From Folioceros fuciformis (taxonomy: Eukaryota): a stretch of DNA of 44,351 bases. Position 1 is the stretch's first letter. Each line of letters opens with the position of its first letter. Location: contig JBNGIO010006255.1 in the NCBI GenBank assembly GCA_049999805.1, positions 650,832-695,182 on the forward strand. The letters are read 5' to 3'. Below the pieces are notes generated by a model. The model was not told the DNA's origin. It did not search any database and saw nothing but the letters and a program-made list of their open reading frames with translations. A program made the position numbers and the translations under genes. Of this stretch, positions 1-44,351 are shown piece after piece.

Positions 1-477
1 GAGCTGGAAATGCTGCAACCTGCGCCTGGAACTAGTGCCCAAGGACGTGCAGTCGGCTTGACGGATTGAGCAGGTCTGCAGGAGATTGGGGACTGCGGGG
101 GCAGGGTGCATTGTGAGGAGCAGCGGATGAGGAAGGTACGGATCCGCGGAAGAGAGCGCGGGAGTGTGACCGTGTCAGAGCTGGAGCACAGGTGTGCTGT
201 TGGATAAGGATAATTTGGTGGAGCGAGAGGGATGTTGTGGAGTTGCATCCCAGGGTTTTGCGCCTAAGCAGGAGGTTGTATGGATGGACTGCGTCGCCTG
301 TTCGTCTTACATTTCTCGGATAGGACGACAGTTGGGAGTGTGTGGCGTGACTTCGTATCGGACCCGTCATGAGGACTCTGTCAGGGACCGGGGTTCAGGA
401 TAGCAGAGTGCGTCACAATTTTTATCGGTGCAACAGCTCTTTTGTGAGGGGAATGCGCCACCAGCTCGGATCGTAGG

Positions 478-3400
478 ATGGAAGGACCGGCGACCCCGAT
501 TCTGGGGTTGCTGTTTCTACTGATTTCCGGCTTGTTTATGAATGAGGGTGCTGGACAGGAGAGCGGGAGTGTGGACGCGGACATTGCTGCGTTACGGGCG
601 TTCAGGGCCGGGTTGGTGGATCTTGGTAACCAGCTCGGCACATGGGATGTGACGGATGGCGCTCCCTGTTCGTGGAAGGGCGTCCTATGCAAGAATCCAG
701 GGAGTGCCAGGGTGACTGGGTTGCAGTTACCGGGTCTGCTGCTGCAAGGAACAATTTCAGGTGCGCTCGTCTCCTACGGATGGCATCGCCCTTCTCTATG
801 CTGTCTTTTCGGAATGGAATAGTTCGGTTCTGATGTCGTGGAACGTTGTTGTCTGCAGACTCTCTTGGCTCGCTGAGTCAGCTTCAGCGAATCAGCCTTC
901 ATGGAAATTACTTCGTTGGTCCTATTCCTTCATCTATCGGAAATTGCTCTCAGTTGCGTATGGTGTTTCTGAACAGCAACAATCTGACAGGAGAGATACC
1001 CCAGTCGTTCGGAAAGCTGCTGCAGCTGCAGGTTTTGAACTTGGCTTACAATCAGCTTTCTGGAACCATACCTCCGACGCTGGGGAGTCTCCAGTCCCTC
1101 AAGACTCTCGATCTTGCCAGCAACCAGCTGTCAGGAAGTGTTCCCCTGCAACTTGCCGGCTGCGTCAGTCTTAACAACCTGGATCTTTCGGAGAACCTGT
1201 TGTCGGGGCCTATTCCGCAGGAGATTGGTAGTTTGTCTGCTCTGCAGACATTTAACCTCAGCCACAACATATTGGATGGGAGCATTCCATCATCGCTGTC
1301 ATTTCCAAGGGGGCTAAAGACTCTTGACTTGAGTCACAACGGTTTGTCTGGACCCGTTCCTGATTCTTTTGGGGTATGGGATGGCCTCAGTGTCCTAGAC
1401 CTCAGTCGCAACAATCTCACTGGGCAGGTACCGGCAATTATAGGCAACCTTTCTGCCCTTCAGATCCTTTCTTTGGGTGAAAATGGCTTTCAGGGTGCCA
1501 TCCCGCAGGCTATTGGGCGACTGTCCAATTTGCAGCAGTTGAACCTTTCTTTCAACTTCCTTGGTGGTATCATACCTGAGGGCATTACAAGCTTGCGAAG
1601 CTTGGCCACGCTGGATCTGCAGGCCAACTCCCTCACCTCGCAAATACCAACAGAGCTCAGCCAGCTACAGAATATACAGGTTTTGTCTTTGGCTGATAAT
1701 TATTTCCTTGGACCAATTCCGTCCACATTAGGAGCCATGCCCAGCTTACGCCAGCTAGCTCTTGGCGGTAACACATGGTCAGGGCCGATTCCACCTGAGC
1801 TAGGCAATCTGCAAAATCTGCAAGGGTTGTCTATCTCCTCCGGCGGTCTCGTTGGGGAGATTCCTCAACAGCTCTCCCAGCTCGTAAACTTGGAGGTGTT
1901 GGACTTGGGGAATAACTCTCTTTCGGGCAGTCTGCCCCTTTGGCTTGCGGATCTGCCGAGATTGCACTCCCTGAACCTTCGAGGGAACAGCTTCTCAGGA
2001 CCTATCCCTCCATCTTTTGGTAATCTCTCCTCTCTCCAGGTGCTGGATCTGAGCGGCCTAAACCTGTCGGGTTCTATACCCGCGGAGCTTACCAACTTAC
2101 AGAGCCTTAGGAACCTTTCTCTGTCATTTAATTCTTTGAGTGGGAACATTCCCAGTGCCATCTCCAGTATCCCTGGGCTGCAGGTGCTCGAGCTGAATGA
2201 CAACCTCTTCTCTGGTAGTCTGCCTGCGGACTTGGGACTGTTCAACAGTCTTCAGCTCCTAGATTTTTCGAACAATCAGCTCATCGGTGGGATCCCTACT
2301 GAGATGGGGAACATCAGCACCCTGGCTTTTCTTTATATCCGTGGTAACAAGCTGGTGGGCAACATTCCTTCGGAGTTGGGAGTCCTTGCACAACTTGAAG
2401 TTCTCGACCTTAGCAAGAACAACCTGACGGGTAGTATGCCGCAAAGCCTGGGTGACCTGTCCAAGCTAAGGATTCTCTACTTGGATGAGAATCATTTGAC
2501 AGGAGCTATTCCATCCTCATTCGCGAATCTGGTCAGTATGGTGGATCTCAACCTGTCTGGCAACGACCTTTCAGATAGCATTCCTTCAGGTGTGGGCAAC
2601 TGGAGCATGCTGAGCTCCTTGGATCTTTCTGACAACAAATTCAGTGGGCAAATTCCGCTCACCCTGGGCAGCTCACCTGACCTAGTCTTCCTCAATCTTT
2701 CGGGTAATGATTTTTCAGGTGCTATCCCCCCATCTTTCCAGAGATTTAACGAGACTTCATTTGCAGGCAACGCCTTGCTATGTGGTCCTCCGTTGAACGT
2801 GTCCTGTTCTGTTAGCGGCAAAAAGTCCGGCCTGGGAAAGGCCGCCATTATTGGCATAGGAACTGCTGGTGGATTTCTTCTGTTCATCGTCCTGGCTATC
2901 CTGGCTACCTACTTCTTCCTGCTATTGCTAAGGTCCGACAAGGCACTCATAAAGGAGCAATCGTCACCAGATCGGAAGCTAGTGATGTTTAACAGTCCCC
3001 TCCATTTCGGCAACATAGCTGAGGGTACTGGTCAGTTTGATGAGGAGCACGTTGTGAGCAGAACGAGACATGGTATCGTTTTCAAGGCAGTCCTGCATGA
3101 TGGAACCGTGCTGTCTGTGCGGAGGCTGCCTGACGGCGTGGTGGAGGAGAGCCTGTTCAGAGCAGAAGCTGAGATGCTGGGCAAAGTGAAGCACAGGAAC
3201 CTCACAGTACTACGGGGTTACTATGTGAGCGGAGATGTGAAGCTGTTGGTATACGACTACATGCCCAATGGCAATCTAGCCGCTCTCCTACAAGAAGCTT
3301 CGCATCAGGAAGGTCATATTCTTAATTGGCCAATGAGACACCTCATAGCTCTTGGAGTGGCTCGTGGCCTTTCCTTCCTGCATACCCAATGCAGCCCTCC

Positions 3401-3932
3401 CATTGTCCACGGTGACGTGAAACCAAATAACGTCCAGTTCGATGCAGACTTTGAAGCCCACCTCTCGGATTTCGGCCTGGACAAGCTATCTGTGACCCCT
3501 GTGGACCCGTCCTCTTCTTCTACTCCCGTAGGCTCCTTAGGGTATGTCTCCCCTGAAGCCAACATCTCGGGACAGCTAACAAGGGAAGCAGACGTATACA
3601 GCTTTGGAGTTGTTTTGCTGGAACTCCTCACGGGAAAGAGGCCTGTCGTTTTCTCTGAAAATGAGGATATTGTGAAATGGGTGAAGCGGCAGCTCCAAAC
3701 AGGGCAGGTTTCAGAACTTTTCGACCCGAGCTTGCTGGAACTGGACCCTGACTCCAGTGAGTGGGAAGAGTTCCTACTGGCTGTGAAAGTGGCGCTCCTC
3801 TGTACCGCTCCCGACCCCATCGACAGACCTTCCATGACGGAGGTGGTCTTCATGCTAGAAGGCTGCAGGGTACCAGGTACCGGTGTACCGAACTCTTCGG
3901 ACCCGCCCTCTCAGCTTTCTCCTGTAAGCTAG
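478..3932 (+). CDS. LRR receptor-like kinase, MUSTACHES / MUSTACHES-LIKE (At1g75640/At4g36180) type; 2 exons (478-760, 859-3932)
   Basis: Signal peptide and LRR N-cap (W..PCSWKGVLC) in exon 1. The GT-AG intron 761-858 joins G+AC=Asp in frame. About 20 plant LRRs, a C-cap (GNALLCG) and a TM helix follow. The kinase sequence FDEEHVVSRTRHGIVFKA...LSVRRLP...LLQEASHQEGHILNWPMRHLIALG...HGDVKP matches my recollection of the MUS/MUL subfamily. Confidence 0.93.
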
Positions 3933-4247
3933 TACGCTTACACGAAGGGGAGACAAAACTTTCAACATCCCGACTTTCCTTCCTTCTGTGCTGTCGCTTT
4001 GGTGTACAGCAAACAAGGAGGAGGAAGCCTGGAAGACTACGCGGAACACAACCCAGCATCTTTCCCCCTCGTCACCCCAAGGTTGAGTTGATTTTGGTAT
4101 CTGCACCATGTCGCCATTGAAATTGACAATTTTTTTTTAACTGCCCAGAAACTGACATTGTCTTAGACTCTTCACACTCCTTCACGGAAAACTGAGGTCG
4201 CCACACCGCAGGTCGCCTTGCAGGAGGATGCCAGAGTGCTGTACATC

Positions 4248-6598
4248 TCAAGTCCTCTTCAAGGCGGCAAGAGCTACGATTAGGAGAATTGGGAACGAGA
4301 GAACGGCGTAAGGTAGAATTCGTAGCAAGAGCGGATAATCTGAGTCTTCGTCTTCCCGCTTGTAGACGTTGCTGTACCCATTTGCAAAAGAGTCGAAGTA
4401 CTTTCGGTAAATTCCACTGTCCCAGTTGTAATTGGAAGGAAGTTTTAGCGTGTCCATTGCCTGAAACACGCGAAAGACAGGCTCATGAGAAGGACCACAA
4501 CCACGCGTTCAGAATCGGACCTGCTTCTTTGCAATCCCCAAGTGCTTCATCTGTCTAGGTCTTACCTGGAAGCCAAACAGCAACTGCTTGGCTTTTTTCC
4601 GCACACCGAAGTTCGGATGCGTTATGAGTTTCTCATAAAGCAATTTGGCATCCGTGGACCTGTTCAAAATTGGTGGGTTAGACACGCAAGAAAGCTTTGC
4701 TCTGCGACGCTTTTCAGAAAGTTTCTATCGACCCACCTGCCGATAGCTTCCAAGCACACGGCACTCTGCAAGGCTGCGAGACCATGAAGTTCGGTCTGGA
4801 GAACAAGGCAAGTCAGCTTTAGTGAGGGTTTCATCCGGGGGGTCAGAGCTAAGATGTCTCGATTTGGTAGTACCTGAAAAGCCATTCTATTCAAGACGCC
4901 CTGGAAGACGGCATACGCCTCCCTCATGCTTCCTTGTTCCATCAAGTTCTCACCGTCTTTGAGTTCCTGCAAAACACGAACTAGTGAACCATGTTTGTCC
5001 CTCGCCAGGGAATTCGTGTGCCAGAAGCAGATAAGCCATCTCTGGACCAGCGTAGGGAATTGATGAAAGGTTTGGACCTTCTCACTCGCAGCCTTCATCC
5101 GTGGGTCCACGTCCAAACCCATTTTTTGACGATAGTCATCTAGTAACTTCCTTGTTCGTGCTTCTCTTATTCCCTTCTCCTCTTCGGTTTCCAGACTCTC
5201 CCCGGGCCTGATAGTTCGACCTCCTCCAAACTGACAAACGAACCAGCATTATAAACACGGCATCGGGACTTGGACCACAATGTAACTTTGAGATGGTCAT
5301 GTGACAGTCATTGCAGAGCAGTCAATCAGATCCAAGGCAGGTTGCAGACCTACAGTTTTCGAAATATCGGCTGGTCTTGGAAAAACACCCCACGTAGAGA
5401 CCTTCGGTTTGTAGAGAGAGCCCTCAGCGTCTGCCTCCTGAATCCCAGCACTTCCACCATCCCTAGTTATGATTTCCACTTCTGGGAGCATGGTTGGGGC
5501 AACCATCTCCAAACCTTTCATTAACCCAGCAGGAGTGCTCGAACTCTTTTTGTCCGCAAAGCCTAATCCAGTGAAATCCAATTGTGAAACTCCTTTCCTC
5601 TTCGCCTCCTTCACCAAAGAAAACGCCTTTTCTGGTTTCTTTGTTTTTCGTTTGATTACTCCATCTCGTGTGTAGATCTCAACCTCCAAATAGTCAGACT
5701 TCTGCTCTGAAACAGGGTCACCCACTTCCGCAGTCTCCTTCCCCTGCAAAGCAGCCACCATTTCGGCCTGCTGCTGTTTGTAAGCCTTTGCCTTTCGAAA
5801 AGCGGAGAGGGCTTCTTCACCTATGGAATTTCTACTGTCTTCTTGGAACTTCTCTTTCTCTTGGGCCTCCGTTAAGCTGTCCTCCTCCTCTTGCTTCCTG
5901 AGGTCATCCACAGACATGCTCTCGTTGTCTACTTGCTGAGCTGGAGAAGATGTGTCCACACCACCATCTGCCTTGGCCTGATCTTGAGCAACACGTTCCC
6001 GTGAGGATGACTCAGGAGAAGCATAGGGCTTCAAGGATGATTCAAAACGCTTTCCAGCAATAACCTCCGCCTGCGGAACATCACCACCAGAGGGAGGACG
6101 AGGGCGCGCAGGAGGCCGGGAGAACGTACTCGCGACTTGCTGACCAGCGACTAGTACCTTCGATTTTTTGTACGCCATAGCTTTCTCCATCGCAGCCTGG
6201 GCTGAAGACTTGGCCTTGTCTCCGCCACTTTGCCCTGCAGCATGCCTGGAAGGCAAGAACGGATAGACGGGACCAGTGCCTGAGTCCGAATCATTGGATG
6301 AAGTTCTGCTGTCGCTGCTACCAGACGAGGATTCCGAGCTACCGGAGCTGGAAACAGTACTGCCCCCTTCGTCACTTGATTCCGATGATGCATCTCCGGC
6401 ATAGACTGAAGAAGCAACAAAAAAGGGACTCCTCGAAATCCTGCCCTGCGTGCTGCATATGCAGGGAACAGCCACCTTTCTGAAGTCACACGAGGTCACA
6501 GCTACTTTCGGAATCAGTCCCTGAGACTTAGAATGAGGCAAGCCAGGGGACAGCGACAGAAAGCAAGAGTCCAACGGGGTTCCTGTTAAGCTCGTCAT
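4248..6598 (-). CDS. Conserved plant protein of unknown function, probably plastid-targeted, with a C-terminal TM helix; 6 exons (6598-5354, 5230-5078, 4966-4874, 4795-4737, 4659-4566, 4460-4248)
   Basis: Ser-rich transit-peptide-like N-terminus. The motif YKPKVSTWGVFPRPADISKT|FGGGRTIRPGE is joined across a GT-AG intron, and all five introns keep frame. A helical TPR-like segment (ELHGLAALQSAVCLEAIGRSTDAKLLYEKL) and a hydrophobic C-terminus (ILPYAVLSFPILLIVALAA) follow. Confidence 0.85.
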
Positions 6599-7353
6599 CG
6601 TTCATGTGCCTGCTCGCAACCAGGGCACACAGACTGCTCAAGCTGATCTCAATCTCTTCACAAGTGTTCCATTACCTTCAAGCTGAATCTGATTGCATTC
6701 AGCTTGCTATCCAGTTCAAGCTGAATCTACGTGCATTGAGCTCGACACTGTGCTCCTTCACAAGCAACCCAATGGCTGAAAAGTCGACTCCAACAAATGA
6801 GTGTCTTGTAATCAAACGTCCCACGCCCAATTGGAATTGACGCTTGAAGGCCGCTTAAGGCCTCATTCACAGATGCTTGATGCTTTCCGGTTGTGGACCA
6901 GTCTCTCGGCTGACAGAGAATGGAAGAGGTAGAGGTTGTTTAACAACCCAGGTTTGGATCCGGGCCTGCGATTCAGCGGCTTTCGGATTCATTCCGGGAA
7001 GACATGGTAGCAGGAGAAGCTCAAAGAGCTCTACTTGTACTAATGTATGATTTTCTACCGTGGCGTCGATTCGATTACAGTTTTGTTTCTTAACCGCAGT
7101 TGCCAATTTATCCCTTTCAAGTCTTGGGACAACGTCTCTTGAATCCGCAGACCATCACCAGATGCTCGGCACTTTCAACATACCGCTTCCTCGAATTGGT
7201 ACAGGATGCGTTCTGAAACGTGGTGTTGGGATTGCGGAAGCAAGTGTCTTTGGCTACCATGGATACGAGCAGAGCCAGCCCAGCTGGCGGAGAGGAGCTG
7301 GGTTTTAGGTTCAGGCGATGACTGCGTAGGTGCAGCGTCTGCTCGTGCCAATT

Positions 7354-10300
7354 ATGGCCGCCTGGCGCGTTGCACGTCATTCATGCCGAGGGCGACGCAG
7401 CCTTGTACACATTTTTTGCAAGCCAGATCGGGTGAATGCGCACCTAACTGCTCTGGAAATGCAGACGGGTGGTCGTCGTGGTGCTGCATGCAACCGGAAG
7501 ATGACAGAGGATTCTGATCCACCGTGGCCTACAGGATACGAAAGGGGAGTAATGGCTGACACCGCGAAGAGACTGTCTCACGAAGGGCAGGTTGCGGAAG
7601 CTGTGGAGGCTCTGGGGGTTTTGGTGCAGGCAGATTGTCCTGTTTCCCAGCCTCTTCTCTATACAGTCGTAAAAGCATGTGTGGTCGGCAGGGATCTGGT
7701 TCTGGGTCGCCGGGTCCATGCGCTTACAGTGAAAGGGGGGTATGACTACATATACACGTTCTTGTGCAACCACATCTTGCGAATGTATGCTTCTCATGCG
7801 AGGTTGCAAGAAGCGATGGATGTGTTCACCATGGCTCCGAAACCAGATGCCTTTATGTGGTCCTCCATAATCTCTGCACATGTGAAGCTTGGACAAGCTA
7901 AGCAGGCCATTCAATTGTATCATAGAATGCGCGAGTCATCTGTGAAGCCAGATGGCCATGTATTTGCAGCAGCCCTTCAGGCTTGCGCAAGAGTAGCAGA
8001 CCTACGCAGTGGGGAGCAGGTGCATGCCGATGTGTTGGCTAGTGGGGTTGAGCCAGATTTGTTTGTTTCCAATTGCCTGATGGATATGTATGCGAAGTGT
8101 GGAAGCTTGAAAGATGCCAGAAGAGTGTTTGACGATCTTGGGGGAAGGGATGTGGTGACTTGGACTACTCTGATAGCAGGATATTCCCAGCAGGGTAAGG
8201 GTCAGGAAGCCCTTAATTTGTTCAGTGCCATGCAAGAAGAAGGCATCGCTGTACCCAATGCTGTCACACTAGCGTCTCTCCTGCAGGCCTGTGCCCGTGT
8301 TGGTACCCCAGCTTTGGAGAAGGGAAAGCAGCTTCATGCACAAGTCAGAGAACGAGGACTTCAAGCTGATGTGCTTGTAGCCAACAGCTTGGTAAACATG
8401 TATTCAAAGTGTGGCAGCTTGGAAGATGCTCAACGATTGTTTGATGGACTTGGTCAAAAAGATGTGGTGACATGGACAGCTCTGATTGCAGGATACTCCC
8501 AGCAAGGCTTGGGTCAGGAAGCACTTAATCTTTACAGTGTTATGCAAGAAGAAGGCGTCGCTGTACCAAACGCTGTGACTTTTGTGTCTCTCCTCCAGGC
8601 ATGTGCAAGTGTGGGTAGCCTGGCTTTGGAGAGGGGGAAACAGCTCCATGCACAGATTGGTGAACAAGGACTGGACGTTGATGTTGTCATACGTGGCAGC
8701 CTCGTAAACATGTATGCAAAGTGTGGAAGCCTGAAGGATGCACAGACTGTGTTTGATGGACTTTGTCAGAAAAGTGTTGTTGCAGCAACCACCCTGATCG
8801 CAGCATATGCGAAGTGTGGCAACTTGAAAGATGCTCGGAAAATTTTTGACGGGCTGCATCAGAAAGATGTGGTGTCTTGGAATGCCATGATCGCAGGATA
8901 TTCCCAACAGGCGATGGGTCAACAAGGGCTTCTTCTTTACAGGTCCTTGCAAGATGAAGGCTTGGTGAAACCCAATGCTGTGACATTTGTGTGCCTCCTG
9001 CAGGCATGTGCTGGTGTGGGATCCCCGGCTTTGGAGAAGGGGAAGCAGCTTCATGCAGAAATCAAAGAGCAAAGACTTGAAGAGGATGTGTTTGTAGCCA
9101 ACGGTTTGGTGGACATGTATGCAAAGTGTGGCAGCTTGGAAGATGCCGAACGAGTGTTTGACGGACTTCATAAGAAAGACACAGTCTTGTGGAACACCAT
9201 AATTTCTGGGTATTCACAGCAAGGCTTGGGACAGGAAGCCCTTCGTCTTTACAGGGAAATGCACAAAGAAGGAATAGCTGCACCGAATTCTGTGACATTT
9301 GTGTCCCTTCTGCAGGCATGTGCAAGTCTGGGTGCCCAAGCTTGGGAAAACGGAAAGGGGTTCCATGCTCAGATTAGAGAACAAGGACTTCAGGCTGAAA
9401 TGGTTGTCGGTTGCAGCTTGGTGAACATGTATGCGAAGTGCGGCAGCTTGGAGGATGCTCAAAATGTGTTTGACGGGCTCGGTCACAAAAATGTCGTGAC
9501 ATGGAATGCTTTAATAACAGGATATTCCCAACAGGGCATGGCACAGAAAGCCTTTCATTTATATAGTGCTATGCAAGAGGAAGGCATCACAACACCGGAT
9601 TGTGTCACATTTGGGTGCCTTTTACAGGCATGTGCAAGTGAGGGTGTCTCGGCCTTGGAGATGGGAAGGGAATTACATGCACAGATCAAAGAACAAGGGG
9701 TTCATGCTGATGTGTTTGTAGCCAACAGCTTGGTCAACATGTATGCAAAGTGTGGCAGCTTAAAGGATGCTGAGATCGTCTTTGATGAACTTGGTCAAAA
9801 GAACGTAGTAACCTGGACTGCAATGATAGCAGCGTATGCCCAACAGGGCATGGGGCATGAAGCCCTGCGTCTGTACAGGGTCATGCGAGAAGAAAGCATT
9901 ATCGCGCCTGACTCTGTCACATTCGTTTGCCTTCTGCAGGCATGTGCAAATTTGGCAGCTTTGCACGTGGGACGGCAGCTTCACGCACAGATAGAAGAAC
10001 AAGGGCTTCAAGCTGATGGCCTTGTAGCCGTCAGTTTGATAATTATGTATGCGAAATCTGGGAGCATGGTTCACGCACAACAAGTGTTTGACGCATTGCC
10101 AGGAAGAGATGTCGACGCCTGGAATGCGCTGATGGCAGGGTACACCCGTCAAGGAGACAGCCATGTGGTCTTTCACTTGTTTCACACGATGGCAAAGGAT
10201 GGAATCCAACCAACCAGCACCACACTTCTCAGTGTACTAACTGTGTGCAGTCACACGGGTCTAGTGAAGAAGGGGCGAGAGTACTTCGAAGCCATGAACA

Positions 10301-10830
10301 GGCAGTATGGGATAGCACCCACGACGGAGCATTACACATGCATGGTGGATCTACTAGGTCGCGCAGGCCAACTGGATGAAGCACTAGCGTTGGCAAGGAC
10401 GATGCCTGTACTGCCTGATGCTGCGGTTTGGCACAACATAATGGGTGCCTGTCGAAAGTGGGGTAACGTGGAGATAGGACGACATGCTTTTCATGAAGCC
10501 GTGAAGCTAGACAAAAAGGATGCCGCAGCATATGTCTCCATGTCGAACATATACAGCAGCGCCCAGATGTGGGAGCAAGCCCACGAGATGCAGTCGCAGA
10601 GAACTGGAATCGGGGCATGGAAACAACCAGGCCAGAGCTGGTGGACCGACATGGACGGGCTGGTCCATAGTTTCTGGGTGGGGGATAACAAGCACCCAGA
10701 GAGTGAAGGTATATACGCAAGGCTGAAACAACTTTTCTCCCAAGTGAAGGAAGAGAGGACAAATCTGAACTCGTCATGCGTCGATCGAAAGAAAGCTAAT
10801 CTTCTGTGTGTGGCTATGACCGGGAGCTAG
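7354..10830 (+). CDS. PLS-class pentatricopeptide repeat protein (organellar RNA-editing factor), E1-E2 plus truncated DYW:WW domain
   Basis: Intronless ORF with about 27 P/L/S motifs (VVTWTALIAGY, VTFVSLLQACA, NSLVNMYAKCGSLEDA), P2-L2-S2 (HYTCMVDLLGRAG), E domains and PG box KQPGQSWWTD. It stops before the deaminase motif. The first in-frame ATG is 7354; the true start is uncertain. Confidence 0.95.
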   Translation: MAAWRVARHSCRGRRSLVHIFCKPDRVNAHLTALEMQTGGRRGAACNRKMTEDSDPPWPTGYERGVMADTAKRLSHEGQVAEAVEALGVLVQADCPVSQPLLYTVVKACVVGRDLVLGRRVHALTVKGGYDYIYTFLCNHILRMYASHARLQEAMDVFTMAPKPDAFMWSSIISAHVKLGQAKQAIQLYHRMRESSVKPDGHVFAAALQACARVADLRSGEQVHADVLASGVEPDLFVSNCLMDMYAKCGSLKDARRVFDDLGGRDVVTWTTLIAGYSQQGKGQEALNLFSAMQEEGIAVPNAVTLASLLQACARVGTPALEKGKQLHAQVRERGLQADVLVANSLVNMYSKCGSLEDAQRLFDGLGQKDVVTWTALIAGYSQQGLGQEALNLYSVMQEEGVAVPNAVTFVSLLQACASVGSLALERGKQLHAQIGEQGLDVDVVIRGSLVNMYAKCGSLKDAQTVFDGLCQKSVVAATTLIAAYAKCGNLKDARKIFDGLHQKDVVSWNAMIAGYSQQAMGQQGLLLYRSLQDEGLVKPNAVTFVCLLQACAGVGSPALEKGKQLHAEIKEQRLEEDVFVANGLVDMYAKCGSLEDAERVFDGLHKKDTVLWNTIISGYSQQGLGQEALRLYREMHKEGIAAPNSVTFVSLLQACASLGAQAWENGKGFHAQIREQGLQAEMVVGCSLVNMYAKCGSLEDAQNVFDGLGHKNVVTWNALITGYSQQGMAQKAFHLYSAMQEEGITTPDCVTFGCLLQACASEGVSALEMGRELHAQIKEQGVHADVFVANSLVNMYAKCGSLKDAEIVFDELGQKNVVTWTAMIAAYAQQGMGHEALRLYRVMREESIIAPDSVTFVCLLQACANLAALHVGRQLHAQIEEQGLQADGLVAVSLIIMYAKSGSMVHAQQVFDALPGRDVDAWNALMAGYTRQGDSHVVFHLFHTMAKDGIQPTSTTLLSVLTVCSHTGLVKKGREYFEAMNRQYGIAPTTEHYTCMVDLLGRAGQLDEALALARTMPVLPDAAVWHNIMGACRKWGNVEIGRHAFHEAVKLDKKDAAAYVSMSNIYSSAQMWEQAHEMQSQRTGIGAWKQPGQSWWTDMDGLVHSFWVGDNKHPESEGIYARLKQLFSQVKEERTNLNSSCVDRKKANLLCVAMTGS

Positions 10831-11601
10831 CTATCCCATTTAGAAGACATAATCTAGCGCCCTAAAGGAGACCGTGTACCACAAGCAACTACTTCAGGCC
10901 ACAGGGCCAAAAAATCTGCTATTGGTGCACAGCGAGCAGGAATGGATGACGGCAACAAACCATGGAAAGCAAACGTCCAGAGAGATGGGAGCTGAAATCA
11001 TATTTTTAAAAACAGGCCCACAAACCAAAGGACAATAAATTCCTCTACGATAATGGAAGGAAATAATCAAGGGACACCAACACCATTGCTCAAAAACAGA
11101 AGAGTGACACCATTAAGGAGAAATACAGGTACCAAAAGTCTGTGCTCACACAGATAGCTATACATGGATGCCATGGATACAAATAATTGTTAGCGATTTT
11201 GAAAGAGGAAGGCCAGGAAATCTCATCCACACGAACTACTAACTGGATGTCGCCTAATAGGTAATGAAGACAGGATCGTAAGATGCCTATTTGGTAGTTA
11301 CGTGACAGCCGCAAAGTTGCTAGTAACTAGCTGAAACCATCGTCACGTTAGCCACATGACGATCGCACTACTGTAAATAACTATGAACAATTCTTAAACA
11401 AGAAAATTCCAGGGCTATAAATTGTGACATGGGCCTTGGACTTCACAGACTTGTGGAAAGCTAGTCTCGGAATCTCGGAGCTTTCCCAAGAGCCCAAGGA
11501 CTATACCCTTGCAAGTTCTTCATCATATATAGCAAGGTGGCTGCAAGAGGCTTCCGGATCTTAGCATTGTGCGGTACATGGTACCAAGGCACAGTGTCAC
11601 C

Positions 11602-14018
11602 ATGAACAAATTTTATGTTTTTATGTGTTTTGTGATTTTTATGAGTCACTTAAGCAACGCAAATGCTAAGAACTTTACTGGTCTTTACATCTTTGGAGAC
11701 TCATCTGTCGATGCTGGTAATAATCAACATCGGAATACTCATGGGTTAGCACGAGCTAACTTTCCTCCATATGGGCAAGATTTTATAAACCATGAAGCTA
11801 GTGGACGACATACTAATGGTTTTCTTGTCATTGATGTTCTAGCTCAATATCTCAATTTGACTGATCTGCCACTTCCCTATCTTAGTCTGCAAAATAATAA
11901 TCTTGGTGGAGCTATTAATTTTGGATCAGCTAGATCTGGTATTCTTTCAGATACAGGTGTACATCAATATGGAGATGTTATATCATTGAGGGACCAGCTT
12001 ATGTACTTCAGAGAAGATACATTAAACCAACTCCGTCAATATGATCCAGCAAACTATGCTTATCATGTAGCTAACTCTCTAATTTATGTGTCAACAGGAA
12101 ATAGTGATTGGATGGAATTTCTCGTAAGCAACAATGAAACCACATCGAAAGGAGCAAACCAATTTGCAGACAACATTCTAAGCGAATTTGAAGCTATCAT
12201 CCAAGACTTATATAATTTAGGAGTACGAAAGTTTATTATTGCAGAGGTGCAACCTCTAGGTTGTATGCCATTTATATTGGCAAAGCTTAATGCAACAAAT
12301 ACTTCGGGATCTTGTGTAGGTCATATCAACCAAAAGATTGTAGGTTATAATAACAAACTTCAAGTATCAATGAAGGACATGCTTGAACAAGATGGTGGAA
12401 TTCAAGACGCAAAAGTATTTATAGCTCCTACTTATCATATCACTCATTATTTGATAAAAAATCTTTCTAGTTATGGATTTGAAAGTAATACTGCATGTTG
12501 TGGTGGAGGAGCTTTTAATGGCCAAACTTACTATAAGCCAAATGCTTCTGCCTGTGATAATGCAAAACAACTTCCTTGGTGGGATGCCTTTCATGCATCA
12601 CAAGCAGTAAACAAAATTATTGGGCGAGAATTTTATTTTAAGTCATATCATCCTGCACCACCCCTTGTTGGTGCTATTGCAGATATTATTCAACACATCT
12701 ATGATGATGATCATAACTCATCAAGTCCATCAAGCTCAAGACCAATTTCAAGTCCACTAAGCTCAAGACCAGTTTCAAGCCCACCAAGATCGGCAACACC
12801 AGTGTCAACCCCAAGTGCATCGACAACTGTCCCCAAGCCAGTCGTCAAGGCACCCGTTCTTAGTCCAACGGCTAAGGCTCCTGTCCCCAAGCCAGTCGCC
12901 AAGGCACCCGTTCTTAGTCCAACGGCTAAGGCTCCTTTCCCCAAGCCAGACGCCAAGGCACCAGGCCGTAGCCCAATGGCTAAGGCTCCCATCCCCAGGC
13001 CAGTTGCTAAGGCACCTACCCGTAGCCCAACGGCTAAGGCTCCTATCCCCAGCCCAGCGGCTAAGGCTCCTATCCCTAGCCCAACGGCTAAGGCTCCTAT
13101 CCCCAGCCCAGCGGCTAAGGCTCCTATCCCTAGCCCAGCGGCTAAGGCTCCCGTCCGTAGGCCAGTCGCTAAGGCTCCTATCCCTAGGCCAGTCGCCAAG
13201 GCACCCGTCCATAGCCCAGTGGCTAAGGCTCCCATCCCCATGCCAGCCACTAAGGCACCTACCCCTAGCCCAGTGGCTAAGGCTCCCGTTCCTAGGCCAG
13301 CGGCTAAGGCACCCATCCCCACGCCAACGGCTAAGGCTCCTATCCCCAGCCCCAACACCAAGGGCCCAGTTGCCAAGGCACCCGTCCCCAGCCCAGTGGC
13401 GAAGGCTCCCATCCCCAGCCCAGTCGCCAAGGCACCCATCCCTAGCCCAGTGGCGAAGAAGGCACCCGTCCCCAGCCCAGTNNNNNNNNNNNNNNNNNNN
13501 NNNNNNNNNNNNNNNNNNNNNNNNNNNNNNNNNNNNNNNNNNNNNNNNNNNNNNNNNNNNNNNNNNNNNNNNNNNNNNNNNNNNNNNNNNNNNNNNNNNN
13601 NNNNNNNNNNNNNNNNNNNNNNNNNNNNNNNNNNNNNNNNNNNNNNNNNNNNNNNNNNNNNNNNNNNNNNNNNNNNNNNNNNNNNNNNNNNNNNNNNNNN
13701 NNNNNNNNNNNNNNNNNNNNNNNNNNNNNNNNNNNNNNNNNNNNNNNNNNNNNNNNNNNNNNNNNNNNNNNNNNNNNNNNNNNNNNNNNNNNNNNNNNNN
13801 NNNNNNNNNNNNNNNNNNNNNNNNNNNNNNNNNNNNNNNNNNNNNNNNNNNNNNNNNNNNNNNNNNNNNNNNNNNNNNNNNCAGCTGCTAAGGCTCCCGT
13901 CCCCACCCCAGTCGCTAAGGCACCAATCTCATCTTCTCCATTCTCTGAATTTGATGACCCTATTGACCCTGATAGCCCTGATGGTGATGGTATTCCTCCC
14001 TACATCCATGAGGACTAA
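11602..14018 (+). CDS. Secreted GDSL/SGNH esterase-lipase fused to a C-terminal Pro/Ala/Lys-rich repeat domain (spans an assembly gap)
   Basis: Signal peptide MNKFYVFMCFVIF..., block I IFGDSSVDAGNN, FPPYGQDF, GRHTNG, PLGCMP, CCGGG and block V WWDAFH. After the gap the repeat frame reads AAKAPVPTPVAKAPISSSPFSEFDDPIDPDSPDGDGIPPYIHED* (TAA 14016-14018). The ORF-track end at 14055 is in the wrong frame. Confidence 0.88.
12830..13926 (+). repeat. Coding minisatellite, 27-bp unit encoding AKAP(I/V)P(S/R/K)P(V/T/A)
   Basis: More than 20 visible copies of gctaaggctcc(t/c)atccc(c/t)agccca(g/a)(c/t)g, interrupted by the 400-N gap. Confidence 0.95.
13482..13881. other. Assembly gap (400 N) inside the minisatellite
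   Basis: Run of N. Confidence 1.
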
Positions 14019-14349
14019 AAAGAATTTGTTATGTTTTCAACTTGAACACTATTAGAATTGTTAGATGGATTGTTTAGGTGCTATTGGTAGTCACTAGGCT
14101 TTAGGGGGTTAGCCCTTAGTATTTCAATCATAATTTACCTCTGGGTTTTTTTTTAGGATTTAATTTTGGATTTAAAATTTGTTTTCTTTGACTTTTGTGG
14201 TCATCTTCACTTGTGACCCTTTTTTATTCATAATAAACACATTTTATTGAAGTTCTAGTACATTGGGTTTGTCTGGTGATATTTCAAGAACTTTAATTAA
14301 ACTAAATTCAAATGTCAATTAGATACATATCTTAAATCAAAATTGCCAT

Positions 14350-14664
14350 ACAACTCTCGCACTCCAGTCATTAGTGATGTTTAACGCAAGGCGCTATGGG
14401 TCACTGCGAAAGTAATGAGCTCACGAGTCTCGAGGTGCCTAGCCATGCCCACATGCCATCAACGGGCACATTGCTCAATGGCTCATGCCCAACGGGTAGC
14501 CCATTCCCGACGGCGCTGGTGCGGGAATGTGAGTGTTGCGCACCGATATTGTGTATACATACACAGTAATACATGATTAGACTGGCTAGGAGGAGAACAA
14601 TGGTTTTCCGGCCGGATGTGCCTGCAGATTTCAAACTGAGCTCCCTTCTCTCTCCCGGCTTTTC
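14350..14664 (+). repeat. Left TIR of the MULE
   Basis: ctcgaggtgcctagccatgc, tggctcatgcccaacgggta, gtgagtgttgcgc, ggagaacaatggtttt and tgcagatttcaaactgagctcccttctctctcccg all recur inverted and collinear at 18293-18550. Weaker similarity extends outwards. Confidence 0.9.
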
Positions 14665-14731
14665 ACTCTTCGGCTCCCGAAGGCATGCATTATTGTTCAG
14701 TCAAATACCTATGTTTCTGGAGCTTGTGACA

Positions 14732-15475
14732 ATGACGGAGTTTCAAGTGCCATTGCCTTGAGGTTCATCCGAAGAGCAATCTTATGAAGTAGAGTATAGG
14801 TGACAAGCAAGAGGCAACTTTGAAGACTCTACCTTTGGGATTGAGTTCAATGTCATAATGAAGGTTGATTTGCAGAGTGTTGTTGCTTTATTGTCGAAAG
14901 ACGAGCCTATGCAACTTAGTAAGCTACCCGTTTAGGTAGTTGTTGTTGGTTTCGGTACTGGCTCGCATGTAACCCGTGGGTGCAATGAATGTATGACAAG
15001 AATGGCACCAAATGGCTGGTGTAAGAACTACAAAGTGCACACAACTAGTCGTGTCCAGTACCGTCTTTGATTATTAATTGAAGATGAAACCTGCCAAGCA
15101 TCGGTCGTTGTGGCATTTATCGTTGGCAAGGATTTCACTCATCTCACCCCTCAGGAATTCAATGTGAAGCAACTACAAGGCAAGGCCATTGGTGTATTTG
15201 AGAGATTGCAGGGAAGGCATTTCGACTGCCTCTTCTTCATCAAATGAGCAACAAGTAGACACTCCACTAGTTTAATAATCATACGAGTAGACGTAGGATA
15301 CATTCAAGAATTATTTCCACCAATGGACTCCACAGGAAGGTTTGCACCAATTACGCCTACAGCCTCTGTTGACAACCCATGTACTCCTCTACTACAAACC
15401 ATTCCTAGCTTTTTGGACATGGAGAGCACTCCGAGAGTAGTATATCATCATGTTGAACGATCAAGGGCCAAGAAA
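14732..15475 (+). pseudogene. RPA70 C-terminal-like (zinc ribbon + OB-fold) gene remnant inside the MULE
   Basis: One unbroken frame from ATG 14732 with five stops: ...VVVVGFGTGSHVTRGCNECMTRMAPNGWCKNYKVHTTSRVQYRL*LLIEDETCQASVVVAFIVGKDFTHLTPQEF...FERLQGRHFDCLFFIK*... This fits the RPA1 DBD-C pattern CxxC...WCxxC...YRLxLxIxDxT. The 3' end is uncertain. Confidence 0.65.
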
Positions 15476-15933
15476 GTGACTTTGGCTCTACCTGTAATCC
15501 TTTGCTCATGCTTGTCCGTGACATTAACAATCATTATTGTCTCCCTACCCACTCTGCAGCTTATGGTGACTTTTATGCTTGCCTGCATTGCAGGCTTTGC
15601 CACGTGCTGGCTATTGTAAGTTGATGTACTGTTCACAAATGCAATCCCACGGTCTCTTCCTGTGGTTGGGATCACACAATATCTTCATGTGTCACAAAGC
15701 ACACAGAGCTAGTTTCAAACTCATGTTCGTAAATTGGAACTCAAATGTGTGGGATGCACGTTACATTCAATAGAAGATTAATCCCGCGATGCACTAGCCA
15801 TATGGACAAACGTGGTTGGCTTTTGTTTAGGAGGTAGCTACCACCCCCCTACCCTACTCTCCCACAATGGGAGCTTTCATTTCAACCTGTTATCATTGTT
15901 ACTAGTATTAGCTACCATAGGCAATAAAGGAAG

Positions 15934-18211
15934 TTAATTGCTCCCTTCAGTTTTCACACTTAGGCCTTCCAACTGCCTGATCAATGGCTGCAGCATTGCA
16001 CTTACATGACCCTGTATAGAAGGGTATTTGTCCACCACAACACTTATCTGGTCCCAAAGACATTCCAATGTTTGTGACCCTTGGCCCCTTGCACCTATAG
16101 TTGTCAGAAATTCACAGGACACTTGCATAGGCCGTACTTGTGATGTATGCGCTTGGTGGCTCCAAGGATGCTCGCCACAACTGCTGTATTGACAACCAAG
16201 AAGAGATTGGGCTGGCATACGTCGCTATTGAGTCTGCACAGTAGCAATTTTACAGTACTTGGCAACTAAATACCCAGTTGGAACTACTTTGTCTAAAAGC
16301 AACATCTCTTTGAACTGGTGCTTGCACATGAAGCCCTTGGCCCCTTGTTTGCAAGTGCACCAGCCCCACTGTGTACCAGCCCCACTCACAACATACTCTT
16401 TGAGTCTCCCAGATTCTTCATTGGTGACATAAGCAAAATGATTTGTGGATGCCACAGATGGTAGGAAACATGACCGTCTGGAATATTAGACGCTTTATGC
16501 AAAGCACTTCGAACTAGCTACTCCTGCTCACTATTTGGGATAATACCAACGGCTTTGCACTGAGCTACATATTAGAAATGACGATTTACTTCCTCAAACA
16601 AGATGTATAGTAACCAGTCGAGCCACTTGCTTCATAGGGTTTTCTTGAACAACAAACACCTATACTCTAAATGCTTGTGGTACACTTCAATTGAAGAGTT
16701 GCAATCCTAGCCTACGTAGGGCACGATTCTCGTAGCTTTTATCCATTGGTCCATGTTAGGACCCCATTCTTCCTTGAAATATCACACAAAGGTACTTGCT
16801 GAATGTTCGAAGGTCTCATAAAAGGCGTGCACCCACAATTTTGCTACTTCAATGTCATGGAGCCTATCAGGAGTGTCCATATACATCAATTCACCAAGCA
16901 CTTGCATAATTGCATGCCTCGTGGATGAGTCTTTTAACATTCTTGAGCAATTGACGTAAACATGCTCTAGGAATGTGCCACAAACAAAGAAATACCATGA
17001 TGGATGAGCTGACCACAGTTTTCATAGCATTTATTTCAGCTAGACAATCATCAACAAGGAAGGCAGTTGGTTGCCAATATGCCTTGTGCATAATCGTCTT
17101 TCCTTTCAAGTGGCCTAACCACTGGGCAATATCCGACCCTGTGGTTTTGCTTGTGATGATCCATGCCGCGGGGATACCGTTGAAGCGCTCATCGAACACT
17201 AAGAGAGTAAAGAGCTGGAATTTCTACTTATTCGTCCCGAATGTAGCATCCATTGCTATCACGGACTTATGGCCATACATGAGCATAGCTTGCATCTAGA
17301 ATTCATTTAGGATACAAAGCATGAAGTCCACACCCTGCTGGTCTGTACGCAGCTCTTGAAAGAAAACATGTTGCTGGTGGATGTCCATGGATATGTTGAC
17401 ACTGATTTCGTCAATTGCATGAAACCTCCACACTCATGCATCTAGTTCAGCCTGGATGTTCTTGATATCACGTGGCAATAAGAAGTCATCCCATTCTAAA
17501 ACAGCAGAAGGATCACGTTGCTTCCTCATGTACACTTTAGACTCATGATCTACTAGAATTTGAAAGGCCATTGTCTTGCATAAGAGCTTATACTTCACCC
17601 ACTACTTTTTTTGTAGAGGACAGGTAAGGAGCAAGCATGTAGTCGGGGCTTGGATTATGAGCAAGCAGTCCGTGACAGAAATGACCACTCAAACCCACAT
17701 GGTGCCACTCATGAACTCTCAATTGACCAATATGGGGATATGACTCTAGCTGGCTTACAAAGAGCTTAAAAAGACATACTCTCTCCGCAAGCTACTCTCG
17801 ACCTCCTACTTCTAGAACCCGATTTGGGCTTGTTAGTAATATCTAAACATGGTTCAGTGCTGCTCACAATTTTCTTACGATAACCATAAGCACAGCAAAA
17901 CTTGATATAATGAGATGGTGAGGTACCATACATGCCATGTTTCCTATTCCCTATCCTAGTCTACACATTGGCCCTCACTATTTTGGTAGGAAAGAATTTG
18001 GACTTTTCCTCGCTTGCAATGAAATCATGGTACCTTGCCCAAGGGATGTAGCATACCTTCACGGAGGTCACCACTTGCTTTTAAGCATGGATTGTATCTT
18101 GCCCCTGTTAGCATTCTTTGGAAAATTGACCAGGTGGTCGATGCTACACAACAAAGGGAAAAGCCTCTCCTTGGCCACAGTCACCACTTTCAATGAAAGA
18201 CGTAGATCCAT
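15934..18211 (-). pseudogene. MULE transposase with SWIM zinc finger, disrupted by stops and frameshifts
   Basis: YGHKSVIAMDATFGTNK*KFQLFTLLVFDERFNGIPAAWIITS...FLVDDCLAEINA...FLCLWH (first two Asp of DDE plus CxxH, ~16960-17280). SWIM motif CTC...GFMCKH at ~16318-16365. Confidence 0.92.
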
Positions 18212-18292
18212 TTGCCGTCCTTGGCAAGCGATGTCTGGATTAAGGAGACACGGTCATCACGGACGCCCTACTTATTCCGGAAAGATCACTTA

Positions 18293-18615
18293 TGAAAACC
18301 TTCGGGAGAGAGAAGGGAGCTCAGTTTGAAATCTGCACGCACATTCGGCCGTAAAACCATTGTTCTCCCTCCAGCCTGTCTGATCGTGCATTACTCTACA
18401 CGTACACACAAGACCGGTGGTATGCTGTGGTACTGAGTCGTCGCGCAACACTCACCGTCCCGCACCCGCGACATGGGATACCCGTTGGGCATGAGCCACA
18501 GGGCAATGTGGCCGTTGACGGCGTGCGAGCATGGCTAGGCACCTCGAGAATCGTTCGCCATAACCGATGGCGCCTGCAATGTTTAACTCAATGATACAGG
18601 GGGTGGCGTGGGATC
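18293..18615 (-). repeat. Right TIR of the MULE
   Basis: cgggagagagaagggagctcagtttgaaatctgca ... tacccgttgggcatgagcca ... gcatggctaggcacctcgag is the reverse complement of the left TIR. Confidence 0.9.
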
Positions 18616-18751
18616 GTACGTTGTCTTGAAAGGTCATGAATTTTGGGTACATCGTAATGCGCGTCCTAAATTAAGAACTATGAACTAAAGCGAACCTCAA
18701 AACGGCCCGCAGCCGCCCTGAACGCCGTCCAAAATTGAAGTGGGAAACCAT

Positions 18752-20104
18752 TTCTGTAGTCCACACCAAAGACGACAGAGTCAGGTGGCGACATAAAAGC
18801 GACTTTAATACAAAGTCAGAACATCGGTACGAAGCTTACAGATCTTGTTGAAGGCAACAATGTCGCAACTTTGGATGTAGTTTGAAGCAGGCTCACTCAA
18901 CAGAAAATCCTCGATTAGGTTATCCACTGAGACTAAATCATCCTCAATGGTCATCATGATCGTCAACTTCTTGATTCCTGCTACGACTGTCTGTAACTTG
19001 GCTGCAGATCACGGAGCAGAGGTATCACGTAAGACAACGGAGCAGGAGGCTAACAGCAGATCACCGTGCATGAGGACTAAAGCAGGGAAGGACAATTCCA
19101 AGACAACGAAATACCACGGCCCTGAGAACAAGAAGTACTTACAGGCACCCCACATAAGACCAGGCATTTCCACCCTGCGGACATGTTCCTCCAACAGTGT
19201 CATGTCCGTCTCGTCATCCCAAGGCTTAACGTCAAGCAGGACGGAAGACTTTCCGACTGCAAACATCACCATCATGAACATAATTAGCGCAAGGGTATTC
19301 ACATCCCGATCAAACAGCAACGTTGCTCTTGCGTGACAAAAACTAACATCCTGGACAGCGATACTGACCTACTTTTTTGCTCGTTCCCGCTTTCTTCAGA
19401 GCAGCTTCTCGCTCAGCTGCGGCAGCTTTCTCTTCTTCAGTCTCTTCTCCAAAAAGATCCAGATCATCGTCATCATCTACTGCCTGCTGAAAAGAACACG
19501 CAGTTAGCCTTCGTCCCACACAGACCTTCCACAAACAGGAGCCAGTCTTCGCGTGGCTGACCTGAGCTGGCTTAACCTCTGCAGGAGCAGGTGTGGTAGG
19601 AGCCTCCGGCACAGCGGCAGGGACAGACGGCGGGACAGGGACGAACTCCCGGTTCGTGGACGGATGTCCGATCACGACACCAGCACCTTGGCCCTGAAAG
19701 CTGTGGAGCCAAACGCAGTGTCAAGGACACCCAAAAAACAAGACATGAACCCAATCTCAAACTAAATCCAGGTGCTGAGTACCCAACCTGCTGCCCAGGA
19801 GGGCGCTGATGTGCCTATACCACCGGGAGACGTTGATTAGATCGGCGGATGGGATCCCCGTCAGAGCAGCGTATACGGCTAGATCATCCTTTGAAGCCTG
19901 GTAGCTGGACGATGTAGCACCACGTCAATCTTTAATCCGCATACGACATGCAGGTAGCAGCAGGCGCTTAAACCAAACACTGAAATCCACCAAAAGGGCC
20001 AAAGGCGGGAACTTGGCTTACGCCGAGATGTAGCTTCGCGTGAGCAGATACTCGTCCAGCTGCTTCAGCCCCTGGTGGCTAGAGATGTCCAACACAAGGG
20101 CCAT
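18752..20104 (-). CDS. Translation elongation factor 1-beta/delta (eEF1B); 7 coding exons (20104-20022, 19904-19788, 19700-19562, ~19486-19369, 19256-19143, 19001-18840, 18753-18752)
   Basis: [70 protein letters not shown] and [16 protein letters not shown] introns are in frame, and the stop codon T|AA is split by the last intron. Confidence 0.95.
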
Positions 20105-20943
20105 GGCTCTCACACCTCCGCAGCTGACTGAGCGGTCGCGAATGGGCCGAGAGAGGTAACGCCGTAACCACTCGTGGAGGAGGGACACCGCTGAGAGCCT
20201 AAAAAGCCGAGTCTCCGACGGTGGGGAAGAAGCAACCCACAATGACTTGCCCTAATACGTACTTGAGATTCACGGTACATCGGCGCACAAGTAATAGCAT
20301 ACTTGAAACTAGGTCAAAGAAAAAGTTAAACATGAATCTTGTGCTGTATTGCTGAATAAATGGGTGAAAGGCCATGCGTCGGGGATCTTTGCCGAGGCGC
20401 AAATCCCGCCTGGCTGTCTTCTGCTTTTCAATTTCGGTCTCCCTGCAAGGACTGTCTGCGGGGAGTCTTGAAATTGCGGCTGAGGAGTTGGGAGTTTTGG
20501 CGAGATAGTCTCACAGCACACAAGCTGTGTTTGGAGAGGTCGTTGGGAGCAACGCGAGCCCCCTAGGCTTTTCCATTCTAATCTTTCCCTCCCGATGTTG
20601 TCTTCTCTCAAGACCGCGTGGATATATCAGTCTCTTGGAGCGTGCTGGAAGCCCCATGTGAAGATGTCGGAATGGGGCCTGGCCCCCACACCTGCAGGAC
20701 TGCCGTGGTCCTGCGTTGTTTCAAACCTTAGCTTTCCGCTAGGGTCCTGGCCAAAGAAAGGCCCGGAGGGAGATGGAGTGAGTCTTTGAGCCTGCACTTG
20801 CTCGAGTGCTTCGCTACCAGGAGATGACCTGTAGCGGAGACTGGCATTTCAATGTGGCTGTTGGCTAGTCAGATGCGAGGGTTCGAGTGTTGCAGAAGCA
20901 GGAACAGGGGCAGAGGATGGGGGCTGGTGTCAGGACGGAGGGC

Positions 20944-20987
20944 CCCTTGAGTAGGAAGGGTTGCAGGGCCCTTGAGTAGGAAGGGTT
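20944..20987 (+). repeat. Short tandem duplication (cccttgagtaggaagggtt x2, 25-bp period)
   Basis: Direct inspection. Confidence 0.85.
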
Positions 20988-22097
20988 TACGGATTTGTGC
21001 ACAAGCGTGTTGCCTTCCTCTATGCTCGCTCTTCGTTCTTGGAGCAGCAGCAGTGTGTATTTCGAAAAACGCAGGTGTGTGGAATCTGGTGTGTAGATTG
21101 TGGACGGGGAGGCTGCAGCGGATCTGGCCAAGCCAAGCAGCTGGTTTCTAGGATATTTTCACCCGCCTCGCCTCGCCTCGCCCCGCCCCGCCAGCGATCA
21201 GGGGCATGGAGTCGGGAAGTTTCGGGGACGTGCAAGGCAGTGCGTGGAACTACGGTATGCGTATGCGGATTATTGGCAACAGAATTCCTTCCCCCTTCCC
21301 TTACCAAGGATGAGAAGGCGATGCTAATGGTTCATATAGTGACATGATTTCATTTATTTATCTTTGCTCATGCCTTCAACGCAGCTGGTGGATTAAAATA
21401 TTGTGAAGGAACGGTGTGAGATACATAATATAGTGGTGACGACAATGAGCATAAGTCTCTGGAGCTGCACGGCCCATAGTCCCAAGGCTTGCGAAGAAGC
21501 CAATATTTGTCTCCGACGTGCAGCAGAAAAAGGACAAGGTCCTTAGAGGCACGACACTGAAACCAAAACCGAAACCGAATCCGATCACGAACCAGTTGAT
21601 GGGCCAAGTGCGGTGGCCACTTGCGGCTTCCTGTTGGCTTCTGATCCTCGATCCCCCGTGGAGTGACATTCTTTATTCTTGTCAGCTCAGCACACTTCAT
21701 GTCCCCCCACTTTCAAGGTAGTGAGATCGGTGTTCCGACTCCTCGAAATGGTTATCACGCTGCGAAGCAGATCGCTCTCTCTCTTCTCTCTAGCGCCGTC
21801 GACTCACTGTCTATTATTGGGAAAATGAAAACATGCGGCACCGGGATCCCGCAGGTCGGGGCACTTTGTGGTGTTATGAGTGACCAGGGGCGAACCCCGG
21901 CCACGCCGCGGTGCCGAATTTTTCTGCTCCTTCTACTGACTGCGCGTCTTGTGCGAAGCACCATCTGGTCCATGCTCTGGCCTGCTGTGGCTGTGACTGG
22001 AGAAATGCCGTTAGCAGCAGGAACGCACTGACGCTCCTTCCTCGCCTGCTGCTCTTCCGAATTGGCGTGGGTGCGGGATAAATGAGATCCCTTTCCT

Positions 22098-22853
22098 ATG
22101 CTGCAGCACATGGGAGGATTGTCCACCTCCACCTTTGTGGGAGCAACTAAATCGGTGCGCAATCCCTGGTGTCGGAGGTTCGTGACCATGGCACATGCGC
22201 AGTCGCAAATGTGCCCCAACGTGAAGTGGCATCAGGGGTGCGTGACTCAGGAGCATCGCAGGAACATCCTGGACCAGAAGGGTTGCATTGTGTGGTTCAC
22301 AGGGCTCAGCGGATCCGGGAAGAGCACTGTGGCGTGTGCGGTCGAGCGCTACCTTACTGGCCTGGGCAAGCTGAGCTACGTTCTGGACGGGGATAACATT
22401 CGCCATGGGCTGTGCAAGAATCTCGGCTTCTCGCCGGCTGACCGGGAGGAGAACATCAGGAGAGTCGGGGAGGTGGCAAAGCTCTTCTCGGATGCCGGGC
22501 TTATCACCTTGGTGAGCTTCATTTCTCCTTACCGAAAGGACAGGGAGTTTGTGCGAAGCCTGGTGAGCAAGGACGAGTTCATCGAGGTGTACATGAAGGT
22601 GCCCTTGGAGGTTTGTGAGAAGCGTGACTGCAAGGGGCTGTACAAGCTCGCCAGAGCTGGTAAACTGAAAGGGTTTACTGGGATTGATGACCCTTACGAA
22701 GTGCCTGAGAAGCCGGAAATTGTGCTTGATCTCTACTCCAAGTGTGGGGATACTGTTTCTCCGGACGCTATGGCTAAGGAGCTGATTCAGTTCTTGAGCG
22801 ATCGTGGGTTTCTGCGTGGAGCAGGTATGGGTATGTGGCCGCAGGGCGAGTGA
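22098..22853 (+). CDS. APK: Adenylyl-sulfate (APS) kinase, intronless, with a possible short transit peptide
   Basis: [17 protein letters not shown] (P-loop), [42 protein letters not shown] and FTGIDDPYE. The start could be 22098, 22110 or 22188. Confidence 0.95.
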
Positions 22854-23653
22854 CGGGCCGTATATCATGGTGCATGCATGACAGGTGACGGATCACACTA
22901 TTTGCACGCTTGTCCTGTAAAATAGCTCTGCTAGTTGGTATTCAGCGGTGCAGGATGAATTCTGAAGCAATTTAGGAGGGTGGAGGGACGCACGGGACGC
23001 TGCACTCACATACCTATTCATATGCTGCTCGAATACGGACCGGTTGGCGAGCCAAGTCTGCTTGCTGTCCTGCAGACAAGCAGGGACCTTGAACTTTCCA
23101 ACCTTGTCTCGTGTTGTGCCTGAAATCCTGCCATTGATTGTATTTGCCGTGCTTCACAGCTATTTAGTAGGTGGCACACCGTGCGTAGGGATCTATTTTT
23201 GAGCTACATTTTGCTTGTGGTATTGCAAGCTTGAATGGCTGCAACAGTTCTTCTGCGAGATCAACACCTTGTTGATCTGCAGAAATCTCTTGATGAAGGA
23301 AGTTCGAATTATCTCAGTGTGTCGCAAACTCCTCTTGCCCGATCCCCTTAGTACGTACAGTAAGCGGAAAACACTAAAAAGCCTCTCAAACCATGGCATC
23401 ACTTTCCTCCCTACACATATCGGTACCGCTCGTCTTCCAGTCCCTTGTGGCTCTCATGACACCTCGGTCACACGTTTCATCGTGATACTGCAACTTCGAA
23501 ATCCATCTCCAGGCGCCCCCTTGGTGTGTCGAAGAGACGTGGCATTCAAGACGGGCGTGGACGTTGCCTTTTACCACGGAATGTCTCTCAAGACCGAGAC
23601 TACAAAGTTTCCGCACACGACACAGCCCCCGGACGCATGTTTCTACTTATGTA

Positions 23654-23753
23654 NNNNNNNNNNNNNNNNNNNNNNNNNNNNNNNNNNNNNNNNNNNNNNN
23701 NNNNNNNNNNNNNNNNNNNNNNNNNNNNNNNNNNNNNNNNNNNNNNNNNNNNN
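23654..23753. other. Assembly gap (100 N, probably of unknown size)
   Basis: Run of N. Confidence 1.
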
Positions 23754-24124
23754 TATGAATATGAGCACTTGCTGTCCCTGCTGAGCAGAGAGCTTCTCTT
23801 GGCCACCAATTGGAGGCGTGAAGGGTCGCCGTTCAGCTAGAGTGCCGGGAAGGAGCTCGACCTCGGTGATGTACGTAAGGACGTGGGCACTGAATTTGCA
23901 GCAGAGCAGCGTTTGGACGCCTGCTAACAGAGAGACTGACTGCTGAGTTGGTTTGATTGAACCGCTGCAGAGACGAGGTTCGCTACGCCTAGCCTGTCCA
24001 CTACATGGCCACTTCAATTCATGCCTAGTCTTACCTGTTCGTTTGCGCCCATTATGGACTTGGTTCTATTTCTCCAGGAGAGAACCGTTCCAGCACGGTA
24101 GCATAGAAATGCATAGGAGCTGGG

Positions 24125-27100
24125 ATGGGGCACATTGCATGCCTCCCGGACGCTGTAGTGCGCAACCTACGATCCAGCATAGTCCTGTCTGATCTGGCAC
24201 AAATTGTGGAGGAGCTGGTGTGCAACAGTCTGGATGCGGAGGCCACGCAGGTACTGATTGCTAGGGGAGTAGATGTACGCTGCCAATATTCCACTTGGGC
24301 AATGTCTTGGTTTCTTTCCATTTGGATTGTTAAAGGGGTGGTTAAGGCTTGACTCTGACCTCTTGTTCTTGTGCTGTGTCAAGATCGATGTGTGTGTACG
24401 CCCTGAAGATTCTCAAATACTAGTGGAGGACAATGGTAATGTGTGGGGGAGTCTGGGGATGTTTCCTGCACCACCAGACCGTCTGATCTGTGATTGTGGC
24501 AGGCTTTGGCATCAGTGAAGATGATTTTGAACTTCTTGGAGAGAGATACGGTAACATGTCTTAGTTTAAAGCATGAATGAGTGGATTTGCTGCTTTGAGG
24601 CACCGAGCTGCACTTCGTCCTGTGCGTCTGACCGGCTGCACTGTCCAGTCTGGGCCCTAAGTAGTTACCCCTTTTTCGTGCAGCCACGTCAAAGATCCAC
24701 GAATTGGAAGATCTGGAGGGTGGGATTCAAACGCTGGGATTTCGTGGAGAGGCTCTGAGCTCACTTGCAGATGTGGCACTCATAGATGTGACATCACGGG
24801 CACGAGGATCTCCACATACTTTCAGAAAGATATTGAAGGTCTGTCTCATGTGTATTCACTGTCTAACTATGACCGGGTACACTTCAGGCCTGATCCTGAT
24901 CCTGGTTCTGGTGGTTGCTGGTTTAGGCCAGTAAATCTTTGTACTTCGGGCGGAGCTCCCTTCAGCAGGACCATGGCACCAAAGGTGGTTTCTTAAAACT
25001 TAGCGAGCTATTACAATTATTATGCACGTACTGAAACTTTTGATGACGAGAACTGTGTATTTTTTTTTTTTTTTTTTTTTTTAATATTTCTCAATCAGCC
25101 AGTACGAAGGAAGCTGTTCTGCTCCAGCTTGTTGTCAGCGTTCGTTGAATCATATGTCCTCTGTAGTATTGCTGTATTTTCCCGTTCTCTTTGATGAAAA
25201 TCTGTTGTTCAAAAGTGTCTCGTTTGCTACAGCCACAAGAAGGTGATTCAGTCTGTGAAGGAGCGGGTTTTTCGTCTGGCTCTAATGCACCCTGGGGTTG
25301 CTATATTAGTCAAGGATATGGCAAGGTGAGTGGAGAAGTTGTTTTCTTAAACTTGTTCCTCAGGCACTTTTGGGCGTACGTTAAGAACCATGAGTTCTTG
25401 GTTGATTGTAGGCAAGAAGTCTTCCGATCACGGCCGGTTTCATCCGTGAGGAGGGCTATGCTAGATCTGTTTGGCTCTGAGCTTTGTTCCATCATGAAGG
25501 AATTAGATTTTGCAAAGGGGAATCTTAGGTTGCATGGGTTTCTGTCCAAGGCTTCACATGTACTCTCCTCCAAGGTCAGGGTGCCAGTTTTTGTCTATTT
25601 CTGTGGGTTCTTCTTTATCAAAAGTTTCAGTGTGCAACAGGCTGAACAGGCAGGCCTTACATGAAATGGCGCTGATTCACTCCTGTCTGCTGTGCAGACA
25701 CTGCAGTTTTTTTGTATCCTTTCTGAATGGACCATCTGTGTGGCATCATACAACCATGAGTTTCTGCTTTGCTGTGTTGCAACCTTAATCGGATGGTAGA
25801 CATCAACCGCCGTTTTGTTCTAAAGACCCCTATTCATAAACTGTTGAACTCGGCTCGTAATTGTGGTTTTGGGATGGTTCCCCAAGGGACTCACCGCCAA
25901 AAGCAAGCTTTTCCTGCATTTGTGCTCAATATGATGTGCCCACCTTCGTATTATGACATCACATTTGAGGCCTCAAAGACAATTGTGGAGTTTAAGGTAA
26001 ACATTTGATACTTGTCACCACCGTCGATTGAAGACACTTCTAGAGTTCAGTAGCTCGCATCTACTTTTGTCTGAGCGGCCGTGTCTTGTTTGTGTGCAGG
26101 ATTGGAAGATGGTTGTCTTATTCGTAGAAGAGATACTACAACAGTTTTGGTCTCAACATAGAACATCCCTGAATGAACATCCTTCCTTCCAGTGTATTGA
26201 CAACCATGGTAGTTTTCTTTGAGAAAAGTAAGTTTATCATGTTGCTTTCGTGTACACACATATCCCCTTCTTTTAACCTCATCCACATGCCACTTGGCAG
26301 GTGAGGAATCCAACATCGTACCAACAGAAGAGCCAGTTCGTCAAAGGAAAGGCCAGTCCCACCGCGTGGAAAGGCTTAAAACTCACAGTGGCACTATGGA
26401 TCTGAACAGTGCCGACCTTTTGGATTGGGGAGATCATTCTTGTGTTGATAGTCTTCAGGACGACACAGATCTGAGAAAGGCGTTTGAGGAAGCACATTCA
26501 TCGATGTTAACCAGGGGTATCAGTTCAAGGTCTTCAAGACAGAGCTTAGGGCCATCGGATGTTTGCATTCCTTCTAAGGTCGCTACTCCCAACGACGTGC
26601 AGGGCACTTCCCCTTTTCACATCAATGAATCGCTAGGAAGAGACGGATTTAATTGCTGTGATCCACCTGGGACGGGCAGATTGTTTGGGCTGTGCTATGA
26701 GAGGATGGGGAGCAAAAGAAAACGGCTATCTCCAGAGGGATTCGTTGGAAGTTCTGGTTTGAGTCCAGAGCCCTGCTTGATTGGACGCTATGGTTTGAGT
26801 CTAGAGCCTTGCTTGCTTGGAAGTAATGGTCTCAGTCCAGAGCCTTGGCATGACGTCAGTGTTGCAGGCATCTCAGATGTGCTTGTGGTGGACGAGCACA
26901 CAGGAAACACTTTGCCTTGTGATTTTGAAGATTTGGAACTTAGGAATGGCAGACGCTCCTTGGGTATACAGCCATAAGTTGTTGTTATCTTGCTATGTTT
27001 GTTCATTACTACTTGTTTATAATAGGCTTGCTACCTCGTTTTGAATGTTCCTGGTATCTTGTGTTATCTCAGGAGAAGGCAACCCCAGCAGATGTGAGAG

Positions 27101-28979
27101 AGAAGGCAGTGACATCAACATCACTAAATTCCGCAAAGACTCAGCATCAGCAGTGGGTGATTATCCCTACCAGGTGGAATCTGTCGTTGATATGTATCAG
27201 GTATTAAAAGTACCTTCTGGGAGTAACTTAGCTTTCCAGCATCTTTTCCTGTCTTCTAACGTTCCTTTCATTTGCTCGCAGGCCTGGGTAAACCCATTGA
27301 CGAAGGTGGAAGGAAGAGACATCCTTGACATTGCTTCTAATGTGGAGCATGTCCTGGTGCCAGGATCGATTACCAAGGAGAAATTGCAACACGGCCGAGT
27401 TCTCCAGCAAGTTGACAAGAAGTTCATTGCTGTCGTAGCGCAAGGAGTATTAGTACTGGTGGATCAGGTAGTCTTTGCAGTGAGCGCACACTTAGAGTTG
27501 TTCCCTGCCTTTGCCTGCACCAGAGATTATAAATAAGTTTATCATCATAAACTCGTGATGAATACAGCACGCAGCAGATGAGCGTGTTCGACTTGAGCAG
27601 CTGAGAAAGGAGGTAAGGAGTTTCACGATGTGATTTTGAGAAAGTGGGGGTCTGATGTAGCACATTACAGTGACGAGCAGCATGCACCAATAATGGAGCT
27701 GGCTAAAAGTGAAGTGCCTGTTTTGACGCATCGGCATATCCATTATCTGTTTGCAGGTGCTTGAGTCAGACACAAAGGCCGTCACTCTTTTGGATCAACC
27801 AGAGGAACTGGTATGAAATTCTGTTCAATGTCAGACGTCATCTGGATATCCTGTATTCAAGTTCTGAAGTAAGAAGTAGTATGACCTCAAGGCCTGTGGC
27901 AGACGCTGACACCAACGAACCAGCAAATCCTTGAGACATATGTTGAACAGGTTCAGACATGGGGTTGGAGATTCAAAATTGCATCCCGTACCCTCAGGTG
28001 GAAACTTACTGTTGTTTGATGCTGTGGAACAAAAGGCGTAGCAATTCCATTTATTTCATCATTTGATTAACAGTTTAGACACACTGTTGGTGTCCATTCA
28101 GGGAAGGAGTCAGCAGTGTCAAAGCTCGCAATGTGCTTCTGAATGCTGTAAGTAGCCGTGCAAATAAAGTTAACCCGGTTATCCGGCAAGATTCAGGCAA
28201 TAATCTGTACATCAACTCTGTGAGCAGGTCCCCAGTATCCTGAATGCCAATCTCACCACAGCGGATCTAAACGACTATCTGATTCAGGTCTTTTCAGGCC
28301 TTGGGTTTCATATTATCCGTCCTATATTCCTCTTCTGCTAACTTGTCTGCTTATTGGAACATGATATTCAGCTCAAAGAAACCCATGGCTCCTCAGCACC
28401 ACCTCCCGCAGTGACAAGGATATTGAACTACAAAGCGTGCAGAGGTGAGAGACCGAATCTCTCTTTCGCTAACATCCACTCGAAATGCTCCTACACTGTC
28501 ACGGTCCCTTCACTTTCTCTTTTGTTGCAGGAGCTATCATGTTTGGTGATACCTTATTGCCATCCGAATGCCACGAGCTGCTAGCTCATTTGAAGCAAAC
28601 AGCTCTTTGCTTTCAGGTGTTCACCTACCATTCACTGTATGTGTGACCCCTAATTTCTGCACAGTGGGGTGAGCTAACTTCTTGTTTCGACTCACCACAG
28701 TGTGCGCATGGTCGTCCAACAATGGTGCCGCTGGTGAGCCTCCCTGCTTTACACAGATGCTACTCGCCATCAGCTGCTGAGAACAGATTCGGTAGTGCGA
28801 AGAGCGTGGACATCCGGGAGTGTGAGGTGGAAACTCCTGACGGAAAGCAGTTCTTCAAAACGTTCAGAAGCAGCACGGGCCCTCCGAAGAACGTTTGCAC
28901 TGTATGGCACGGACTGCAGTGTCTTCCAGCAAGCCTAGAACGGGCAAGGAGCAGGCTGCAGAAAGCACGAAACGTATGA
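24125..28979 (+). CDS. MLH3: MutL homolog MLH3 (mismatch repair / meiotic crossover endonuclease), multi-exon
   Basis: GHKL ATPase motifs IVEELVCNSLDA, VEDNG|FGI, ATSKIH, LGFRGEALSSL, NQPVRRK and YDITFEASKTIVEFK|DW. Endonuclease motif DQ|HAADERVRLE (27460-27600), ACR|GAIMFGD and FQ|CAHGRPT. Not every internal exon boundary was verified. Confidence 0.93.
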
Positions 28980-29299
28980 ATTAGTCGACAGCAACATTCT
29001 GTACAGTCTCTGTCCACACATGGTGGAATCCATATCACGCGTATGGTTCAATGAATCATTTTCTTGTGATAGTTATCATGCACACGGTTCCTTTTGAAGC
29101 CCCGGGTCGCAACGTCTAAGGTGTCCCTTAGCCTCACTTATCGGTTTCGGGTGTTTTGGCGGGAACGCCGCTGTGGGCGGCGTTTGGCCAACCTTCTTCG
29201 GTGTACCTCTGTTGTTGCGAACCAATTCATCTTTGTGGGCAGCTGCGTTTCCAGGGCCTGACAGAAGCAGCGTAGGAGCATCGGCAGGGAGTCATAGCC

Positions 29300-32200
29300 A
29301 TGGTCGGCCCAGCAATGGACTGCGTCCGGAATCCGCTTGGCGCCGTCAACATTTTGTTTCAGAGGACTTGTGACTCTGGCACAGCACCAGCGGATTGGTC
29401 GAAGTCCGACTGGGGTGTTCGCGATTTCTTCCAAAGGTGTCTCTACGATGAGGGAGGTTTGGCAAAGGTTGGCGTTTGCTAACATCCAGCGTCTCCTGCG
29501 TATTGGCTACTTCCCACCCTCAAAAGTTCGATTCTTGCTTCTTGGTGTACAGGTGCCAGAGATGAATGCTGTGGCCATTGATACAATCCCCGCAAATTCT
29601 CTTGTACGCTTTCGGGGGATGGTAGGTTGCGTTCCTCCCCAACTCATTTGGCTGCCGAATGCCGTTCATTCCGCTCCGGGAATGGATGAGGTTATGCGAA
29701 TGCACCTCTCATTTGCTGGTTGCAGATACAGGACATGTTCGACACTGAGTACTACGTTGGAGCATACAAGGTGAAGTCCGCGGACACAGACTGTGGTTCT
29801 CCAAGAGTCATACTACTATTGTTTTTGGTTTTTTATTGTGCATTCAGGGATGGCAGGTAGGATCATCCTGGCACACAGGGAAGTTTACCGACACCGCAGA
29901 TGTTCACCCTGAGGCAGAGACAGCGTTGTGGGACAGACGTCTGTTCTATGTCGTTCCCGTAAGTAGTCTCTGTATCGCAACATGTTGTGCCTGCTGACAG
30001 CTATAGCTGGATTTTGCTCTCGTCGTAGTGCTAGGCTAAGGTGATCGTGTTGCCGGCTGCATGATCCTCTATTCTAGCGCTCAGAGGGTTGGCTTTTTTC
30101 ATGTCAGATTCCTGGGGAGAACTCCTGGGTGAAGGAAGCTGTTGCTGTAAACGCTTCCACACACCCAAGCAATGATTCTGCAGAAATTAGGGAAAAACGG
30201 TCAAGGGACTCCCCAGCAGAAGATGGACCCGTGGTAAGTTTTATCTCACCCATTCGGGACCCTTTTCGTCGAGGACATTGGCATGATGTTCTGCTCCTTG
30301 GTATCGTAATGTGATGAACTCGTGCTTCCAGGACATGGAGTCCGATTCACTGTCAGACTGTTTCCCGGAGCGGAAGAAAAGGGTGATGGTGAGTTGATTG
30401 CACCGGCATAACGTGTTCTTGTCCGCTCTCATTCCAGCACTGATTCCGTTCGGGCAAGTGCTGTAGGTTAAAGTGGTTGCTTGTCCGCAGAGAAAAGATG
30501 GCAGAAGGCTGTGTAGCAACGACGCGCGCAAACCCGTCGATCTGAATATGCCGATTCCTGAGCCCAAACTTTTCACATGCTTGGTGAAGGTGCCGCTCGT
30601 CACTGTTCCACTCAGGATCATGGGTTTGACTACTGTGCATGGGATTCGTGTAAGGTCAACTTATGACCCTCTACACAGGTTTATGACGGTGCTGATGCAG
30701 ACCTGAAGTTGAATGACATTGTGGAATTTGTCGGAGTCGTCACTTTCGACCCCCAACTATCGACGAACGCATTTATTGCTCAAGGATTCACAGAAGAAGA
30801 TAAGGAAGACAATCTGGTGTTTCACCTACCAGCTAGTAAGGTACCCTTGAGAAGGACTGGAGTCTACCAGCAGGAAAGATAAATCAGAGTATGTCTCATC
30901 CTGCATTGATGTTCACAGTGCCTTTAACAGGGACAAGGGCATGCAGGTACCTCGTTTGCACTGTGTCACTTGGCGAAAGCTTCACGGACACAATTTTATG
31001 TTGTCCCTTCCCAGCATGGCACCTCCGATGTCCACCCTTCTGGTAACACTCCGAAGGCACAGTCCATTTCCTACGTTCGGGCATTCGGTTTGGCTGTCTG
31101 TGTGAGATGCCCTGTAATGTCCACCGCATTCAATGATTCAGGCTGCGCCCCCCTCGAATGTGGCTGAAGTGAGGTGCTCCTTGCTGCAAGGATTGACACG
31201 CAGCTTTGGTGGGGACCGTCTGGTCGGCGAGTACTTCCTGCTGCACATGCTTTCTCAGGTGGGCTGCGGCAAAGGCGCCCTGGTTTGCCACTGTGAAGCT
31301 GTGATTGAAAGTGGTGGAACTTTTAAGAGGAGCTTCGAATTCAATGTGCCTATTCCTGCCTTTCCTGCAGGTGCACACTCGAAAGGATGACCTTGCCTTG
31401 GGAAAGCTGTCTCTGAATATCACCGGCTGCCAGGTTGCGGCTACAGACCTCTCCCCATCTGTGGCAGCAGTAGCTGCAAAGGCGGTAGCTTTCTTGCTAC
31501 CCCGTTCTCACACGATGTCGCTAACTCTGGAACTACTCAACACGGCATCCTTCTCTCCTTCGAAAGACTACGAAAATAACAGGTTCGTGTCACTGCGCAA
31601 AGCTGCAATTCCGTGGATGAATGTAAGGCGCCAGACGCTGAGTTGGTTGTTGCGTCGACAGGATGTTGGCGGGAGCGCTGCAGCTAGCAGATGGAACTCA
31701 CTTAACAATCGATGAAACCGCTCTACATGCGGGCAAGCTTAATGGTATGGGAGTGCAAAATATAGCCGGCCTGAAGCGACTTTTGGAGTGTCAGAAGGTA
31801 TTGGTTGGCAGCATGACGGTAGGGGTGTGGCTGGGTAGAGCATATCTGCGCGCTGAGTGGAGGTGGCCATGCATGCAGGTGGAGTATGACTTCAAGTACT
31901 ACAGGATGGAAATGGCAGCAGATATCCCAGTCCTTGTGACGTCTCAAGCGAAAGCAAAACTGCTGCCAGCCGACGCTGTAGTACCACTCAAGTCTACGGC
32001 CAGCCTGTGCCACTTGGTGGGCAACGATGAAGACATGTCGAAGTGGCGCTGGTACTTGAACTACGTTCGTGGCTTGTCATACTCTATCGATCCCCGCATG
32101 CTGAAGGTATGCCACGGGATGACGGGTTTCGTGGTCGTGGGGCAGGTTGTCAGGAGTTGTCCTGTGCTAAGTATAAGTGGGAGGAATGAGAGAAGTCATT

Positions 32201-32510
32201 TTGACTTGCGGTCCCGTATGGTGCAGATCGTGGAGGGCGATTTGGTCAGTGCCAGGCAGGAAGACAGATCCCTCGGGCCCGACGATTTTCATAGGCAAGC
32301 TTTTTATGAAGGATGTTGAATATACAGAGTGCCGTAGTGGTAGCATGGTTCCTGATTGCTGACCTGATAGGGTATTGGGCTGTTTGCAGATGGCTAACGA
32401 TGGGGAGACTGATGTCGCTGAGCTACGGAGAGACGACGCTTTCGACAGACAAGTGGCACAGCGTGATGGAGTTGGAGAGGAGACTAGCCGAAAGAGTACG
32501 GTGCTGCTAA
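29300..32510 (+). CDS. ETG1: Mini-chromosome maintenance complex-binding protein (MCM-BP / ETG1), multi-exon
   Basis: MVGPAMDCVRNPLGAV, NSLVRFRGM|IQDMFDTEYYVG, LKLNDIVEFVGV, VPRLHC, GDRLVGEYFLLHMLS, KDYENNR|MLAGALQLADGTHLTIDET, VEYDFKYY and WLTMGRLMSLSYGE. Stop TAA 32508-32510. Confidence 0.92.
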
Positions 32511-33899
32511 GGAATAGAAATGAAAAGAAGTCGTGTCCATGTGAGCACGGCTGCGCTAGCGTTGTGTAGTTGTGACATAATAGCGGAAGGAGAAATGAGA
32601 AGGCACCGTGGGCCGTTGTTGTTGTGGCTTTCATGTGCTTCTTAAGGTTTCAGACCGGGTGGGCGGGACAGTACATACATACTGCTGCTGCTGCTGCTGC
32701 TGCAGCTGGGACTCAACGGTAACCCCCGTACTGGCATCTTCGGGGGTTTTGTCTGTACGAAGGAAGACACCAGTTCAAGGAGTTATCAGAGGTCGAACAC
32801 TTGGCAGTGCACAGTTACAGGGGTGGTACCCTGGAAACAGCTGGACGATGCAACCCGGCCTCCGGACAGTGGAACGGGGGTGAATAGTTGGTTGCAAGCA
32901 ATAGCAGCCCTCCTGCTGCAGGGAGGAGTCCTCTCTTGCATGCCCCGATCCAATAGAATCGGAATCCAGTACCGTGCTCATGGGCGCTACCAGGAGAAGC
33001 CCAGAAGGTGATGACGGGTCAGTCGGCTGACGGGCATGTGCATGTGCTTGTGCTGTGCTTTTGCTTTTTGCCTTTGCTTGTATATAAGAGTTTCATGAGT
33101 GTGTGCGCTGGGAGTGTGCGCAAGGAGTGTGCAAAGAGCGAATGGAATGTCTTAGCAACATGATTGCGGCTGTAGTGGTAAGGTAAAATCCTCCAGATGT
33201 ACAATGTGTCTGGTGGGTGCATGGGTAGCGAAGACACTAATTACGAAGCTGCGGGTGGGCTGCCCCGCGTCGGCTGTGTAGGCTAGTAGGCACCGGTGGC
33301 GGTGCAGCAGTGACAAAGGGGGTCAAAAAAAGTGAGGCAAAGCAGAGCAAACAAACAAGCACAAGGCTCAACAGTCAAAGCTGAGTGGTGACTCCCTCTC
33401 CCTCCGTCAGTGAGGTTAAAGCTTTGTGGAGTATGGTCGGCGTGGTGCCTGCCAATTGTGCATTGGCAACTCCCTGGCCTCCCCCAATGCCCAGGCTGCA
33501 GCCCAGATATATCACGAAATACATAGGCATAGGCTGGTGTTTGTCTGCTTATGCCACTTGGGGATGGATGGTTTCCCGGCCACATTCATCCGCACATGGG
33601 TGTTTCATGTATGGGCGTTGTTGTTAAAGAGATGCAGAGGCTTGGCTTAGAATTAGCAGGCAGGGGTCCGGGGTACGGGACCCCCCGGGGGCCCAGGCCA
33701 GAGCAGCGGAGTTTTGGGGTGTGTGGGGCCTTGACCTGCAGTAGTGCAGCAGGCGCCGTCTCACATCAAGCAGGCGTGGCGTGTTGCACAGCTCCGTTAC
33801 CTCGGTCCTTCCTCACACGAGCCATGTGCAGTGCAGGGCAGAGTGCGAGAAGGAGGCAGGACGCAGAGTGCAGGCGGTTGCAAGTTCCGGGGCCTGGTC

Positions 33900-36800
33900 G
33901 TTGCAGATTCATTTGGATGTATGTGTGCATGTATGTATGTATGTACGCCTGTATCGCGTTGTGGAGGAGTTGGAGCTGCAAGAGAGGTGGGATGCCCATG
34001 TAAATTCTACGAGAGTTGGAGAGGGAGAGGGAGAGGGAAAGGGTGGAGAGTGGGTGAGTGGTGGCACTGGTGGTGTGTGATGACAGACGAAGCGGCGTCA
34101 CGGCAGGCCCCCAGCTCAAGCCCTCGATCTTTCGTCACCCCAACACGGGCGCCGCAAGTACAGTGCAGACTGCAAGGTACGCGAAAAGTGGATCCTGTGT
34201 TCACTGTTGCTACTGCTGCTTGAGGCTGGTGCAGGCTGTGATCTAATCAGCCCGACGTACGCGCCCACCACGCACTATGCCGCCTGCTGTTTACGTGCAT
34301 ACCTGGATACACAAACACGAACACATACACATACAGATGATACAGATACAGGGAGCTCCCGGAGGCGGGGATGGTGAGCACAGTCTGCCCGCCGGGCGCA
34401 TCCACCAAGATACTGTACGCAGGATACCAGATACGTGTAGTGCTGCGGAATCAGATTAAGTTTCCGGGGCCCCGGCCGGGGGAATGGGGAAGGAGGCGGA
34501 GACTTGGGTCCCGGGTGCCGGGTGCCGGGTGCCGGGTCCCGGTCCGGTCCGGTCCGGGCCCCCCAGAATGGAAGCAGCTCAGGAGCCGCTTGAACCATGG
34601 CCTATGATTGCTCGGGCGAGCGCTCCGACTTCCTCCGCCGTCGATCCTCTCAAGCCGTGCGCAGAGGAGCGAGGGGAGAAAGAAGAGGAAGCAGGAGGTG
34701 GTGAGGCGGTCGCTTTTTCCTGGCTGCCCGCGGGCTGGGCCATCTTTGTTTGGAAGGTGCGAGCGGGCAAGGCCTTACCTGGAACCCTACCCTACCCACT
34801 AGGAAGCCATACCCCGCCATATGCTAGGGTTGTATCAGGTGGCGGGCTTATTGCACGCAAGACAGCAGCATGGACAAGCAGAAGAACACCCTGTAGCCTA
34901 TAGGGTGTGTGTGGGGAGGAATGCGGGAACAAGAAGAAGAACAGTGGCAGCATGTAATGTAATGCTGTGTGGTGTGGTGTGGTGTGGTGATGGAAACAAT
35001 TGCAATGAATGCAGGAGTCCAGGGCCTCCCGTCCCCCATTCCCCATGGTTTTGGTGGTATGCGGAGTTATGATGCCGTTATGACTCGAAATCTAAGAAAG
35101 GAGAGGCGCCAAATTCCTTGTGTGGCAGCGGGCCTTAGCGTTGATGAACGGCATCAGTGTCATCCCCTTTGTCGATATTGTAGAATATGTAAGCAGCGGT
35201 AACACAGAGAGCCGCGCGCGCGCGCTTGAGCTCACACTGGTGCATGGCCCACAGCTTGTGGCAGCGCCGGCCCGCTAGCATTTGCACATCGCTCCAGCCT
35301 TGGAGTTGGATGGAGCTCTTGTTTGCTTCTCTGCGGCGTGCGTCAAGGTGACGCAAGGCAAGCGGCAATCGGGGCCCAGGCTAAGCCAGCCTCGAGCCTT
35401 TAATGACTCACATGAGGCAAGCCGAGAAGCGCCAAGCCGGGGCCCGGAGCCCTAAACCTCGCATCAGCCATGAGCCGTGAGCCGTGAGCCAGTGATGCAT
35501 TAGCCTGGATAACTAAATCCTGCTGCTTTTATTAAGCGGGCAGGCGAGTGGGATTATCCAGGCGCCTGCCTCTGCCTCTGCCACTGTCGCACTGTCGCAC
35601 TGTGACACTGGCAAGTAGTAAGGAAGGGTAAATGCATAAAACGGGGTGGGCCGAGTCCGTGCCACGGGACGCCACCACCATGTGTCCCCACCGTCCAAAT
35701 CTCGCTCCGTTTCTCACAGCCACGCCTCAGGTGACGTCGAGCCTGGAGTCTGCGATGGCGGGCCCGGCAGGTCAGGTCAGGGCAGGACAAGGCAGGGCAG
35801 GGCAGGGCAGGGCAGGACGGGGCAGGGCAGGTCAGGTCCGGCCCGGCCCGGTTTGGACCAGCCCGGCCCTGTCCATATCTGCCTACCTACCCGCCCCGTT
35901 CCCCTCGTCCGTTCCTTTACCTTTCCTTTTCCTTTCCTTTCCTTTCCTTCCCTCTTCTTTCCTGCATTGCCCTGCTGCTGCCTCTGCCTGGTACTCGTAT
36001 TCGTATACAAATAGGAGCATACGGTTTGTTTTGTAATGACCACATTTTGCTTGGTGGGCGGTAGGTATCTTTCGGGAGGGGTGAAGGGTGAAGCGGCGAT
36101 GTGGCGATGGATGGAAAGAGAAGAAGACGATATTTCCGTGGGGTGCGCAGGTTGTGGGCCTGCGCGAATGCGAGTGCGGGTGTGAGAGCGAATGCGAAAG
36201 CGAGGTCAAAAGGATCAATCTGGGGAGCGGGATGAGTGCGTCCAAAGAAGCCAACCTCCGTTGAACCTTGGGCATCGGGAGACACACAGAACAGAGGAGA
36301 ACAGAGCAGAGCAGAGCTGACTTTGCTTGCGGTGTGAGTGAGTGAGTGAGTGCAAGGAGCGGTGTGGGTGTGGCTCGGAAGCCATAACTGATGGGAAAGG
36401 GCTCCCAGGGCGAGACGAGTGAGTAGACGAGTGCGGAGACGAGTGAGTCGTCTCGCTTCCTCTCATCTCCGCTCGTGTCGTGTCGTGTCGTGGCCTCGAG
36501 GGTGGATGAAGACAAGGGGTGTGGAGGGGACGGGGGCCCAACTTCAAGGCAAACATGAAGTTGGCACGGCACGGCACAGCACGCCACGCAACGCCACGCC
36601 ACGGCACTGCACGCAAATCAAATGGCAGCTTTGCTCAAGAAAAGAGAGAAATAGTTTGAATTAAATGCAATGAGCTTAAAGTCGTGGGGTTGGAGGTTCG
36701 AGTTGGTTTGGGCAGCAGTGTCAGTCAGCCTGGGCTGGCCTCCTGCTGCTGCTGCTGCTCCTGTTCCTGTTCACCAGGATAGGAGAGGAGAGGAAGGAAG

Positions 36801-39520
36801 GAAGGAAGAAGAAGAGGAAGGGAGGAGGCGAGGGAGCTTGTCATAAAGTCGTCTCTCCTCGAGCGCTGCGATTTGTTTCATCTCGACGTTCCAGACTCAT
36901 TACCACGGACATATATACATGGGCAAAGACCTATGAGTGCGTGCAGTACGTAGGTGCATCCGTATGTTGCCCCGTATGGTACAGTATGTATTTGTATAAC
37001 GTGAAAAGGGAAGGGACTCGAGAGGGCAAGGGCAAGGGAAGCGCAAGGGCAGGAGCAGGAGGAAGAGGAAGAGGAAAAGGAGGAGGATGCCTGGATGATG
37101 AGGCTCTGGCTCTGGCTCTGGCTCTGGCTGTGTCCTGCAGAGTGCAGGGTGGCAGGCCGGGGGAGAGAGGGTCTGAGAAGGGCCCTGGCCCGGCCTGGCC
37201 TGGCCTGGTCCCATGGAGTCGTCACCTGCCACGTGCGGCGCCTGACAGGCTCAGGCTCCAGTCGATTTGGGCAGGAACGTGCAGGCGAGTGTCCCGCGTG
37301 GGCCTGGGCTCCCGCTCCCTCGCAGTCCGTCTTCCTCTCCCTCTCCTTCTCCCTGTCCCGGCCGTGGGCCGCCGGCGCAAATGTTGCGCCAAGGTCGCGC
37401 TACCCTGCTACCTGGTCGGGCCGGCCTGCCAAGTGTTGCCACGCCCGCCATCGGTGTGTGAGAATCGGGATGTTTTACTGCTGGTTTACATTTTGGCTTA
37501 CTTCCCGGCTGGGCCTGCCTTCCCATTGGGGGCTTCCGCGCCTGGCCTGGCCTCACCTCTCTGAAAGTATGTATGTCTGTATATTCTATGCCTGTTCCTT
37601 CCACCTTCCATTCTTCCATTCTTCCATTCTTCCCACCGATGATGGCTGCATCATTCATTGTTTTGTCTGAAGGAGACTGGTTGGTGCCTGCTGCTTCGTT
37701 AAAGCGGGCAGGTGGGAGAGGGAGGGGAGGTGGGGGGCGGGGTGAGGCCAGGCCAGGTCAGGCCAGGCCAGGCAGGGAGGGCTTGTCCGGGCCCTCGGGG
37801 AATGGAATCTGGCCGCCTGGCCTCCCGTGTTGCTGTTCCACTGTGCGCAGATTCATGAATGAACGGGTGAATGAATGAAGGAGGAAGCGAGCGCACGAAC
37901 GAATGAATGAATGCAGGCCAGGGAGAGAAGGCCGAGCCTGAAGGGGGAGGAATGCCAATGAGAATGCGGTTCTGGGAAGGAATGGACTGGGACTGGCACT
38001 GGGACTGGAATGGGATGGCGATGCCCGCCTGCCTCTGCCGGTGGGCGGTCGCCATGCCCGAGACCACGCGCTCTCCACACTGTACACCGTGCGCCATGCA
38101 CTGTGCAGGTGAGTTCATCCCGGGACTGCGACAGGGGCAGAGGCAGAGACAGAGACAGGGACAGCGACATCCACATCCACATCCACACACAACGCAGACA
38201 CGCACACAGTAGACACACCACGCCACATCGGCGACACACTAGCTACATACAATGTAGTTAATAAATGTGTCCACACAACGTCTTATGCGACGGTACGTAA
38301 GCGCGCAAGTGTGTGGCGACCAGACTCCAGTGAGACTCGATCCTCGACCCTTGAGTCTCCTCGAGTGGCCCCTCGAGCGTCCCCCCGTGCTCGTGAGTGT
38401 CACCTGCTGTGTCCCCTCGACTCCCTCGGGCACCGCCTCCGTCGCGTTGTTGGACTCGACTACATGCGAGCCTTGGGCTGGAGCCGAAGGGAGGCTGGGC
38501 TCTCCACACAGCTGAAGGCTGCAGGCACCAGGCACCAGGCACCAGGGATGGAGACAAATGCATGTGCCCGCGGGCCATTGACCCCGCCCACGCCCATGCC
38601 AACTTTGTATGGGGGAACGGCCCCGGGCCCGGCCGTGGGAAGGAAGGGGAGTCGGCGAGAACCCAGCCCAGCTCAGCCCAGCCCAACCCAACCCAACCCA
38701 ACCCAATGGAGCCGGCATTGCATCGCCGATGAGACGTCCCATGCCACGCTCACGACGCATGCGTCAGTGACCACTTGCGACTCGCCAGCCCCCTCCTGTG
38801 TGGGGCGATAGACTTGCGTGGACTGTGAACGTGCGATGGCGGACGACAGCAGACAGACCACACCAGACCAGACCGGACCAGAGAAGAGCAGACCAGAGCG
38901 GGGCGGACCAGACCAGAGTATGGCGCAGACACAAGCGCAAGCATTCTGGTTATAAAAAAACGCCATCACCATCTCTGTGGCTGTTGCTGTTCCTGTTGCT
39001 GTTACAGTAGCCGCTGTAGCTGCTGTAGCTAGTGCGAGTGCTAGTGGTGCTGCTTTTGAGTCTGATGTGGGGGGCAAGCCCGACGAGGCGCCACATGGCG
39101 AGCAGATTTAGCATGCTCGCCATGGACATGTCCAAAGGGCCTGGTGCACACACGGGCATATGCTGCGAGATGCCGCATCCCGGACTCCTGGGCCTCTCGC
39201 CACCTCCTGCACCGCATCCGTATCCGTTATGGAACAAGGTGCAGGAGACCAGGCACCGGGCGTAACAAGCCACGGACACTCTCATCAGTCGAGAACGAAC
39301 TCATACACACACACCTGTAGGCCCAGGGCCTAGGCTCATGCTCATGCTCAGGCCGGATCCCCTTCCTCCTCCTCCTCCTCTCTTAACTGCACGCTCTGTC
39401 TGGCAGGCCGCACCGTCTCTCTTCCACCATGGGCCCAGGTGCCCACCACCCAACACCAAACACCAATACCACCCTCTCCCTCTTCCTCCTCCTCCTCCTC
39501 CTCCCGCGTCTTCCTCCCGG
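33900..39520. repeat. GC-rich non-coding region dense in short 4-7-bp simple repeats
   Basis: (tgta)n 33917, (ccgggtg)n 34500, (tgtgg)n 34967, (gc)n 35211, (gggca)n 35790, (gagt)n 36335, (ggctct)n 37102, (gaat)n 37856, (cccaa)n 38686 and (cct)n 39364/39485. The overlapping ORFs are low-complexity. Confidence 0.8.
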
Positions 39521-40175
39521 TTCCCTTTTCGTGTCGGCCATACTCATGTCACATCCATGTGCTCTCTGTCATACCATGTCGGCCTCTCCACCTGCCCTCC
39601 TCCCCTCCCTTATGCACCATATCTCAATCCCACCTAAATGCTTTCGCCCACTTCCATCACTCCTACCCACTCAACCAATCTTTTATGATTACGCTTGCTC
39701 TGTCATCAACCTTAGTTTCCCCGCATATCATCTTTTTCTTGTCTTTTTCTTTCTATTTATTCATTTATTTATTTTATTGCCCAACTGATATCACATGAAA
39801 TACCTCAACCTCAACCTCAACAGTATAGTTTCCTGTGCCAACTCTGTACCACCATCTCATGCAACTTAAATATACAAATGGCTACATAGAATCCTATGAC
39901 CCAAGTGTGGTGATCTCTATCCCACGCATTGCATGCCAGAATTGAAGCAACTTGTATGAGCTCTCTGCCATATGCACCTTTACTCAGCCAGCTTTTAGGA
40001 ACGACGAAGTCAAATGGATAAGACTATCAGTCTGGGCCAATCTAAGGTGCTCTGAGTGTTGGATAGCTTACATCCCTCCCCTCATTGTGTAGTCACGAGA
40101 GTTTTTTGAGATTTCATTTGTACTTATTCATTCCATTCTATTCTCAGCCCAATCCTTTCTAAACATGTCCTCTCT

Positions 40176-40265
40176 ACCAATCTTCTAGTTGCACACAAGG
40201 TATGTAAGCTTCTAAGCACCACCAATCTTCTAGCTGCAAACAAGGTTTGTAAGCTTCTAAGCACT
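40176..40265 (+). repeat. 45-bp direct tandem duplication
   Basis: accaatcttctagttgcacacaaggtatgtaagcttctaagcacc followed by accaatcttctagctgcaaacaaggtttgtaagcttctaagcact (4 mismatches). Confidence 0.9.
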
Positions 40266-42999
40266 ACTACTCCTCATATCGTATGAATGGAGACTTTGTT
40301 AGCAAAATGAGACAAACCCATCTACCCCAAGATAAAGGCAACAAGCTACACAAACATGTATGTCAAAAACTAAACATATCCATGTGAGAAGTTGAGACAA
40401 AGGCATGTCCATGTTTTATCTATTCTTACGTCATCATGAAAACATGGGTCTTTTGAACAACACTTGCGCACTAACTACAACAAAACTCTCTATATTTTAG
40501 GTCAACTTTTGTAACATGCAGAATTGGATTACACTTTTGGAATATTTTTTATCATTAAGATGTCTGAATTGAATAAAAAAGCTTGGATGTATGAATAATA
40601 GAGGAGCATGGAAAAGAACATCGTGATTTGGAAATAATTGCAAATATTTTTTCTATGAATCAATTCATATGAGCTCGTTTACAGTTTACAAGGTACATAA
40701 ATCGATAGGACCTCGTCGAAACAAGATGCTAGTGTTTGATAACTATCTTGTTACGATAAGAGAGAATTTGTGGGAAAATTTTTAAAGAAATTTATCCTTG
40801 TACAAATATTTATATTATAATGAAGTGCAGATCTCAATTCCATTTTTTTGGGTTTGGGAAGGGTAGAAAAGAAAAGAAAAGGAATCCTAGGTTGTTGTCG
40901 TTCATTGTTTTGAAATATGCTTCATCACCAAGCTTGTTATCTAAAGGGCTGGGCTCGAACACAGGCTCTTGTTTTGCAAAACATGGACTCGTGTAGGAAA
41001 ACATTTTTCAAGCTTGACATATGGAGTTAACGTTAATTGTCTTATATGTGTGAGGATATTCTGGAACTTGGATCTTTCCCGTGCATTGGAAATATGAAAT
41101 ATATATTTAAACAAAATGTGCATGAAAATAAATAATAGTAAAATAAAAAGCAGTGCGATTTGAGCTCTTCAATATGGGAAGGGGAAAATAATGATCACAA
41201 TTTCACGGAATCCTAAGAGCATTAAACGACATGTATAAGCAGCATCTGCTGCCTTGATTGGACAAGTAATGTAACTCCTCCCGTCTCCGTTGTGTGTCCG
41301 TACCGGAGAAAAATGACAAAAAAATATTAATTCAGAAACAACAACGGTGAGTGACGCCGCATGACGGGACACCGGTTCTTGTCAAACCAAACTTTGGTTG
41401 CAGCATAATCTTGGAGCACAAGACACCAAAAACTGTGGGGAGCCCGATGTTTGGGTGAACTGCATGAGGCAAGTGTGTGTGCTGTTTGTGTGTGTTTGAG
41501 CCCCCGGTACCCGGAAGACATCACATGAAGGAGCAGGTGGAGTATTGAAATCCGGACTTGGGAGTGGTGACTTCCCTCCCACAGTGACTTTGGCTTGCAC
41601 CGCCATATTGGCTGCTTTTCCCAGGAACGTAGGGAGGTTTGCTTTCCGTGGCCTGACCTGGCCGGGCCATGCCTGCCCTGGCTTATTCACACCTGTTGGA
41701 GTCGTCCACCGAATTGATGTAAGCGTCGCGTTCCAGGGTTGGGATCCAGGACGGAGGCGAGGCAAGGTGAAACGTGGGAAGGAGCAGCAGTTGGGGCAGG
41801 AAGGAGGTGGGGAAGGAAACTGTAAGAAATGGAGCAAGTGTGGTACGTACAGATAACGGGTAGCAGGATAGGATAGCCGTGGACGGAAAGATTTGCAGAA
41901 TGTCGATTTGCAGGATTCACGCTTCTAGAATGTATGTCTTGCGATCAGGCATGAGGCGGGGCTGACACCTTTGCCCCTCGCTCGTGTGGCATATGATTGA
42001 CGGCAGTTAGGCTATCGATCGAAGGCGAGCGAGGCCGAGCCCCCGAGCGGGGCAGGCAGGCCAGACCACCCAGACCCAGACCCAGACCCAGACCCAGGCC
42101 AGGGTTTGTTTTTGTTTTGTATGTTTACGGAGTGGGACACACGCGCAGCGAATTCGAAGCAAGTGGACGACGACGAGCGCTGGGGGAGGAGGCAGTCAAA
42201 GAGTGGACGGAGACAGACGGAAAGGAGCAAGGAAGGATGGAAGGAAAGAAGCTTCGGGCGGATGAGAGACGATCCCCTGTAGCAGCCCGAGGTGGTGCAC
42301 ACACACATGCTGCTGGTGGACGGGAGCAGGCTTGTGCAACTGTGCTTCCGCCGTCGGCCGTCCTGCTGCTGCTGCTGCTGCAGCTGCTTTGCCGAGTACA
42401 GGGTGATGGCAAGTACGAGAGGATCCACACTTGTATGGAGCTTTTGGCGGTTCGGTTGAGATGAGATGGAGGAAAGGCGTCGCACGCGGACGGCAGCAGA
42501 AGCCGCGGAGGAGGCGGAGTCGCGCTGCCAGGGTTTGCACCTGAAGCCGGCGCACGCACAGCAGAGATGGCGAGGGACAGCGAACGGACGGAAGGGCGGA
42601 CGGAGATCGGCCATGGCGGACAAAGCCCTAACGGGAGCCGGGAACCAGGGATGGCACACTTGGGTAAGCGAGTGGTGAGGTGACCCGGCTGGGACCCGGC
42701 CATGCGCCTGGAGTTGTCAGCCTTCACGTGAACCCGATCATGGATGACGGGACCTGCGCTGCTTAGCGCGAAGCCCTAATGGAATGGGTAACCATCCCGT
42801 CTTTGACTGTAGCACGGCATCGACGCTAATGGGACCAGGCCGCGTGGCGCCGCGGCCACTGTTGTGCCCGAAAGGAAAGCGTAGCGGGGACCGCTCGTAC
42901 TCTCATGTCGGAGCCACATTTGATAAGCTTGCCTGACAAGACAGGCTCCTGCAAAGCTGCCACTGACCCAAACAATGGTTGCAATTGGCGAATCGTGGG

Positions 43000-44351
43000 C
43001 TACTGCTGCTTCTCTGGAGCTCAGCTCTGCTCTGCTCTCCTCTCCTCTCCTCTCCTCTGTAGGCTCTGCACGCGCTCCGAGGAGCCGGCGAAACGGCATC
43101 CGTGCTCCGCTGCTCCAGCAGCTCTGCCCAAGCCCACGTCCTAGGTCCCTAACCTTCCTGTCTTCCTTCCTTCCTTGCCTTCCCCTCCCCTCCCCACCCG
43201 TCCCTTCCGTTCGCTTCCTTCCTTTGCGATGCTTTCAGACAGCAGCTGGTTCTGATGCTGGCTCTGCTCCTCGTCGCGCCACCTCTTTTTTTTCCCCCTC
43301 TGCACAAAAGTGACTACAGTAGCCCACCGCTTGCGCTTCCCCCCCTTCCCCGCTCCTGCGGGCGGGCATGCTCCTGTAGATGATGGATACATATGTATGA
43401 GCATTGGCGTGGAATAGAAGAAGCGATCCCCTGCCTCTCTCACCTTTTGCCGCTGCCCACCACCTCGCCCTCGTCGTCTTTCGGGGGAGGCTGTACCATC
43501 CTGCTGGGCCGGAGAGAGAGTAGGGTGAAGAGTGGCCTTCTCTCTCCCTCCTTATATTCAGAGCTCCCGTCTCCCACACTTTCTTCTCTTTGTCACAACC
43601 GAGGTCTGCTTTCCTGCCACTGCCCATCATCGTCTCTCTGCTTGCTCTTGCGCCTGCTGTCGCTGCCACTGCCCGCTGCCCCTTCCTCTTCACAGCCTCG
43701 CCACGCCTAGGTTCTGAGTCTCGCTTTTTAGCCTTGCTCAACTCTTCCCTCCCCAGCCCAGCCCAGCCCAGCTCTGCCAGGCCTCCCTCTTCCGGCCTCG
43801 TTCCTAGCTTTTCCCAAGCGTGGAAGGCTGGCTTGCTCGGAAATTGTGCTTCGGCTTGTGAGCGTCACGGTCTCTGTTTCCGTGTTGCTCTGTGAGTGAG
43901 TGAGTGTGTGTGTTGTGTGTGTGCTGCATATGTATGTGTGGTGGCGTCGCAGGCATGGTGTCGATGGGTTCCCGAGCGCGTGAGCATTGAGAGCGGGTAA
44001 AGGAGAGTACTTCCAGAGGTTCAAGGAGTCTACTGTGTGCGTGGCTCGAGGAGAGCAAGGAAGGGTGTGGATCGCACGCTGCTGCAGCTGCTGTTGCACC
44101 GTCTACCTTCCCTCGTCTTCCCTCCCTAAGCTTGTCTTGTGAGACTTGCTTCCCTCCAAGGCTTTGCACCGCTGGCTGCTTCCTGCTGCTTCTGCTGCCG
44201 GCCTTTGTGCAGATTCTGGCTCCGCCTCCACCTGCCTGCTGCTTCACCCCTCCCGGAGCAGCAGCAGGCAGCGCTGGCGGAAACAAAGTCAGCCTGAGGG
44301 TGGACTCGCTCTCGGATTCTCCCTTCCCAAGATGGCCACATTGTCTTGCAC
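43000..44351 (+). promoter_or_regulatory. Probable promoter / long 5' leader of a gene starting at or beyond the window end
   Basis: Pyrimidine-rich (CT) tracts and an ATG in strong context (aagATGGcc, 44332) running off the edge. Confidence 0.3.

What the first reader, a model, noticed from the sequence alone, without database searches (positions are those of the whole stretch)
14350..18615. Mutator element carrying an RPA70-like ssDNA-binding gene in the mudrB position
Seen: two ~300-bp inverted repeats enclose a MULE/SWIM transposase read inwards from the right TIR (-). A second long frame is read inwards from the left TIR (+, from ATG 14732), and each ATG lies within ~70-80 bp of its TIR. 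The second frame has CNEC...WCKNY...YRL*LLIEDET...GKDFTHLTPQEF. Established: maize MuDR has this convergent two-gene layout (mudrA/mudrB) with promoters in the TIRs. Known MULE accessory genes include mudrB, VANDAL vanB/vanC and KAONASHI ULP1 proteases, whereas RPA70-like OB folds are typically cargo of plant Helitrons. Inference: this may be a MULE family with a dedicated RPA-like accessory protein, for example binding ssDNA during gap repair or replicative transposition, or acting in anti-silencing. I do not know of such a family, but cannot search the literature here.
Basis: partly seen in the sequence, partly recalled or inferred. Interest (0 to 1): 0.85.

Follow-up and report, generated by a model that had tools for sequence, protein, structure and literature searches.

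The report
Dead Mutator transposon with orphan second gene
This is a decayed Mutator-like DNA transposon in a land-plant genome that carries a second broken gene of unknown family beside its transposase, and the suggested resemblance of that gene to an RPA-type single-stranded-DNA binding protein rests on weak hints only.

Summary
Window 14386-18578 is a 4,193-bp Mutator-like element (MULE). It has a perfect 9-bp target-site duplication (ATGTTTAAC), ~275-bp imperfect terminal inverted repeats (TIRs), and a minus-strand transposase (Pfam MULE, E=1.4e-7; fern relative at 43% identity). A second frame on the plus strand (14732-15619) starts 74 bp inside the left TIR. Both genes are dead. The transposase has at least 8 in-frame stops and at least 3 frame changes. 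ORF2 has 5 internal stops.

ORF2 looks ex-coding: 6 stops in 296 codons against 16±3.8 expected. Diverged contigs (~87% identity) in the same organism's runs carry the left TIR plus ORF2, so it is not a one-off capture.

The RPA70 reading is not established:
- Pfam Rep_fac-A_C, NCBIfam and PDB gave no match.
- An exhaustive scan of 1.84 billion proteins gave no match.
- Two AlphaFold models were unusable (pLDDT 34 and 37).
- Two weak leads remain: a language-model first hit to a plant Rep_fac-A_C cluster (0.80), and a sub-threshold Pfam POT1A OB-fold hit (E=0.11). There is also a CX2C-X9-CX2Y motif.

No Helitron end bounds ORF2 and it shows no likeness to host RPA1. Verdict: an ordinary fossil two-gene MULE whose accessory gene is possibly (~55%) a DBD-C-type OB fold.

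The parts
14377..14385 (.). Left copy of the 9-bp target-site duplication ATGTTTAAC
   Evidence: Read and confirmed by script. Identical to 18579-18587.
14386..14658 (+). Left terminal inverted repeat (about 273 bp)
   Evidence: The inner 66 bp are 63/66 identical to the right TIR. The outer part is about 80% identical, with indels.
14732..15619 (+). ORF2: second gene in the mudrB-like position, a pseudogene with 5 internal stops (codons 10, 24, 68, 113, 172)
   Evidence: for the translation. for stop depletion (P=0.0022). for a diverged paralogous contig covering 14391-15153. No homologue.
14936..15316 (+). Candidate OB-like core of ORF2. It includes the CX2C-X9-CX2Y zinc-ribbon-like string (Cys codons at 14981, 14990, 15020; Tyr TAC at 15029)
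   Evidence: for positions. OB_POT1A E=0.11 and DUF6661 E=0.09-0.13, both far below cutoffs. Atlas first named hit to a Rep_fac-A_C cluster, score 0.80, for 15071-15247; no usable hit for 14936-15067.
15934..18211 (-). MULE transposase pseudogene (outer limits: first ATG 18211, last stop of the C-terminal frame near 15934)
   Evidence: for frames, with at least 8 in-frame stops in the core; residues 134-625 of a 785-aa fern protein map to 17776-16294 in frames -2, -3, -1, -3.
16936..17490 (-). DDE / MULE catalytic core
   Evidence: Pfam PF10551 E=1.4e-7 and PF21056 E=6.3e-6. 42.7% identity to P0003 over 185 aa.
16294..16413 (-). SWIM-type zinc finger region
   Evidence: 45% identity to P0003 residues 586-625. 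In P0003 that stretch holds its Pfam SWIM match at 599-622, 19.1 bits against a cutoff of 19.6. The CxC...CxH string is visible.
18302..18578 (-). Right terminal inverted repeat (about 277 bp)
18579..18587 (.). Right copy of the 9-bp target-site duplication ATGTTTAAC

Best explanation
Window 14386-18578 is a fossil of an autonomous-type Mutator-like element (MULE) that inserted between a GDSL-lipase gene and an EF-1-beta-like gene of a land plant and made a 9-bp target-site duplication.

When active, the element worked by cut-and-paste. A DDE transposase (MULE domain plus SWIM finger) was read inward from the right TIR. It bound the ~275-bp TIRs, excised the element and reinserted it. A second gene was read inward from the left TIR, in the position mudrB occupies in maize MuDR.

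That second gene (ORF2, about 170-200 codons of likely coding sequence) belongs to the family; it was not captured by this copy alone. I read it, at about 55%, as a small single-domain OB-fold protein with an embedded zinc ribbon of the RPA70 DBD-C / POT1 type. Such a protein would bind single-stranded DNA at transposition or gap-repair intermediates.

Both genes are now pseudogenes, so the locus does nothing today.

Shown: the element's boundaries, the transposase family, the decay of both genes, the coding-like frame, and the presence of ORF2 in at least one diverged copy. Inferred: the OB fold, ssDNA binding, and any role in transposition.
For: MULE identity:
- Perfect 9-bp TSD. The Mutator range is 8-11 bp according to PMC6446971 (passages).
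- TIRs.
- Pfam MULE above its gathering cutoff.
- 4 of 357 candidates with E<=1e-3, the best an Adiantum protein at E=4.5e-40 and 43% identity.

Layout: ORF2's ATG lies 74 bp inside the left TIR and the transposase frame's ATG lies 91 bp inside the right TIR, and the two are convergent. MuDR has two convergently transcribed genes with promoters in the TIRs (PMC3440606, passages).

ORF2 as a former coding frame:
- 6 stops in 296 codons against 15.96±3.81 simulated, P=0.0022; the other frames have 9-21.
- All 5 internal stops are TGA or TAG, each one transition away from a sense codon (inference).

Family-borne: diverged contigs from runs of the same organism cover left TIR plus ORF2. X2 record 9 covers 14391-14883 with 59 mismatches. 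Record 10 covers 14814-15153 with 45 mismatches, and its deletions of 1 and 2 nt at 15102 and 15105 sum to one codon.

OB / RPA-type leads:
- The intact 58-aa piece 15071-15247 has as its first named Atlas hit a 368-member Streptophyta cluster in which 71% of members carry PF08646 Rep_fac-A_C (score 0.80, 124 of 256 features shared). All ten best family-bearing hits share that family or clan.
- The 104-aa piece 14936-15247 has Pfam OB_POT1A as its best hit (E=0.11, 12.7 bits) across the Cys motif and the following strands.
- A CX2C-X9-CX2Y string sits where DBD-C carries its C4 finger (DBD-C features from PMC8329085, abstract and passages). The Tyr codon TAC is one G>A change from Cys TGC.
Against: No significant match ties ORF2 to any family.
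- Pfam gave 0 families at E<=10 for the 248-aa and 400-aa read-throughs. PF08646 never appeared, even for short pieces.
- NCBIfam gave 0.
- PDB phmmer at E<=10 returned only unrelated chains: HP1029, repebodies, Arl3 and PEPCK.
- phmmer against 1,835,955,588 representatives gave 0 hits at E<=1e-3.
- 0 of 716 word-sharing candidates reached E<=10.

The Atlas score of 0.80 is reached by a third of shuffled proteins, and so is the all-ten-agree pattern. The recognition value of 1815 is below the tool's 2300 mark. The second piece, which carries the Cys motif, gave no usable hit.

OB_POT1A at 12.7 bits is far below its cutoff of 27. It ties with DUF6661, a family of unknown nature. I tried about 13 ORF2 pieces and frames, so an E of 0.1 is weak.

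Only three Cys are present. Both AF2 models are unusable. No intact copy was seen. The paralogous contig has a 97-nt rearrangement at 14814-14894, so it is probably broken too. The hydrophobic tail 15470-15619 does not look like an OB protein.
Confidence: 0.5

Rival explanations
1. The element is the same fossil two-gene MULE, but ORF2 is a lineage-specific orphan accessory protein that is not an OB fold. It would be comparable in status to mudrB, vanB or mutB. The RPA-like strings would then be coincidence.
For: Every calibrated search was negative. The Atlas lead and the Pfam lead are each within chance range by the tools' own figures. The Cys-bearing piece gave nothing in the Atlas. MULE second ORFs are typically family-restricted and of unknown function (PMC6446971, passages).
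Against: Two different methods applied to ORF2 pieces put the a-priori predicted fold class first among thousands of families. The Cys spacing and the following pattern sit in the right order for a zinc-ribbon OB fold.
Confidence: 0.3
2. ORF2 is a passenger. It would be a truncated fragment of a Helitron-borne or other TE-borne RPA-like gene, picked up by an ancestral element (transduplication) and carried along without any role in transposition.
For: RPA-like genes are known cargo of plant Helitrons (PMC6431247 and PMC7385966, passages). ORF2 would hold only one OB domain and lacks the others of RPA70. MULEs are prone to capture (PMC6446971). No intact copy was seen.
Against: The frame starts with an ATG 74 bp inside the TIR and reads inward, exactly mirroring the transposase. 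That is the layout of a transcribed accessory gene and not of a random fragment. No Helitron 3' hairpin plus CTRR-T was found on either strand of 14600-16000. No parent gene is detectable anywhere. The frame stayed nearly open over 296 codons.
Confidence: 0.12
3. ORF2 never coded for anything. The low stop count would be chance in the spacer between the left TIR and the transposase 3' end.
For: No homologue exists and no fold was obtained. There are 5 stops, and a hydrophobic low-complexity tail. After correcting for six frames the stop-depletion P is only about 0.013.
Against: Stop depletion is specific to this one frame. The only indels listed for the paralogous contig in this stretch (1 nt at 15102, 2 nt at 15105) together remove one codon. 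The ATG placement mirrors the transposase. There are weak family leads.
Confidence: 0.06

Closest known systems
Maize MuDR (mudrA / mudrB), Mutator superfamily
   Same: Both have long TIRs (about 215 bp in Mu, about 275 bp here) and a 9-bp TSD. Both have two convergent genes, each starting just inside a TIR, one of them a MULE-domain transposase (PMC3440606 passages).
   Different: ORF2 has no detectable likeness to any protein in 1.84 billion representatives. That library should include maize proteins, so ORF2 is not a mudrB homologue. The transposase's nearest relatives are fern and eudicot MULE/SWIM proteins at 33-43% identity. This copy is dead.
Other MULEs with extra ORFs: Arabidopsis Hiun/VANDAL (vanB, vanC), yeast Mutyl (mutB), plant MULEs with an antisense PMD domain
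   Same: All are Mutator elements that carry a family-specific second ORF beside the transposase (PMC6446971 passages).
   Different: No PMD or other Pfam domain was found in any of the six frames of 14600-15950. The orientation is convergent. MutB is described as a DNA-binding protein and vanC as anti-silencing. The function of ORF2 is unknown.
RPA70 DBD-C (Pfam Rep_fac-A_C) and the RPA-like genes of plant Helitrons
   Same: The order of features in ORF2 is the same: a hydrophobic strand, a Cys-pair zinc-ribbon-like insert, then strands. The first named Atlas hit is a plant Rep_fac-A_C cluster. DBD-C is an OB fold with an integral C4 finger between beta1 and beta2 (PMC8329085).
   Different: No calibrated match to PF08646 or to any RPA chain was found. 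Only three Cys are present, there is a single domain, and it sits in a TIR transposon instead of a rolling-circle element. No RepHel and no Helitron ends are present.
Pack-MULEs
   Same: Mutator TIRs enclose non-transposase sequence.
   Different: This element keeps its (decayed) transposase, and ORF2 has no identifiable host parent.

Membership tests
Mutator superfamily (MULE) | DDE transposase with the MULE domain | tested here: met
   PF10551 E=1.4e-7, 32.2 bits against a cutoff of 27.6. Relatives at E down to 4.5e-40. tblastn map.
Mutator superfamily (MULE) | Target-site duplication of 8-11 bp immediately outside the TIRs | tested here: met
   Perfect 9-bp ATGTTTAAC at 14377-14385 and 18579-18587. 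The 8-11 bp range is from PMC6446971.
Mutator superfamily (MULE) | Terminal inverted repeats, often long (tens to hundreds of bp) | tested here: met
   About 273-277 bp, 76-88% identical by method.
Mutator superfamily (MULE) | SWIM zinc finger C-terminal to the catalytic core (present in many plant clades, not all) | tested here: inconclusive
   Pfam SWIM did not report for the window frames at E<=1. The CxC...CxH string is present. It aligns at 45% to the SWIM stretch of P0003, which itself scores 19.1 against a cutoff of 19.6.
MuDR-type two-gene elements | Two convergent genes, each starting just inside a TIR | tested here: met
   ATG 14732 (+) is 74 bp from the left TIR and ATG 18211 (-) is 91 bp from the right TIR. 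Transcription starts were not testable.
MuDR-type two-gene elements | Second gene homologous to mudrB | tested here: not met
   0 hits at E<=1e-3 in 1,835,955,588 representatives. This is indirect, because I did not confirm that mudrB is in that library.
RPA70 DBD-C / Pfam Rep_fac-A_C (PF08646) | Significant profile match to PF08646 or to a solved RPA70 chain | tested here: not met
   PF08646 was absent at E<=10. No RPA chain appeared at E<=10. NCBIfam gave none. The only lead is the Atlas one, at 0.80.
RPA70 DBD-C / Pfam Rep_fac-A_C (PF08646) | Integral C4 (or C3H) zinc finger between beta1 and beta2 of the OB fold (PMC8329085) | tested here: inconclusive
   CX2C-X9-CX2Y: three Cys, with Tyr (TAC) at the fourth position, one transition from Cys. 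Strand positions are unknown.
RPA70 DBD-C / Pfam Rep_fac-A_C (PF08646) | Five-stranded OB beta-barrel | tested here: inconclusive
   Single-sequence AF2 models gave mean pLDDT 34.0 and 37.5, too poor to search with.
RPA70 DBD-C / Pfam Rep_fac-A_C (PF08646) | ssDNA binding; C-terminal helix joining RPA32/RPA14 | not testable with these tools
   Needs protein from an intact copy.
Helitron (nested insertion) | 3' GC-rich hairpin followed by CTRR, insertion at AT; RepHel gene | tested here: not met
   No perfect stem of 6 bp or more with CTRR-T within 25 nt on either strand of 14600-16000. No Rep or helicase domain in any frame.
Pack-MULE | No transposase; carries recognisable host gene fragments | tested here: not met
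   The transposase is present though decayed. ORF2 has no detectable parent.

The most novel reading that the evidence does not exclude
A fern-lineage MULE family whose autonomous members encode, in the mudrB position, a dedicated single-domain zinc-ribbon OB-fold protein of the RPA70 DBD-C type. A cut-and-paste TIR transposon would then have recruited the same kind of ssDNA-binding helper that rolling-circle Helitrons carry, perhaps to protect or channel the single-stranded gap-repair intermediates that restore the donor copy. The family would be so diverged that only profile or structure methods with an MSA can recognise it.
Probability: 0.33. Interest if true: 0.6.

Novelty: new member of a known kind. 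Interest (0 to 1): 0.33.

Why it matters
Accessory genes of Mutator elements (mudrB, vanB/vanC, mutB) are few, family-specific and mostly unexplained. I found no report of an OB-fold or RPA-type accessory in a MULE in the held literature. If it were confirmed in intact copies, it would give a testable handle on how MULEs deal with single-stranded intermediates and gap repair, and a case of convergence with Helitrons. As it stands, the locus is a dead copy, the protein's identity is unproven, and the finding is mainly a pointer to look for intact family members in the full genome.

Tried and rejected
- Whole genome: none is held, so the TIR and ORF2 could not be searched in the source assembly.
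- Earlier findings: two look-ups returned nothing.
Two intact ORF pieces were then sent by reference. One gave a weak lead and one gave nothing.
- AlphaFold2 single-sequence folds of 14804-15340 and 14936-15316, with X at stops, gave mean pLDDT 34.0 and 37.5. Both were unusable, so no fold search was run.
- Pfam on the 248-aa and 400-aa read-throughs gave 0. NCBIfam gave 0. Pfam on the three minus frames of 14660-15950 gave 0, so there is no antisense PMD.
- PDB phmmer gave only unrelated low-score chains.
- Relatives of ORF2:
  - 0 among 1.84 billion representatives.
  - 0 of 716 candidates at E<=10.
  - 0 of 98 pattern matches in metagenome contigs.
  - 0 of 73 in prokaryote genome contigs.
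  - 0 of 5 in viral contigs.
- A 27-nt inner-TIR pattern gave 0 matches in metagenome contigs.
- Expression: no RNA holder is listed. The one run guessed to be RNA (X4) covers only 18606-18700, outside the element. This says nothing about expression.
- Paralogue sequences: read laying shows that diverged contigs exist but does not return their letters, and 607 differences were not shown. No alignment, dN/dS or check of the stop positions in other copies was possible.
- Rfam gave 0 matches in the window.
- Literature on the Pfam names DUF6661 and OB_POT1A gave 0 papers. The search for DUF223 and Rep_fac-A_C returned only unrelated DUF223x papers.
- blastn of the element against the window found no further copy or fragment.
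- Supplementary tables of PMC6446971 are closed. They might list further MULE extra ORFs that I could not see.


Full report
**What is there.** The sequence between 14386 and 18578 (4,193 bp) is bounded by a perfect 9-bp direct repeat, ATGTTTAAC, at 14377-14385 and 18579-18587 (read, verified).
- Its ends are inverted repeats. The repeat finder reports three collinear arm pairs: 117 nt at 85%, 82 nt at 88% and 40 nt at 80%.
- A MAFFT alignment of the two ends shows homology from the termini to about 14658 and 18302, broken by three indels. blastn scores the pair at 75.8% over 269 columns, E=2.8e-55.
- A 20-nt core of the repeat occurs exactly twice in the 44-kb window, in inverted orientation, against 0 expected from 100 shuffles.
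- The inner 66 bp of the repeats are 63/66 identical, while the outer part is about 80% identical.

**The transposase.**
- On the minus strand, a read-through of 15700-18330 matches Pfam MULE (PF10551, E=1.4e-7, 32.2 bits, cutoff 27.6) and ZSWIM1-3 RNaseH-like (E=6.3e-6).
- A search of longer proteins with the core found 4 of 357 candidates at E<=1e-3. The best are two Adiantum proteins (E about 5e-40, 43% identity), then Bertholletia and Theobroma.
- tblastn of the 785-aa Adiantum protein maps its residues 134-625 to 17776-16294 in frames -2, -3, -1, -3. That is at least three frame changes.
- The core frames contain at least 8 in-frame stops.
- The C-terminal CxC...CxH string in ORF 16225-16485 aligns to the SWIM stretch of the fern protein.
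- The transposase is therefore real, of the MULE/SWIM type, and dead.

**The second frame.** From ATG 14732, 74 bp inside the left TIR, one plus-strand frame runs to 15619. It has five internal stops, four TGA and one TAG.
- The frame has 6 stops in 296 codons. A first-order Markov simulation gives 15.96±3.81 (5000 runs, P=0.0022), and the other five frames have 9-21. After correcting for six frames this is still about 0.013, so the frame was probably coding once.
- Every internal stop is one transition away from a sense codon (inference). This fits slow decay of a silenced element.
- The transposase-side ATG (18211) lies 91 bp from its TIR.
- The convergent layout matches maize MuDR, which has two convergently transcribed genes with promoters in the TIRs (PMC3440606, passages read).

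**Is ORF2 a family feature?** No genome is held for this window. Two DNA runs of one sample, possibly the source itself, hold the stretch. I laid four runs on the stretch at 80% likeness. Besides the identical contigs, this showed diverged ones:
- X2 record 9 covers 14391-14883, with 59 mismatches and 44 gap letters.
- X2 record 10 covers 14814-15153, with 45 mismatches. Its deletions of 1 and 2 nt at 15102 and 15105 sum to one codon.
- X1 record 3 covers 15730-16305, with 73 mismatches.
- One joint skips 17388-18205, which indicates an internally deleted copy.

At least one other copy, about 86-88% identical, therefore carries the left TIR followed by ORF2. ORF2 was in the element before these copies diverged. 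That copy also shows a 97-nt rearrangement at 14814-14894 and frame-breaking deletions in the transposase, so it is probably dead too. Contig depths suggest a low-copy family. The tool does not return the contig letters, so no alignment or dN/dS was possible.

**Is ORF2 RPA70-like?** Every calibrated test was negative.
- Pfam gave no family at E<=10 for the 248-aa read-through or at E<=1 for the 400-aa one. NCBIfam gave none.
- phmmer against PDB returned only unrelated chains at E 0.2-1.9.
- An exhaustive phmmer run over 1,835,955,588 representatives gave 0 hits at E<=1e-3.
- The word-indexed search gave 0 of 716 candidates at E<=10.
- Scans of metagenome, prokaryote-genome and viral contigs gave 0 relatives among 98, 73 and 5 pattern matches.
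- Two single-sequence AlphaFold2 models had mean pLDDT 34.0 and 37.5 and were not used further.

These results rule out a recent capture of a host RPA1 exon, because land-plant RPA1 proteins would have been hit.

**Leads in favour.**
- The intact 58-aa piece 15071-15247 has as its first named Atlas hit a 368-member Streptophyta cluster in which 71% of members carry PF08646 Rep_fac-A_C. All ten best family-bearing hits agree in family or clan.
- That score is only 0.80. By the tool's own figures a third of shuffled proteins reach it, and the recognition value is low.
- The 44-aa piece with the Cys motif gave no usable hit.
- When Pfam was given only the 104-aa core 14936-15247, its best hit was OB_POT1A (E=0.11, 12.7 bits, cutoff 27) across the Cys motif and the following strands. 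It ties with DUF6661, whose nature I could not establish.
- The motif is CX2C-X9-CX2Y. The Tyr codon TAC is one G>A change from Cys.
- DBD-C of RPA70 is defined by an OB fold interrupted between beta1 and beta2 by a C4 finger (PMC8329085, abstract and passages).
That is a lead, not a test.

I put the OB/RPA70-C-type reading at about 55%.

**Other readings.**
- No Helitron 3' hairpin plus CTRR-T lies on either strand of 14600-16000, and no Rep or helicase domain is present. A nested Helitron is therefore unlikely.
- No PMD or other domain lies antisense to ORF2.
- Three rivals remain: an orphan accessory protein that is not an OB fold (about 30%), a passenger fragment of a TE-borne RPA-like gene (about 12%), and a chance open frame (about 6%).

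**Context.**
- The neighbours are an intronless LRR receptor kinase, a PPR-E protein, a GDSL lipase with a proline-rich repeat tail, and an EF-1-beta-like gene.
- The kinase's best identity is to Ceratopteris (56% over 71% of the query), with angiosperms at 44-47%. With the Adiantum transposase hits, this suggests a fern-like host, not a bryophyte.
- The element sits about 320 bp downstream of the lipase ORF.
- The element lies about 20 bp from the end of a high-depth contig of the run guessed to be RNA.

**Literature.**
- Reviews list mudrB, mutB, vanB/vanC, PMD and FAR1 as MULE extras (PMC6446971, passages).
- They place RPA-like genes in Helitrons (PMC6431247 and PMC7385966, passages).
- Four searches combining MULE/Mutator terms with RPA terms found no paper describing an RPA-like gene in a MULE.
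- Repbase and the supplements of these papers could not be checked.

**Verdict.** The element is an ordinary, old, dead two-gene MULE. Its second gene is family-borne and without detectable relatives. The RPA70-type identity is a plausible but unproven lead, and it can only be settled with more family members.

Noticed in passing
window 11533-14055 (+), repeats 12865-13481, N gap 13482-13881: A single 840-codon open frame joins a GDSL lipase domain (Pfam E=1.6e-19) to a long proline-rich tail. The tail is built of about 18 or more copies of a 27-bp (9-aa, AKAPxPSP-like) unit. The array runs into a 400-N assembly gap, so its true length is unknown.
   Followed up: partly
window 834-3932 (+) and 7330-10830 (+): Two very long intronless ORFs: an LRR receptor-like kinase (1032 aa) and a PPR protein with an E motif (1166 aa). 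The kinase's closest identity is to a fern (Ceratopteris, 56%), which argues that the host is fern-like rather than a bryophyte.
   Followed up: partly
window 18606-18700 and 19343-19720 (-): A contig of the run guessed to be RNA (depth about 444) starts about 20 bp right of the element's TSD and runs rightwards towards an EF-1-beta-like acidic ORF on the minus strand. The MULE may therefore sit almost exactly at the 3' end of a highly expressed gene. Contigs cannot prove a transcript end.
   Followed up: no
window 14593-14658 and 18302-18367: The inner 66 bp of the two TIRs are 63/66 identical, while the outer 200 bp are about 80% identical with indels. This could mark the former promoter/5'UTR or a transposase-binding block, or simply a CpG-poor stretch that decays more slowly.
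   Followed up: no
run X3 laid on window 14300-18700: The X3 contigs differ from the window almost only by G>A (317) and C>T (46), as bisulfite-converted libraries do. They are therefore not evidence of sequence variants. In principle they could inform on methylation of this element if raw reads were available.
   Followed up: no
window 16355-16386: A 16-bp unit is present twice in tandem (93% match) inside the SWIM-region coding sequence of the transposase.
   Followed up: no
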